A DNA stretch of 64,000 bases from an uncultured delta proteobacterium (lineage in GTDB: Bacteria; Desulfobacterota; Desulfobacteria; Desulfobacterales; JAFDCJ01), in the NCBI GenBank assembly GCA_963769935.1, contig CAVYNY010000022.1:480001-544000 (forward strand), in the 5' to 3' direction. The notes beneath the pieces were generated by a model that had not been told where the DNA came from, made no database searches, and worked only from the letters and a program-made list of their open reading frames with translations. Within the stretch, counting starts at the first letter, position 1. Every line of letters begins with the position of its first letter. A program made the position numbers and the translations under genes. Shown one piece after another: positions 1 through 64,000 of the stretch.

Positions 1-56
1 CTACGAGCCGGAAGCCGGGCTGTAAGCCTACGGGCAGGAAGCTGGACCAGGACTCT
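1..56. repeat. Partial copy of dispersed repeat family (GCTGTAAGC..TACGAGCCGGAAGC units plus half hairpin)
   Basis: ctacgagccggaagc / gctgtaagcctacgggcaggaagctggacc matches units at 21405-21440 and 49110-49145. Confidence 0.65.
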
Positions 57-64
57 GTGCTTAG

Positions 65-1270
65 CTAATCACAATGAACTGAATCATGGGCTATCGCAAT
101 CTCTTCGTCGGTTAAATAGCAGGCCGGGTCCGGTGCCCAGGCATCACCGCTTACCGCTTCGGCCCGCACCCTGAAATTGCCGCCGCAAACATCCAGCCAG
201 CGGCACGCGGCGCAACGCCCTTTGACGTGTTCCTTTTTGTCCTTGAGCTTTTTCATCAGGGGCTCGGAAGTGTCGGTCCAGATTTCCGAAAAGGGTCGGT
301 CTTTGACGTTGCCGAAACTGTAATGACGCCAGAATTGATCGGCGTGAACCTCACCATCCCAGCTGACGCATCCGATACCCCGCCCCGAATTGTTGCCCTC
401 ATTCCATTTTAACAGTTCCAGTACTTCCTTCGCCCGCTGCGGATCTTCCTGCAGCAGCCTCAAATAGACGTAGGGGCCGTCGGCGTGATTGTCTACCGTC
501 AGTACCTCTTTGGTCTTGCCTTCAGCAAATAACCGCTTGGTCTCGTCCATAATGAGATCAACCGCCTGGCGGGTTTCTGCATGGGATAGATCCTCTTTTA
601 CCAGCTCAGATCCGCGTCCGGCATAAACCAGGTGATAAAAGCATACGCGGGGGATATCCATCTCTTCTAGAAGTTGGAAGATTTTCGGAATTTCGTTGAC
701 ATTGAATTTATTCACTGTGAAACGGAGTCCGACTTTAATTCCCGCGTCCTGACTGTTCTTTATCCCTTCCAGCGCCGATTGAAAGGCGCCTTTGACGCCT
801 CTGAAGCGATCGTTTACTTCCTGCATGCCGTCCAGGCTGATGCCGACATATGACAACCCGATTTCTTTCAATGTGCGGGCCATTGTCCGTGTAATCAGGG
901 TGCCGTTGGTGGAAATTACAGCGCGCATTCCTTTTTCCACGGCGTGGGCCGCCAGCACCGGTAAATCCTTGCGGACAAGGGGTTCACCGCCCGAAAACAG
1001 CATCACCGGCGAGCCGAAGTCGGCCAGATCGTTAATTAACTCTTTGCCCTGTTCGGTGGTCAGCTCGTTTTCGAAGGCTATATTTTTCGCGTGGGCGTAG
1101 CAGTGGACACATTTTAAATTACAGCGCCGGGTCACATTCCAGACGACAACCGGACACTTGTCCTTGGAAAATTGCAGCAGGTGGGAGGGCAGCTGCGATG
1201 AGTCGCGTCCGTAACGCAGCGCATCTGAAGGCTCTACGGTACCGCAGTATAATTTTGATATTCCGATCAT
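65..1270 (-). CDS. ahbC: Radical SAM/SPASM 12,18-didecarboxysiroheme deacetylase (alternative heme biosynthesis)
   Basis: N-term MIGISKLYCG..DALRYGR, VVWNVTRRCNLKCVHCY motif, LTVDNHADG, C-terminal SPASM Cys cluster. Confidence 0.9.
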   Translation of the reverse strand: MIGISKLYCGTVEPSDALRYGRDSSQLPSHLLQFSKDKCPVVVWNVTRRCNLKCVHCYAHAKNIAFENELTTEQGKELINDLADFGSPVMLFSGGEPLVRKDLPVLAAHAVEKGMRAVISTNGTLITRTMARTLKEIGLSYVGISLDGMQEVNDRFRGVKGAFQSALEGIKNSQDAGIKVGLRFTVNKFNVNEIPKIFQLLEEMDIPRVCFYHLVYAGRGSELVKEDLSHAETRQAVDLIMDETKRLFAEGKTKEVLTVDNHADGPYVYLRLLQEDPQRAKEVLELLKWNEGNNSGRGIGCVSWDGEVHADQFWRHYSFGNVKDRPFSEIWTDTSEPLMKKLKDKKEHVKGRCAACRWLDVCGGNFRVRAEAVSGDAWAPDPACYLTDEEIAIAHDSVHCD

Positions 1271-1382
1271 AATTTGTTTTCCGTTCCCGCATGACGCCGT
1301 ATCGTCAGACCAATCGACTGTTTGATGCCGCAGCCGCTTGGGGCCGGATCAAGGTCGGGGACCTCGGGCCCTGATTTTTTAA

Positions 1383-3155
1383 TTATAATCCGGGTTCAGG
1401 CGGTAGTTTTATATCCTGCTTGATCAAATTGGCGATATATTTTTCGGGATTCAACATGGCCTGCCGCGTTATGAAAAACCGGTTGCGGTTGGTTTTTTCG
1501 TGTGCCAGCTTTAGACCGTATTTGAAATCCCCGTCTATTCTTTGGTAGATAAGTTTCAGATCCATGGATGACTCAACCAGCTGTTCAATGATGTAATCGA
1601 TGGCATCCTCTTCGAGAACGATATTGATATCATGGTTTTTGAAAAAGTACAGCTCAATCTTCTTGATTTCATCATAAAAGGATTTGATCTTGATGATAAT
1701 GTTGCCGATGTCCAGTGTGTTTTTAGTGTAGCAGGTGGCCACGAGATCAATGCGGGAAGGTGTCATGGTCAGACCGTATTTTTCGGTCAGATTGTTTTTA
1801 TTCTCCCTCAAATATTGCTTGATAATCTCCTTTTCTTCCTGCAGCAGTTGATTAAAGGACGCATCTGTCATTTGCTGCTGGGTTGCATCGGTCAGCGATT
1901 CAATGGCCGCGGCCGGTGCGGCAATGAAGGCCGCCGTTGCCGGAAATTTATTCACCTGGGTTGAAGGCAGTTTTTTTTCAAATTCAATCAGGTTCCTTTC
2001 AACCGCGCTGACCAATCCTCTGGCTCCGGTATTTTCAGCAAAAGCATCTTGGGCCAATTTACGCAGCAACCGGTCTTCAAACTTTACGTCGATATCGTAG
2101 GCGGCGAAATCGAGTTTTTTGCCGAGGATGATGGGATTGTTGGGATTTCTCAGGACATGATAGAGATCATCTTCGGAAAGATGCTCAAAAACGGCTCTTA
2201 CCGGCAGGCGTCCGACAAATTCCGACTCAAAGCCAAATTCCGTCAGGTCTTCCGATCTGACGTTTTTTAAAATGTCGATATCCTCATCGGCTTTGCGAAT
2301 GCGTGCGCCGAACCCGATTTCCTGTTTGGTAAGCCGTTTCTGGATGATCGGCACCAGATCGACAAAGGCGCCACTCATAATGAACAGAATGTTGCCGGTG
2401 TTAACCGATCGTTTTTCCCGTTTGCCGGTCTTGCGAAACTGTTCGATTTCCTGAATCATTGATATGGGATCATGCGGAACTTTTAAATCGACCTCGGTTT
2501 CTTCCATCGGCTTTAGCAGCGCGCGCTGCACTCCGGTGCGGGAGACGTCCGCACCGATCAGGTTGCGGCTGGAGGCAATTTTATCGATTTCGTCGATGTA
2601 GATGATACCGTATTGGGCCAGTTCGATGTCGTCATTGGCCTCTCGGACCAGATCCCTGACCAGATCTTCAACGTCTCCGCCGACATATCCGGTTTCGCTG
2701 AATTTGGTGGCATCGCCTTTGACAAAGGGCACGCCGATTTTTTTAGCAATCAGCTTGATAACATAAGTTTTCCCGACGCCGGTCGGACCGATCATCAGCA
2801 CGTTATTTTTGATGCCGCCGACCATCGAGCCAAGCGGGTCATCGGATTCAATCGAGCGTTTGATCCGGTTGAAGTGAGTGCAAATCTTAGTGGCCAGGAT
2901 GGCTTTGGCACTTACCTGCTTGACCACGTACTGATCCAGGTAGGCAATGAGTTCCTCGGGCTTCAGATCAAAATTAATTTTAGCTTTGGGCTTGCCGGAT
3001 TCGATGGTTTTATCCACCATCGCCTCTTGGGGCACGACGATCGGTGATACAATTTTCACATTTTCTCCGAACTTCTTGGCCAGAAACTCACTGATTTCCT
3101 TTTCCAATTCCTTGGGACTGGGTATTTTTTCGTTGTGTGCTTTCATAACATTCAA
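1383..3155 (-). CDS. ClpX-like AAA+ ATPase lacking N-terminal Zn finger, with C-terminal extension
   Basis: Walker A GPTGVGKT, DATKFSETGYVG, Walker B IYIDEIDK, VQRALLK, IGF loop, TGARGL. Confidence 0.85.
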   Translation of the reverse strand: MNVMKAHNEKIPSPKELEKEISEFLAKKFGENVKIVSPIVVPQEAMVDKTIESGKPKAKINFDLKPEELIAYLDQYVVKQVSAKAILATKICTHFNRIKRSIESDDPLGSMVGGIKNNVLMIGPTGVGKTYVIKLIAKKIGVPFVKGDATKFSETGYVGGDVEDLVRDLVREANDDIELAQYGIIYIDEIDKIASSRNLIGADVSRTGVQRALLKPMEETEVDLKVPHDPISMIQEIEQFRKTGKREKRSVNTGNILFIMSGAFVDLVPIIQKRLTKQEIGFGARIRKADEDIDILKNVRSEDLTEFGFESEFVGRLPVRAVFEHLSEDDLYHVLRNPNNPIILGKKLDFAAYDIDVKFEDRLLRKLAQDAFAENTGARGLVSAVERNLIEFEKKLPSTQVNKFPATAAFIAAPAAAIESLTDATQQQMTDASFNQLLQEEKEIIKQYLRENKNNLTEKYGLTMTPSRIDLVATCYTKNTLDIGNIIIKIKSFYDEIKKIELYFFKNHDINIVLEEDAIDYIIEQLVESSMDLKLIYQRIDGDFKYGLKLAHEKTNRNRFFITRQAMLNPEKYIANLIKQDIKLPPEPGL

Positions 3156-3442
3156 ACTATAAACATATCCTGCTTAAAATGCAAGAGAACCCCGGGATTG
3201 AACCAAATGCAATCCAGTATGAAATCGGTCTGGGCCAGGGAATACTGAAAACCCGCGTTTGACGGAATGAGATCTGTTTTATATGGAGGGCACGGGTCCG
3301 AAAATAAAATCAGACTATCATCCGCAATAAATATCAACTAAAATTAAAGTTTTTGGGTTTGGCCGGCGATATAGTATATGTCGCAGAAAAATTCGGTTCG
3401 GGTTGCTGAGCAGGTACACAATATCGAAAGACCTAAAAATGG

Positions 3443-4135
3443 TTGCAGGAACTGTCTATGGTCAGAGGAATATTAAATCGAGTTAAACGTCGCATAAAAG
3501 GCGAGGATAATTCCGCCGGCAATTCCCTGGCGTCGGCAGGTTCGAACATTGGTCCGCTATCAAGTATGATGGGCCCTTCGGGAAGAATTACCCTGGCATC
3601 ACTGAAATGGTTGTTCAATGAGACCGGCCGGGAAGATTTCATTGAGTTTGTTCTAAATCCCGTTTTAGCCGGCTCCGCCTTAAATAATGAAAATATAACA
3701 GCAGCAGAGCATTCGGAAGAAGAAACGTCGGAAAAGCCCCAGATGATAAAAGGCAATAAGACGCATATCGTTAATCTAGACGACAATCTCTCAAAAAGAT
3801 CAGGACCGGGTTCGAGTTTGCCATATGCCATTTATCCACTTATAAAGCGGTCAAACTCCCAATCACCCGTCAATATGATTACGATTGGCCGGACGCCCGA
3901 TAAGGATATGATTATGAAGGACATGGCAATTTCAAAATCGCATGCCGCTGTTCGTATTACAAAGGGGTCCTTTTTCATCGAGGATTGTGGATCAACCAAC
4001 GGCACAAGACTCAATGGCATGCGCGTCGGAGATAAGCCGGTTTTGCTCCGCGACGGAGATGTTATCGCACTTGGCAGTTACGAATTCACTTTCCTGGATC
4101 CCTCCTCCCTGCACGATTTGATCAGTAAATTTTAG
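3443..4135 (+). CDS. FHA domain protein
   Basis: C-terminal FHA motifs IGR...SKSHA...STNGT. Confidence 0.85.
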   Translation: MQELSMVRGILNRVKRRIKGEDNSAGNSLASAGSNIGPLSSMMGPSGRITLASLKWLFNETGREDFIEFVLNPVLAGSALNNENITAAEHSEEETSEKPQMIKGNKTHIVNLDDNLSKRSGPGSSLPYAIYPLIKRSNSQSPVNMITIGRTPDKDMIMKDMAISKSHAAVRITKGSFFIEDCGSTNGTRLNGMRVGDKPVLLRDGDVIALGSYEFTFLDPSSLHDLISKF

Positions 4136-4269
4136 ACGCTTTTCATAAATCCTTCGGTTTTGTCGAAGCCCCCCGCATTCAAAAGGCAGCTTCTGCCGGC
4201 CTATCGGAAATTTTGCCGACAACATGGTGCAAGAGCCTCTTTGGGGCGATGTCGGGAGGGTCGCCTTTC

Positions 4270-5538
4270 CTATAACCGTTGAATCAAATAGAGAAAAGTG
4301 GGCAGCCGGCTCAAGTTTTTAAGCTCAAAAAAAGTGCGCAGCAGGTCGGGATTGCTGCCGCCGGGGTCCAAGGGCGATAAATAAATGCCGCCCTTGCTGT
4401 AAAAGTGATCAAGCCGGTCGTGAACCAATTCGATAACTGATTCGTAGTGATCAGGCGAGAGCCCGTCGCCGATCAGAAAATTGGCCGTGATTTCGATGTT
4501 AAGATGGTTGCGGTTGATATCGATCATCTTCATGAAGGCCGCCTCAATTTTGCGGGTTTCCAGCGGCTTGTTGATATGCGCCAAGGTGGCGTCATCGGCA
4601 GATTCGAGCCCGATGTTGATGTACGTATAGAAGGGCGATCGGTCGAGCGCCTCGAAAAGACCGTTATTTGCATTCAGCAATGAATCCACACTGCCGAAGA
4701 TAAAAAGCCGGGGGTCTGTGATATGTGCCTTTTCAAAATTAAACGTCTCATAGACTTCTGCGGCGGTCCGGCAGATATGCTCGTTTCCTGCGGCCAGGGC
4801 ATCATGATTGCCTAGAAAAACAGCATTGTAATTTCTCAAATCGGCGCCCAGGTACGCAGCCAGCTCTCGCATTTGCTGCCTGACATTCTGTATGGACCGC
4901 AGACCAAACCGCCGTCCGGATTTGATGCGGCAGAAGCGGCAGTGATATAAACACCCGTCGGCTATCATGAGGGGGATCACCTCATAATCAACATGCCTTG
5001 TATCCGGGGGCAGCACCGACACCTGCCCGCCGATAATCTTATGCAGTTTATCCGATTTCGCCTGCAGTACCCCTGCATCGTGGCGGGCAACCAGATCCAG
5101 GAAATTTTTGACTTTTGAAGAAAGTCCGTCGGTATTCAGCGTGCGCAGTTGAACCTGCAATCGATGCCAGCCTTCCAGGGCGTTTTGAATATCGGAATCG
5201 ACAAAAGGATTATAGGCCCAGATTGAATTGCTGGCGTAGGGCAGACAGGGCAGATAATACTCGCCCAGTGAATCAAAAAGCCTATGGTATCCGGCAATGG
5301 AGTAAAAAACCCAATCATTGGCAGCGGTACGTTTCAGCCATTCGGCCGGATGGGGCCAATTCTTTATACCTCCTTGAATATACTTGATTTCACCGTTTAA
5401 ATTAAACTGAAAGCGGTGTTGCGGTGATTTAATTTCGCAAAATCTTCCGTAGCGAATCGGATAGGTCACTTTTGTGTATCGGTTCGCTCCCTGCTTATCG
5501 AGGGTGATTTGAAGATTGTTCAAGCGGTAGGTGTTCAC
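4270..5538 (-). CDS. Radical SAM protein of unknown function
   Basis: CLYHCRFC motif, NIGLES; long N-terminal extension. Confidence 0.8.
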   Translation of the reverse strand: MNTYRLNNLQITLDKQGANRYTKVTYPIRYGRFCEIKSPQHRFQFNLNGEIKYIQGGIKNWPHPAEWLKRTAANDWVFYSIAGYHRLFDSLGEYYLPCLPYASNSIWAYNPFVDSDIQNALEGWHRLQVQLRTLNTDGLSSKVKNFLDLVARHDAGVLQAKSDKLHKIIGGQVSVLPPDTRHVDYEVIPLMIADGCLYHCRFCRIKSGRRFGLRSIQNVRQQMRELAAYLGADLRNYNAVFLGNHDALAAGNEHICRTAAEVYETFNFEKAHITDPRLFIFGSVDSLLNANNGLFEALDRSPFYTYINIGLESADDATLAHINKPLETRKIEAAFMKMIDINRNHLNIEITANFLIGDGLSPDHYESVIELVHDRLDHFYSKGGIYLSPLDPGGSNPDLLRTFFELKNLSRLPTFLYLIQRL

Positions 5539-5674
5539 TTTCAGTCCTGTTATGTCCCTTCACATTAATATGGCCAACATGAAATGAAAAGAGAAAAAAT
5601 GCGCAGCATAAAGCAATTAATCGATCTGACTATATCCTTCAATTGTCAGAGAGCACTTGAAATCTCTTAAACAG

Positions 5675-5691
5675 TAGTTAAGGTTTAACTA
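5675..5691. promoter_or_regulatory. Inverted repeat TAGTTAA-ggt-TTAACTA, putative operator between divergent genes
   Basis: Perfect 7-bp arms about 25 bp upstream of the 5716 ORF. Confidence 0.35.
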
Positions 5692-5715
5692 TATTTCAAT
5701 GGAGACGTAGAGAAA

Positions 5716-5922
5716 ATGCTGTTTGCGATGCCGAGTTACGAAGTTAAATATCACGATAAAAAGGAATGGGAGGCGATTTCTGAAACCAAAGTTCTGGCAA
5801 AGCTGCAGGAAACCTATGATCGGGTCACCCCGGCCATTCAGGACATGATAGACGGCAAACAGGTACCCACGCCCCAGGCTGTTTTCCGCATCAGGGGGTA
5901 TGAGGAGGTTAGAATCGGTTGA
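5716..5922 (+). CDS. Small hypothetical protein
   Basis: 68-aa ORF with upstream GGAG and protein-like composition (start may be 5728). Confidence 0.6.
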   Translation: MLFAMPSYEVKYHDKKEWEAISETKVLAKLQETYDRVTPAIQDMIDGKQVPTPQAVFRIRGYEEVRIG

Positions 5923-6118
5923 TTTTATCTTTTCCGGCTTTGATCGTCTTCATCCAATAATTTCAGAACGATAGACGGGTCGGTTCAATTGCCGGTCGTC
6001 GAAGGGACACCAATCACTTGACATCGCCGATTACGCCTGATAATCGGGAGGAAATCTTGATCGGGTCACAACATTGGTGGCCTGGCGTGCAGGTTTACCC
6101 GGATCAAAAGAGGTGCCC

Positions 6119-6361
6119 ATGAATGCAGCAATTCCGTATGTATACATAAATGACGATGAAATCGAATTAAAGCAAATTCTGGTTATATACGGCAAGCTAA
6201 AGAAACACAGGAAACTAACCGTCAGTGAGGCCGAAAAAAGAGGATTGGTCCGGGTGGAATCGATGCCGCATGCCAATGCTGACGATACTTTCTCCAAATC
6301 AATCGCCATTCTTGATCAGAAAGTGAGGCTGTGCCTGTCAACCAAAGGTATCGCATCCTGA
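6119..6361 (+). CDS. Small hypothetical protein
   Basis: GAGGT RBS before ATG 6119; MNAAIPYVYINDD... Confidence 0.5.
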   Translation: MNAAIPYVYINDDEIELKQILVIYGKLKKHRKLTVSEAEKRGLVRVESMPHANADDTFSKSIAILDQKVRLCLSTKGIAS

Positions 6362-7042
6362 TCATTCCGCGTTGAAAAATTTCAGTAAATCTTGACGCCT
6401 CATCCACAATTTGGCATACTCAATAAACTGTTGTCTTTCGGCCTATCCCGCAATTAAATTAAAAAATTCGCAGGGGATAAATACAACTCCACAGCGGCTA
6501 TTGAAATCGCGCAGACCCATTTCGAGAATTGCATGCCCGAGGATTATTTTAATTTAATTCTTTCCCAGAGCAAGTCCAACTTTAAGCAGATTAATAGTCC
6601 GCCTACAGTTGTTTACAACTCCAGAAAGAAGACGGTTTCTGTGAAATATGACTTTGCTTTAGGGCTGATAAAAAAAGTGAAAATCATTGCGCCCTGCAGT
6701 GTGTGGCGGGATTTGTGGGGTCGGCGCGAGACGGGGCACATTTCATACGAAATCCTGAAACCCTGTCTGTATCGGCCCTCAAAAGAGAAAAAGAGAGCAC
6801 TGAGGCTGTATTCCAGAAATTATCCGGGCAGTTTTTTGGCCGATGTCTTAGACTGTGTTAAATGGTCGCAGACTAAAAACCCATTAACCCAAACGCGGGC
6901 CGTTTAACTCCGTCTGATACGGATCGAGTGCCAAATTTATCTTGATTACCTCTGAAAACAAGACCCAAAATGACAGGCTTCGATCGATAACCTAAAATTT
7001 GAGCCGCTCCGTGCAATTTACCGGATATTAGTTGACTATTAG

Positions 7043-7375
7043 TTGACCATGAAAATGACTGAGGAAAGAAGATCACATAAGCGGGAAGCGGCAAGATACT
7101 GCTATCATGCCGAGATTCGCCTGATCGGTGTACCGGTATACGAGGTCAAAATAAAGGACCTGTCATCAAACGGCGCCTCGATTCTGGTTAGGAAAGACTC
7201 TTTGTTGTTGAATCACCTGGGGGTCGGGAAAACAATTTCGGTGAAATATTATCTCGGGGATCGATCAAAGGCCGTCGGACCATTCAAGGCCAATATTATG
7301 CATTTAACCAAATTGGATGATGGACGGTTCCAAGGGCATTTCTCGGCCGGCTTATCCATTATCATGGCAAGATAA
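7043..7375 (+). CDS. PilZ domain protein (putative c-di-GMP effector)
   Basis: ERRSHKR (RxxxR) and DLSSNG (DxSxxG) motifs. Confidence 0.8.
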   Translation: MTMKMTEERRSHKREAARYCYHAEIRLIGVPVYEVKIKDLSSNGASILVRKDSLLLNHLGVGKTISVKYYLGDRSKAVGPFKANIMHLTKLDDGRFQGHFSAGLSIIMAR

Positions 7376-7570
7376 TTCCAACGTACCCCATATTCCATTG
7401 ATCGCGGTCGTGCCCCGGCATTTTACAGCGATAGTTCGCCTATAAAAATGTGTCTTGACTTTGACTTTTGCTTCTGCTAAAAGTCTCTCCGGTTTTATCA
7501 TGCATAATTGACCATACCGATTAAGTTTTCCGGATGTGCGGAAAACTTTTTTTTATGGGAGCGTTTCGTT

Positions 7571-8503
7571 ATGACAAGCCATTGCTATCAATGTTCCCGG
7601 AACGGCACCTCCTGCTGCCAGGGTACCCAAATTTTGCTTACTACCGGCGATGTCGTGCGGATTACGCGATTTTTGGGCGCATTCGATTTTTTTACGTTTG
7701 AAGTGCCGGATCCGAATTACACGGATCCCGGGGATGATCCAGCCTGGCTAACGCTGACGATTCGTCCGGATGGTCGTCGACGCGTTCTAAAGAGAACGGC
7801 GGATAAAAGCTGCATCATGCTGGCCGATAACGGCTGCCGTTTGCCGCTAAACCTGCGGCCGTTGATCTGCCGGCTGCACCCTTATACCTATACGGAAGCA
7901 GGCATTTCAGGCATTGATCCGACCTGTCCGATATCACGCGAGGGAAACTGGCCCGCACTGCTGGAGCAGCTGGGAATGGCCATTTTTGAAGCCTGCCAAT
8001 GGCACAGACTGCTTTATTGCGAACTGCGAGCAGATATACCGGCAGGCGACGGGAAGGACGGCCGGGAACAACTGCCGGAGGTGGGGCAAAGGTCGGCCTG
8101 CGGCAAAAAGATAGCTGAAGCGCTGCCCATGCCTGTCAATCCGTGTTTAAGTTGCGGCGCTTGCTGTGCTTTTTATCGCGCGTCATTTTACTGGTCAGAA
8201 GCAGCGGATGCTAACCCCGGCGGTGTTCCTGGTGAGATGACCGAAAAGCTGAATGACTTCCGCCTGGCCATGAAGGGAACCGGCGGGACCAACCCGCGCT
8301 GTATTGCACTAAACGGTTTTATCGGGCGGCGGGTGTCATGCAGCATTTATGAGCGACGCGCATCAGTTTGCCGGGAGTTCGAGCCCTCCTGGCAAAAAAA
8401 TACCGCCAATCTGCGCTGCGACAAGGCGCGCGCAGCCTGGGGGTTGGCGCCATTGACTCCCGAATCCTGGATTGATCCTCGCAATTTTCCCAAAGCCGCC
8501 TAG
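7571..8503 (+). CDS. Tandem YkgJ/UPF0153 (CxxCxxCC) cysteine-cluster protein, two domains
   Basis: [19 protein letters not shown] followed by [26 protein letters not shown] 7571 preferred over TTG 7508. Confidence 0.75.
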
Positions 8504-8674
8504 TACGGCCGGTTGCGCAGAAGGGCGGACGCCGCATATGGAGGTCATGTCCGGCTGAAACCGGCTTCGATTGAAATTCCCTCCGCCCGAAGTGCGTCTC
8601 CTGAAAAAACCGATAGAGATATCTCCCAGAATTTCTTGATAAAATTAACTTATAAATTGAATAAATAGCACTCA

Positions 8675-9004
8675 ATGAGCGAAAAAAAATGGGTTGTTTA
8701 TCTGATCCGATGTTCTGACAAAACCTTATACTGCGGTATCTCCAATGACCTGGAGCGCCGCTTGATGGATCACAACGCTGGTAAAGGCGCCAAATATACA
8801 AGATCACGGCGGCCGGTTGAATTGGTTGGTGTCAGTTCTGAAATGACAAAAAGCAAAGCCCTTAAACTGGAATACAGAATTAAGCGATTGTCGGCTGACA
8901 AAAAATTATTTGAATTATTCGGGAAGGAGAACGCGATGACACTGAAACAAGATTTGAAAGCCATATCGGTAGAAACTTTCCGGGCTCACCGTTGGAAGCG
9001 GTGA
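8675..9004 (+). CDS. GIY-YIG nuclease family protein (UPF0213)
   Basis: WVVYLIRC.D.TLYCGISNDLERR..HN.GKGAKYTR..RP..ALKLEYRIK. Confidence 0.9.
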   Translation: MSEKKWVVYLIRCSDKTLYCGISNDLERRLMDHNAGKGAKYTRSRRPVELVGVSSEMTKSKALKLEYRIKRLSADKKLFELFGKENAMTLKQDLKAISVETFRAHRWKR

Positions 9005-9028
9005 TATTTGGTTAAGCTATTCTTCGCG

Positions 9029-9070
9029 GCGCCCGAAGCTTTCGGCGAGGCGCCCCCAGTCTTCGGGCGC
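9029..9070. terminator. GC-rich hairpin between convergent ORFs
   Basis: gcgcccgaag (9029-9038) pairs with cttcgggcgc (9061-9070). Confidence 0.4.
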
Positions 9071-9078
9071 GAGTTGCG

Positions 9079-9291
9079 TCACAAGCTCAACGCCTCCGTG
9101 TACCAGACGATACCGCCTGCGGGATCGGGGGCAACGTCGTGGGGATGAGCCCCGTCCGGCACCGGGTAGCTCTGGATGCGAACCTCATTTTGTGCATGAC
9201 CGGCAGCGGCGGCGAGCAACAATCCGAAGACGGCGAAAAGGAAAAATGGGGTTGGGATTGAATGGTTTCGCATGGATAGAACTCCTTTCAC
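9079..9291 (-). pseudogene. N-terminal fragment of exported Vgb (virginiamycin B lyase)-like beta-propeller
   Basis: Signal peptide then YPVPDGAHPHDVAPDP.G.VWYT; stops after about 70 aa. Confidence 0.6.
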
Positions 9292-9403
9292 AGTGACCGG
9301 TCAATAGAATTAATATAAGCAAAAATAGCAATTAGACAACTCATATAAAATCGTCTATAAATATTACCTTTAGATTAAGAAAAGAGGGGGCAAGGAGGAT
9401 GGT

Positions 9404-10132
9404 ATGACTAAAAAAGTATCCGGTGCCGCACTGCTTTTTACATTCCTGCTGACTTTATCGTGCGTTTCCAAAAACAAGTATGTGGAACTTGAGGCCGAAT
9501 TTAAAAATACCGGTACGGAATTGGCAGAGACCCAAAAGAAGCTGGAAGTACTGCAGAATCGCAACCGAATTCTGTTGGATGAAAACGGGCGCCTGATAGA
9601 GGCCAGTGAGGGGTTGCGACTGGAATTGCAGCAGGAAAAATTAGCCGTTCGGCAAAAAGTAGAGAAGATATCGGATTTGGAGAAAACCCGCCGGGAGATA
9701 GAAACCAGTCTCAAAGAGCAGATTGCGCAAAAGGACATCAAGATCGAGGAGATCGAAGGGCGATTAAAGGTCACTTTTGTGGATAAAATTCTATTTGACT
9801 CCGGCAGCGTGATGATCAAGGATAAAGGCCGGGAAGTGCTGTTAAAGTTGGCCGATTCCTTTAAGAATTATCAGGCTCAGAACATCATCGTCGAGGGGCA
9901 TACCGATGATATGAAGATCGGACAAGCTTTACTGCCGAGATTTCCAACCAACTGGGAGTTGTCCACTGCAAGGGCAACTGCGGTCGTTCGATTTCTGCAG
10001 GAAAAAGGCGATATTGCACCTGAAAGATTGACCGCCAGTGGATTTAGCTTTTACAAACCCGTCGCCACGAATGATTCGGAAGAAGGGCGCAAGCAGAATC
10101 GCCGCATCGAAATCATAATGGTCCCGGAATAA
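9404..10132 (+). CDS. OmpA/MotB-family lipoprotein with coiled coil
   Basis: Lipobox-like TLSC; ILFDSG, VEGHTD, NWELSTARA, NRRIEI. Confidence 0.9.
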   Translation: MTKKVSGAALLFTFLLTLSCVSKNKYVELEAEFKNTGTELAETQKKLEVLQNRNRILLDENGRLIEASEGLRLELQQEKLAVRQKVEKISDLEKTRREIETSLKEQIAQKDIKIEEIEGRLKVTFVDKILFDSGSVMIKDKGREVLLKLADSFKNYQAQNIIVEGHTDDMKIGQALLPRFPTNWELSTARATAVVRFLQEKGDIAPERLTASGFSFYKPVATNDSEEGRKQNRRIEIIMVPE

Positions 10133-10152
10133 CTATTGCGGTGCGAAGGTTT

Positions 10153-10548
10153 TCAACTTCCGTCGCCGGCAGACTCGGCATTCAGGGCGCCTCGAATTTT
10201 CTCGAGCAAGGCCGCTTTTTTCAGGGGCTTGATCATGTAATAATTGCCTCCCGATTTAAGCGCTTTTTTAATGGTTTCCATATCCCTTAAAGACGAGCAC
10301 ATAATAATCGGAATATCCGTCCACAGGGGGTTTTTCCTGATCTCTTCGATCAGCTCGATGCCGTCTATTCTGGGCATAACGATATCGGCGATGATAAGCT
10401 GAATGTCGCTCCGATCTGTCAGGATCCCTAAGGCCGTTGCGGCATTATAGGCTTTCACCGTTTGATAGTCATCCTTTTGAAGGATTATCTCAATGAACCG
10501 TGCGGAAGCCTTGTTGTCCTCCACAATCAGAATAGTCATGGTTGACAT
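10153..10548 (-). CDS. Single-domain response regulator (CheY-like)
   Basis: ILIVED, DIVMP.IDG, YMIKP. Confidence 0.9.
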   Translation of the reverse strand: MSTMTILIVEDNKASARFIEIILQKDDYQTVKAYNAATALGILTDRSDIQLIIADIVMPRIDGIELIEEIRKNPLWTDIPIIMCSSLRDMETIKKALKSGGNYYMIKPLKKAALLEKIRGALNAESAGDGS

Positions 10549-10555
10549 GTCCGTT

Positions 10556-10897
10556 TCATTTCATAATAAAAGTTTTAACCTGATCGAGTTCTTTTTTGAG
10601 TGCCTCGGCAGTTGCGGCAATCCCGGACAGGCGGCCCTGGCGGGCTTGGACTTCAATCTTTTCGGCCGTCGCCTGGGCTTTGGTAAAACCCAGATTGCCC
10701 GAGGCCCCTTTTATGGAGTGAGCGGCTTCGGCTGCCAGGCGAGCATTTTCATCGGCAATGGCGGTTTGTAATTTATGAATATCGGATGCGCAGGCCTCGA
10801 TATATAGGTCCGCGACTTCCAGGAATTCATCCTTTTCCAATCCCAATTCTTGTGCTAAGTTTTCCAGATTCACGCAATCTTCCTTTTCATTACCCAA
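10556..10897 (-). CDS. Hpt phosphotransfer protein
   Basis: AHSIKGASGNLG. Confidence 0.9.
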   Translation of the reverse strand: MGNEKEDCVNLENLAQELGLEKDEFLEVADLYIEACASDIHKLQTAIADENARLAAEAAHSIKGASGNLGFTKAQATAEKIEVQARQGRLSGIAATAEALKKELDQVKTFIMK

Positions 10898-13023
10898 TTA
10901 TCGACCAATTCAAAAACGATTTCTTTCTTTATCGGTTTGGCAATATAATCATTCATGCCGGCTGCCAGACACATTTCCCGGTCGCCTTTCATTGCATGCG
11001 CCGTCATGGCAATGATCGGTATTTGTTCAAATCCCTCCGACCGTATTTTCCGGGTTGCTTCCAGTCCGTCCATCTCAGGCATCTGAACATCCATAAAGAC
11101 CAAATCGTATTGCCCGGACGACGTGCAAAACTTTTCGAATGCCTCCCGGCCGTTATTGGCCAGCTCAACCTGATACCCCGCTTTGGTCAATATCGCCTGG
11201 ATTAACTTCTGATTTACCGGGTGATCTTCGGCGATGAGCAAACTCACCGACGCGCTGGGTCTCCCCTGTTTTGGCGAATTCACCTTAGCCTGGCCGGAAG
11301 GATTTTTTTTCTCCGAGCCAATGCCGTCACGACCTTCAGATAATTTCGGCTCCGACCTTTCTACCCAGGCTGTGAAGTGCAGCTCGCTGCCGATGCTTAC
11401 CTGATCGGCCGCCCAGATATTTCCACCCATGAGTTTTGCCAGCTGGCGGCAAATTGTCAGCCCCAGGCCGCTGCCGCCGTATTTTCTCGTAGTTGATCCA
11501 TCGGCCTGTTGAAACGGGTTGAAGATCGTATCCAATTTATCCTGCGGGATGCCAATCCCCGAATCCTTGATAATGCCGTGCAGCATAATTTTATTATCCT
11601 CAGTCTTTTCAACCATCAGACCGACAGTAATCTTCCCGGCGGTGGTAAATTTGGCGGCATTGTCAACGAGGTTTAAAAGGATCTGCTGAAAGCGGGCAGG
11701 ATCGCCTTTGACAAACCGGGGCAGATCTTTTTCAATTCGATATTCGATCTGAATCCGTCTGGAGTCAATTTTGGGCCGTATCAAGTCGCATACGTCCGAA
11801 ACAATTTTTTGCGGACAGAAATCGATCGCCTCGATCGTCAATTCCCTTGCTTCAATTTTGGAAAAATCTAAAATGTCGTTTATCAGGGTGAGCAGCATTG
11901 CGCCGCTGCTTTTTATCATTTCGGCATATTCAATCTGGGTCTCATCGAGATTGGCTTCCAGCAGCATATCCGTGAAACCGATGACGGCATTCATGGGTGT
12001 GCGGATTTCGTGGCTCATATTCGCCAAAAATTCACTTTTGGCCACGTTGGCACTTTCAGCGGCCTCCCTCGCATCGACCAGATCGGTTACGTCCACAAAT
12101 GATTCAACCGTTCCGATGACGGCACCCGAGTCTTCGTCAGTACGTATGATTTCAGCATTCTTAATAATTTTGCGCTCCAAGCCGCTTCCGGTACAAATTC
12201 GATCCTGATTTTTAAACAAACGGGTGCCGCCCTCCGGATCGAGCAACGGGCATACGGTTGGGCAAAATTTCTGTTTCAGCATGCTGCATTTTTCTCCGAT
12301 GATCTCTTGGCGGCTGAAGCCGGTCAGAGAGCAAAACTCTTCGTTGACATCCATAATTCGCCGCTCGGCGTCTACGGTGAAAATGGCGGTGGCGGCGTTA
12401 TCCAGAATTTTTTGCTGCAAGCGGCCGGTTTTCTTCAACTGCTCATTGGTCATGCGAAGTTCGGCGGTTTGCCGGTCGATTTCAGATTTCAACTTCCGTG
12501 AATATTCCAATTGCTGCTGCTGGATAATTTGAAAATTGCGGTGATTATCCTGAAGAATTTCCTGGTATTTCTTTTCCAGAACTTGAACTTTCCGATTAAG
12601 CTGCTTTTTTTGAATCACCAGATAATCCTGCTCATCCCGCAAAGATTTGCGGGATAGATACAACTCGACACATAATCTTATGATGGCCATACCATAATTG
12701 CTCATGGTGGCATCCGGCGTTTGTTCGAACAACCCCAGAAGCAGAACGGCCTTCAACTCGCTGATAGGCAACGCGTAAACAAATCTTCCGGCGGCGAGTT
12801 CGAAATGAATTAACTTGCATTCCTTTATCGCCGTTTCAACGATGCAAGCCCGCACGTTTTGAGATAACGGCAGTTTTTCCGCCAGCGATACCACCCCGCC
12901 GTTGTTTAAAACAAGCTGAAAGCAGATATCCGGCGCACTTTTATGGAGCAGCACGAGCAGTTGCTGCAAATCATTATTGGCCTCTGCAAAATCACTGAAC
13001 AGGTCTAATTCAATATCAAACAC
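10870..13023 (-). CDS. Hybrid sensor histidine kinase (PAS-HisKA-HATPase-REC)
   Basis: FLANMSHEIRTPMN, NLVDNAAKFT, DSGIGI, GGSGLGL, MDVQMPEMDG. Confidence 0.95.
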   Translation of the reverse strand: MFDIELDLFSDFAEANNDLQQLLVLLHKSAPDICFQLVLNNGGVVSLAEKLPLSQNVRACIVETAIKECKLIHFELAAGRFVYALPISELKAVLLLGLFEQTPDATMSNYGMAIIRLCVELYLSRKSLRDEQDYLVIQKKQLNRKVQVLEKKYQEILQDNHRNFQIIQQQQLEYSRKLKSEIDRQTAELRMTNEQLKKTGRLQQKILDNAATAIFTVDAERRIMDVNEEFCSLTGFSRQEIIGEKCSMLKQKFCPTVCPLLDPEGGTRLFKNQDRICTGSGLERKIIKNAEIIRTDEDSGAVIGTVESFVDVTDLVDAREAAESANVAKSEFLANMSHEIRTPMNAVIGFTDMLLEANLDETQIEYAEMIKSSGAMLLTLINDILDFSKIEARELTIEAIDFCPQKIVSDVCDLIRPKIDSRRIQIEYRIEKDLPRFVKGDPARFQQILLNLVDNAAKFTTAGKITVGLMVEKTEDNKIMLHGIIKDSGIGIPQDKLDTIFNPFQQADGSTTRKYGGSGLGLTICRQLAKLMGGNIWAADQVSIGSELHFTAWVERSEPKLSEGRDGIGSEKKNPSGQAKVNSPKQGRPSASVSLLIAEDHPVNQKLIQAILTKAGYQVELANNGREAFEKFCTSSGQYDLVFMDVQMPEMDGLEATRKIRSEGFEQIPIIAMTAHAMKGDREMCLAAGMNDYIAKPIKKEIVFELVDNWVMKRKIA

Positions 13024-13025
13024 GG

Positions 13026-13883
13026 CTACACCCTTCGGGTTTCGTAAATTTCTCTGGCCTTGGCCATTTCCTCAGGCAAATCCTTGGCCAGAGATTTATA
13101 TTCCATGAGATTGTCGCGGATATGCTCGAACAATGGCGGCGAGAGACTGGTTGCCATGCCATTGACAGCCGGATAGTTCGATTTTGTTACGATATATTCG
13201 GCCAGCTGGATAATTCCCCCGACGCTGGAGGGCGAAACGTTGGCCATCATTTTATGATGGCGCTTGATGGCCTTGATGACATCATACGGGAGTTTCCAAT
13301 CCTGAGCCAATAAATACCCCACTGTGCAATGGTCGGTCCCCATCATATCGCGCTCATAGGCGGTAAAGGTCCTGATTGACGGATCGCAGGCCCGGCAGCA
13401 CTGCATGAAAAGATCATGCTGGGTCTGGTCTTCGACGATCATCCCAATGTCATGCAAAATTCCGCATAAAAAGGCATCTTCGCCCTTTTCCTGAAAAATG
13501 CGTTCCGAAATCATCTGGCTGCAAATACTGACGGCTGCGCAGTGCAGCCACAGTTTTCTTCTCGAAAATGTCTCCTCATCCGAACTGATCTTGAAAATAT
13601 CTTTGAGGGCCTGGATAACCACCATGTTGCGCAGATTTTTCATGCCGAGGAGAATAACGGCGCGGGAAACATTCTCAACCTTTTGTTGCAGTCCGTAGTA
13701 AGGGCTGTTGACCAATCGAAGCAGACGCATGACCAGGGTGGGATCCATTTTGATGATTTTTTCAAATTCTTTAATCGTGCTGTTTTCATCTGCGATCAGT
13801 TGAGACAGGTGAATCGCCACATGCGGCAGTGTTTTCACTTTATTGAATTTCTTCAACAGCGCGCGAGCCGTTTTCATGTTCAC
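13026..13883 (-). CDS. HDOD domain protein
   Basis: TLPHVA, DPTL..RLL.LVNSPYYG, GILHDIG, W.LP..HH. Confidence 0.9.
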   Translation of the reverse strand: MNMKTARALLKKFNKVKTLPHVAIHLSQLIADENSTIKEFEKIIKMDPTLVMRLLRLVNSPYYGLQQKVENVSRAVILLGMKNLRNMVVIQALKDIFKISSDEETFSRRKLWLHCAAVSICSQMISERIFQEKGEDAFLCGILHDIGMIVEDQTQHDLFMQCCRACDPSIRTFTAYERDMMGTDHCTVGYLLAQDWKLPYDVIKAIKRHHKMMANVSPSSVGGIIQLAEYIVTKSNYPAVNGMATSLSPPLFEHIRDNLMEYKSLAKDLPEEMAKAREIYETRRV

Positions 13884-14413
13884 CTTTCCCCAAAATCAGT
13901 CGCGATATCCGGCCCGCTTGAAAGCGAGGGCAATCAAATTTTGTGATAAGTCGCTGAGATTCTATTTAATGCGGTATTATACTTATCGGCTGAAATGCGC
14001 CGGGCTTTAGAGAAAACTAAAGTGTTGATCCGGTTGAAGACCGGCCGGCCGATCAAAATAAAAATAAAATTCAAGGTGACTGTTTAGATGCCTGGAAAGA
14101 CGCGGTAACAGGGTGCAAGATTAGAATCGCCCGGCGGGACGACCCAGGCAACCCAGATAAAATCATCCCGGGGCAGTGGCAAAATTTAAAAATGGTGCAT
14201 ATTATATTGATGTTTTTGCATGACCCGGACCGACCCAAACCGATTTGGTATTAAATTACAGTTGCTTAATCGACCTCAACCCAACCTTCCTGCCGTGGCC
14301 GGGATCGGGCGCAGCCGGCGGGATCGCCGGTTTGGTGCCGCAGAGCGCCTTATCGGCCGGTATCTTCGATGAATTGGTTTTACCGGCCCGAGTGGATGTT
14401 AGGATCTGAAACC

Positions 14414-17345
14414 ATGAAGCGATCCTTGTCGATCAGCATTTTTATTACCGTTCTAATTTCCGTGGCCGGCACCGGCGCAGCGACGCCCTTGCCCGACGCC
14501 CAAACCTTGCGCGGATGGGTGCAGGAGATGAAAAACGCCCCCCGGGGACCTTTTGCGCGCCTGCGTTGGTTTTGCAGTGACGGCGCGATCCTGCCTCCCA
14601 AAGAATATGCCTGCCAAGATCACGGGGGCGGCGTGCAGCACGGAGAATGGACCGACCAGGTAAAATTGATGCGGGACAACGGGTATTTCATTGCCAATGT
14701 TTATGCCGACATTGATCCGACCCGGTTGCAGGAGGATCCGCAACAGATTGAAATCATAAAGCAAATGATTCTGGAACGGTTCCTGAGCGATGCGGACGAC
14801 GGCTGGATTTTCCACCGGGCCCGATACTACCGCGGAGCGTTGCAGACCGAAGACGAGATTCGGGGAGGCCGGGGGCTTCTGCTGGCTCTGGTTCAAGATC
14901 CGGCCTGGCGTCAGAAAAGGTTTCTCGTGCTGCGGGAAGCCGTCCGCTTCATGCCCCACGGCCGCAAAAACGCACCGGTCAGTGAAATGCGCCAGCTTGC
15001 CCAATCGATTGCCGAGCAAGACCAAAATTTTGAAAATTTGCGGAACAAAATTCATGTTCACCCGGAGTTAAGCGATGCCGCGCAGGTTCGCACCTATGCC
15101 AAGAAACGCGGCGTTGCCGAACTATCCGGCGATTATGAACGTCTGGCGCAGACTATCGAAGAAATTTACCTGCCCCGGGACGTCGTTCCCGTCCTTTTCT
15201 CCCTGGCCAAGCAGATCAAAAATACCGAGTTAAAGCAGCAAATCAGGCAGGCTGCTGCGAAACTGCGGGATCAGACCGATCCGGCGGCCAGCTTCACGGT
15301 TGCCAACCGCTTACTGGCAACACTGCGGGCCGATATGCTTCAAACCGGCGGCGCCGGCCGGAAACTGGCGCTGGTGGATGCCAGCCTGGTGCTGGAGGGC
15401 GACCTGTATCGCAGCGGCAATCAATTATTGGAGACGCTTTCCGGGAGCTCCCGCCGGCAGCGGATAGTATGGCTGGGCGATTGTACCGACGGTCTTTACG
15501 GAATCGGCCTGCTTTCTTCACGTCAGCAGCGGGCCCTGCATAATAATTTTCAAAGGCTGCTCAACGCCAACCCTGCATTAAAAGACTACCAGGGCGCATT
15601 GGACTACGCTGCCCGCGTTCCGGAATGGGCCGATCGACAGCTGAGATTTCATTTTGCCGAATCCGTGGCCCATCTCGCCGAAATCGAGCCGCTCACCCGG
15701 CGCTACATTCATGACCGGCTGCGCGGCAGTCTGCTGCTGACGTATTCCGCACTTTTGGAAAGTTTGCTGGCCGATGCCGGCAGCCAGTTGGGAATCGATA
15801 ACGACCTGTTCGGTCAGAAACTGACCTCCGGTTTGCGCGGATTGAATGCCGGGCTGGCGCGCGGCACGCTCAGAAAGCCTGAAAAGAATAATCATTTGCA
15901 GATCCATGACCGCAGCGGTATCTACGTCCTGCCTGCAACCACCGAAGATTTGCCCCCGGTAGCCGGCATCATCACCGCCGGCAAGGGAAATATCCTCTCG
16001 CATGTTCAACTCCTGGCCCGCAATCTGGGCATACCCAATGTGGCGATAGATGAAGAACTGCTCCAACGCATTAACGCCAGAATCGGCACCAGGGTTGTAC
16101 TGGCTGTGAGCTCCCGCGGCGTCGTGGAACTGGTTGCAGACGGACCCGACTGGAACAAGGTATTTGCCGCAGAAACCAGGGCCCAGGACGTTGTCATTCG
16201 TCCGGATCTGACCAAACTGGATCTTTACAATGTCGGCTTTATTCCGCTGCGACAGATGCGGGCGACCGATTCAGGCCGGATCGCCGGACCCAAAGCCGCC
16301 AACCTGGGTGAACTCAAACATTATTTTCCCGAGGCCGTGACCAAGGGTCTGGTAATTCCTTTCGGACACTTCCGGGCCCTGCTGGATCAGCCCCTTGAAC
16401 CCGGCGGCCCCAGTGTGTTCGGCTGGATGCAGCAGCAATATCAAACGATCCAGAGCCTTGCCGGCCGGCCCCGCGAACAGGAAACCCTCACCCGTCAAGT
16501 TCCTGGAAAGAATGCGGGACTGGATCAGCAATGCCGATCCCGGAGAAGACTTTCGCCGGCGTCTGAAAGAGGCCATGGATGAAAATTTCGGTCCGGATGG
16601 CACTTACGGCGTATTTGTACGCAGCGACACCAATGTAGAAGATCTGCCGGGTTTTACCGGTGCCGGCCTGAACCTCACCGTCCCCAATGTGGTCGGTTTT
16701 GAAAACGTGCTGCAGGCGATCAATCGGGTCTGGGCGTCGCCATTTACCGAGCGTGCCTATCGCTGGCGTCAGGCCTACATGCAGACTCCGGAACATATTT
16801 ACGTCTCCGTGCTGCTGTTAAAAAGCGTACCGTCAGACAAATCCGGTGTCATGGTCACGGCCGACGTGAACACCGGACAACCCGGCTGGCTAACCATCGC
16901 CGTCAACGAAGGGGTCAGCGGCGCTGTTTCCGGCCAAACCGCCGAGGAGCTGCGGATTCAACCGGCCGACGGCGACGTGCAGCTGCTGTCGTCCGCCACC
17001 GAGCCATACAAGCGGGTATTATTAAAGGAAGGCGGTGTGTCCAAGATCCCGGTCGACGGCGGCGAGGCTGTTTTGAGCCCCCAAGAGATCGAGCGGTTGA
17101 TAAAATTTGCCGGTAGCCTACCGGACCGATTCCCCATGCTGCAAAACGCCCAGGGCCAGACGGCTCCCGCCGATATCGAATTTGGATTTTACAACGACCG
17201 GCTGGTGCTCTTTCAAATCCGTCCCTTTCTGGATAACCCCCGCGCCCGCCAAAATATTTTTCTGAATCAGCTGGATCAAAGGCTGGAGGAAAAACAGAGC
17301 CTGCTTATTGATCTGGACCGGATTCCGGATGAGGAAACCAATTGA
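14414..17345 (+). CDS. Exported PEP-utilising/dikinase-family enzyme (His domain followed by ATP-grasp); apparent frameshift near 16497
   Basis: Signal peptide MKRSLSISIFITVLISVAGTGA; phospho-His motif GNILSHVQLLARN (His codon 16001-16003); GPKAANLGEL, FVRSDTNVEDLPGFTGAGLN, DIEFGF, LFQIRP; ORFs 14369..16582 and 16395..17345 join if one base is removed. Confidence 0.85.
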
Positions 17346-18607
17346 AAACATTCACCAAATTCGGCTTTTGGGCATTCGTTTTAATCTGGGTTCAAAACGG
17401 CTGGTCATACCCGCTGGACGGTTATCCCGCGACGGGAATTTTGCGGCTGGAAGGTTTTCGACTGGCACAGCAGGGCAGCGTAGCGGGAATCCGGCTGCCG
17501 CCCGGCGCGCTGCTCCCAAAAGACCAGGTCGATCTGCGTTTGACTGAATATCCCGATTTTCAGATGCCGGCGGTCGATCCGGAGTTTTCGGCGCAGATTG
17601 ATACGCTTCTGGGAGAAGATGCCGACAATTACGGGATTGCGGTACTGGATTTGACCGATATCAAGGCGCCGCGCTATGCCGAACATCGCGGCAGCTATCG
17701 CGCCAATCCCGGCAGCGTCGGCAAACTCGTCGTAGCGCTGGGAATTTTTCAGGCGCTGGCGGATATCTACCCCGATGACGTCGACAAACGGCAGCGCGTC
17801 CTGCATGATACGGTGGTCACGGCCGACCAGTTCATCCAAACCGATCATCACAAGGTGCCGTGGTGGACGCCGGACAGCAAGAAAATCAGCTATCGCCCGA
17901 TCCGGGTCGGCGACCAGGCCAATCTGTGGACCTACCTTGACTGGATGCTGTCTGCCAGCTCAAATGCGGCGGCCAGTATGGTGATCAGGGAGCTGATGCT
18001 CCTGGTGCAGTTTGGCCGGGACTATCCGCTCAGCCCCGAGGCGGCCGCTCATTTTTTTGCCGCCACGCCGCGCGGACAGCTTTCACAGCTGTTGTCCCGG
18101 AGTTTGCAGGAGCCCGTAACCCGCAATGTCCTGGATCTGGGAAATCTTCGGCAGGGGTCTTTTTTTACCTGGAAGGGCAAGCAGCTCGTGCCGGGCACCA
18201 CCAGCCAGGCCAGCCCCGTGGAGCTGATGCGGTATCTGGTGAAGATGGAGCAGGGGCGTCTGGTGGATACCTTTTCCAGCCGGGAAATCAAACGTCTGAT
18301 TTACATGACGCAGGGCCGTATCCGCTACGCCTCGGCACCGGCGCTTTACCCGGCCGCCGTTTATTTCAAATCCGGCTCCTTGTACAAATGCCGGGCGGAA
18401 CCGAATTTCAAATGCGGCAAATACCAGGGCAACGTGGTGAACATGCTAAATTCGCTGGCAATTGTCGAATTCCCGGCAGCTGAGCGCAAAATCTATTATA
18501 TGGTGGCGGTGATGTCCAATGTTTTGCGGAAAAATTCGGCGGTAGCCCATCAGACCTTGGCCAGCCGCATCCAGAGATTGATGGAGGCGTATCATCGGGG
18601 GCGATAA
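17342..18607 (+). CDS. Exported serine hydrolase, class A beta-lactamase/PBP-like fold
   Basis: Signal peptide; SVGK (SxxK), SSN (SxN), KSG; TTG start overlaps upstream TGA. Confidence 0.85.
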   Translation: MKTFTKFGFWAFVLIWVQNGWSYPLDGYPATGILRLEGFRLAQQGSVAGIRLPPGALLPKDQVDLRLTEYPDFQMPAVDPEFSAQIDTLLGEDADNYGIAVLDLTDIKAPRYAEHRGSYRANPGSVGKLVVALGIFQALADIYPDDVDKRQRVLHDTVVTADQFIQTDHHKVPWWTPDSKKISYRPIRVGDQANLWTYLDWMLSASSNAAASMVIRELMLLVQFGRDYPLSPEAAAHFFAATPRGQLSQLLSRSLQEPVTRNVLDLGNLRQGSFFTWKGKQLVPGTTSQASPVELMRYLVKMEQGRLVDTFSSREIKRLIYMTQGRIRYASAPALYPAAVYFKSGSLYKCRAEPNFKCGKYQGNVVNMLNSLAIVEFPAAERKIYYMVAVMSNVLRKNSAVAHQTLASRIQRLMEAYHRGR

Positions 18608-18741
18608 AATTACTGGGCTTATTGTCGGCGACGACCTGGACCGGATAGGCTTGTGTGAAACTTCAGGCAAACGAGGCGGGTATCATGTTGCATGGATAGA
18701 AGAGTCAGAAAGGGAACAACGGCAAGTGACCAGCAAGGCAT

Positions 18742-18988
18742 AAATTTCAATTTCCAAGCACCAAATCTCAAATAAATTCCAAATCACAATAATCAATGAC
18801 CGAAACCAGCCAAGCCAAGGAAATCCGGCTGATCTATTTTTTTCGTGTCATTGAACTTTCGTGTTTGGTAACCAAAGAATCGCTTACTTATTTGAAGTAA
18901 GGACCCAAACGAATGAGATCCCGTTTGGAATTTTGAATTTTGGCGATTGTAATTTATTTGGGATTTGTTATTTGGAATTTGTGATTTT
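18742..18988. repeat. Inverted heptamer-repeat element: two ~65-bp arms around a ~115-bp spacer
   Basis: Left arm aaatttc aatttcc aagcacc aaatctc aaat aaattcc aaatcac aataatc aatgacc gaaac; reverse complement of right arm (18923-18988) has the same 4x7+aaat+4x7+aaac layout. Confidence 0.75.
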
Positions 18989-19067
18989 GATTGACGCCAG
19001 CCCTGACACCTAAAACCATCGATCTCCAATCATTTCTTGTTGGAAAAAATGGTCTAAGGTTCCACGT

Positions 19068-19970
19068 CTAGTTTACGGCGGGGTGTGAGGGGTTGGTTTG
19101 AAAAATAAGATTGTCCATGGCCACAATCAATTCCCTTAGCCATAGGCCGCCCAGGCTGCTTTGGGCCAGCGCCACGGCAATATAGCGGCGGCCGTCATGC
19201 TCGATAATAGCGCTGTCCGCATGGTAATTACCCCAGGTTCCGGATTTACGAAAGATGCGAGAGTCCGGGTGGATCGCCTTCAGCCCTTTGACAAACTTGT
19301 GGTTGATGGCCGGGTGGCCGAGAATTTTTTTCATCTGGCGGCTGCTCTCGGGAGAAACCAGCCGGCCGGTTTGGAGCATGTAATAAAAACGGGCGACCTG
19401 GAAGGCGGTGGCACCGTGAGAAAGGTTGTGAAGCGGATCGCGTTTCCAGGCCCCGGCTTTGCTGTACTCTTTGCCGACCCACAGGCCCCCGTTTCGTGCC
19501 GGGTCATAAAGCCGGTAGCGGTTCGATTGCAGCAAATCGGCCAGATAGGCTTTGCCCACCTGGTTGAGAATTTCCGTGGCAGCCTGATTGGATGAGTTGC
19601 GAATCATCAATGCCAGCTTCTCCCGGGTAGCTGCATCCAGTTCCATCTCGCCGTGGGCGATGCGCTCAAAGGCACCCAGCAGAATGGCAATTTTAGGCAG
19701 ACTGGCGGCGTACATCATCTCATCGGGGTTGACATAGGCCATGCGGGGGGATGCCGGGTCCGTGATGTCGACCAGCACGATGCTCAGAGATTTATGGCTG
19801 GCGGCCTTTTCGAGATTGAGGGAGACCAGACACGTCTGCAAACCTTTTTGCAATTTCGGGTCGCAGGTCTCAGACAATTCGGCAGGCAGACGGTGAGCGG
19901 AGAGCGTGGTGGCAAACAGGAAAAAACTGATAACGGTAAACCCTATCTTGAAGCCGTATCGCAGGATCAT
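19068..19970 (-). CDS. Exported serine hydrolase, class A beta-lactamase-like
   Basis: Signal peptide ..ATTLSA; SLPK, SSN, KSG motifs. Confidence 0.85.
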   Translation of the reverse strand: MILRYGFKIGFTVISFFLFATTLSAHRLPAELSETCDPKLQKGLQTCLVSLNLEKAASHKSLSIVLVDITDPASPRMAYVNPDEMMYAASLPKIAILLGAFERIAHGEMELDAATREKLALMIRNSSNQAATEILNQVGKAYLADLLQSNRYRLYDPARNGGLWVGKEYSKAGAWKRDPLHNLSHGATAFQVARFYYMLQTGRLVSPESSRQMKKILGHPAINHKFVKGLKAIHPDSRIFRKSGTWGNYHADSAIIEHDGRRYIAVALAQSSLGGLWLRELIVAMDNLIFQTNPSHPAVN

Positions 19971-20006
19971 GGTTATTATTATGATCGATATAGTAGGAAA
20001 GGGCAA

Positions 20007-21293
20007 GTGAAAAATTCAACAAAAATTGCACCGGCCGACTGCAACGGTAAATACATTGCGCTTCGAAAGCCGGGCGTGCGAGCGGCATTTCTGTTTGTCA
20101 ATTTTTTTCTTATTATTACGGCGTTATATCAGCTGAAACCAGCCAGCCGCTCCCTTTTTATCGATGCGCTGGGCGCCGAGCGTCTGCCCTACGTCTGGAT
20201 TATCACCGCCCTGACCATGGCCGCCTTTATTACCGTCTACCATCGCATGGTTGCACGTTACAGTCGAATTCATGTGGTCCTGGGCACCACTCTGGTCGTC
20301 AGCAGCCTGCTGGTCATATTTCGCATCTTGTTTAACTATCCCGGCAAGGTTATTCCGATTGGTTTTTATGTATTTGTTGATGTTCAGAGTGTCGTTCTGG
20401 TGGAGCAGTTCTGGAGCCTGACCGATGCGATCTATACCACCCGTGAGGGAAAATCCTGGTATGGGTTTGTAGGTACCGGCGGGCTGGTGGGCGGTGTGAC
20501 CGGCGGCGGCATTTCCGCGCTGCTGATCCGGTATACCTCCCTGCAAACCCCGGACTTGCTCCTGACGGCCGCCGCCACAGTCGGCCTGATCTCGGCCCTG
20601 ACCTGGTTGATGGGCCGCATCGGTCTGTACTGTGAGGTCGATAATACAGCCAGTATTGCATCGGACGGCCGAGGCGGCTGGCGCGCTTTGGGGCGCAACC
20701 GGTATTTGCTGTTAATTGCAGCTGTTTTACTGCTGGCCCAGCTGGTATCACCGTTGATCGACTACCAGTTTTTAAACGCGGTACAGGCTTCCTATCCGGG
20801 CCGGGAGGCCCGTACGGAATTTTTGTCTCTATTTTTCAGTATGTTGGGATTGATATCGATCGGCATTAACCTACTGATCACCCCGCTCATCCACCGGGTT
20901 TTCGGTGCCATTGTCGGGCTGCTGGTCCAGCCTCTGTTGATCAGTCTGTTTGCCTGGTGTTTCTTGTTTAAATCGACCCTCTTTTTTGGAGGGGCCGGAA
21001 AAATCAGTGACCGCGGGTTATCCTATTCCCTAAACCGGGCATCCAAGGAACTGCTCTATGTGCCGATCGATCCGGTGATCATTTACCAGGCCAAGGCCTG
21101 GATCGATATGTTCGGCTACCGGTTGTTCAAGGTTTCCGGATCCCTGCTGATCCTGCTGTTCACCCAGTGGCTGCCGGTAACCATCGGCATCGCCCAGCTG
21201 AGCTGGATTTCTGTCGCCATCTGCGGCGCCTGGATTGCCCTGATTATGGTTCTGCGCCAGCAATATCAACTGATAGCTGAAAAGGAAGGATAA
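20007..21293 (+). CDS. Npt1/Npt2 (TLC ATP/ADP translocase-like) MFS nucleotide transporter
   Basis: About 12 TM segments; LKPASRSLF, EQFWSL, YSLNRASKELLYVPI, AKAWIDMFGYR; GTG 20007 taken as start. Confidence 0.75.
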   Translation: MKNSTKIAPADCNGKYIALRKPGVRAAFLFVNFFLIITALYQLKPASRSLFIDALGAERLPYVWIITALTMAAFITVYHRMVARYSRIHVVLGTTLVVSSLLVIFRILFNYPGKVIPIGFYVFVDVQSVVLVEQFWSLTDAIYTTREGKSWYGFVGTGGLVGGVTGGGISALLIRYTSLQTPDLLLTAAATVGLISALTWLMGRIGLYCEVDNTASIASDGRGGWRALGRNRYLLLIAAVLLLAQLVSPLIDYQFLNAVQASYPGREARTEFLSLFFSMLGLISIGINLLITPLIHRVFGAIVGLLVQPLLISLFAWCFLFKSTLFFGGAGKISDRGLSYSLNRASKELLYVPIDPVIIYQAKAWIDMFGYRLFKVSGSLLILLFTQWLPVTIGIAQLSWISVAICGAWIALIMVLRQQYQLIAEKEG

Positions 21294-21330
21294 ACTGCTA
21301 TAATCCCAAAATTCCATTTTTCTCTCCGAT

Positions 21331-21472
21331 CCGTAGGCTCTACCAGCCGGAGGCCATCATTCCATTATTCCACGGGCTACTTGACGGCAAAAAACCACCC
21401 CGCTCTCCGAGCTGTAAGCTCTCCGAGCCGGAAGCTGGGGTGAAGCCAAAGCCGGGTCCTCTGGACCCGGAT
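21331..21472. repeat. Dispersed ~120-bp repeat copy A with terminal hairpin and nested short unit
   Basis: Aligns with 49060-49177; hairpin ccgggtcc-tct-ggacccgg. Confidence 0.8.
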
Positions 21473-21474
21473 CT

Positions 21475-23412
21475 TTACTTTTTTTTCGGCAATTCCGGTG
21501 GATAGGCGCGGCTGTACTGATCGTAGAGCCGGGGACTCACGGCTTTGTGATCGTAAATAAGCTTATGCCAGATCTCCGCCTCGCGACGGGCGGCGACGCG
21601 CATCATCCGATGGATATCAAAGCGCCTGGAATGAAAATATTTTGTTGGCGGCCGTGCAATTCGCCGCGGGGTGTCGGCCAAGCGTCGGAAAACGTCTGTT
21701 CCATAGCGGGCGTACCACAAGAGTGTATGCGCGGTGGACAGCGCGCCGGCCCAGGGATAGTCGTGCAGCCACCACCCGCCTGATAGCGAATCGATCGCCG
21801 GATCTAGTTTTTTTCGTTCGAAATCGCTTTTCGGCGTCAAGCGCTCCTCATAAAAGAGACCTGTCCCCAATTCATCGCCTTTCAGGCGCCAGATCTTCTG
21901 AATGCCATAGTCTTCAGGATAGTGGGCGACGCGGGCGCCGTGACACAAGCCGAAGCGTCCGATAATAAAAAGCGCGATGTGGTCGCGCCGCTCTTCAATA
22001 AAAGCAATGGTGGATTCGGCTTCGTCCCAGGTTTCGGTGGGAAACTCGGTGAAGCACATGGCTTCCACCGCGATGCCGGCGGCCGAAAGATTTTTGACGG
22101 CCGCTCGCACGTCTTTGAAGGAAACCCCTTTGTCGATCATCTTCAGCAGGCGGGGTGAGGCGGTTTCGATTCCCAGGGCCAGTGAAAGGGCGCCGCCGTC
22201 TTTGAGATCCCGGCAGCATTCCGGCGTCAGGCCGGGCTCGGGTCGCATGTCGCTGGACCACCGTAGGGATGTTCCGGCCGCCCGCAGCTGCCGGGAGAGT
22301 TCCCGGGCGGTTCGGGGGGCGAAAGCATCCTGGGAGAAGTAAACGGTGCGGCAGCCCCAGCGGGCTTCCAGCTCCAGGAGGTGGGCGACGATCCGATCGA
22401 TGGGACGCTCCCGATACGCGGCCGTTCCCAGGGGGCTCAGCCCATAATGGCAGAAGGCGCATTTGCCCCAGTAGCACCCGCGCGTCGGATCATAGGGCAG
22501 CACGAGTTCCGGTGAAAGGTATTTGTCCAGCGGCAGTCCTGCAAAATCAGGTGACGGAAGCCGGCTGAGATCCGTGTTGCGTTTACCGGTGAGCACCCGG
22601 GGCGGGGTTTGGCCGCCGGCCAGCATGCGAACCAGAGCCAGCAGCATCTCTTCGCCTTCATATAGCACGGCCGAATCAAAAGGGCCGAGCAGCGGCGGAA
22701 TTTTTTCGGCGGCGAGGCCTGCCAGCAACTGCGTGACGGCAGGCCCACCCACGGTAATATGCGCTGCCGGCAGGGCGTGCCGAAGGGTGTATGCCAGCGC
22801 GAAGCCGGGCTGAATCTGTCCGGGAAAGGCCAGGGAAATGCCGATTACATCCGGGGACTGAAATGACAGCCGATCGGTGAGTTCGCCGGCAAAGTAATCG
22901 TGAAAGGGATTTTTGTCGGGTTGGGCATCTGTCCGGATTTGTTGAGGCGTCAGCAGCGAAAAGGGGGTCCGGTAAACGCTGAAATCCATCATCAAGGGAC
23001 TGTAGGCGGCGCTGATGATCCGCAGGCCGGCCTGAACGGTCTGGATCGCCTGCTCGTATTGGCATGGATCAAAAAACCGAACACCCGAGCGATCTCTGAG
23101 CACCGCGATCGCATCTTCAACCGCTGCCGGAACTCGGGCGAGATCCGGCAGGACCTCCCACAACCGCAGGTACAGCATCTGATCGGTATGACTCAGCGAC
23201 GCTTTACGGTCCAAACGCCGCCAACGATCGGCCACACGGCCGGCCATATCACGCAAGACCGCGCGGCGCAAAAGCCGGTCATAGACTTCCACATTGGCGT
23301 CGATGGGGAGCACCTCTATCCCATGGCTTCGCAGATAGGCCGTCAGCATGGGAACGGAAAGGTACGGGCCGGTAGGATCGCATGTGGGCGGATAGATCAG
23401 GGCAACTTTCAT
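21475..23412 (-). CDS. B12-binding-domain radical SAM protein
   Basis: MKVALIYPP..PYLSVPML.AYL, ITVGGP, RGCYWGKCAFC, LGIETAS. Confidence 0.85.
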   Translation of the reverse strand: MKVALIYPPTCDPTGPYLSVPMLTAYLRSHGIEVLPIDANVEVYDRLLRRAVLRDMAGRVADRWRRLDRKASLSHTDQMLYLRLWEVLPDLARVPAAVEDAIAVLRDRSGVRFFDPCQYEQAIQTVQAGLRIISAAYSPLMMDFSVYRTPFSLLTPQQIRTDAQPDKNPFHDYFAGELTDRLSFQSPDVIGISLAFPGQIQPGFALAYTLRHALPAAHITVGGPAVTQLLAGLAAEKIPPLLGPFDSAVLYEGEEMLLALVRMLAGGQTPPRVLTGKRNTDLSRLPSPDFAGLPLDKYLSPELVLPYDPTRGCYWGKCAFCHYGLSPLGTAAYRERPIDRIVAHLLELEARWGCRTVYFSQDAFAPRTARELSRQLRAAGTSLRWSSDMRPEPGLTPECCRDLKDGGALSLALGIETASPRLLKMIDKGVSFKDVRAAVKNLSAAGIAVEAMCFTEFPTETWDEAESTIAFIEERRDHIALFIIGRFGLCHGARVAHYPEDYGIQKIWRLKGDELGTGLFYEERLTPKSDFERKKLDPAIDSLSGGWWLHDYPWAGALSTAHTLLWYARYGTDVFRRLADTPRRIARPPTKYFHSRRFDIHRMMRVAARREAEIWHKLIYDHKAVSPRLYDQYSRAYPPELPKKK

Positions 23413-23556
23413 GACAGCTCTCGCCGGCGGTTGAATCGCATGTTTACAGGCGGCCACCCTCTTTCATGATTGAGTTCCTTATCCACTGGACAGTTAAAAA
23501 AATTGATTCTCTCGCCCACTTCGTTCGAGCCCCAGAGCCAACGGAGATCATGATGC

Positions 23557-25362
23557 TCAGGATATGCGGTGAGCTCTGTGAGAGACATCAGAAGAATTTA
23601 TTCCTGGTCGAGTGACTTTATTTTTCCTTAGTAAAATGTTTTTTTGCTTCTGCTTATTTACGGCGCTTTTTTCCACAAAAATCCTGCGGCCCGAGAACGG
23701 ATCGGTTTCCGTGTAATACATCAGCGTGGCATAAGTGGATGGTGAAGGCGTAAAGATCTGAACCTGTTCGGGAAGCAGCCGCAGCGTTCGGACGGCAAAT
23801 GTTCGCAGTTTTTGCATATCTTCAAGGGTGCAGCCGGGATGGGCAGCCATTAAATAATACGTCAAAAAGGGCTTGGGCGGGTTCTTGGGACAAAGCGCGT
23901 TAAACAACCCCAGGAATGCTTCCAGGCGCTCACGGCCGGGTTTGCCCATCAGCTTCAGGATCGGATCCTGTACGTGTTCGGGTGCGATCTTGAGTTGACC
24001 GGAGACATGGTACCGCAATATTTCCGTAAGATAATGAGCGCCCTCATCGGGGTCGCTGAGAATCAGGTCGTACCGGATGCCGGACCCGATGAAAACCTTG
24101 CGGACCCCGGGCAGGCTGCGCAGCGCCTTCAACAACCGGATCTGGGGACCGTGAGTTATGGGCAGGTGCCTGCAAGGCTTGGGATAGATACAACCCTTGT
24201 CCCGGCATGCGCCCCGGACCTGCTTGCGGTCACATTCGAAACCGTACATGTTGGCGGTGGCGCCGCCCACATCGGCGATGATTCCCTTGAAATCGGGATG
24301 CGACGTGAAAGCTGCCGCTTCGCGCAGCAGGGAGGCCTCGCTGCGGGACACGACCTGCCGGCCCTGATGGACCGTGATGGCACAGAAACGGCATTCGCCA
24401 TAACAGCCGCGGTGGGTTGTGAGGGAAAACCGGATGGTTTCCAGCGCGGTGACGCGGCCCTGTTTCTTGTAAATGGGATGCACATCCCGGGCATACGGCA
24501 GCTCGTAAATCCGATCGAGGTCCTCGCCGGAAAGTGGCAATCGGGGAGGGTTGTGGACCAGATAACGGGTGTCCTGGCGTTGGCAAAGCCGTCTGGCCCT
24601 GAGCGGATCCGCGTTCTCATAAAAAGTCTTGAACATCCGGCTGAACTGTTCGTTATTCTGCGACACGGTTTCATGGTCCGGAAGTTCGATATCCGGACCC
24701 TCAAACTCAGCCGCTGCTTGCGGCAACTGCCGGCTGATGTAACAGATTCCCCGGATCGATGCGATATCCTCCCGGTGCTTGAATCTTTCGGCCAGCTCCA
24801 GGATGCTCTGCTCGGCCATGCCGTAAGTCAAAACATCCGCCTTGGCGTCAAAAAGGATGGATCGTCTGATCGAATCAGACCAGGCATCATAATGGGAGAT
24901 GCGCCTGAGGCTGGCTTCAATGCCGCCCAAAACGATGGGCCGAGGCTTTTTGAAAACGCGCCGGATGAGATTGCTGTAGACGATTACCGCTCGGTCCGGA
25001 CGTTTTGTATTCAGCCCGCCCGGGGTCAGGTCGTCGCTTTTACGCCGTTTCCCGGATGCCGTGTAGTTAGCGATCATGGAGTCGACACAGCCGGCGGTGA
25101 TGCCCCAGAAAAGCGCGGGCTCCCCCAGCCTGGCAATATCCCGCTCGCTGTGAATGTCAGGTTGGGCGATAATGCCGACCCGGTAGCCTGAATTCAACAG
25201 GACCCTGCCGATGACGGCCACACCGATGTGAGGGGAGTCGATATAGGTATCTCCCGTGACCAGGATCACATCCAGCTGCTGCCATCCAAGGGAATGCACC
25301 TCCCGGGCGGTGGCGGGGATAAAGGTCGGGGGTTGAATGATGTGCTTCAGAATATGACCCAT
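23557..25362 (-). CDS. ygiQ: YgiQ/UPF0313 family radical SAM protein
   Basis: DVILVTGDTYIDSP, GGIEASLRR, RGCYGECRFC, SGQLKIAPEH, EQVQIFTP. Confidence 0.9.
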   Translation of the reverse strand: MGHILKHIIQPPTFIPATAREVHSLGWQQLDVILVTGDTYIDSPHIGVAVIGRVLLNSGYRVGIIAQPDIHSERDIARLGEPALFWGITAGCVDSMIANYTASGKRRKSDDLTPGGLNTKRPDRAVIVYSNLIRRVFKKPRPIVLGGIEASLRRISHYDAWSDSIRRSILFDAKADVLTYGMAEQSILELAERFKHREDIASIRGICYISRQLPQAAAEFEGPDIELPDHETVSQNNEQFSRMFKTFYENADPLRARRLCQRQDTRYLVHNPPRLPLSGEDLDRIYELPYARDVHPIYKKQGRVTALETIRFSLTTHRGCYGECRFCAITVHQGRQVVSRSEASLLREAAAFTSHPDFKGIIADVGGATANMYGFECDRKQVRGACRDKGCIYPKPCRHLPITHGPQIRLLKALRSLPGVRKVFIGSGIRYDLILSDPDEGAHYLTEILRYHVSGQLKIAPEHVQDPILKLMGKPGRERLEAFLGLFNALCPKNPPKPFLTYYLMAAHPGCTLEDMQKLRTFAVRTLRLLPEQVQIFTPSPSTYATLMYYTETDPFSGRRIFVEKSAVNKQKQKNILLRKNKVTRPGINSSDVSHRAHRIS

Positions 25363-25394
25363 CTTTTTTCCTGGTCACGGACGCCGGGCATGTC

Positions 25395-26780
25395 TCAAAC
25401 CCCCAGCACCAGTTTGGCCGTCATGAAATAAATCAGCAGGCCGGTGATATCGACAATGGTGGTCAGGGCCGGGCTTGCCACCACCGCCGGGTCGAATTTA
25501 GCCCGGGCGGCCGCCAGGGGCAAAAGTGCTCCGATCAGGGTGGACGTGACCACCTGCAGCCCCAGGGCAAGGGCGATGGCCACTCCGATGGTGCTCAAGG
25601 AATACTGCGGCGGAACGGTAGATCCGCCGCCGAACAAAATGACCCGGCCATAAGCGAGAATCCCAAGCAGCAGCGCAAGCATGACGGCGACCTGGAACTC
25701 CTTGGCAAGGATGCGAAAGATGTCGCGCGGTGTGATCTCCTTGAGCGCAAGGGCCCGAACCACCAGCGTGGCGGATTGGCTGCCGGTGTTGCCGCCTGTA
25801 TCGGCCAGCATCGGCATAAAGGCCGCCAAAACGGCAAACTGCAGCAGCAATCCCTCAAAGCTTTGCACGATAAAGCCGGACACCAAGCCCAGGAAGGCCA
25901 GTCCGATCACCCAGGGAGACCGATTTTTAAAATGCACCCAGGCCGAAGTTTTCATGTACACCGCATCCTCGTGGCTGCCGGCGATGGCCATGAACTTTTC
26001 CATGTCTTCGGTGTTCTCCTGGGTAATGATGTCGATGGCGTCGTCGTGGGTAACAATCCCGACCAAAGCGTCGTTGCCATTGAGCACCGGCAGGGCGAGG
26101 AGGTCGTATTTCTGGATTTTACGGGCCGCTTCTTCCTGGTCGTCCGACGCGCGGGCGAAAATGGCGTCGCGGTGCATGATGTCTTTGACCCGAGACTCCC
26201 GCCGGGCCACGATAAGATCCTTGAGAGAAACAAACCCCAGCAGCTTGCGGTGTTCATCCACCACATAGGCGTAATAGATCGTCTCCTTGTCCGGCGCGAT
26301 TTCCCTGAGACGCTCGATGGCCTGTGAAACGGTCAATTCCTGCGGGAGGGTAGCATAGTCCGAGGTCATGACTGCCCCCGCCGTGCCTTCCGTGTAGGCC
26401 GTCAGGCGGCGGATATCCTCCCGCTCGGCCTGGGCCAGGGCGGGAAGAACGGCTTCGCGCTTTTCTTCCGGCATCCGTTTGAACAGATCGGCGCGTTCAT
26501 CGTGAGGCATTTCGGTCAGCAGGCGGGCAATTTCGTCGCGTCGCAGCGTCTCGATCATCTCAACCATAAGGTCATCTTCGAGATGTGTGAAGATCTCCGC
26601 GCGCAGCTGCGGGTCAACATACCCGAGCACGGCCCAGGTTTCTTCGGCGGAAAGGGCGGAGATCAGCTCCGCCACAAGGGCAGGGTGGCCTGCTTCACAG
26701 AAATCCCGCAGGGCTCTGGCATTCCCGGCCGTAAGCATCTCACGGAGCTCGGGAACGATGAGTGGATTTTTGTCGTTCAT
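25395..26780 (-). CDS. mgtE: Magnesium transporter MgtE
   Basis: N domain, CBS pair (ETIYYAYVVD), GGNTGSQS, DPAVVASPALTTIVD. Confidence 0.95.
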   Translation of the reverse strand: MNDKNPLIVPELREMLTAGNARALRDFCEAGHPALVAELISALSAEETWAVLGYVDPQLRAEIFTHLEDDLMVEMIETLRRDEIARLLTEMPHDERADLFKRMPEEKREAVLPALAQAEREDIRRLTAYTEGTAGAVMTSDYATLPQELTVSQAIERLREIAPDKETIYYAYVVDEHRKLLGFVSLKDLIVARRESRVKDIMHRDAIFARASDDQEEAARKIQKYDLLALPVLNGNDALVGIVTHDDAIDIITQENTEDMEKFMAIAGSHEDAVYMKTSAWVHFKNRSPWVIGLAFLGLVSGFIVQSFEGLLLQFAVLAAFMPMLADTGGNTGSQSATLVVRALALKEITPRDIFRILAKEFQVAVMLALLLGILAYGRVILFGGGSTVPPQYSLSTIGVAIALALGLQVVTSTLIGALLPLAAARAKFDPAVVASPALTTIVDITGLLIYFMTAKLVLGV

Positions 26781-26786
26781 GGTTCA

Positions 26787-26812
26787 CCTCCCATTCGGCC
26801 GCGGCGGGAGGG
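26787..26812 (-). promoter_or_regulatory. Hairpin occluding the mgtE Shine-Dalgarno
   Basis: On minus strand CCTCCC-gccgcggccgaat-GGGAGG then tgaacc ATG. Confidence 0.55.
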
Positions 26813-26838
26813 GGCGCGGCAGGAGGAGAACCGGCGAG

Positions 26839-26976
26839 CTATGCTCGGATGCAGCGCCGACCGTTCACATCACGTGCCGCGAGGCGTTTTCGCCGCGGGC
26901 CAGGGTCGTCCAGATCGTCTTGTGTCAATTCCTGAGTTTTAGGTTGGCGACTATGAGTGCCATCCGAGTCGCTCAT
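26839..26976 (-). CDS. Putative mgtE leader peptide, 45 aa (MSDSDGTHSRQPKTQELTQDDLDDPGPRRKRLAARDVNGRRCIRA)
   Basis: GGAGG 7 nt before ATG; lies between a sigma70-like promoter and mgtE; below ORF-track cutoff. Confidence 0.55.
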   Translation of the reverse strand: MSDSDGTHSRQPKTQELTQDDLDDPGPRRKRLAARDVNGRRCIRA

Positions 26977-27035
26977 GGCGATTCCTCCAACTTGGGTCAG
27001 TCCTCAGCGCCTGTCTGCGCTTGCATAAGTTTTGT

Positions 27036-27064
27036 AGTCTACACAAATGGTTTTGATATTTCAA
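27036..27064 (-). promoter_or_regulatory. Sigma70-type promoter for leader/mgtE
   Basis: TTGAAA-17 nt-TAGACT on minus strand. Confidence 0.5.
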
Positions 27065-27084
27065 GACTTTTCTTTTTAATTGAA

Positions 27085-28224
27085 TTAAATGATGCCCATT
27101 CCGGACAATACGGATAGCATAATTGCGGCCGCCATGACAGAACCCACCTGGCCGCCGGTGTTTGCTCCGACTGCGTGCATGAGGAGATAATTGTTTCGAT
27201 TGTATTTCTGGCCTTCTTTCTGGACGACGCGCGCCGCCATGGGATAGGCCGAAATTCCGGCAGCTCCGATCAATGGATTGATCTTTCCGCCCGTCAGCCG
27301 GTTCATGAGTTTTCCGAACAAAACACCGCAGACGGTGTCCAGACAAATGGCAATGAATCCGAATGCCAGAATGAGAAGGGTCTGGCCGTTTAAAAAGAGC
27401 TTGCCGTCCATGGTTGCACCGATGGATATCCCGAGGAACAGGGTGACGACGTTGGCAATTTCATTTTCGGAGGAATGGGTGAGGCGACTGACGACCCCGC
27501 ATTCTTTCATCAGATTGCCGAGCATAATCATTGCCAATAGCGGCAGGCCCTTGGGAGCAATAAGTCCCCCTAATATTGTCACCACGATCGGAAATACAAT
27601 CTTGACGGTTTGGGAAGCCGGTTTGTTCGTGGGCTGCATTTTAAGGATGCGTTCCTTCTGCGATGTCAGCAGTTTCATTATCGGGGGTTGGATAACCGGC
27701 ACGAGGCTCATATAGGAATAGGCGGCGACCGAAACGGCGCCCAGCAGATGGGGAGCGTACTTGGAAGTCACGTATATCGCCGTCGGTCCATCGCAGGCGC
27801 CGATAATGCCGATGGCGACGGCATCCAGTTTGGGAAAGCCGAAAAACAGCGCCAGTCCGATGGTCAGAAATATACCAAACTGCCCGGCCGCGCCGAGGAG
27901 AAATATCTTGGGGTTCTCAAGCAGGGGGCCAAAATCCGTCATGGCACCGATGCCAATAAAGATCAAAAGGGGGAACAGTTCATTTGCGATTCCCATATTG
28001 TAAAGGGTTCGCAGAAACCCCTCATTTCCCATCAAATCCGCCAGCGGAATGTTAGTCAGAATGGCCCCGAATCCGATGGGAACCAAGAGCAGGGGCTCCA
28101 CGTCCTTTTTAATGCCTAAGTAAAGAAGGAGGCACCCGACTGCGATCATCACAGGATTCGACCAGTGCAGATGGGTAAATCCGGCCACGAGTCCGCTTAA
28201 TCCATTAACAATTGCATCAAACAT
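27085..28224 (-). CDS. oadB: Na+-translocating decarboxylase beta subunit
   Basis: EPLLLVPIGFG, GAMTDFGPLL, GIIGACDGPTAI, AAYSYMSLVP.IQPP, INPLIGAAG. Confidence 0.92.
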   Translation of the reverse strand: MFDAIVNGLSGLVAGFTHLHWSNPVMIAVGCLLLYLGIKKDVEPLLLVPIGFGAILTNIPLADLMGNEGFLRTLYNMGIANELFPLLIFIGIGAMTDFGPLLENPKIFLLGAAGQFGIFLTIGLALFFGFPKLDAVAIGIIGACDGPTAIYVTSKYAPHLLGAVSVAAYSYMSLVPVIQPPIMKLLTSQKERILKMQPTNKPASQTVKIVFPIVVTILGGLIAPKGLPLLAMIMLGNLMKECGVVSRLTHSSENEIANVVTLFLGISIGATMDGKLFLNGQTLLILAFGFIAICLDTVCGVLFGKLMNRLTGGKINPLIGAAGISAYPMAARVVQKEGQKYNRNNYLLMHAVGANTGGQVGSVMAAAIMLSVLSGMGII

Positions 28225-28251
28225 AATTAATCCTCACTCCGCGAAGAATGG

Positions 28252-28386
28252 TTATTGGCCTTTTACTTTTTTAAACGGGAATAACATTTTCAAGACGCTC
28301 ATGAGCAAGGCAAGCAGTGCCAGCGCCAGCAAGGTACCCCCCATGCCGGTTACCATCAATGTCACCCCAAAGGTAAAATTGTCCAT
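28252..28386 (-). CDS. OadG-family small subunit (44 aa)
   Basis: MDNFTFGVTLMVTGMGGTLLALALL..LFPFKK; single TM, GGAGG RBS, directly upstream of oadB. Confidence 0.75.
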   Translation of the reverse strand: MDNFTFGVTLMVTGMGGTLLALALLALLMSVLKMLFPFKKVKGQ

Positions 28387-28592
28387 CCAACCCTCCGCCC
28401 AGGTAATGGATTAAAAATGATGCGGTCGATTAGTAAATATTTTCAGATTATCCCCCCATAGCTTTATAAATATCAAGTTTCAATAGGAAAAATAGGTTTG
28501 ATCGCGAATTTTTTGCCCGGATAGGACTGCATCGATGTCAAACCGCCAAGGTGGTGACGGCGACCGAGGCCTGATTTGTCATCAGGGACGGT

Positions 28593-29645
28593 TCAGACGG
28601 ATCGCCGCCCCTTATACATCTGGACGGCGAGCTTGAACAGCATCCACCATGGCATCGGAATTTGCGATTCCTTCCCCTGCAATCTGCTAACGCCGTACCA
28701 TGGTCAGGATTTGTTCGGATGATCGGCAACCCAAGGACAATCGTTACACCCTGCATAGCCGTATAGCGCTGTGAGCTTTCATTCCATTCCCAGCCTAAAA
28801 ATTTACCCGGAATATGACCTTGGTCGTGGTAAAGGGCAACGACGATGTCGTATTTTCCTCCGCGCGCCTTGATAAAAACCGAATCCGGCGGCACAGGACC
28901 TTCCACGATGATACCTTCCGCCCTAGCCGCATCAATGGCCGGCGTTATTATTTTTTCCTCTTCATCCCCGAAGAGCCCGTCGTCGCCGGAGTGCGGATTT
29001 AAACCGGGGACCGCAATTTTCGGATTTTCAATGCCCATTTCCCGGAGAGATTGGTGTGCCAGGCGGATCATTTTCAGGATACGAATTTTGCTGGAGGATT
29101 GCGATAGCATTTTTAAGAGATGTATGCAGTGTCACATGCATGACTCTGAAGTTATCGACTATCAGCATGGATGAAAACTCTTCAACACCAAGCCGATCGC
29201 TGAAAATCTCAGTATGTCCGGCGAATTGACATCCGGCCAGATGAATGGCCTTTTTATGGATGGGTCCTGTAACAATCGCGTCGATTGTGTGATCAAGTGT
29301 TAAATCAATCGCCTTGTATATGTATTCGAGCGACGCTTTCCCCGTCATTAGGCTGATTTGCTTTTTCTGCAGTCTGCTGCAATCCACGTTTTGCATATCG
29401 AGCACATCAATGGTGCCGGGTCGAAAGATGCCGGTCTTCGGTTGAGAAAACGCGTTAATTGCAGCATCGCATTTAACGGTGCCAACGGCATGCTGAATGA
29501 CACCGGCATCACCGATAATAAGGGGTCGGCAGAGATCAAAAAGTTCCTTAACCTGCAGTGCTTTTACTGCGACTTCCGGGCCGACACCGGCAGGATCACC
29601 GGTAGTGATTCCAATCAGCGGTCGATATTTACTATTTTCAGACAT
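28593..29645 (-). CDS. pdxA: PdxA-family (PdxA2) dehydrogenase; apparent frameshifts near 29094, 28686, 28635
   Basis: [44 protein letters not shown]. Confidence 0.88.
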
Positions 29646-29824
29646 GTGAATCTCCTTTGGACGGATTAAATTCGCTGAGGGTCCAAATTCACACTAGGGT
29701 TGGACTGCAGTTTCATTGATTATAGATAAATTTCAATTGCGCTTCCCATAGGGTATTTATTTCAAGTGGCTAGATTGAAGTAAATATTTCTAGCCGGTGA
29801 TGAGACGGCATTTTCTATTATCGG

Positions 29825-31103
29825 TTAGTAGCGGAGATAGTTAACAGCCCGGACAAGGATGTCCGTCGTCACCCACTCCGCCACCCTTGGTGACCACTCG
29901 CAAGACCGTCAAAAGGCCCGCCGGCGAGACGAGCCAGCCGCACAAGCGGACTCAAATCTTTGTCCAGGATGATTCCTTTTCCTCTCAGCTGATTAATAAC
30001 TTCGGCGGCAATGCTACCGCCTGTGAGAATCAATCCTGAAATTCGCATGTTTTTAAGCAATCTTGCAACGATGATGCCTAACAGCTGGCCGATGTCGGAT
30101 GGTATCGAATCGGGAAGCGTTACGCCAACTTTTGAATTCGGCGAGAATGGTGTCGCAGGTGTTTGAATGAGAAGATTGCGCTTTTCTTTATAAAAAGCGG
30201 TTGCAAGTTGAACAACCCTGTCAATTTCAGATTCTCGTTGTTCACTTAACGCCCGATCCAGGTCTATTTGGATATCAATGGCCGTTTCTCCATCAAGTAA
30301 TTTTTGGGCTTGAATACGGGATTGACGATTGAGCGAGCCGCAGATTATCATACACGGCTCTTCAAAAGAACCGGACCGAGCGTGAAAAATTCCTGAAATA
30401 AGGCCGCCGATCCCACGGGCAATATCTTCAAAGGGCTATTCAAAACCGCGTCACGAATCACCCATAGATCACTCTGAGAGCATGCATCACAGATCAAAAT
30501 CCGGAAGCCCGCCTGATAGAAATCCATTGTTAATTGATCAACGTTCTGACACCCGGCTGCCAACTGACGTAAACTGATCGACCGGACCTTATATTTTAGA
30601 TAGCGACCCAGCAAATCGGGTAAATAAGATGTTCCTGCAACAGCGAGTCCATCGGCGTATTCCGTGAGGGCTATCGGCTGATTCCCTACGAGGTGGTAGC
30701 CGCCCACTGTGAAGCGATGCGTCTGCGGCGAAGCCGGCACAAAATAAATTAAATCGGCAAGACCGTTATCCAGTATGGCTTCGAGTTCCTCGATCAAATT
30801 ACCCCGCAGGGTCGAGTCAATTTTTTTGTAAATCAGACGGCGGCGCAATTGCGGATTGTTTTGGAGAACCTCGGAAATAAGGCGTTGAGCTGTATGGCCC
30901 GGACAGTCGCGGGTGTTCAGGTTGACAACCACCCCGGCGTAGTCTTCAATGAGACGATCTAATCCGGCAGTTGAGGTGCCACTGTTTAGCACCAGATGCG
31001 AATCCAGGTGCTCAGCCAACACGAGCCCGATCTCATTGGCGCCTGTTAAATCATCTGAAATAATTGCAATAGGTTCACGCCGAATGTCTTTGATCCGCAG
31101 CAT
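29825..31103 (-). CDS. Four-carbon acid sugar kinase (DUF1537/DtnK-like); apparent frameshifts near 30360 and 29860-29905
   Basis: IISDDLTGA, YKKIDSTLRGN, LTGG, VVTKGG.VG. Confidence 0.85.
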
Positions 31104-31125
31104 TTGTTTTATTCGTTTTTGATAA

Positions 31126-32125
31126 TTATGGAACCATGACAACTTTAACCGATTCAGGGTCGGTCACATCGGCTTTAAAAGCAGCGGCCGCCTGATCTAA
31201 TTTAAATCTGCGGTTTACCAGTGGATCAATCTTGATGGTACTTTGCATTACAGGCCTTAAAGCCCACGGCGTCCAGACTTTGCGCTCTTCAATGGAATGA
31301 TGAACCAGTCCGGTATTGATCACATGCAGGCTGTCGTGATGCAGGCGCGATATGTTGATTTTAATATCTTGCGTAACCCAGCTGTAAAATATGATCGTCC
31401 CATTGTGTTTGACGCACTCGATGCCGGCATTAATGGTCTCGGCCGACCGGCCGCCTCGACAACCACATCGGCCCCGCATCCTTCGGTTATTTCTAAAATG
31501 CGCTGCACGGCGTTTTCGCGCTGAGCGTTTATGGTGTAGTCAGCACCCAGTTGTTTGGCGATCGCAAGTTTTTGATCGATGACATCAACGGCAATCAGCT
31601 TATTAGCCCCTTTTTGTTTCATGACCTGGGAAATGATCTGACCGGCAAAACCGACCCCAAAAGTGACGGCGGTATCCCCAAATTGACGTTGGAATGAAGC
31701 CCGGAAAACATGGCGCATGCAATCGGTTCCCCCAGACATGCCAAATCCCTGGAAAGCCCCGCCGGTGCCGGCTCCAGATTGTCTTCGTTGGCCGCAAAGT
31801 AATCGGCCATCGTGCCATTGACGTTAAAAGACATGACGAAATCACCGGGCTTGAATCGTCTGACCCTGGAACCCACTTCTTCAACGGTGCCGCCGCCTTC
31901 ATGACCGATATCGTAAGGGAATTTTATGAGCGGATCGTCGGGTGCATATCCCGGGCCGTTCATTTTGGGGAGGTATCCCAGATAAAAATTTTTATCTGTG
32001 CCGCAAATTCCGGCCAAATAGGTTTTAACGAGCACGTCTTCAGGACCGAGCCGAATTTCTCTTTCAACAAGGCCGATATCTTTGGGACCTCGCAACACCA
32101 CAGCTTTTGTTTTCATTTTTTTCAT
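31126..32125 (-). CDS. Zn-dependent MDR alcohol/polyol dehydrogenase, split over three frames
   Basis: GICGTD, GHEGGG, LGEP, G.GF.G, GADVVVEAAG. Confidence 0.82.
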
Positions 32126-32142
32126 TTGTCAAGTCAGCGTAT

Positions 32143-32604
32143 TTATTGGTGATTATTAAGGCTTTTTGAATCGGTTTTTAACTTTCCGATAACAATGATG
32201 ATGGCGACCAAGCCGGAAACCGGCAGAATAAAATAGACATATGCCATGGAAATTCGAAGCTGCATGGCATGTTGTTGAACGTTATTGATCGTGAAAAGAA
32301 TACCCGACCAGGTAAACAAAATCAAAAATGCAAGTACGATGATATTCGCTGTCATAATAATAACCGCTCGAACCCCGGCCGGCATCCAATTTACAAAAAA
32401 TTCCACCTTGACATGGATGCCTTCTTTAAACGCGACCGCCGCGCCTAAAAATACCAGCCAAAAAAAGCCGAAAAGAGCAATATCTTCCATGGCAATCATG
32501 CTTTGGCCCAGAGTTCTGAGGACGATCTGAATTAAAATTGCACTTCCCATCACAATAAAAACACCCACGAGGATAAATTCACACGCTTTGGTGAGTCGCC
32601 TCAT
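32143..32604 (-). CDS. TRAP transporter small permease (DctQ)
   Basis: 4 TM; FLGAAVA...HVKVE; MAYVY. Confidence 0.88.
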   Translation of the reverse strand: MRRLTKACEFILVGVFIVMGSAILIQIVLRTLGQSMIAMEDIALFGFFWLVFLGAAVAFKEGIHVKVEFFVNWMPAGVRAVIIMTANIIVLAFLILFTWSGILFTINNVQQHAMQLRISMAYVYFILPVSGLVAIIIVIGKLKTDSKSLNNHQ

Positions 32605-32652
32605 TTAATTTATCAAAATAGATTGACCGGCGTTTCATGTCATCATCCTCTT

Positions 32653-33939
32653 TTACATTCCAAACAATGACGGAAACCATAGCGCCGTTCCGGGAATAAA
32701 CCATATGATAAGCGCAACGGTCAAAATACCGAAGACAAAAGGAATTGAATCTTTGGCGATCGCTTCAACAGACAACCCGCTGACGCCCGATGCGACAAAT
32801 AAACAAAGACCCACCGGCGGGGTCACCAGTCCGGCCGCCAAAATAACCATGTAAATCATGGCGCCTTGAATCGGATCGATACCGGATTTAAGCATAAGCG
32901 GCGCGATTATCGGGCCTACCAGAAGAATGATAACCGATATGTCCATGATCATGCCGAGCAGCATGAATAAAGCGACCGTGATGATGATGAAGCGTTCCGG
33001 CGATCCACCGATGATCAGCAATTTTTCAGTAATAATCATCGGCACATCCATAATGGTAAGAACATAAGAAAAAAGTGAGCTGCCGGCCACAATGAAAAGA
33101 ACCATGGCTGACAGGGTTCCGGCCTTTAAAAATACTTTCGGAAGATCTCTTAAACTAAGTTCTTTATATATGAACATACTCAGGACGAGACAGTACAGGA
33201 CCGCAATTATGGCTGCCTCAGTCGGCGTAAAGAGACCCGAAACGATTCCACCGATAATTAAAAATGGCGCGATCAACGTCAAAATTCCATCTTTGGATTG
33301 AACAATTATTTCGCGCCAACGAAAACGGCTGGCGTTCACCATAACCTTTCCTGTACGAGATAATTGAACACAAAAATATCTGAATCAGCCCTATCAGGAT
33401 TCCGGGAACCATCCCTCCCAGAAAGAGATTGCCCAGAGATACGCCGGATACGAAACTCCAGAGCACCATCGGAATTGAGGGCGGAATTATCATGCCGATG
33501 CAGGAAGATGAAGCCGTGACGGCCGCCGAAAACGGTCCTGAATAGTTCTGGCGTCTCATGGCGGGGATCAGAATAGATCCTAAAGCGGAGGTATCCGCCG
33601 AAGCCGAACCGGTAATTCCGCCAAAAAGCATACTGGCCAACACGTTGACCGCCGCCAGCCCTCCGGGAAGAAATCCCACCAGCGCACTGGCAAAGGCAAC
33701 GATACGACGTGTCAAGCCGCCGCTTTCCATGATGGCTCCGGCAAGCATAAAAAAGGGAATCGCCAATAAAACCCAGCTTCTGGTCACCCCGTACATACGC
33801 TGCGCAATGATCTCAATCGCCGTAGAACCTTCATGAATGAAAAGCGCCATTACGGCGGAAAACGCGAGCGCAACGGCAATCGGCACCCGCATAAAAGAAA
33901 CAAGACCATCAAAATAAGCATCAAGATCCAGGGTTCCAT
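32653..33939 (-). CDS. TRAP transporter large permease (DctM); apparent frameshifts
   Basis: LLAIPFFMLAG, GSASAD, IIPPSIP, FTPTEAA, TPPVG. Confidence 0.9.
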
Positions 33940-34032
33940 GATATTTATTTACAGTTTTCCCTGTCGTTATCGAGGCATATAATGGTTATTAAACGAAAGC
34001 CGAATTTAAAAAATGCCGCCGTGCAATATAAT

Positions 34033-34063
34033 TTACGCCGCCGGTCAACGGTCGGCGGCGTAA
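34033..34063. terminator. Stem-loop after dctP (mRNA stabiliser or partial terminator)
   Basis: ttacgccgccg pairs with cggcggcgtaa. Confidence 0.6.
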
Positions 34064-34072
34064 TTAATGATT

Positions 34073-35059
34073 TTATTTTACATTGACAATGGCCTCCACC
34101 CATTTGGGGCCATATACTTCTTTCAACTGCGGAACGCAGACCTCATAAAATATCTTAAGAAAAGCGTCCAGGTCGATATCTTTTTCCTCCGCCACAATCA
34201 TGCCTTTGGATTTAACCAGATCGATATATTCCTTCTCCTGAGCTAAGCCCAGCGCCGGAACCATAATCGCAGTTTCTTTCGCTGCCGCCATAATTATTTC
34301 CTGCTGGGCGGAATCCAGGCGGCCCCATGCTTTCCTGCTGAGGGTCACGATGTGCGGCGGCAAACCGTAGGGCAGCAATGAGACATATTTCTGTACTTCA
34401 TAGAATTTAGAACCAACGATATGGGAAAATGGATTGTGCTGGCCATCGACAACCTTGCGCGAAAGCGCCATATACAGCTCGGCGAAATCCATCGGAACCG
34501 GCACGGCTCCCATCGCCTTGGTCACAATACTGTATGCCGGAACATTGGGATCTCGGATTTTGAGGCCCTTCATATCTGCCGGTTTCAGAATGGGACGCAC
34601 GCTGTTGGTAGGTCGTCGGAACGACCCGTGCGGGAAGAATAAAAAGCGGTTTCACACCAAGCTCTTGTTCTACAGCTGCCATTAATTCTTGGCCGACAGG
34701 TCCGGTAACAACTTTAGTGAAGTGGTCAAAATCGCGATATATAAAGGGGGCCTGGAACACACCGGCCCAAGGCAAAAAGCGTTCCCATGTACCCGCTATC
34801 AGACCGTCTATGGTTCCGGATTTCACGCCTTCCTGCAATTGCTGTTCAGATCCCAATGTCGCAGAATGATAAAGCTTAATTTCTATATCGCCTTTGCTTT
34901 TGTAGGCAACTAAAGCGGCAAAGACCTCACCACCTTGCTGCTGAGGGCTGATGGGAGCACCGACATGCCCGATTTTTATCGTAACTTTAGCACTTGAGGG
35001 CAATGCTGCCACGGCAAATATAATTAACAAAGCAACGAAAAAACGACAATTTTTTTCAT
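34073..35059 (-). CDS. TRAP substrate-binding protein (DctP); apparent frameshifts
   Basis: Signal peptide, IKIGHV, DMKGLKIR, GAVPVPM.F.ELY.AL, VDGQHNP. Confidence 0.88.
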
Positions 35060-35257
35060 GATAAATATCCCTTTCCTAATTTTTAAGTTTAGGATATGGT
35101 GATTGAAGATGACCAAATGACAGCGATGTTTATCCACCTCCTTTTCCTTGGAATTTAACCTCTAAATTTGTCGGCTGCGGTCGATTCATTTTTAACATTT
35201 TCAATTTGCCTTCACCGCCGGATCGCAAAAAAATTAAGCTCAAAATTCAAGATGAGA

Positions 35258-35954
35258 CTAAATAAAGTGAAGATTGAATCGATTCAGAGTTTCCATCAAT
35301 TCCTCAAGGGCACGCTCCCGGTGTTGCCGATAAATTTTGCGGGCCTTGACGGCGATCCCCTTCAAGCAACGCGTTGACATGATCTCGATGCTCTTTGGTC
35401 GACTGTATCGGTTTTTTGCGCAGCAACAGCGTGACGCGGGTCAACCGATGTTCTTGATCCATGAAGGTTAAGCCGATGTTGAGCAAACGTTTGTTTTTGC
35501 ATAAGCGCAGAAGAGATTTGTGAAAGCGTGTATTGGCAGCAGCCCACGCATCCAGATCATCAGCCTGCATGGCCTTTTCCATCGCCGCTGCAGCACTGTC
35601 CAAGGGGGCGACCTCTTTCCGTGTAGGTTTTCTGCTCGCTATGATCGAAACCGCTTCACATTCGATCGCATTCAAGACTTCGTAAATCTCGCGCATGTCG
35701 GACGGGCGCAATGGCAGAACGCGCATACCTCGCCTTGGTTTGAGCTCAATCAGCCCTTCATTTTGAAGGCGAACCAACGCCTCGCGCACGGGGGTTCGGC
35801 TCATATTCAGCATATTTGCGAGATCTTGCTCGAAGGCCTGGAAACCGGGCGGCATTCTGTTTTCCATTATCTCCTTTTTAAGCCGGTAGTAGGCCTGGTC
35901 CGTCAAGGAATTGCGAGGTTTGCCGCCTGTGATGTTAATTTCCGAAGTCTGCAT
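35258..35954 (-). CDS. GntR/FadR-family regulator; apparent frameshift near 35354
   Basis: HTH SRTPVREAL..L..EGL; FCD domain N.RFH, EH. Confidence 0.88.
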
Positions 35955-36063
35955 CTGAATTGATCGGGTCTTCCAAATCTATTTTATCTTAGAATTTTTG
36001 GTTGGTCGTTTTTGATCAACGGCAATTTATGAATCCGTTGTCGTACACATTAATAAATTTATT

Positions 36064-36075
36064 ATTGTATACATT
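36064..36075. promoter_or_regulatory. Putative GntR/FadR operator (TGTATACA palindrome)
   Basis: Palindrome about 110 bp upstream of gntR; a weaker copy at about 36042. Confidence 0.4.
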
Positions 36076-36227
36076 AAATAGATTTTACTGATACCAATCG
36101 AAAAGAAGCGTGTCAACATTTATATGAAGTATTCTGGAAAATTTGGGGGAGAAACCCGACACGATATTAACGAAGCCGTCTGCATTCCTATGAGCTGAAT
36201 GCCCACAAGGTTTGAATATGGCAACCG

Positions 36228-36504
36228 CTATTCAATTTTTACGCCCGCCCGGCTGATGACGGCGCAGGAAAACGGACCGGAGATTTCAGCATTGATTTCA
36301 GCTTGTTTTTCCAGATTTGAGCGTATCTCGGTCAATATGTCTTCCAAGGGCCTATTTTCTTTGCTCAGCTGATCGAGTCTGTATTCAAGCCGAATAAGCC
36401 TTGGTACCGAGTAGGCCGAAGATATTTCATCGCCGTCCAGTTGCGGTAATTTCATTTTGGTCCAAAGCAAATAGAGTTGAAAGGGTTTTTGGTCGCTTTT
36501 CCAT
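36228..36504 (-). other. Possible small hypothetical protein split over two frames
   Basis: ORFs 36427..36618 and 36228..36470 overlap; helical composition only. Confidence 0.3.
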
Positions 36505-36702
36505 TCGAATTGGATTTAAAAGTCGAATATCGAAAAAATTACTACGCTTCATATAATATAAACCCGTTGTCAAGCCCAGTGGCGAGGAACCCGGTCTAAA
36601 AATACAGCCTCTTGCCAAAAGCCCTTACATCATGTACACAAGCGCTGATTTAACTATTTTATTCACCGTGCTTCCGGCACCGGATTATTTTTAGAGGAAA
36701 CT

Positions 36703-38157
36703 ATGCATTTTTTTTCGGTATTCAGTCTTGTGACAATGGCGCATGTGCTGATCACAATCAGCGTGTCCCTCCGGGTAATCAAGGTACGGCTTCCGGTGGC
36801 GACATCTCTGGCCTGGATGATCCTGGTATTCTTCCTACCCGTGGTGGGAGCAGCTGCCTACCTGGTGCTGGGTGAAAAGCGTCTGGGGAAAAAATTTGCG
36901 GCGCGTACACAGGTCATTAAGGGACGTTATGACAGCTGGCTGAAAAAGCTGCCGCCGGAAATTCGGTCCGACCCGCAGCGCTTGAGTCCCCAGGCCCGGT
37001 CCCTCATCCGCCTGGCCGCAACTACCGTGAATATTCCGGCCCTGTCCGGCAACCGGCTTCAACTGCTCGACGCGGCCGAACCGATTCTGCGCGCTATTAT
37101 CGAGGACATCGACCGCGCCGCTCGATTCTGCCACCTGGAGTTTTACATCTGGACTGAGGGCGGTATGGCGGACGACGTGGGGGCGGCCCTTTTGCGAGCG
37201 GCCGGCCGCGGCGTTGCCTGTCGCGTGCTGCTGGATGCCGTCGGAAGCGCCCGCTTCCTGAAAGGCCGTCTGGTGGAGCAGCTCAAAGCCGGCGGCGTCG
37301 AAGTGGCCTTCGCCCTGCCGGTCAGCTCGATCAGTGTATTCAAAGTGCGGCCGGACCTGCGGCTGCATCGGAAAATCGTAGTCATCGATGACACGGCAGG
37401 CTACACGGGCAGCTTTAATCTGGTGGATCCCCGCTTTTTCAAACAGGATGCCGGCGTCGGGCAATGGGTTGACGCCATGGTGCGTCTCGAGGGGCCGGGT
37501 GTCTTTGCGCTGAACGCGCTCTTCCGGTGGGACTGGGAGGTGGAGACCGGATGCGATCTGGACGCTCAGGCCGCAGGCGGAGGCTTCCCGGCCGACATCC
37601 GGGCCGGTGAGAGCGACGTGCAGGTGATTCCTTCCGGTCCGGGCTTGACCGGCAACACTATTTATCAAATACTGCTGATGTCCATCTATTCCGCCCGGCG
37701 TGAAGTCGTTATGACCACGCCCTACTTCGTGCCCGACGAAGCAGTCGGTACGGCCCTTTTGACAGCGGCTGAGCGCGGCGTCAAGGTCACGATCATCGTG
37801 CCGGAACGCAACGATTCCCGGCTGGTGCACTATACCTGCCGTTCCTACTTTGATGATATGCTGGCCGCCGGCGTTCGCATTTTCGAATTTAAGGGCGGGC
37901 TGCTGCACACCAAAAGTGTTGTGGTAGACGGGCAGCTGGCGTTGTTCGGCTCGGTCAATCTCGATATCCGCAGTTTCTGGCTGGATTTCGAAGTGACCCT
38001 TGGCGTGTATGACCCGGAGTTCGCACACCGGCTATTGGCATTGCAAGACCAGTATATTCAGCAGGCCATACCTGTGGATCGGCAAACCTGGCAGCAGCGT
38101 GCGGGCAGGGAGCGCTTTTTTGAAAACCTGGCCCGGCTCGCCAGTCCGCTGCTCTAA
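36703..38157 (+). CDS. cls: Cardiolipin synthase
   Basis: Two N-terminal TMs; two HKD motifs (HRKIVVID, HTKSVVVD); PSGP, TPYFVP. Confidence 0.93.
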   Translation: MHFFSVFSLVTMAHVLITISVSLRVIKVRLPVATSLAWMILVFFLPVVGAAAYLVLGEKRLGKKFAARTQVIKGRYDSWLKKLPPEIRSDPQRLSPQARSLIRLAATTVNIPALSGNRLQLLDAAEPILRAIIEDIDRAARFCHLEFYIWTEGGMADDVGAALLRAAGRGVACRVLLDAVGSARFLKGRLVEQLKAGGVEVAFALPVSSISVFKVRPDLRLHRKIVVIDDTAGYTGSFNLVDPRFFKQDAGVGQWVDAMVRLEGPGVFALNALFRWDWEVETGCDLDAQAAGGGFPADIRAGESDVQVIPSGPGLTGNTIYQILLMSIYSARREVVMTTPYFVPDEAVGTALLTAAERGVKVTIIVPERNDSRLVHYTCRSYFDDMLAAGVRIFEFKGGLLHTKSVVVDGQLALFGSVNLDIRSFWLDFEVTLGVYDPEFAHRLLALQDQYIQQAIPVDRQTWQQRAGRERFFENLARLASPLL

Positions 38158-38198
38158 AAACCACAAATGCGCCGATACGGGAAACGGGTCAAACCTAA

Positions 38199-38354
38199 GG
38201 GCTCACTCAAAAATAACTTCACATTTTATACGCCGCTGCATCTCTTGCGGCTGCGTTGCGAAAGCTCGGAATATCCAGATATTCCTGCGTTTTCGCGCCT
38301 TGCCGCCAGAGCGCCGCAACGCCTAAAGCTGTGAATTAATTTTTTCGTGAACCC
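38199..38354. mobile_element. MITE-like element, 156 bp, imperfect ~25-bp terminal inverted repeats, flanked by TAA duplication
   Basis: Left gggctcactcaaaaataacttcaca vs reverse complement of right end gggttcacgaaaaaattaattcaca; TAA at 38196-38198 and 38355-38357. Confidence 0.7.
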
Positions 38355-38430
38355 TAAACCGGTTGATGCGGCCCCGCTTTCGACAATTCGGTCGCGCGGG
38401 CCGCAAGTTTATCCGCTGTCTTCACGCTTT

Positions 38431-40953
38431 TCACCTTTTGGCTGGCAACGCCGGCTGGTCAGCCGTTGGCGTCTTTTCGATGGGCACGGCCTCGGCGTGC
38501 CAGATATCCCGGTTGTATTCCTGAATCGTGCGGTCGGATGAAAACTTTCCGATCCGGGCGACATTCAAAATGGATTTGCGGGTCCAGGCCTCCGGGTCAC
38601 CATACAAGGTGTCGATTTCCATCTGGGCGCGCTGGTAGGCTTCAAAATCGGCCAAAACCAGATAGCGGTCCTCATTCATGAGCAGGTCCATCAGCGGCTG
38701 GAACAAGCTGCGGTCATCCGGGCAAAAGAAACCCTCACGAATCAGATCGATGGCCTGTTTGAGCGCGGGAATGTTCTGGTAAAACTCATGCGGCCGGTGG
38801 GAAGATCTCTGGTCGGCGACTTCCTCGGCGGTGAGTCCGAAGATGAATATATTTTCAGCTCCGACTTCCTCCATGATCTCGATGTTGGCGCCGTCCAGTG
38901 TTCCAACGGTAAGTGCGCCGTTCAGGGCGAACTTCATGTTGCTGGTCCCCGAAGCCTCGTAGCCGGCAGTGGAAATCTGTTCGGACACATCCGCGGCCGG
39001 ATAAATGATCTCGGCCGTCGAGACCCGGTAGTTGGGGATAAACACCACTTTAAGGGACCGGTTGGTGGAGGTATCGCGGTTGATCATATCGGCTGCATGG
39101 CAGATGAACTGGATGATCGATTTAGCAGTGAGGTAGGCGGGCGCGGCTTTGCCGCCGAAAAAGAAGGTGCGGGGTTGGATCTGAAAGTCTTTTTCCTCCT
39201 TGAGCTTCAGCCAGAGACAGACAATATGCAAAATATTGAGCAGCTGGCGTTTGTACTCATGGATACGTTTGACCTGTACATCGAAAAGCGAATCGGGGTC
39301 CGGGCGCACGCCGGCCAGCTTAAAAGCCAGACCGGCCAGCCGTTGTTTGTTGCGGCGTTTGATTTCGCGCCACTCCCGGTGGAAGTCGGGATCTCCGACC
39401 AGGGACTCGATTTTCCTGAGTTCGTAAAGGTCTTTGATCCAGTGATCGCCGATGTGCCGGGTGATCAAGGCCGCTAATTCCGGATTGGCGGCCAGAAGCC
39501 AGCGGCGTTGTGTGATCCCGTTGGTCTTGTTGGTGAAACGCCCAGGGTACATCTCGTTGAAATTGCTGAGCTCTTTTTCCTGCAGCAGGCGGCTGTGAAG
39601 CTCGGCTACACCATTGACCGCGTGGGAGCCGACGATGGCAAGGTGCGCCATGCGCACCCGCTGCTCAGGTCCCTCCTCGATCAGCGACATGCTGCGCAGG
39701 CGTTCCGGTTGGCGCATAAAGCTAATGGAGACGTCTTTTAGGAAGCGTCGGTTGATTTCATGTACAATCTGAAGATGCCGCGGTAAAAGCTTGCCGAGCA
39801 TGGAGACCGGCCATTTTTCCAAAGCCTCGGATAAAAGTGTATGGTTGGTGTAGGCGCAGGTACGGGTGGTCAGGTCCCAGGCATTCTCCCAGCTCATGCC
39901 ATAGTTGTCCAAAAAAAGGCGCATCAGCTCGGTGACAGCCAGCGCCGGGTGGGTGTCGTTGAGCTGGATCGCGACTTTGTCGGGGAAGGCTTCGAAGGTG
40001 TCATGGGTAACCAGGTAACGCCGAATGATGTCTTTAATGGAACAGGATACAAAAAAGTACTGCTGTTTCAATCGGAGCTCGCGGCCTTCGTAGAATTCAT
40101 CATTGGGATAGAGAACCTTTGAAATGTTCTCGGAAACGTTTTTTTCCTCCACGGCCTTGAGATAGTCTCCGTGCTGAAAATAGTTCAAATCGAATTCGTT
40201 GGACGCCCTGGCCGACCATAATCTCAGGGTATTGACCGTGTTGTTGTTGTATCCGGCGATGGGGATGTCGTAGGGAATGCCGACGACATCGCTGGTGTCG
40301 GTCCACTCGCTTTGGATCCGTCCGTCCGGCAGGGTGACCTGTTTGACCCGGCCGTAAAAGTGCACCGTAAAGATGTATTCCGGATGGGAAATCTCCCACG
40401 GATCGCTGTAGCGGAGCCAGTTTTCGGGAAGTTCCACCTGCCGCAGGTTTCGAATCTCCTGGTCGAAAATACCAAACTCGTAACGAATGCCGTATCCGAC
40501 GGCCGGCAGTTCGAGGGTTGCCATCGAATCCAGAAAGCAAGCCGCCAGGCGGCCAAGGCCCCCGTTGCCCAGCCCCATGTCCGGCTCCTGGTCGACGAGT
40601 TCCTCCAAATCGATTTTCAGCTCCTGCATGGCTTTGCAGGTTTCCTGGTACATATCCAGGTTGATCAGGTTGTTGATCAAAAGGCGGCCCATCAGGTATT
40701 CAGCCGACAGGTAATACACGCGTTTAACATCCGCCTTGTAATACTGCTGCTGGGTTTTGATCCAGCGCTCGATTAAACGATCACGGGCCGAAAGCGCCAG
40801 CGCAAGATAGAGATCGCGCGTCGTGGCGGTATACTGGTCCTTGGACAGCGAATATTCCAGGTGGCTGGCGAAGGACAACTCTATGCCCTGCGCATCCATG
40901 CCTTTGTGGTAAGTTCCCCAAGACTGGAACAGCTTGCTATTTTTCATGGTCAT
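38431..40953 (-). CDS. glgP: Glycogen/starch phosphorylase
   Basis: GLGNGGLGRLAAC, QLNDTHP, KRIHEYKRQ, EASGTSNMK. Confidence 0.97.
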   Translation of the reverse strand: MTMKNSKLFQSWGTYHKGMDAQGIELSFASHLEYSLSKDQYTATTRDLYLALALSARDRLIERWIKTQQQYYKADVKRVYYLSAEYLMGRLLINNLINLDMYQETCKAMQELKIDLEELVDQEPDMGLGNGGLGRLAACFLDSMATLELPAVGYGIRYEFGIFDQEIRNLRQVELPENWLRYSDPWEISHPEYIFTVHFYGRVKQVTLPDGRIQSEWTDTSDVVGIPYDIPIAGYNNNTVNTLRLWSARASNEFDLNYFQHGDYLKAVEEKNVSENISKVLYPNDEFYEGRELRLKQQYFFVSCSIKDIIRRYLVTHDTFEAFPDKVAIQLNDTHPALAVTELMRLFLDNYGMSWENAWDLTTRTCAYTNHTLLSEALEKWPVSMLGKLLPRHLQIVHEINRRFLKDVSISFMRQPERLRSMSLIEEGPEQRVRMAHLAIVGSHAVNGVAELHSRLLQEKELSNFNEMYPGRFTNKTNGITQRRWLLAANPELAALITRHIGDHWIKDLYELRKIESLVGDPDFHREWREIKRRNKQRLAGLAFKLAGVRPDPDSLFDVQVKRIHEYKRQLLNILHIVCLWLKLKEEKDFQIQPRTFFFGGKAAPAYLTAKSIIQFICHAADMINRDTSTNRSLKVVFIPNYRVSTAEIIYPAADVSEQISTAGYEASGTSNMKFALNGALTVGTLDGANIEIMEEVGAENIFIFGLTAEEVADQRSSHRPHEFYQNIPALKQAIDLIREGFFCPDDRSLFQPLMDLLMNEDRYLVLADFEAYQRAQMEIDTLYGDPEAWTRKSILNVARIGKFSSDRTIQEYNRDIWHAEAVPIEKTPTADQPALPAKR

Positions 40954-41205
40954 CTCCCCGGGATTAAATTTTGTAAGCTACCAATCGATAATGGCGCATG
41001 CAGATCGATAAATATTAATTCTATAACGACGCCTGCAAACAGTCAATGGAGCTTTGGCGGGCTGATAGAACATTAAAAGTCATCGGCCATGCGGTAGGTT
41101 GGCCTTTGTCAAATGGGATGGCCGGAAAAAAAGAAGCCGGCTGAGAGTAAAGAATCCTGGCCTATAGGATCAGGTTTTCAATGTTGGAATACACTCAACC
41201 CGGGT

Positions 41206-44200
41206 TTAACGCCCGTCGGAGGCCAGCAGGCGGGCGAAGGCTTCGGTAATCGAATCGATTGATTTCACCGGATTGCCTAAATCAAGCCGCACGGGGTCAA
41301 GCAGACGGGACTTGCCTGCATATTGCATCATTACATAGGCTTCCACGGATGGCGCTGTGAACACAATCGGCAGGTCCAGCCGCACCGACTCGATTCGGGG
41401 GATTTGTTTGTCCAGGTTCAGGACCACCTCATCAAGGCCCTGCCGGATCTTGTCTTTCACCGCATAGTCGGCCCCGGCGGCTTGAGCCTGGCTCCAGCTT
41501 GCCGGCAGCCTGCCGATGGCGCTCTGGAGGTCCTGCAATTGGTTGCGGAAGGGCTTTACCGGATCCGGAATCGTGATCGTTTTGGAGAAGGTTTTTCCGA
41601 CGGTCTTGCGGTAGGTATACTTTATGTCGCCCATATCAATGACGGCCTGCAGCATTTGCTGCAGCAGCGCGCGGGTCTGGGCGTTCCGGGCGGTTTCGTC
41701 GCCGCCGGTGATATTATTCAGTCCATCCTCCAATCGTTTAATGCGGGGCGCAAAGTGCTGCTGAAAGAACGCCTGTGCCGCCTTTCTGATGTCCGATTCT
41801 TTGACGGCCAGCTTCTGCCACCATGTCAGCCCCCGATAGGCGCTTTTGACCCGTGCCGTGATAATTCCCGGTATTGTCGCAGTTCTTAAGTCTTTCAAGT
41901 AGCCCGGCAGTTTGCGGCGCAAATCATTAAATCCTCCGATGTTGCTTTGAAAGTCGGCCAGCGCCTGATTCATGATGTTTTGAGCGTCGGCGGCAGCCCG
42001 GTCGATTTCGCCCTGATACCTTTCTATTGATAAGCCGAGTTTGGCGTTCAGGCCGCTCACGTCATCCAGTCGGGCCCGGGCACCTAGCGGGGTCGGCTTG
42101 TCGACATCCAAATACAGTACAACTTCCGCGCAGTGGGTACCGAACAAGCCGGCGGTACCGACCCCGATCTCAAATCCGGTACCGTTAAAACGCGCAAAAA
42201 TGTCCGTTGCGCCCGTGGGGGTCTGCCCCTTGGCGTAGCCCCAGGAGAATGTGCCTTTGAGATAGACTTGATCCTGCCCGATATAAAAATCGCCGGCCAG
42301 GACCGCTGCATCGAGCAACCGGAGTTCGGCTTCCAGCTCGAAACTGTGATCGGTAACGGTGATAGTCTGCGTGGAGCCGATGAGCTCGGTCTTGTCAAAC
42401 GTGAGGCTGCAATCTCCTTCGACGGTGGTCACGCCTTGCTGACTGACCTTGACCAGGCCGCACAATCTGAGCGATATCCGGCCGGCAATGCGGCCATCCA
42501 TCATCAACCTGGTCGCAAAGCCGCCGCCGCCGGTCACGGCCATGCCGAAATTGGTCCCGTATTCAAGAATGCCAGCCAGGCCGCCCCGGGCCATCAGCAG
42601 GACGATAAAACCCTTGTCGTAGGCGGGCCCGCTTTTGGCCGGCAGATTATCCAGCACGGCATCGGCATTGAGTTCACCCAGCAGCTTTTGCGCGTCTTTG
42701 TCAGGGACGATTTTGTTCCTGAACTCATCTTCGGTGGTGATACACCAGCCCAGTGCGGCTTCAAATCTGAGCGGACCAAACGCGGCGCCGCCTTTTTGCG
42801 ACCCGATGCGAATGAATCCATCGGTCTGCGGGTTCCGCAGGGGTATGGCCTGAATCAGGTATCCGGCGTTGCCGAATTTCATGGCATCGAGGAAGCATTT
42901 TATGCCGTAGGCCAGGTCCATGGTCGGCAGTGCCTTTTGCAAGCCGAGCACAGCGCCGCCGAGATAGTCGGGCAGAGCTATATAGTTGGGGCCGATCGTC
43001 AGGTCCAACGCGAAATTTTTCTCGTTGGGCGGATCGTGCAGCTTAGCGTCAGGATTGCTGAAAAACGGGATCAGACTGCCGATCACGGCGAACAGATTGG
43101 ATTGTTCCTGCAAGTGCCAATCTGCCAACAACCTAAACCCGGTCCAGGCTTGATAGTTCCAGTTGAGGGTGTCGTAAGTCAACGGGATCGGCACCGGCAG
43201 CGCGGGCCAAAGGACAAGCGTGGTCTCGCCCAGGGTAATCTCATTTTTGAGGCCGCGGGCCTGCTCTTGGGCGATGATCCCGGTACCGGCGACTACCAGG
43301 CTGATCAGATCGAACTGATCGATGACGCCGTCGATTTTGACCAATACCGCTCCGCCGACAGTCTGCCCGACATCCAGGCTGCGCAAGGTCACACCCAGAA
43401 ACCCCGGCGGTACACCGGCAAACCAGGGCAGCATGACTTTGAGCGGATGCCCATCGTCCGTATGCAGGCCGATGATCGGGCCGCCGCCGGGTGAAGCGCC
43501 GAATTTCAGCCTCAGCTCTTTAATGTCCGGTATCTGCAGATAGCCTTCGAAGTCCGCCGGCAGCCGGTCAATGATCATTTTGAATTGCTTCGACAGCGTC
43601 TCAAAGTCCGCCAGGGGCTCGGCGAGAAGTTTGTCTTTTTTAATCTGCGCGACTGTATTCCGGCCGAGAAATTTCTCCAGTGATCCCGCCAGATCGGTAA
43701 AATCGAAGACTTCCACCGGCACGCTTTCGGGAAGGTAGCCCAATAGGCTCGAAGGAAAATCAAGCCGGCCGAGAATATACTTGACGGGCATTAAGGGAAG
43801 CTTGAGCGGGCTCGGCAGTTCTACGCCGGACGTGCCGATCCAGGCATCCCCTTCGAACGTGAGCGTCGGTATGTCTACCCGGAAAATACCAAATTCCCCG
43901 AAGTTCCAGTCCAGGAAGTCCCCTTTGGCGTCGGTTTTATAATTGAGCGCCCTGAAAGGTGAGGTGCCATTGGCAAGCGCCAGCGAAAGTCCTTTGCCCA
44001 GCGACAGCGCCAGATCGAAATCGGGATTTAAAAATTCGAAATTCGGCTTGCCGGTGTTGGGATCGGTCCCCAAAAAATAGTTGAGCTGCGGGGGCAACTC
44101 CACATGCAGGGTGCCCCGGATCTCGGGCGCTTCTCCCAGACTGGCGCCGATCTTAGTGATACTGATCTTCGGCAAAAATTCCCGGCCTTCGACTTCGGCC

Positions 44201-46518
44201 GAGAACATGCGGCACTCGGGCGCCAGCGGCGTGGCCAGGATGCAGTCGAAAAATATGCCCTTGTTGCTGACCCTCAGCCGGCCGTCCGGCAGGTCGGCGG
44301 GAAAATAATTCCGGACCAATTCCGGAATATCATGCAGCGCGCCGCGGGCGTTCGTCGTCAAAGACCAGGTCTTACTACTGCTGTCAACCTCTACTCGAAT
44401 CCCGGATAAGGCGAGTTCGAAAACAGGCTGGTGTCCGGCGAGCGGATTCAGAGACACCCGCATCGGGCTTGGCTCGCGAAAGATAAATCCGAGCCTGTTA
44501 TTTTCATCGTCCGAAGATAGCTGGAGGTCGAAATCAGACGCGAACAAGGACCGCCCGATCGTGATCCGCCCGGATCCGGCGACGGCAATCCCTAAACTGG
44601 ATTGGCCGTCGTCGCGGACCGCTTGCGCCAGCGATATTGTGAAACTGGACAGGCTCAATGAAGCCGTATCGTCTATGGATAACAACACCGGTGCCGGCGT
44701 CGCGCTCCAAGAGAAACTCATCGTCCGGCTTGCATCGCCAACCGAGAAGTCCGCCGCAAGGTTCATATCGTAGTCAAAAAGCTGCGCGGCGAGATTTCCC
44801 CGGGCCTGCCATTGGCCGCCGGCGGCGAGCTCAAACCTCAGTGAAAAATCACCGAATGCAAGGCCTTGCGCCGGCTGTCCGGGGCCTTGGCCGGTAAGCT
44901 GGATGAAACCGTCGATTTCACTCTCGGCATTTTTCCGGCTAAGCCCGATGGTGACATCGGTAATATTCATGCCGCCGCCGGCCGGAAACTCCCATGTCCC
45001 GGATGACCGGCCGCTGATGGAAAACGCGCCGGTCGCAGGTGCGGCGGTCAGCCCCACATCGAAGAGCTCGGCGTCCGGCAGGGCGGTGGGAAGAGAGATC
45101 CCGGTTAGAAACTCCCTGACGAGCACCGCCAAATTTATATGTGGGATGACACCGCTGAAGGCAACCGCATCAGACAGCTCAGCGCTTATTGCGACCTCAA
45201 CGCCTTGCACCTTCGCGAGGCCGCTCACGCTTGCAGCTGTCGTCGCACGTTGGCCGGCGCCCGTGTGAGCGAGCTGCAGCGCCATGTTGCCGATCGTTAA
45301 TTTGGCCGCGCCCAGGTCAATCTCCCAGGCATCGGCGACTTCACCATACACCGTCAGACTCCCGGCTCCGATATCGGCGGAAACTGCGAAGCCGGAAATC
45401 TTCAGGCTGGGCAGCCAAGGCGCTTCGGCCCAGAAATGTTTGATCAGGCCGGCAACATCAATCTGACCGCGGGTCAACTGGCCCGAAAGACGAAACCCTG
45501 GGATCCCGATAAACACCTCGACCGTGGTACCGGCTATCTGCACGGCACCGGAAACCGAAACCAAAGCGGGAACGCCGGACTCGGCATCAAAGCTGATCTC
45601 TACGCCGGTGATGGCGAATCCGTCCAATCCCAGGTTTTTAATCGTCTGTTGAAATGTTGGGCTCATATCTGCCGCGCCAACCAGGGCCGCCAAATCATCA
45701 AGGGCCGGCAAGCCTTGGCCGGTGTCCGGCAGAATTTCGGCAACGGCGTCACCGATACCGCCCAGGTTGCGAAAAGCCACGACATAGCCGCCGCTGCCGA
45801 TACGTACGTCGGCCCGCAAACTGAAAGCCAAGCCGGATTGCGGCGTCTTGGTCGACGATGCGCAGTGCATCACGGATATGCCGGCGGAACGCAGATTCAC
45901 GGCGGGCAGACCCTGCAAGATCGTTAGCCGGCCTGCCAGGGCCAGTTCGCATGAGAGATAGCATTGGGGTTCCGAGCCCAGGCCGAGCTCCAAAGTAAAA
46001 TCTTCGATGGCGGTTGGGTCTGCGACAGGCAGTCCGATACGCTGCAGCGTTAACCAGGCGGATGCGCTCGACCCACCGGCCCATGCTACCAGTTGCGTCA
46101 GGCCGACATGCTGCTTTTCATCTGTCACCCTCAAGACCCAGGTGTCCTGCTCTGAAAGGCTGCCTCGGACAGGCCAGCGGGACCCGCCGACAGTAATTGC
46201 CCCATCTAGTTGAGCATCGACCTTGAGAGCCGTATCTGCCGCTTCCGTAATAATCAGGCTGACAGCGGTTGGTTTTAAACCTGATTCCGAAATCCCCGGC
46301 ATGGGCCAACTTCCGTCGATACTTCCGCTTACGCAAAGAACCGGCGGCGCCGATTTCTCGTCCAATACCAACTCAGCCTGATGGATCACGAGCTGCGGTT
46401 CGGGCAGGTCGTCCAAAACATACAGGATTTCTGCGGGCACCCCCGAGTTCTTATTCAGCGTGAGTGTACGATCTTCAGTGCTGTTTGCCAGGTTGCGATA
46501 GAGTTGCTGCAGGCTCAT
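41206..46518 (-). CDS. Very large (1770 aa) beta-strand-rich hypothetical protein with helical C-terminal region
   Basis: Uninterrupted 5.3-kb ORF; alternating hydrophobic/polar strand pattern; no signal peptide. Confidence 0.8.
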   Translation of the reverse strand: MSLQQLYRNLANSTEDRTLTLNKNSGVPAEILYVLDDLPEPQLVIHQAELVLDEKSAPPVLCVSGSIDGSWPMPGISESGLKPTAVSLIITEAADTALKVDAQLDGAITVGGSRWPVRGSLSEQDTWVLRVTDEKQHVGLTQLVAWAGGSSASAWLTLQRIGLPVADPTAIEDFTLELGLGSEPQCYLSCELALAGRLTILQGLPAVNLRSAGISVMHCASSTKTPQSGLAFSLRADVRIGSGGYVVAFRNLGGIGDAVAEILPDTGQGLPALDDLAALVGAADMSPTFQQTIKNLGLDGFAITGVEISFDAESGVPALVSVSGAVQIAGTTVEVFIGIPGFRLSGQLTRGQIDVAGLIKHFWAEAPWLPSLKISGFAVSADIGAGSLTVYGEVADAWEIDLGAAKLTIGNMALQLAHTGAGQRATTAASVSGLAKVQGVEVAISAELSDAVAFSGVIPHINLAVLVREFLTGISLPTALPDAELFDVGLTAAPATGAFSISGRSSGTWEFPAGGGMNITDVTIGLSRKNAESEIDGFIQLTGQGPGQPAQGLAFGDFSLRFELAAGGQWQARGNLAAQLFDYDMNLAADFSVGDASRTMSFSWSATPAPVLLSIDDTASLSLSSFTISLAQAVRDDGQSSLGIAVAGSGRITIGRSLFASDFDLQLSSDDENNRLGFIFREPSPMRVSLNPLAGHQPVFELALSGIRVEVDSSSKTWSLTTNARGALHDIPELVRNYFPADLPDGRLRVSNKGIFFDCILATPLAPECRMFSAEVEGREFLPKISITKIGASLGEAPEIRGTLHVELPPQLNYFLGTDPNTGKPNFEFLNPDFDLALSLGKGLSLALANGTSPFRALNYKTDAKGDFLDWNFGEFGIFRVDIPTLTFEGDAWIGTSGVELPSPLKLPLMPVKYILGRLDFPSSLLGYLPESVPVEVFDFTDLAGSLEKFLGRNTVAQIKKDKLLAEPLADFETLSKQFKMIIDRLPADFEGYLQIPDIKELRLKFGASPGGGPIIGLHTDDGHPLKVMLPWFAGVPPGFLGVTLRSLDVGQTVGGAVLVKIDGVIDQFDLISLVVAGTGIIAQEQARGLKNEITLGETTLVLWPALPVPIPLTYDTLNWNYQAWTGFRLLADWHLQEQSNLFAVIGSLIPFFSNPDAKLHDPPNEKNFALDLTIGPNYIALPDYLGGAVLGLQKALPTMDLAYGIKCFLDAMKFGNAGYLIQAIPLRNPQTDGFIRIGSQKGGAAFGPLRFEAALGWCITTEDEFRNKIVPDKDAQKLLGELNADAVLDNLPAKSGPAYDKGFIVLLMARGGLAGILEYGTNFGMAVTGGGGFATRLMMDGRIAGRISLRLCGLVKVSQQGVTTVEGDCSLTFDKTELIGSTQTITVTDHSFELEAELRLLDAAVLAGDFYIGQDQVYLKGTFSWGYAKGQTPTGATDIFARFNGTGFEIGVGTAGLFGTHCAEVVLYLDVDKPTPLGARARLDDVSGLNAKLGLSIERYQGEIDRAAADAQNIMNQALADFQSNIGGFNDLRRKLPGYLKDLRTATIPGIITARVKSAYRGLTWWQKLAVKESDIRKAAQAFFQQHFAPRIKRLEDGLNNITGGDETARNAQTRALLQQMLQAVIDMGDIKYTYRKTVGKTFSKTITIPDPVKPFRNQLQDLQSAIGRLPASWSQAQAAGADYAVKDKIRQGLDEVVLNLDKQIPRIESVRLDLPIVFTAPSVEAYVMMQYAGKSRLLDPVRLDLGNPVKSIDSITEAFARLLASDGR

Positions 46519-46631
46519 GCGAACACCCTTGACTTTCGGATACTGCCGGCATCAGGCCATGACCGGACAGCGCAAGGATGGGATTAGCCTTATGCCGCGA
46601 TCGTATCGCCCGGATCGTCCGATGCGTCGGT

Positions 46632-47651
46632 TTATACAGCTTTGACCGTTTGGGCCAGCCATCCTTTGTACCATTCTTTCTCTTTCTTGTTCGGGTCATT
46701 AATTTTAGAACTGATACAATCCACATCCATCCCGGCATCGAGCGCAGGTCTAGAAAGCTGTTGATTTTCCGGAATCGTTTTTCGCAAATCAGCGTCAAAC
46801 ATAGGAAGAAGTTTTTCCAGGCTATTCATGTCATCGCCGTAAAAAGCCCTGACACAAATCTCCAATCCCTGCCGGCGACTCTTGACTTGATCGTTTGGCG
46901 GCGTATCGCATAGGCGCACCGCTTGTTCGACGAGGGCTTTTACTGCTTTGAACTGCTCTTCGTACTGCGGAAAAACCCCAATTTCGAGATTGTAAGGTTT
47001 GGCAGCGCCAAACAGGATTGCGAAATACTCGGCGAAGCCTTCGGCAAAAAAAGAGCTTGCGGACAAATTGCCGCGGCTTTCAAATGCATGAAAAATTTCG
47101 TGAAAGAGCGCATCGCGAAAGCCCTGTTGATGGGTATTGAGGAAGATCCCGTCGTCAGTATTGAACAATCCTATGGATTCATTGAAGATAACCTCGGCGA
47201 CATATTCTTCGAAGATCCAGTACTGCCAGCGAGACGGCCATCGCGAGGCATCCCCGTCGTAAAACCCCTGATAGATGCTCTTTTCGGTAAACTCTTTAAA
47301 CCCGCCCGGTATGCTCAGCCGGCCCCAGGTATCGATCCATCTATTCCATACCTGCGAGACGACAATACGGATGGACTTGTCTCCGATTTCGCGCACGAAT
47401 CGATAGGGATTTCCAAGCAGAAAAATAGAGGGACATTTATCCGCAGGATCTTTTTGGTAGCGGGGTCCTTCGTAATACTTTAATGCCGGCGCTTTGGTCA
47501 CCCCATAGCGGCTCAAAAAGGTCCTGGCATTTTTGACAAAGGTGCGTGGGTCGATGCCTTCGAGTTTGCCGAGCTCTTCAATCAAGGGGTAGGGGCTTGC
47601 CGCCGGCAAGTTGGCTGCTTTTTTAAATTCGAACTTCGTGCCCCCGTACAT
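46632..47651 (-). CDS. Putative zinc metallopeptidase (gluzincin-like)
   Basis: FHEIFHAFE followed by FAEGFAEY. Confidence 0.65.
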   Translation of the reverse strand: MYGGTKFEFKKAANLPAASPYPLIEELGKLEGIDPRTFVKNARTFLSRYGVTKAPALKYYEGPRYQKDPADKCPSIFLLGNPYRFVREIGDKSIRIVVSQVWNRWIDTWGRLSIPGGFKEFTEKSIYQGFYDGDASRWPSRWQYWIFEEYVAEVIFNESIGLFNTDDGIFLNTHQQGFRDALFHEIFHAFESRGNLSASSFFAEGFAEYFAILFGAAKPYNLEIGVFPQYEEQFKAVKALVEQAVRLCDTPPNDQVKSRRQGLEICVRAFYGDDMNSLEKLLPMFDADLRKTIPENQQLSRPALDAGMDVDCISSKINDPNKKEKEWYKGWLAQTVKAV

Positions 47652-47690
47652 CGTCCACGTACCTCTTTATGCTTGAAATCAGCAGCAAAT

Positions 47691-47716
47691 TCGGCCCCTT
47701 CCGGGGCTGATTTTTA
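47691..47716. terminator. Hairpin with A/T tails, probable intrinsic terminator
   Basis: tcggcccc-ttcc-ggggctga-ttttt. Confidence 0.45.
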
Positions 47717-47942
47717 TCTGCGATTATACGGATAAACTCGCTGTATCGGCATCCGCCGGTCTCGTATTTCTTTAATTTCTTCAGTGTGCCGGATTATTTT
47801 GCCATCTGTTTTTTTTGAAGCATTTAAATATATTTCCCCGTCTAGCCGATGTCAATTTACTATTGATTCAAGCATTTTTCCGAATCGAAGATGGAAAAAA
47901 CAGCAAATCGAGCTGCCGGCGAGCCGGTTTGCAACATTTTTA

Positions 47943-49035
47943 TCATTCCTTGTCAATGATGGCGGGTTCTCCGTTTTGTTCGTCGGCGGACACCCATGTC
48001 TTCAAAAGGGTATAGGCGACTGCCAGCACCACCGGCCCGATGAAGAGCCCGATGATGCCGAATGCTATCAGGCCGCCGATAACACCGGCAAAAATCAGCA
48101 GCAGCGGCAGGTCGGCCCCTCTCCTGATCAGTGCCGGCCGCAAAAAGTTATCCAGGATAACGACGGGCAGCGACCAGATCAGCAGGACAGTCCCCCCGAA
48201 GGTATCGCCCCTCCAGTACAGCAAGATGATTGAGGGCACCAGCACTAGGCCCGGGCCGAGCTGGGCCACGCAGAGTATAAACATAACGGCTGTAAGGACG
48301 GCGGCCGCCGGCACGCCGGCGACGGCCAACCCAATTCCGCCAAGGACGGCTTGGATGATGGCCGTGAGGGCGACACCGAGAGCCACCCCCCGGACAGCCT
48401 TGGCGGCGAGAACGGCAGCCTCCTCTCCCTTTTGCCCCGCCAGGCGGCGGGCAAAACTTTTTACGCCGGTTGCCGCTGCATCGCCATTGGCATACAGGAT
48501 GGCTGCAATAACCACTGTCAGCAGGAATTGGAGAATCATCATCCCGGCACTGCCGGCCTGGGAAACGAACCAGCCTACGACCTTGCCCGCATAAGGTGCA
48601 AGCCGCGCGGACAGGTCCTCCGGACGGAGTGCAGCGAGATCCTGCCAGCGATCAACAAGTTTTGCGCCGATCAGCGGGATGCCCGCAATCCACTGCGGTG
48701 GCGGCGGAACGGTAATGGATGCCAGCGACTTGACCCAGCCCACGATTTCATCCGCCTTGTCAACGATGGTGACAACGGCGAGCGAGAAAGGCACGACCAG
48801 CACCAGCAGCAGCACCCCCGTCATTACCGCCGCGGCAAACCTGCGTTTGCCCCAAAGAAGTTTCTGCAGGTCCAGCAGAAGGGGCCAAAGTGGCCACGAC
48901 GATCGTGGCTGCCCAGACAAACGGGGTGAGGAAGGGGTGAACCAGCCAGAAGCTGGCCAGGATAAGTACGCTGATAAACAGTACCGCCAGAGTCGTGCGG
49001 GTGACATCAAATGGGGCGCTGATCTTTATATTCAT
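47943..49035 (-). CDS. ydiK: AI-2E family transporter (YdiK-like); apparent frameshift near 48888
   Basis: DVTRTTLAVLFI, LDNFLRP.LI, GVIGGLIAFGIIGLFIGPV. Confidence 0.85.
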
Positions 49036-49059
49036 TATCGGTTACCCCCTCTCATTTTT

Positions 49060-49177
49060 CCACTATTCCAATATTTCATGGGTTACTTGACGGACAAAAC
49101 CACCTCGCTCTCCGAGCTGTAAGCTCTACGAGCCGGAAGCTGGGATGAAGTCAAAGTCTGGCCCTCGGGGTCAGGTT
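49060..49177. repeat. Dispersed ~120-bp repeat copy B
   Basis: Aligns with 21354-21472 (tacttgacgg..aaaaccacc.cgctctccgagctgtaagctct.cgagccggaagctgg). Confidence 0.8.
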
Positions 49178-49667
49178 GCTTCATTTTCTTATATTTTTTT
49201 CTTTTCAATTCAATCTATCTGCTTGCGTATAAAGAAACATAGCGGTAATTAGACACCTGATATCGTTATTTTTCAGGGCGGAGTAATTAGCCGCTATTTA
49301 ATCATTGCGCATGTAAAACTGTTTCTTTTAGAAAGATTAGCCACGGAGCCATCCGGCAATTTTTTCCTCGGCGCCGCCGGCCGGATAAGATCGGATAAAA
49401 GCTGTCATTACTTCTACCGATTTCAATATCAATTATGATTTATTTAATCAATCCCGGTTCGGGAATATAAGCAAATACCGGAAAAAAAGACAGCTGGTGC
49501 AATCATGGCGAATATGTCACAACCCGGAAGCAGGATGCTTTAATCTCCATTAGGGTCTAACTCCCCGCCGCCTGCTGCGATAGAATCGACAACGTCATTT
49601 GACAGATAACACGCAGACTGCCGGGAGGAGGCTCATTGGGACGGTTCAGCAGGAAAGGTAGCAATCC

Positions 49668-50492
49668 ATGCCGGTTATTTTTATCTCACGGGGGACCATG
49701 TCCGGTGTTCGTTTGCTGGTGGACTGCCTTCGCAATCGCACGGGAATTCGCTGCATTTCTCGTGAAGATCTGGAAAAAATAGTCAATCGACAGGGGGAGC
49801 TGGCCACACGGGTCCTGGAAAAGCTCGCCAAGGCCACCTCGGCTTACGACCAATTCAGCGAACTGCGATGGCCGTATATGGTACTCATGCGCGAAGCGCT
49901 GCTGGAGGAAATCCGAGCCGATAATATATTGTATCACGGATATTCAGGTCATCTGCTTTTGCCGGTCCTCCGACATTTTGTCAGAGTCCGCATCGAAGCG
50001 CCGTTCGACCTGCGGGTTAAAATGACCATGCAGCGGTTGGAATGCGACGAGACGAAGGCTCGCGATTACATTTTTGAAGCCGACGATCATCGTGTCAGGT
50101 GGGCGAGATTCATGTATGGCCAGGATATATGCAATACCCTGCTCTATGATCTCCACTTGAACCAGGAGCGTGTGACGATGGAGACGGCGTGCGGTATCCT
50201 CGAACACATCATGGCTGCCAAAGATTTTCAAGCCTCCATCGAGTCTCAAAGCGAGGTGGAGCGGCTGTACCTGGCGGTCCGCGTCGAAGCGGCCCTGGTC
50301 ACCGACCCGCGTACGCAGGCCTTCGAAATAAGCGCTGCAGTCCAAAACAACGGAATTCGCCTGACGGGACCCTATCTCGATGACGCGGAGCTTGCGGCGG
50401 TTAAAGAGATCGCCCTGAGGGTTGCCGGGGTCGAAAAGGTGCAATACAGCCCGGGCTATGCTTCCAAGCTTGAGTTAAACAATTATTACTGA
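49668..50492 (+). CDS. Cytidylate kinase-like family protein with C-terminal BON-like domain
   Basis: VIFISRGTMSG, VRVRIEAP...RV, YDL.LN, terminal V.GV..V. Confidence 0.75.
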   Translation: MPVIFISRGTMSGVRLLVDCLRNRTGIRCISREDLEKIVNRQGELATRVLEKLAKATSAYDQFSELRWPYMVLMREALLEEIRADNILYHGYSGHLLLPVLRHFVRVRIEAPFDLRVKMTMQRLECDETKARDYIFEADDHRVRWARFMYGQDICNTLLYDLHLNQERVTMETACGILEHIMAAKDFQASIESQSEVERLYLAVRVEAALVTDPRTQAFEISAAVQNNGIRLTGPYLDDAELAAVKEIALRVAGVEKVQYSPGYASKLELNNYY

Positions 50493-50506
50493 AGAAGGAG
50501 CATGCA

Positions 50507-51217
50507 ATGGATGAAGACACCTTTCGAGAGAAGATTGCTGCTGTTTTGGATGATATCCACTTGCAGCTGGTCCGGTCGCTGAATTTTCAGGCAGAAGGCA
50601 CCGAGATCGACAGGAACATACGTGATTTGGAAAAACAGCACACTGAAGCGGCCTCGGGTTTGCTGGAATCTACCGCTGTAACCAATACACTCGCCGGGCA
50701 GCGAACCGACATGGCCAAGGAGCGCACCGCGCTCGTCCGTGAACAAACCCGCCTTTCCACGAAATCCACGGAGCTCGCCACCATTCGCACCGAGATGTCG
50801 CGCGAGCGATCCTCTCTGGCAGGTCAAAGGACGGACCTGGCGGTTTTGCGTACCGATTTCTCACGGTCCCGGACAAGTTTGGCCGATCAGCGCACAAAGA
50901 TGGCCGGCAATCGCACCCGGTTTTCGGAGAAGCGCACCAGACTGGCGGGCACGCGCACGATTTTTTCTAATATGCGCACGGAACTGGCTCACGGCAGGAC
51001 CTATTTAGCGCTCGTTCGCACCGGCTTGACCTTTTTGACACTGAGCATCGCGTTGTTTCGCATGTTCGGCCTTTCCTGGTGGTCTGTGTTCGACGGCGTC
51101 CTGGCGCTTGGGAGTCTGACCATGACCGTGGTTGGATTGACGGGTTATTGGCATTCGTTTCGTGCCGTGAGGGCCCTCGAAGGCAGGGTTTCTGGTGATG
51201 AAGAGGCGGCGGCCTGA
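50507..51217 (+). CDS. DUF202/YidH-like membrane protein with expanded RTxLAxx heptad repeats
   Basis: About 15 RT..A/S heptads ending RTYLALVRTGL, then two TMs. Confidence 0.7.
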   Translation: MDEDTFREKIAAVLDDIHLQLVRSLNFQAEGTEIDRNIRDLEKQHTEAASGLLESTAVTNTLAGQRTDMAKERTALVREQTRLSTKSTELATIRTEMSRERSSLAGQRTDLAVLRTDFSRSRTSLADQRTKMAGNRTRFSEKRTRLAGTRTIFSNMRTELAHGRTYLALVRTGLTFLTLSIALFRMFGLSWWSVFDGVLALGSLTMTVVGLTGYWHSFRAVRALEGRVSGDEEAAA

Positions 51218-51348
51218 CCAAGCGGCAATTTTCGTCTGATGATTTTCATTACAACGGCTAAATTCAAGAAAATATTTTATGCAACTTTAGGCTTTATTGA
51301 AGAATACCAGCCCGACCTGCGGACCGTAAGGGCAACGGACAGGATTCT

Positions 51349-54003
51349 TTACTGGCAGATATCTTTTTGATCCACGTTGTAGGGCGTCGTCATATCGAAC
51401 CAGGTGTCGGAAGGCTTGGTAAAAAGTTCCTTATTGTTCCGCTGCAGCTGGAGGCGGTCACTCTCGTCCATCTTGGCACGATAGAGGGTTTTTACGGTTT
51501 TTACATCTTCGATCGACAGATTTTTCACATCGCGCAGGTCGGCGCACCTCAGGTCCGCACCCGTCAATTTTGCATTATTGAAATCAGCCCCCTTAAAATC
51601 TGCCAATCCTAATTGCGCGTCCCTCAGATCCGCATCACCCAGGTTGGCATCCGTCAGAACGGCTTCACGAAAGTCGGCGCCGTGAAAATTCCCCTGCCTC
51701 AGATCGGCGAGTTCCAGGTTGGCACCGCGCAAGTCGGCTTTTCGAAAATCCGACTCCCGCAGCCTGGCGCCGCGCATTTCCGAATTGCGCAAATTGGCTT
51801 TGACCACAAACGCCTGATATATGTCGGCATACCGGAGATCCGTTTTTTGCAATAGGGCGCCTTCAATAGCGTTCAGGCGGTCTGATTCAGATTTTATCAA
51901 CCAGTAATTGTCCGGCAATTTAGAGACTTGCTGTTCCTTGAAGTCGAAAAATACATCGTAGCCGATCTTATGAAACAGCCATGGTACCAGGGCATGAACA
52001 TCTCCATACTTCTTAAGGTGGCGTTCGGGGGTTCCCTTGAAAACACCCAAAGACAGGGTCCAGACGGCCAGTGCGACCAGCACCACACAAATGATCCCGG
52101 AAATCTTTACCTGCTGTCTTAAACGCATGGTCCCCTGGCCTCCGGGTCTGGAGGAGCGGTAAAAAAGGACCGCCATCAAGATGGAAAGGGTTATAAAAAC
52201 GATGTGAAAAGCGGTGACCGTCCAGTCGCGCCGCAACAAATAATGCACCCACAATCCGATGAATACCGCCGGTACCGTAATCCAGGCCAGCACCTTCAGA
52301 CTCGCTATTTCCAGCCAGGCCGTCCAGGATCTGTTACCCGTAAATGCTTTCGGCTGGGATGACAATATCAGCACGAGACGCTGCAAGTGGAAAAGAAACC
52401 AGGCATAAATGCTGGTCATCACCAGCGGGGATACCAGGTAGAGCAGGTTGGTGGACATCCTGGTACCGATAATCGGCAGAGAAGTCGAATTGGTGGCCAA
52501 CGATACATCATCGGTGGTTGCGATCACCAGCCAGCCGTAAATGCACGCATAGACACAAACCAGAAAAGAGATGATGAACATCTTGTTCGTCTTTTGTTTC
52601 TTAACACTTTGTTCCAGGAAACCCATGGCCAGGTTGAACTTCGTGTCGTAGCGGCCGGCCCATTCGACACTGGGTTGTTGCTGCCGCTGCCAGTCCAGGG
52701 CCACCTGCAGGTCGGCTTCCTTGTACAGGCCTGCTTTGCCGCCGGCGTTCAGTTCGGCACTTTGAGCCAGTCTTTGGTATATCCGGGCGGACTCGGCTTC
52801 CTGGTCCACCCAATCGGCCAGGGTTTTCCACTGCCGAATCAGGCTTTCGTGGGAGATATCCACCAGCGGGTCATCGGTGGAGGTTCGATATGAAAGCACC
52901 AGAAAGTTACGGTTCTCGGCATTGAAACGCTTGATCAGCGACATGATTGTTTCCGGCACCACCTTTTTGCCGCAGATGGCTGCGATCTGGCTCAGATGGG
53001 CGGGCCGCCGGATGCGCCGGTTGGAGGCATCGGTCTCGGTGAGGGCCTGAAACATGCGCCTTGCGATCAGGCGGTATTCCTCATCCAGATCTTTCAGCGC
53101 TTCGTCCGCATGCAAACACAGTGAATTTTTAAGGGTACCCGATCTTTCGTAATGGTCGAGATCGATCGCTCCCCGGCCGCCGTCTTCGGCCCATACATTC
53201 CACGTCCGCATGAGCACGTGTTGCAGCACCGGCAGGTCGTCCCGGGTGTCGAGGCTTTCGTTCAGCAGACGGTCCATGAGGCGGGAGGTAATATCGGCCC
53301 CGGCCAGCCGGATGGGGCCAAGGAAGGCTTCCCGGCGTTGTTGGCGGGTCAGACGCGGAACTAAATACTGACTGTTGTTCATGGCTTCCGGCAGCCCCTG
53401 GAAGGCGTCACATTCGCCCAGAAAATCCGACCGCATGGTCAGTACGACATAAATGGGAACCACGGTCTGTTCCGCCAGATACAGCAAGATGGAAACGAAA
53501 TCAGCCGACTCCTCCCGCACCCGGGTCGTTCTGGCCTGCTGAAAGCGAAACAACTCTTCAAACTGATCCACCACGATCAACAGGTTGCTGTCCTCACCAT
53601 TGCGAGTAGACTGAGCCAGCTCGATAAGCGCTTGCGCCCCCCGGCGTTGAACCGTTTCCATTAAGGATTCGACGGCAGCAGAGAGATTTGGAGACTCAGT
53701 CAGGGAAGCTACGGACGCGACCAGATGGTAAAGCGGCGCATCGCCCGGCTTGAAGGTCGCGATTTCCCACAAATCCCGGTCCTGCACCAGAAAACCCGCT
53801 TCCAGGTTGGGAATGAGTCCCGCCCGCACCAAAGAGGACTTGCCGCAGCCGGAACTGCCCACCACGGCCACAAATCGATGCGCGTACAATTGCCTCAGAA
53901 GGGCGTGGGTTTGTTCCTTGCGCCCGAAATAGTAAATGCTGTCTCGGCTTTCAAAGGGCCGCAGACCGACAAATGGGTTATGCACGGCGGCAGCGCGATT
54001 CAT
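51349..54003 (-). CDS. nSTAND1-type NTPase fused to multi-TM region and pentapeptide repeats
   Basis: NPFVGLRPF, GSSGCGKSSL, VDQFEELF, MRSDF, LPVLQH, SHESLIRQW; about 5-6 TM; A(D/N)LxxA repeats. Confidence 0.88.
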   Translation of the reverse strand: MNRAAAVHNPFVGLRPFESRDSIYYFGRKEQTHALLRQLYAHRFVAVVGSSGCGKSSLVRAGLIPNLEAGFLVQDRDLWEIATFKPGDAPLYHLVASVASLTESPNLSAAVESLMETVQRRGAQALIELAQSTRNGEDSNLLIVVDQFEELFRFQQARTTRVREESADFVSILLYLAEQTVVPIYVVLTMRSDFLGECDAFQGLPEAMNNSQYLVPRLTRQQRREAFLGPIRLAGADITSRLMDRLLNESLDTRDDLPVLQHVLMRTWNVWAEDGGRGAIDLDHYERSGTLKNSLCLHADEALKDLDEEYRLIARRMFQALTETDASNRRIRRPAHLSQIAAICGKKVVPETIMSLIKRFNAENRNFLVLSYRTSTDDPLVDISHESLIRQWKTLADWVDQEAESARIYQRLAQSAELNAGGKAGLYKEADLQVALDWQRQQQPSVEWAGRYDTKFNLAMGFLEQSVKKQKTNKMFIISFLVCVYACIYGWLVIATTDDVSLATNSTSLPIIGTRMSTNLLYLVSPLVMTSIYAWFLFHLQRLVLILSSQPKAFTGNRSWTAWLEIASLKVLAWITVPAVFIGLWVHYLLRRDWTVTAFHIVFITLSILMAVLFYRSSRPGGQGTMRLRQQVKISGIICVVLVALAVWTLSLGVFKGTPERHLKKYGDVHALVPWLFHKIGYDVFFDFKEQQVSKLPDNYWLIKSESDRLNAIEGALLQKTDLRYADIYQAFVVKANLRNSEMRGARLRESDFRKADLRGANLELADLRQGNFHGADFREAVLTDANLGDADLRDAQLGLADFKGADFNNAKLTGADLRCADLRDVKNLSIEDVKTVKTLYRAKMDESDRLQLQRNNKELFTKPSDTWFDMTTPYNVDQKDICQ

Positions 54004-55496
54004 TAGCCAACTCCGGCCGCAAGGAGTCGGGCGGTAATTCGGGGGTCGATGCGATCTGACTGGCTGTTATCCAGAATGTCGATGTGGATCAGGGGAGGGA
54101 AGGCGGGCAGGTCCGGCCGGCCTGTGCTGAGGGGCGCCAGGAACAACCAGATATGTTCGAGGCTGGATCGATTTTCAAATTCAAATTGTTCCGAGATTAC
54201 CTTGAAAGCCTTTTTGATGCGTCCAATCAGCCAGGCGGGTCCGACCTTGCCGCAAACCAAAACCAGGTTCTTCACATTCTTCACGGAATGCTCGAATTTG
54301 ATGAGGCTGACGGTGGGATCTTGGGACTCATGGTTGAAATCGACTTCAGCCCCCTTTTCCATAAGAAAATCGGCCAGTTTAAAGGCATAGCGCTGGTCCT
54401 TCTGGTGGGTGTCGATGAGATAGCTCGGGTGCCTGGCCGGGTCGTTGGTTTGCTGCCGAATCTGATCAATGCGGTCACGCACCAGACTCACGAAATCGCT
54501 TTGCAGACATTTGACAAACTCATACTGCCCCAGCGTTCTGGGTCTGGTTTCGCAATTTTGAAGAAACCGGCGCTGTGCTTCGTCTTCGACGGTGGCGATG
54601 TCCAGATCGGAGGGCACCCAAACCAGCTGCTGAATTGACTGTTTGAAGGCAATTTCGTGCTGCTCGCGGGGATAGGTGGTTTCTTTGCGATCTACGATTT
54701 TCCTTCCCGGCCACTGGTTCAGCAGATGAATGGAAAACCGCGCCCGAGCCAGCGACTGGCTCAAGGTGTCGGCATGGGCGGCCGCATCCATGGGAGGCGG
54801 AATCTCCGTGGCTACCTCCACCTTTTTTTGTTGAGCTTCGGCGATGATGCGCTCCTTGAAGTCCTGCAGCGCGTCCGGCACATCGGCCATAAAGATGGAT
54901 ATTTGTTCGGCCTGGGGAATATCTTCGGCCTGGACCAGGGACGCCGGCGTCATTTTATGGATGCAGTCTTCGATCGCATCCACGATGGGCCGTAGCTGCT
55001 TTTCAAAAGTGCTGTCGTTCGGTGAGGTAAAATCACCCGGGTTTTCATCGGATTCGGCATCGTTCATGGGGAATCCGCTGGCACCCTGAAATTCCGCAGG
55101 CCAGTTCTGATGCGGGATATTGTGAAGCAGGATGTTGAAAAGGCGAGATGAGTCGCCTATCTGTAAGCCGCCGCTTTGGCGGCCATGGGATTGGTAAAAC
55201 CGGTGCAGTTCCTTGCGGCAATAGTCCGACTGAAGGTAGTTGTGTGAGGTTAGGGCCAGGAAGACGGCAGATCCATCTAAAGCGTTTTGGATGGCGTCGT
55301 CAAACACGGTATTGCCGCGCATTCGTTTTTTATCACGCCAGATTCGAAGATCCGTCAGCCCCCGGCGTTTGTTGAGCCAGTTATACAGCCAGTCTTCAAA
55401 AACGTCCACCCAGCCCGGACGCCCGCCAAATCCATAATTGTCGTTATGGGCATAGCTGATGAAGATATCGTGATTGTAACCAGGTACCTGTGCCAT
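54003..55496 (-). CDS. TIR domain protein (N-terminal TIR plus further TIR-like Rossmann domains)
   Basis: DIFISYAH, IWRD, SDYCRKEL (conserved Glu); TAATG overlap with NTPase gene. Confidence 0.85.
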   Translation of the reverse strand: MAQVPGYNHDIFISYAHNDNYGFGGRPGWVDVFEDWLYNWLNKRRGLTDLRIWRDKKRMRGNTVFDDAIQNALDGSAVFLALTSHNYLQSDYCRKELHRFYQSHGRQSGGLQIGDSSRLFNILLHNIPHQNWPAEFQGASGFPMNDAESDENPGDFTSPNDSTFEKQLRPIVDAIEDCIHKMTPASLVQAEDIPQAEQISIFMADVPDALQDFKERIIAEAQQKKVEVATEIPPPMDAAAHADTLSQSLARARFSIHLLNQWPGRKIVDRKETTYPREQHEIAFKQSIQQLVWVPSDLDIATVEDEAQRRFLQNCETRPRTLGQYEFVKCLQSDFVSLVRDRIDQIRQQTNDPARHPSYLIDTHQKDQRYAFKLADFLMEKGAEVDFNHESQDPTVSLIKFEHSVKNVKNLVLVCGKVGPAWLIGRIKKAFKVISEQFEFENRSSLEHIWLFLAPLSTGRPDLPAFPPLIHIDILDNSQSDRIDPRITARLLAAGVG

Positions 55497-55662
55497 GGTG
55501 TTTGACTATCTGCAAGATATTTAAACCTGAATTGGGTGATCTGCTGCGCTTCCCGGGCCGTCTTTTAGCACGCTCGGATTCGCAAAGAGAAATCTGCATT
55601 TGAAGAATACTTTTAGTATAAGTCCTTGAAAATAAAAATCAAGCTGGAAGAAGACAAAGGAA

Positions 55663-55755
55663 ATGTTCGTTACCATTTTATTCGGGATTCTGAACCGCAC
55701 CACGCAACGGTTCTCGTACGCGCGCGCCGGACACGAGCCTCCAATTTTCTTTGGG
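55663..55755 (+). pseudogene. Fragment of SpoIIE/PP2C phosphatase
   Basis: MFVTILFGIL...YARAGHEPP. Confidence 0.6.
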
Positions 55756-55878
55756 GGGAAATACATGATCCAACCTATTGACAAGCATGATGAACAGACC
55801 CATCCTCAACTGTCGGAGCAGCTGGTCCGCTCCAAGCTAAAATTATTTATGCTTTACCGTCAAAAATGTCGATCAATC

Positions 55879-56082
55879 ACATCCAGCCCGGTCCCGTTGA
55901 AACCGATATGAACCCTGCCACAAGCGATTTTGCCAAGATGCCGGTGCAGCAAGTGATGGCGATTCCCGCTACGGGACCGGCGATGAAATCGCTTCGCTGG
56001 CGGCCTATTTGGCAAGCTCCGAGGCAACCTATGTGACAGTTGCCAGCCTGAGCATTGACGGCGGATTTACCGCGCGACCGTA
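55879..56082 (+). pseudogene. C-terminal fragment of SDR oxidoreductase
   Basis: IQPGPVETDMNP ... RYG..DEIASLAAYLAS.EA.YVT.ASLSIDGG across two frames; no N-terminus. Confidence 0.65.
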
Positions 56083-56114
56083 AAAGCAGCCGCCGCCAAG
56101 GGGGGGGACAGGTT

Positions 56115-57089
56115 ATGAAAAAAATTCCTGCAACCCATGAGCCCGGGCGGACACGGCCGATGAGAGCGGTGCGAGTCCACCGGTTCGGCGGTCTTGAAAC
56201 GATCGTGTATGAGGAAGTGTCACGACCCGTCCCGGGGGAGGGACAGGTGTTGGTCCGAGTGAAAGCGGCGGGAGTCGGACCATGGGATGCCTGGGTGCGG
56301 TCCGGCAAAAGCGCACTTCCTCAGCCGCTGCCGTTAATTCTCGGATCCGACCTGTCGGGTACCGTCGAGGAGGTCGGGACGGGCGTTTCCGGCTTCCAAC
56401 CCGGCGCTGAAATATTCGGAGTGACGAATTCACGGTTCACCGGCGCCTATGCCGAGTACGCCGTCGCCGATGTCGGCATGATCGCGGCCAAACCGGTTCG
56501 GCTCAGTTACGTTGAGGCGGCCTCCGTCCCGGTCGTGGCAAGCACGGCCTCACAGATGGTGTTCGATCACGGACGGGTGGACGGCACGAAACGGGTTCTC
56601 GTGCACGGCGCCGCCGGCAATGTCGGTGCCTATGCGGTGCAGCTCGCGAAGCGAGCCGAAGCCGAAGTCATCGCTACGGCGTTCAGCCGCAGTGTTGATT
56701 ATGTCCGCAGCCTGGGTGCCGACCGGGTAATCGACGTACAAACAGATAAATTCGAGGAGCGCGTGAAGGATGCCGATGTCATTATTGACACGGTCGGCGG
56801 CGAGACCCTCGACCGATCTTTCGAAATTCTCAAGTCCGGGGGCGTCCTCGTGTCGTCGGTCGCCATGCCCGATCAGGCCAAAGCCGCGCAGCACCGCGTC
56901 CACGGCGTGTTTTTTCTTGTAGCCGTCACATCCGAAGGTTTGACCCGGATTGCCGGCCTGCTGGATTCGGACCAACTTACAACCAATGTCGGTGAGGTGC
57001 TGCCGCTCGCCGAAGCGAGGCTGGCACACGCGATGCTGGCCGGCAAGCCCCACAAGCGGGGCAAAATCGTCTTGATCGTGGATGGATGA
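56115..57089 (+). CDS. NADP-dependent quinone oxidoreductase (MDR, Zn-free)
   Basis: VRVKAAGV, LG.DLSG.VE.VG, HGAAGNVG, RGKIVL. Confidence 0.9.
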   Translation: MKKIPATHEPGRTRPMRAVRVHRFGGLETIVYEEVSRPVPGEGQVLVRVKAAGVGPWDAWVRSGKSALPQPLPLILGSDLSGTVEEVGTGVSGFQPGAEIFGVTNSRFTGAYAEYAVADVGMIAAKPVRLSYVEAASVPVVASTASQMVFDHGRVDGTKRVLVHGAAGNVGAYAVQLAKRAEAEVIATAFSRSVDYVRSLGADRVIDVQTDKFEERVKDADVIIDTVGGETLDRSFEILKSGGVLVSSVAMPDQAKAAQHRVHGVFFLVAVTSEGLTRIAGLLDSDQLTTNVGEVLPLAEARLAHAMLAGKPHKRGKIVLIVDG

Positions 57090-57176
57090 GGTTCGCAAGT
57101 AAAATCAGCCAAACTATGAATAAAGTCAGGACAAAGGACGGCACGTAAATCCAAATTAAAATGACACGGGGCTGAA

Positions 57177-57887
57177 ATGGAAAATCTTGATGGATCAGAG
57201 CGGGTGATGGTGATTAGTCCTCATCCGGATGATGTGGATTTCGGGTGCAGCGGGACCATAGCCAAGTGGAGCCGCCTGGGAGTGGACATTACGTATGTCA
57301 TCTGCACGAGCGGGGATAAGGGAACAGACTTGCCGATGAGCGCCGCGAGTCGATCGCAAGCATAAGGGAAAAGGAGCAATTGGCTGCGGCGGAAATCGTT
57401 GGGGTGCCGCAAGGTTATCTTTCTTCGTTTGAAGGACGGTGAACTCGAGAATAATCGAGAATTCAGGAAGATGCTCGTTCGCGTACTGCGACAGTATCGT
57501 CCCGATATCGTTTTGGCCATGGATCCTGCGAACCTTCGTTTTGAGAACGTATACGTGAGCCACTCCGACCATCGGGCCGGCGCCCTGGCCGCATTTGACG
57601 CAATCTATCCGGCGGCAAGAAATCGGAATTTTTTTCCCGAGCTCCTGGAAGAGGGATTGTCGCCGCATGCGGTCAACAGGATCTATTTCTTCGGAACCGC
57701 CGATCCGAATACCTGGATCGATATCAGTGAAACCATAGAAATCAAGATCGAGGCCCTGCGGGCCCACAAAAGCCAGGTGGAAGCATTCGAAGACTTGAGC
57801 GCCTGGGTGAGAGAGCGATTCGGGCAGTATGGGAAAGAGAAGGGGGTTGCCTATGCCGAGACCTTCCGGCATCTTGTCATCATGTGA
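57177..57887 (+). CDS. PIG-L family deacetylase; apparent frameshift near 57345
   Basis: SPHPDD, TSGDKG, HSDH, AHKSQ, YAETF. Confidence 0.85.
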
Positions 57888-57993
57888 ACGGCTGTCGGCC
57901 AAACAGTCAGGCCGGCGAGAGCACCGGAAGAGAACAGGGGTTCTCTCCCCGACTCCGGAAAGACCGGTATTTCACAAATTTTATTGGAGCTAA

Positions 57994-58386
57994 TCATCCC
58001 AGCCTAGGACTCAGCCACAACGGATCGTCATGCTGAGCCAGATACCAGTTGGTGCGTCGATCCGTCTGTACTTCCCACCGGTTTTGGAGCAGTTGCTCGT
58101 AGTTCTGGCGAGTTCCCTTATAATAGCATCGGCAGCCCGCCGCATCCGCCCAGAGGTAAACCTCCCGATCCTTGATCATGGCCCTTACAACCTGTTTCTG
58201 AGGGATGCCGCTGATGCGTTCGATCTTTGCCGGCGTGTCCGCCATCTTCAGCTGGAACCCGGCTGCTGCGAGGGCTTCCTCGGCTTGCAAAGTTTTGTTC
58301 ACATGCTTCCCGGCACAGCCGGAAAGCGCCATAAACAATCCCGGCGCCAGGATCAAAAGGATTCGTATGCGCTTAACCCATTCCAT
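57994..58386 (-). CDS. Hypothetical lipoprotein
   Basis: Lipobox LSGC; GGAGG RBS. Confidence 0.7.
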   Translation of the reverse strand: MEWVKRIRILLILAPGLFMALSGCAGKHVNKTLQAEEALAAAGFQLKMADTPAKIERISGIPQKQVVRAMIKDREVYLWADAAGCRCYYKGTRQNYEQLLQNRWEVQTDRRTNWYLAQHDDPLWLSPRLG

Positions 58387-58564
58387 TTATTGCCCTCCTT
58401 TTAGCCGATCCGGCCAAGACCCTGCAAAGGTGAACCGCTGTAACTCAAGCGTTTCCTGGTTTGCGACCGCCCCTCAGGGATTACATACTTCGAACGTCGC
58501 CTCGTAAAAAGCCCAATACGTTCATATATCAACCCACTAACAAAGAGTCAATCATACTGTTTTA

Positions 58565-58653
58565 CCGTCATTGCTGCAGATCCCGGGTCGAGTCCGGGAG
58601 GAATCCGGAAAATTCAAGATGTTCTGGATGCCGGATCGAGTCCGGCATGACGG
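58565..58653. repeat. REP/RPE-like palindromic element
   Basis: ccgtcat...atgacgg ends; internal hairpins cccggg-tcgagt-ccggg and atgccgga-tcgag-tccggcat. Confidence 0.7.
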
Positions 58654-58802
58654 TTCGAGTATTTTTTTAGGACCCAATCAAGTTTGAATATAAACAAAGC
58701 GGCTTCTGAAATTTTTTGTAGCCGCAATCTTTTGGGGGGTGGTCTGAAGGATCAAAAAACAATCAAAAAGCAGACTCGGATGTAGCATGGCTAAAAAAAT
58801 GC

Positions 58803-58831
58803 TTGACAAGAAATACCGATCGGTATATTTT
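58803..58831 (+). promoter_or_regulatory. Sigma70 promoter with 14-bp palindromic operator (TetR-like)
   Basis: TTGACA at 58803; ATACCGATCGGTAT at 58813-58826. Confidence 0.6.
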
Positions 58832-58855
58832 AGACGGTTACAAGGGAGAAACAGT

Positions 58856-59055
58856 ATGAACACACTAAAACTGAGCGGTCTTGAAATACTGGAAAAATTC
58901 AAGGAAGGAGCTTTCCCTCACCCGACCATGGCGACCACCATTCCAAAGGGATGATCAAGAAAATCTGCCTGGAGGCCGGGGCCGATGATGTGGGGCTGGT
59001 GGATCTTGATCGGGAATCGCTCAGCAAGGAACGAGAAGGATACTCAAGCCTCTAA
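58856..59055 (+). pseudogene. Fused relics: PaaI-thioesterase-like N-terminus and 4Fe-4S/QueG-like fragment
   Basis: MNTLKLSGLEILEKFKEGAFPHPTMATTIP* then MIKKICLEAGADDVGLVDLDR..*. Confidence 0.45.
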
Positions 59056-59239
59056 AAGACCGTCAGGAGCGGGTATACGTTACGGCAGGCTCCAAGGCAG
59101 AGGCAAAGGCCAGGCGGAATACCAGTAAGGAGGTCACAATCGTGAAGGGAATGGCGCGATCGCTCCCGAAAAAATTGGGCGAAAACCAGTGACGCCAGAC
59201 TACTATGTAAAGTGAAAGCGATGCAGCCCGTGTATAATC

Positions 59240-59480
59240 AAGCTGCTCCTAATGCGGTCTTTTTGATTTGCTTCCCCATAGCCATTAACAACCTGGCTTC
59301 GCTCTCTAAAGTGAAATTCGGGTTCATTCGCATCACATTTTGGGCAGCCCACTGGGCATCGGCATGCCGGCCGGTAAGCTCGTACGCTGCGGGGAGCCCC
59401 TGCCAAGCTACATAGCTTGAAATGATTGAGGACTGCGATCGATGACCTCTTTAAATACCGGTATTGACGCGTCATATTGA
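59240..59480 (-). pseudogene. Degenerate TPR-protein C-terminal fragment
   Basis: FKEVIDRSP...AWQGL.AAYELTGRHADAQWAAQNVMRMNPNFTL across frames. Confidence 0.35.
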
Positions 59481-59714
59481 GCATTTCCCACCAATAAAAA
59501 AATTCAGCTGCAGGCACACCTGTGAGCCATAATCAAACTGACCTGAAATTGCAATCCCGGCGCAATAAATTAAGATTGACAACAAAGCCGGCTTCCGCTA
59601 TCCGGATGGGTATTGGTTTCGTTGAATTGATGCCTCAATCTTTTTGGGCTGCAGCCGAAGCCGGAATACAATTCACCAATTTCGATTCAACCGCTTTAAA
59701 AAAGCAATTTCTTA

Positions 59715-61490
59715 GTGCGCCAAGCAAGCTTGGCGCTTCTTATGGAGTGAAAGTCTCCATCGGGTAAGGTTTAGCCAGCCACCCGTACCGCGTGTTGCGT
59801 GATTGGGAAGGATAGACATAGCGTCGAACGACCCACACGAAGCGTACACAGGGAATTCTATGGGCCGTAAGGAGGCTCGCACCCTCCTGAGGCGATTCAG
59901 CCTCGTCATTGCATGAGCAGGTGGCGACGATCTTAAGAAATCGGAAGCCTATACGAAGGGATCGATAAGACGGCGAGATCCTGGAGGGCCTGTCGGGGTC
60001 AGAGAGCATGGCACGTAGGAAGAGAAGCGTTAGGAACTTGGGAGACCCTTGCGTTTCCTGTTTGAACAGGTAGGGCTTTTCAACTAAATGAAGAGAGCCC
60101 GATGGGCGTGAGGGAGTCAGATCGTCTCATAGTACTCTGAGGCGGGAGAGCCGACCACATGGGGAAGGGGACGACGGATCTGTGTAGCTCGTAAAGGAAA
60201 CATGGCCCGGATAAGAAAGGCTGGATCAACCATGCAAACCTCACTGCGGGGAATATCGAGAAGGGCAGCAAAAGACAAAGAGCACCGGTTTGGCAATTTG
60301 TATGGATGTGTTGGACGAGAATTTTCTCAAGTGGTGTTTTTGGCAACTCAAAAGAGATGCCGCGCCTGGAGTCGATCGGGTGGATTTTTATGAATACCGG
60401 GAGAATCTGGACGAAAACATCGCGAATCTCGTCAAGCGTCTGAAACAAAAGAACTATCGAGCCAAGCTGGTCAGGAGACAGCTACATTCCCAAACTCAAT
60501 GGGAAACTGAGACCACTGGGGATTCCTGCTACGGACGACAAGGTGCTGCAATTTGCAGTGGCGAAGATTCTGGAAGCCATTTATGAAGAGGATTTTCTGG
60601 ATGTAAGTTACGGTTACAGACCGCGGACAGGTCCACAAGAGGCGGTACGGGAGCTGACCCGCAAGCTGCAGTTCGGAAGATTCTCACACATCGTTGAGGC
60701 CGATATCAAAAGCTTTTTCGACAATATCGATCATCATTGGATGATACGTATGCTCGAAGAACGCATCGATGATAGAGCGTTTCTGCGGCTGATTCAAAAA
60801 TGGCTGAAGGCGGGGATTCTGGATACCTGTGGTGAAGTGATCCACCCGGCAACGGGAACGCCTCAGGGGGGAATTGTATCTCCTATTTTAGCGAACGTGT
60901 ATCTTCATTATGCACTGGATCTATGGTTCGAGAAAAGAATCAAACGAGAGTGTAATGGAGAAGCACTGATCACCCGCTATGCGGATGATTTTGTATGTGC
61001 GTTTCAGTACCAACAGGATGCAGAGTTGTTTTATCAGCAGCTCAACGAACGTCTGGGAAAATTTGGCTTAGAGGTTTGCCCTGAGAAGACGAGGATTTTG
61101 CTGTTTAGCCGGAGTATGCTGAGACAAAGCGGAACATTCGACTTTTTAGGATTCGAGTTTCGCCGTGCGATCAGCCGAAAGTTCAAGTCGATCGTCCGAA
61201 GACGAACATCTCGGAAGAAACTCAGAGCCTCAATCGCCGCATTTACAGAATGGATAAAAAAGAATCGTAATAAGAAAATTTCCAAGCTGATGACAACCCT
61301 TAGAACCAAGTACCGCGGGTACTGGAACTATTATGGCGTTATCGGTAATTATGGCAGTTTGAAGACATTCTATTACCGGACAAGACGCATCCTGTTTAAA
61401 TGGCTCAACCGGCGCAGTCAAAGGTTGAGTTACAATTGGGCCGGATTCGGAGACCTGTTGAACCAGTTTTTGATACCGGCTCCGAAAATT
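59715..61490 (+). mobile_element. Group II intron with 5' end and RT ORF, no recognisable DV/DVI (3'-truncated)
   Basis: 5' GTGCG at 59715 with GCGCCAAGC-aa-GCTTGGCGC stem; intron-like RNA (GGTAAGGTTTAGCC, GAAGCGTACACAGG, GGAACTTGGGAGACCC, GGAGTCAGAT..CATAGTA, GGGAAGGG); no GAGCCG/GAGCCC DV hairpin downstream. Confidence 0.85.
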
Positions 61491-61661
61491 TCTCTTTATC
61501 TTTCTGAACGAAGTCTCGGCAGAAGGCAACGCGCGACGAAACTACACTTGATCACCGCATACACACCGGAACAGATGCATATCGTTCTAAATCGGCTCGC
61601 ATCGAACTTGCGGTATGTCGTTTATAATCCTTATCCGCTTGTGAAAATCTTAGCAATATGA
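60232..61661 (+). CDS. ltrA: Group II intron reverse transcriptase/maturase, no En domain; apparent frameshifts near 60310 and 60481
   Basis: MQTSLRGI, AAPGVD, YIPK..G.RPLGIP, SYGYRP, DIKSFFD, GTPQGG, YADD, FDFLGF, GYWNYY. Confidence 0.9.
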
Positions 61662-63583
61662 AATACAATGCCTTTATATCCTACAGTCACCGCCAGGATT
61701 CCAAGCTGGCTCCCTGCCTGGAAACGGCTCTGGAAAAGTTCGCCAAGCCAACCTTCAAGCGCCGGGCGCTGGATATTTTTCGGGATTCGAATGACCTATC
61801 GGCTTCTCCCGACCTGTGGGGCAAAATAGAAGAAGGCCTGGACGAATCGGAGTATTTTATTTTTTTGGCTTCTCCCGCGGCGGCACAATCGCGCTGGTGT
61901 AAAAAAGAAGTGGACCACTGGCTGAAAACAAAGTCCATCGATCAGTTTTTGGTGGTCATAACCGAAGGGGAATTGGTCTGGGATGAAGAAACTTCCGATT
62001 TTGACTGGACGAAAACCACGGCCCTGCCTCAAAATCTATCCGGCGCCTTCAAAAATGACCCCCTGTATATAGATTTTCGGGGCGATCCTCCCGAAGAAGA
62101 ACTTACCCTGGACCACCCTGAATTTAAGGATAAACTCGTCCATCTTGCCGCCACCATACATGGGATGGCGGTAGGAGACATGGTTGGTGAAGCGGTCAAG
62201 CAATACAAGCGCACCATGCGCATTCGAAATGCGGCTATTACCGTCTTGAGTGCACTACTGGTAGCAGCCATCCTTTTGTCGATCTATGCTACCCATCAAA
62301 AAAACGTGGCCGAATCTGAAACACGAAAAGCATTATTATCCAATTATATCTCCGGCTCACAGGCGCAACTGGCCGAAGATCCCACTAAATCGCTGCGATT
62401 GGCAGAGTATGCCTATCGCTACGCCAAGGAAAATGAATTGCCCACCAAAGAGGCTGCCGAGCAACTTATAAAGGTTTTTTACAGCGGCTATGGTTTCTAC
62501 CAAAAGCCCGCTAATGAAACGGCTGCCCAAGCAGTAAAAACCGGGGATCCAAGCAACGCCGAAGATTTTGAGTTATTCAGGCAAAAAACAATTGACATCA
62601 TCAATAAAGTTCAGCCGAACTTTTATTTAGGAGGCCCAGTTACCGCTTTTAATATAGATCTGCGATCAAACCAAGCCGAATTCCTTATTGCAGGCGGCTC
62701 TCTGGAATTCCCGCGCCTCTATTTCTTTAGTGATCCTGCTGATGAGTCCGGAGGTCCCGATGATATTGAAATAAAACTGGAAGGATTCGGCGGATTTACA
62801 GGTTACATACTGGATGTTGCCATTTCGTCGGACGGCCGTTATTCGCTTTTGGGTTCGGCCAATAGTAAAACGGCGTTGATCGATAACGATGCCTACCGCC
62901 AGGATGCCAATAATGCGGATGTGTTCAAGACCCGATCCATCCTGATAAGCGGTGAAAAGAATGCTATTTTTGATGTCGGCTTTACAGAAGACGATCAGTA
63001 TTTCATTACCCGAAGCCACGTGAGGACCTGGAGAGATTCCGAACAAAGCAAGATAACGGGTACCATTACACATCTTTGGAAAACAGAGCCCTTTCCGTAT
63101 ATTGAAATGCACAATTCGCCTGCGGAACATCATAATATCTCTATTAGCGGAGGGTATTATATGGTTCCGGTTGCTGGGGATCAGGACGAATTTGTCTGGT
63201 TCCATTATGCGCAAATAATTCACGACAAAAAGGATGCTGTTGTGGCTAAATTTCCCGATGCCAAAGGCATTGTTCCAAAAATAACGACAAGCCCCAACGG
63301 GAAATTTTTGGTGAACTATCAGGGGATCTTTAACAAGGAAAATGAATTGCTCATAACCTTGAGTTCCTATTTTTTTGATAACTCCGGCATTGCCTATTGT
63401 TTTTCGTTGGATGGCAATTTTCTTAAACTGAGTTATCTGGATGGACTTGAGCGAATTTTTGCCCTGGACCCCGAGTTTATTTTGGTACGATTGAATGACC
63501 CCGAGATCATGGGAACCATTGCCAGGCTGAGTGAGGAGGATAAAAAACGCTTTCTCATTGAAGTGGATTCGAATTCTGATTAG
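61658..63583 (+). CDS. TIR-TM-(degenerate WD40/beta-propeller) protein
   Basis: AFISYSH, IFRD, SRWCKKEV (conserved Glu); TM AAITVLSALLVAAILLSIYA; propeller-like DVAISSDGRY, VGFTEDDQY, SPNGKFL, FSLDGNF. Confidence 0.82.
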   Translation: MKYNAFISYSHRQDSKLAPCLETALEKFAKPTFKRRALDIFRDSNDLSASPDLWGKIEEGLDESEYFIFLASPAAAQSRWCKKEVDHWLKTKSIDQFLVVITEGELVWDEETSDFDWTKTTALPQNLSGAFKNDPLYIDFRGDPPEEELTLDHPEFKDKLVHLAATIHGMAVGDMVGEAVKQYKRTMRIRNAAITVLSALLVAAILLSIYATHQKNVAESETRKALLSNYISGSQAQLAEDPTKSLRLAEYAYRYAKENELPTKEAAEQLIKVFYSGYGFYQKPANETAAQAVKTGDPSNAEDFELFRQKTIDIINKVQPNFYLGGPVTAFNIDLRSNQAEFLIAGGSLEFPRLYFFSDPADESGGPDDIEIKLEGFGGFTGYILDVAISSDGRYSLLGSANSKTALIDNDAYRQDANNADVFKTRSILISGEKNAIFDVGFTEDDQYFITRSHVRTWRDSEQSKITGTITHLWKTEPFPYIEMHNSPAEHHNISISGGYYMVPVAGDQDEFVWFHYAQIIHDKKDAVVAKFPDAKGIVPKITTSPNGKFLVNYQGIFNKENELLITLSSYFFDNSGIAYCFSLDGNFLKLSYLDGLERIFALDPEFILVRLNDPEIMGTIARLSEEDKKRFLIEVDSNSD

Positions 63584-64000
63584 AATAAACTCCAACGTTG
63601 CAACCTTGGGGTGAAAAGTGTTCGACGTCAGCACTAGTTGGACCAAAGCGGGCATTTGAATAAAAGGGATATCTCAAACTTAGTGGAAAGCATGGGATAC
63701 TAATTAACATTAAATGACATTAAGTACCATTCTGGCTGCATAATTGCATATTTGTTATCCCTAAAGCTGCCTGCTTTAATACATCATCCGGATTTATGGG
63801 CTTAAATTCTGTATGAGCGGTATATCCTTACTTTAGGATGCCCCAATTGAAATTGCCCCATTGCCAAGTCCGCATGCTCTCAAAGCATTTGATATGTGAA
63901 CAATAATATACATCTGTAATAATAAAATGTACTGGAATCAAAACCAAGTTTATATGGAATTGAGCTTTGCGCGTCAATACAATCTAATATTGCGGAAAGA

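Follow-up and report, generated by a model that had tools for sequence, protein, structure and literature searches.

The window, a stretch of 64,000 nucleotides from an uncultured delta proteobacterium, contains four neighboring genes: a gene for a dikinase-family protein, genes for two SxxK proteins (HYD1 and HYD2) and a gene for a carrier of the nucleotide transporter family (NTT). Their coordinates and domains are listed in Table 1.

Table 1. Features of the four-gene module in the window
Feature	Position	Strand	Basis or remarks
Dikinase gene	14414..17345	+	GWD (glucan water dikinase) domain order, predicted exported, 976 aa in organism
Predicted Sec-type signal peptide, dikinase (~23 aa)	14414..14482	+	sequence; hydrophobic core in homologues
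N-terminal acceptor region, dikinase	14483..15799	+	small Cys54/Cys67 subdomain, then helical domain (~110-462)
Phospho-histidine swivel domain, His530 (SHVQLLARN)	15800..16153	+	PF00391 E 3e-4, under cut-off
ATP-grasp (PPDK_N)	16226..17240	+	PF01326; K627, R736, S737, E742, D743, E922, Q934, R936
Extra assembly base inside dikinase gene (error)	16499	+	absent from 8/8 runs
HYD1, predicted exported class-A-like SxxK protein, 421 aa	17342..18607	+	PF13354; SVGK/SSN/KSG
MITE-like repeat, HYD1-HYD2 gap, outside module	18742..18987	.	55-nt terminal inverted repeats
HYD2, predicted exported class-A-like SxxK protein, 300 aa	19068..19970	-	PF13354; SLPK/SSN/KSG
TLC/NTT-family nucleotide carrier, 428 aa, single-domain	20007..21293	+	PF03219 E 2e-18

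In the assembly, the dikinase appears as two open reading frames (14369-16582 and 16395-17345). Because all eight sequencing runs, from four studies, omit base 16499 and the homologues are unbroken (~976 aa), the frame break is an assembly error and the organism has one gene. Thus, the earlier note was right to treat the dikinase as a single protein of ~975 aa, and the frameshift is not real; the note placed the break, which does exist in the assembly, at 16497, 2 nt from its actual site. Homologue P0006 shares 92% identity with the dikinase across residues 1-695.

The dikinase begins with a signal-like segment (MKRSLS...), as the earlier note described. The signal peptides of the dikinase, HYD1 and HYD2 were called by a hydrophobicity heuristic, not by SignalP. 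Of 229 full-length dikinase homologues, 226 have a signal-like hydrophobic N-terminus, as compared with 18 of 109 bacterial GWD controls. Because the calls are heuristic, these segments could be membrane anchors or mis-called starts, in which case the enzymes would be cytoplasmic and the link with the carrier incidental. We consider this very improbable. The N-termini of all three enzyme families are short, poorly conserved and basic-then-hydrophobic with Ala-rich end sites; Cys pairs are conserved in the kinase (Cys54/Cys67, 130 of 132 homologues) and in HYD1; and the NTT is linked across phyla. There is a precedent in another ATP-dependent enzyme with an export signal, although its chemistry differs and the available part of the source does not name a linked ATP carrier.

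The C-terminal ATP-grasp domain of the dikinase matches PF01326 with an E value of 1e-25 and is preceded by the His domain, the order that had been read earlier. His530 is kept in 131 of 132 homologues, and the ATP-grasp residues from K627 to R936 are kept in 131-132 of the 132. PEP synthase and rifampin phosphotransferase (RPH) were rejected as identities of the dikinase on account of its C-terminal ATP-grasp and low NCBIfam profile scores (PRK06464, 73 vs 598 bits; NF041857, 67 vs 999 bits). Both enzymes differ from the dikinase in domain order, acceptor domain and location, although the ATP-grasp of RPH (5hv1), a small-molecule kinase, is the closest solved one.

The profile of the dikinase family retrieves GWDs. 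GWD1 (EC 2.7.9.4; StGWD1, PDB 9HA9/9QVI) and bacterial CBM45-bearing relatives (P0287-P0411) have the same order of central, His and ATP-grasp domains, and the domain sizes agree with those of StGWD1 (central 483-926, His 931-1050 and ATP 1069-1387; PMC13553574). The His domains align with P 96.6 (HHalign), and both proteins carry a similar RSD-N-EDL-GAGL motif. The earlier note regarded the helical region as unrecognised. However, this region aligns weakly with the GWD central domain (HHalign P 77.7, E 1.9e-5, score 46), beyond block-shuffled controls, which scored at most 30.4 and in none of 90 cases reached the real score. Seven of the 13 family-conserved residues in the helical domain are identical to GWD-conserved residues (null maximum 6 in 60). 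The same comparison had been weaker, with E 0.12 when a 5-row GWD alignment was used and E 0.004 before distant family members were added. The solved central domains 9HA9/9QVI, which are present in the sequence file, were not among the matches listed in three fold searches; the fold library may lack them. The helical domain is probably homologous, at a distance, to the central domain of GWD, a link of moderate strength.

The dikinase also differs from GWD. Only ~90 residues stand ahead of the helical domain, and a signal peptide and Cys subdomain take the place of the N-terminal modules of GWD. The Ig/CBM45-type domains are missing (PF23166 is present in P0287-P0292 and absent from P0006), and GWD1_pHisD (PF22973) scores under its cut-off (13.4 vs 27 bits). 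Moreover, RSD 736 precedes VWAS 772 in the dikinase, whereas this order is reversed in the four GWDs compared; a GWD1-type rearranged ATP-grasp was rejected on this ground. Its genomic partners, SxxK proteins and an NTT, are unlike those of GWD. The dikinase resembles a GWD core that is exported and lacks the starch-binding modules.

HYD1 and HYD2 both match PF13354 over the cut-off, and their SxxK, SxN and KSG motifs are conserved to 95% or more across 141 sequences of HYD1 and 104 of HYD2. In HYD1, Y23-P24 at the predicted mature N-terminus is invariant, and basic patches ahead of KSG are conserved. The closest solved relative of HYD2 is PBP-A (Tll2115, 2j7v; profile match, E 4.9e-5), and HYD1 had no PDB match at E 0.01. 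PBP-A and other PF13354 class-A-like proteins share the SxxK, SxN and K-S/T-G motifs, but HYD1 and HYD2 form separate families tied to the kinase and carrier. Class A beta-lactamase identity was rejected (NF033103: HYD2, 15.8 vs 200 bits; HYD1, no match). HYD2 paralogues without the module exist. Contigs of related strains skip part of the MITE-like repeat between the two genes.

PigC/RedH-type condensing enzymes activate their substrate as an acyl-phosphate. The dikinase might likewise make an acyl-phosphate from a carboxylate or carbonyl, with the SxxK serines accepting and transferring the acyl group in a periplasmic ATP-dependent ligase or acylation pathway. The SxxK triads are intact and able to form acyl-enzymes, and the dikinase has weak NCBIfam matches to PigC/RedH (E 6e-16 and 1e-14). 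However, these matches cover the shared ATP-grasp only and lie far under the cut-off (58 vs 1300 bits), and the dikinase resembles GWD in its domain order and central domain. This pathway has a slim chance of being correct.

The TGA stop of the dikinase (17343-45) overlaps the TTG start of HYD1, in agreement with the stop/start coupling noticed earlier. HYD2 and the NTT follow as the earlier note claimed, except that HYD2 lies on the minus strand, convergent on HYD1 and divergent from the NTT, with 36 nt between the HYD2 and NTT starts. Therefore, the module is two gene pairs, dikinase with HYD1 and HYD2 with NTT, and not one co-directional operon. The neighborhood analysis proposed in the earlier note bore out the co-occurrence of the four families: among loci with wide flanks, the full set lies together in 65 of 74, to which GTDB contributes 32 of 38 and a distant marine clade 33 of 36. 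Apart from the marine clade, these loci come from records of Desulfobacterota, Pseudomonadota and Myxococcota. HYD1 is immediately downstream of the dikinase in 66 of 75 GTDB loci and 75 of 76 marine-clade loci. The kinase and HYD1 have identical distributions: 19 of 61 relatives carry both, as do 4 of 101 genomes from a second order, and no genome in either set has one without the other. HYD2 is present in 21 of the 61 and 3 of the 101. Other genomes likewise link the NTT to the kinase, with the two together in 67 of 74 wide-flank loci; no NTT was found beside the kinase in the remaining seven. In split loci with HYD2 found elsewhere, an NTT adjoined HYD2 in all three checked. A distant second kinase (L045) has no module partners within its contig. 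In one study, RNA contigs from relatives with ~97% identity span the kinase, HYD1 and HYD2; cover of the NTT is patchy, and there is little at 12.5-14.0 kb. We estimate that GTDB holds ~1700 matching stretches. No description of the four-gene module was found in the literature searched.

The carrier exceeds the cut-off of PF03219 (66.9 vs 21 bits) and falls under that of TIGR00769, which represents characterised ATP/ADP exchangers (E 2e-11, 43.7 vs 387.2 bits). In a quick tree, module-linked NTTs, both single-domain and HEAT/cNMP-fused, belong to five supported clades, and ten of 80 GTDB loci have two NTTs. Therefore, the module appears to need the carrier family and not one inherited gene. 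NTT-HEAT(-cNBD) fusions occur in free-living bacteria, with functions stated as unknown in the available part of PMC5381601, and these architectures are also found in homologous module loci. Characterised NTT/TLC members import nucleotides into parasites or plastids, whereas the context here points to export. Substrates of NTTs are unpredictable from sequence (PMC6995639).

The carrier could work in the opposite direction: the kinase would use external or leaked periplasmic ATP, the NTT would import the phosphorylated product, AMP or other nucleotides, and the SxxK proteins would release the substrate. Consistent with this, most characterised NTTs import and their substrates vary, as far as the available parts of PMC5381601 and PMC6995639 go, and periplasmic ATP is measurable in E. 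coli (available part of PMC7432876). HYD2 also travels with the carrier rather than the kinase, and an acid phosphatase with a signal-like start is near 7 of 160 loci (two scans). However, phosphatases quickly hydrolyse periplasmic ATP (same part of PMC7432876), sediment bacteria have no obvious ATP-rich source, and NTTs of five clades, some with cNMP-binding regulatory domains, are kept beside an ATP consumer. We give this scheme only a small chance.

Our preferred reading, held tentatively and a little short of an even chance, is that the four genes make up a conserved unit for phosphorylating a glycan of the envelope, with peptidoglycan or a fragment as the most likely acceptor. The NTT would move ATP to the periplasm, and there the predicted exported, GWD-like dikinase would pass the beta-phosphate via His530 to a glycan hydroxyl. 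From family chemistry with a swivelling His domain, the reaction would be ATP + H2O + acceptor -> AMP + Pi + phospho-acceptor. By remote homology, the helical domain would be the acceptor-binding central domain, and the acceptor would therefore be a carbohydrate; for this reason we favor the glycan among the three acceptors suggested earlier (glycan, small molecule and partner proteins). The PBP fold of the partners is our one reason for naming peptidoglycan. Since HYD1 is translationally coupled to the kinase and never found without it, HYD1 may stand in for the missing carbohydrate-binding modules of GWD, with a role in binding or trimming substrate and in its presentation. Since HYD2 travels with the carrier, HYD2 may have the product as its substrate or work at the carrier. 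AMP might be returned by the carrier, or recycled by a second NTT or an acid phosphatase.

Several points count against the glycan reading. Characterised ATP carriers exchange ATP for ADP+Pi, yet the dikinase yields AMP. Among the genes conserved around the module, none is for glycan synthesis or peptidoglycan. The moderate GWD link with its weaker earlier E values, 9HA9/9QVI being outside the fold matches listed, the low TIGR00769 score, the seven loci with no NTT beside the kinase, the HYD2 paralogues, L045 and the patchy RNA cover of the NTT also weigh against it, and some NTTs carry NAD or import only (available parts of PMC6995639 and PMC5381601).

With the same NTT-fed periplasmic dikinase, the acceptor might instead be HYD1 or HYD2 themselves or a small periplasmic molecule and not a polymer; the SxxK proteins would then be regulated targets or phosphate removers. 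The exact co-occurrence and coupling of the kinase and HYD1, the invariant Tyr-Pro and basic patches of HYD1, and the ATP-grasp likeness to RPH speak for this. We nevertheless regard this as unlikely, because the likeness of the acceptor domain is to the central domain of GWD and not to the rifampin-binding domain of RPH; moreover, we know of no characterised dikinase that phosphorylates a protein partner. Overall, the sequences support ATP-fed periplasmic phosphorylation, in which we infer the localisation, the ATP export and the acceptor.

There is a parallel case in one genus, where 6 of 7 loci have an NTT of a different clade next to an aldo/keto reductase whose start is of the twin-arginine type; this too speaks for the preferred reading. 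A broader and rather doubtful idea is that NTTs of free-living Gram-negatives are cofactor exporters, of ATP here and of NAD(P)H for the Tat-exported aldo/keto reductase, and that an early-branching exported GWD relative phosphorylates the sugar backbone of peptidoglycan, a new cell-wall modification.

How ATP gets through the inner membrane to the periplasm is an open question according to the available part of PMC7432876, and that of PMC5381601 calls the role of NTTs in free-living bacteria unknown. The module offers a directly testable answer to both: it names a carrier and an extracytoplasmic ATP consumer, and one of its hosts, Agaribacterium haliotis (locus L125), is in culture. If the preferred reading is true, a GWD-type enzyme would act on something besides starch or glycogen. 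This would be relevant to how glucan dikinases arose, and a so far undescribed modification of the envelope could come to light in abundant marine and sediment bacteria.

The four genes of the module, which encode a dikinase (976 aa), two class-A-like SxxK proteins (HYD1 and HYD2) and a TLC/NTT-family nucleotide carrier (NTT), are present where the earlier note placed them. The assembly splits the dikinase gene into two ORFs because it contains one surplus base at position 16499. This base is omitted in 8/8 public runs over the region from four studies, the best-covering run possibly being the source sample. Furthermore, the dikinase homologues are unbroken (about 976 aa), and the closest is 92% identical across residues 1-695. 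Therefore, the dikinase gene is whole in the organism, and the frameshift suspected near 16497 is not a real break. The dikinase stop codon overlaps the TTG start of HYD1, in line with the stop/start coupling to an exported-type hydrolase that the earlier note described. The second hydrolase and NTT do follow, but the four genes are not one co-directional operon: HYD2 is encoded by the minus strand, so that it converges with HYD1 and diverges from NTT, and the HYD2 and NTT starts are 36 nt apart. Thus, the locus consists of two gene pairs, dikinase-HYD1 and HYD2-NTT. RNA-library contigs from close relatives (one study), which are uninformative on expression level or strand, covered the kinase, HYD1 and HYD2, NTT partly, and 12.5-14.0 kb little. 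Repeats were also observed at the locus. The MITE-like element has 108 matches of at least 40 nt in the genome G000 and is skipped in part by related-strain contigs; a second dispersed intergenic repeat has 62 such matches.

Coordinates of features at the module locus and in related loci
Feature	Location	Strand	Remark
Dikinase gene	14414 to 17345		two ORFs in assembly
MITE-like element	18742-18987		between HYD1 and HYD2; 55-nt terminal inverted repeats
Second dispersed repeat	21300-21480		downstream of NTT
B12-binding radical SAM protein	21475-23457	-	downstream, not conserved with module
YgiQ-family radical SAM protein	23557-25362	-	downstream, not conserved with module
NTT and aldo/keto reductase loci	G000:C11 (L141:6828-9254), L135, L136, L137, L139, L140		
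Distant dikinase member	L045:8229-11405		

The 80 best-scoring GTDB loci, in which related loci are not independent, come from records titled Desulfobacterota, Pseudomonadota, Myxococcota, Nitrospirota and Spirochaetota; HYD1 was found in 72, HYD2 in 57 and NTT in 57. When at least 5 kb upstream and at least 7 kb downstream were available (n=38), the numbers were 36, 33 and 34, and the whole module was present in 32. The 80 best-scoring metagenome loci, likewise not independent, represent a distant clade (45-53% to the homologue P0257), tentatively Bacteroidota-like going by neighbour genes. HYD1, HYD2 and NTT were found in 77, 48 and 56 of these, and in 36, 33 and 33 of the 36 wide-flank loci, 33 of which had all four genes. 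Thus, the linkage of NTT to the kinase, which the earlier note had proposed, is seen in other genomes. Among 61 relatives, full-length kinase and HYD1 share the identical 19 genomes; HYD2 occurs in these and in two more, there as a stand-alone paralogue. In a second order (101 genomes), kinase, HYD1 and HYD2 were found in 4, 4 and 3 genomes. Four wide loci lack HYD2 and NTT. In three of these genomes HYD2 lies elsewhere, each time adjoining an NTT; in the fourth, HYD1 is truncated and the genome gave no HYD2 match. No fifth conserved gene was found in the neighbourhoods of module loci. A PF03767 acid phosphatase (class B/C-type, signal-like start) lies near seven loci (L073, L083, L093, L103, L105, L110 and L118); it could either recycle AMP or strip the added phosphate. 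Stand-alone HYD2 paralogues at loci L129-L134 have neither kinase nor NTT, and two are amid clusters of exported/outer-membrane-type genes. The contig of locus L099 carries the complete module and is titled Nitrosopumilus sp. (archaeon); it is probably a mis-binned bacterial contig.

The helical region N-terminal to the His domain had been called unrecognised. Fold searches gave no clear match, but it can be aligned with the central domain of alpha-glucan, water dikinase (GWD). The C-terminal 625 residues served as query in a search for longer relatives and retrieved true GWDs, several of them bacterial, together with P0284-86, which are three divergent intermediates. The co-linear alignment of the dikinase family with GWD spans 656 columns, beginning at residue 114 and reaching into the ATP-grasp domain (P 99.7). 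For the helical domain by itself, E was 0.12 against 5 GWDs and 0.004 against 124 GWDs; with the intermediates added, the values were P 77.7, E 1.9e-5 and score 46, whereas block-shuffled controls (n=90) scored at most 30.4. Seven of 13 family-conserved positions (R193, F206, H214, D221, L244, W405 and R437) match an identical GWD-conserved residue; 0/60 shuffles reached seven and two reached six. In StGWD1, the central domain forms the groove into which the phospho-His is modelled to point, and its domain lengths agree with those of the dikinase (PMC13553574). Because the StGWD1 structures (9HA9/9QVI) were not among the matches listed by fold searches with the dikinase, homology of the helical region to the GWD central domain is regarded as probable, not proven. 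GWD has CBM45-type modules and GWD1 a rearranged motif order, whereas the dikinase has neither; therefore, we do not class it as a GWD. P0284, P0285, P0286 and the L045 protein, which are longer than the other members or more distant from them, carry large additional N-terminal regions and have signal-like starts; neither an SxxK nor an NTT gene neighbours L045 within its contig. In most discussions, GWD figures as a starch enzyme of eukaryotes. Its distribution in eukaryotes is treated in 10.64898/2026.09.25.754361. Many bacterial full GWDs with Ig/CBM45-type domains (P0287-P0289, P0293-P0411) were also observed, belonging, by source names, to Desulfobacterales, Nitrospirota and Deltaproteobacteria.

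The SxxK, SxN and KSG motifs are kept in at least 95% of 141 HYD1 and 104 HYD2 sequences. The two proteins are mutually related (P 98.7), the nearest solved relative of HYD2 is PBP-A (E 4.9e-5), and no further PF13354 protein was found in G000. Tyr-Pro is invariant at the predicted mature start of HYD1. Conserved basic residues immediately precede KSG in both proteins and could bind an anionic ligand.

Module-linked NTTs form five supported clades in a quick tree: two are single-domain and three carry long C-terminal fusions of the HEAT type, which in some cases include cNMP or STAS domains. The functions of such fusions are called unknown in PMC5381601. Two NTTs are present in 10 of the 80 best-scoring GTDB loci. 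A separate NTT clade in the genus to which G000 belongs directly precedes an aldo/keto reductase (PF00248) in 6/7 loci; the seventh contig ends. The reductases have a twin-arginine-type N-terminus (PF10518 matched 2/6, below its cut-off). Here the carrier may provide a periplasmic enzyme with NAD(P)H. As a parallel, the pairing supports the idea of export; it is confined to one lineage and therefore counts as one event. The G000 copy is two ORFs, possibly another assembly indel.

In the most economical reading, NTT would bring ATP out of the cytoplasm. The dikinase would transfer the beta-phosphate to its own His530, releasing AMP and Pi, and then to a hydroxyl of a carbohydrate bound by the central domain. 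The part of HYD1 would be to present this substrate or to trim it, and HYD2 would have either the carrier or the product as its site of action. We give this whole chain slightly less than an even chance; with the acceptor left aside, ATP supply by NTT is fairly likely. A weak point is that NTT specificity is not predictable from sequence and the characterised exchangers considered in PMC6995639 take ADP+Pi, not AMP. Another is that E. coli is reported to have periplasmic ATP without such a carrier (PMC7432876). The best acceptor candidate is peptidoglycan or its fragments, because both partners have the PBP fold, OpgG-type glucan synthesis was detected in just 2/19 module carriers and starch-binding modules are missing. 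Against this acceptor counts the finding that no peptidoglycan genes were linked to the module in the neighbourhoods compared.

Every component is from a known superfamily, and exported ATP-dependent enzymes have a precedent in Lig E, as described in PMC10799422. Our literature searches found no published description of the four-gene module and no known system joining a nucleotide carrier with an exported dikinase. The module is real, intact and widespread, and the function given above is inferred.
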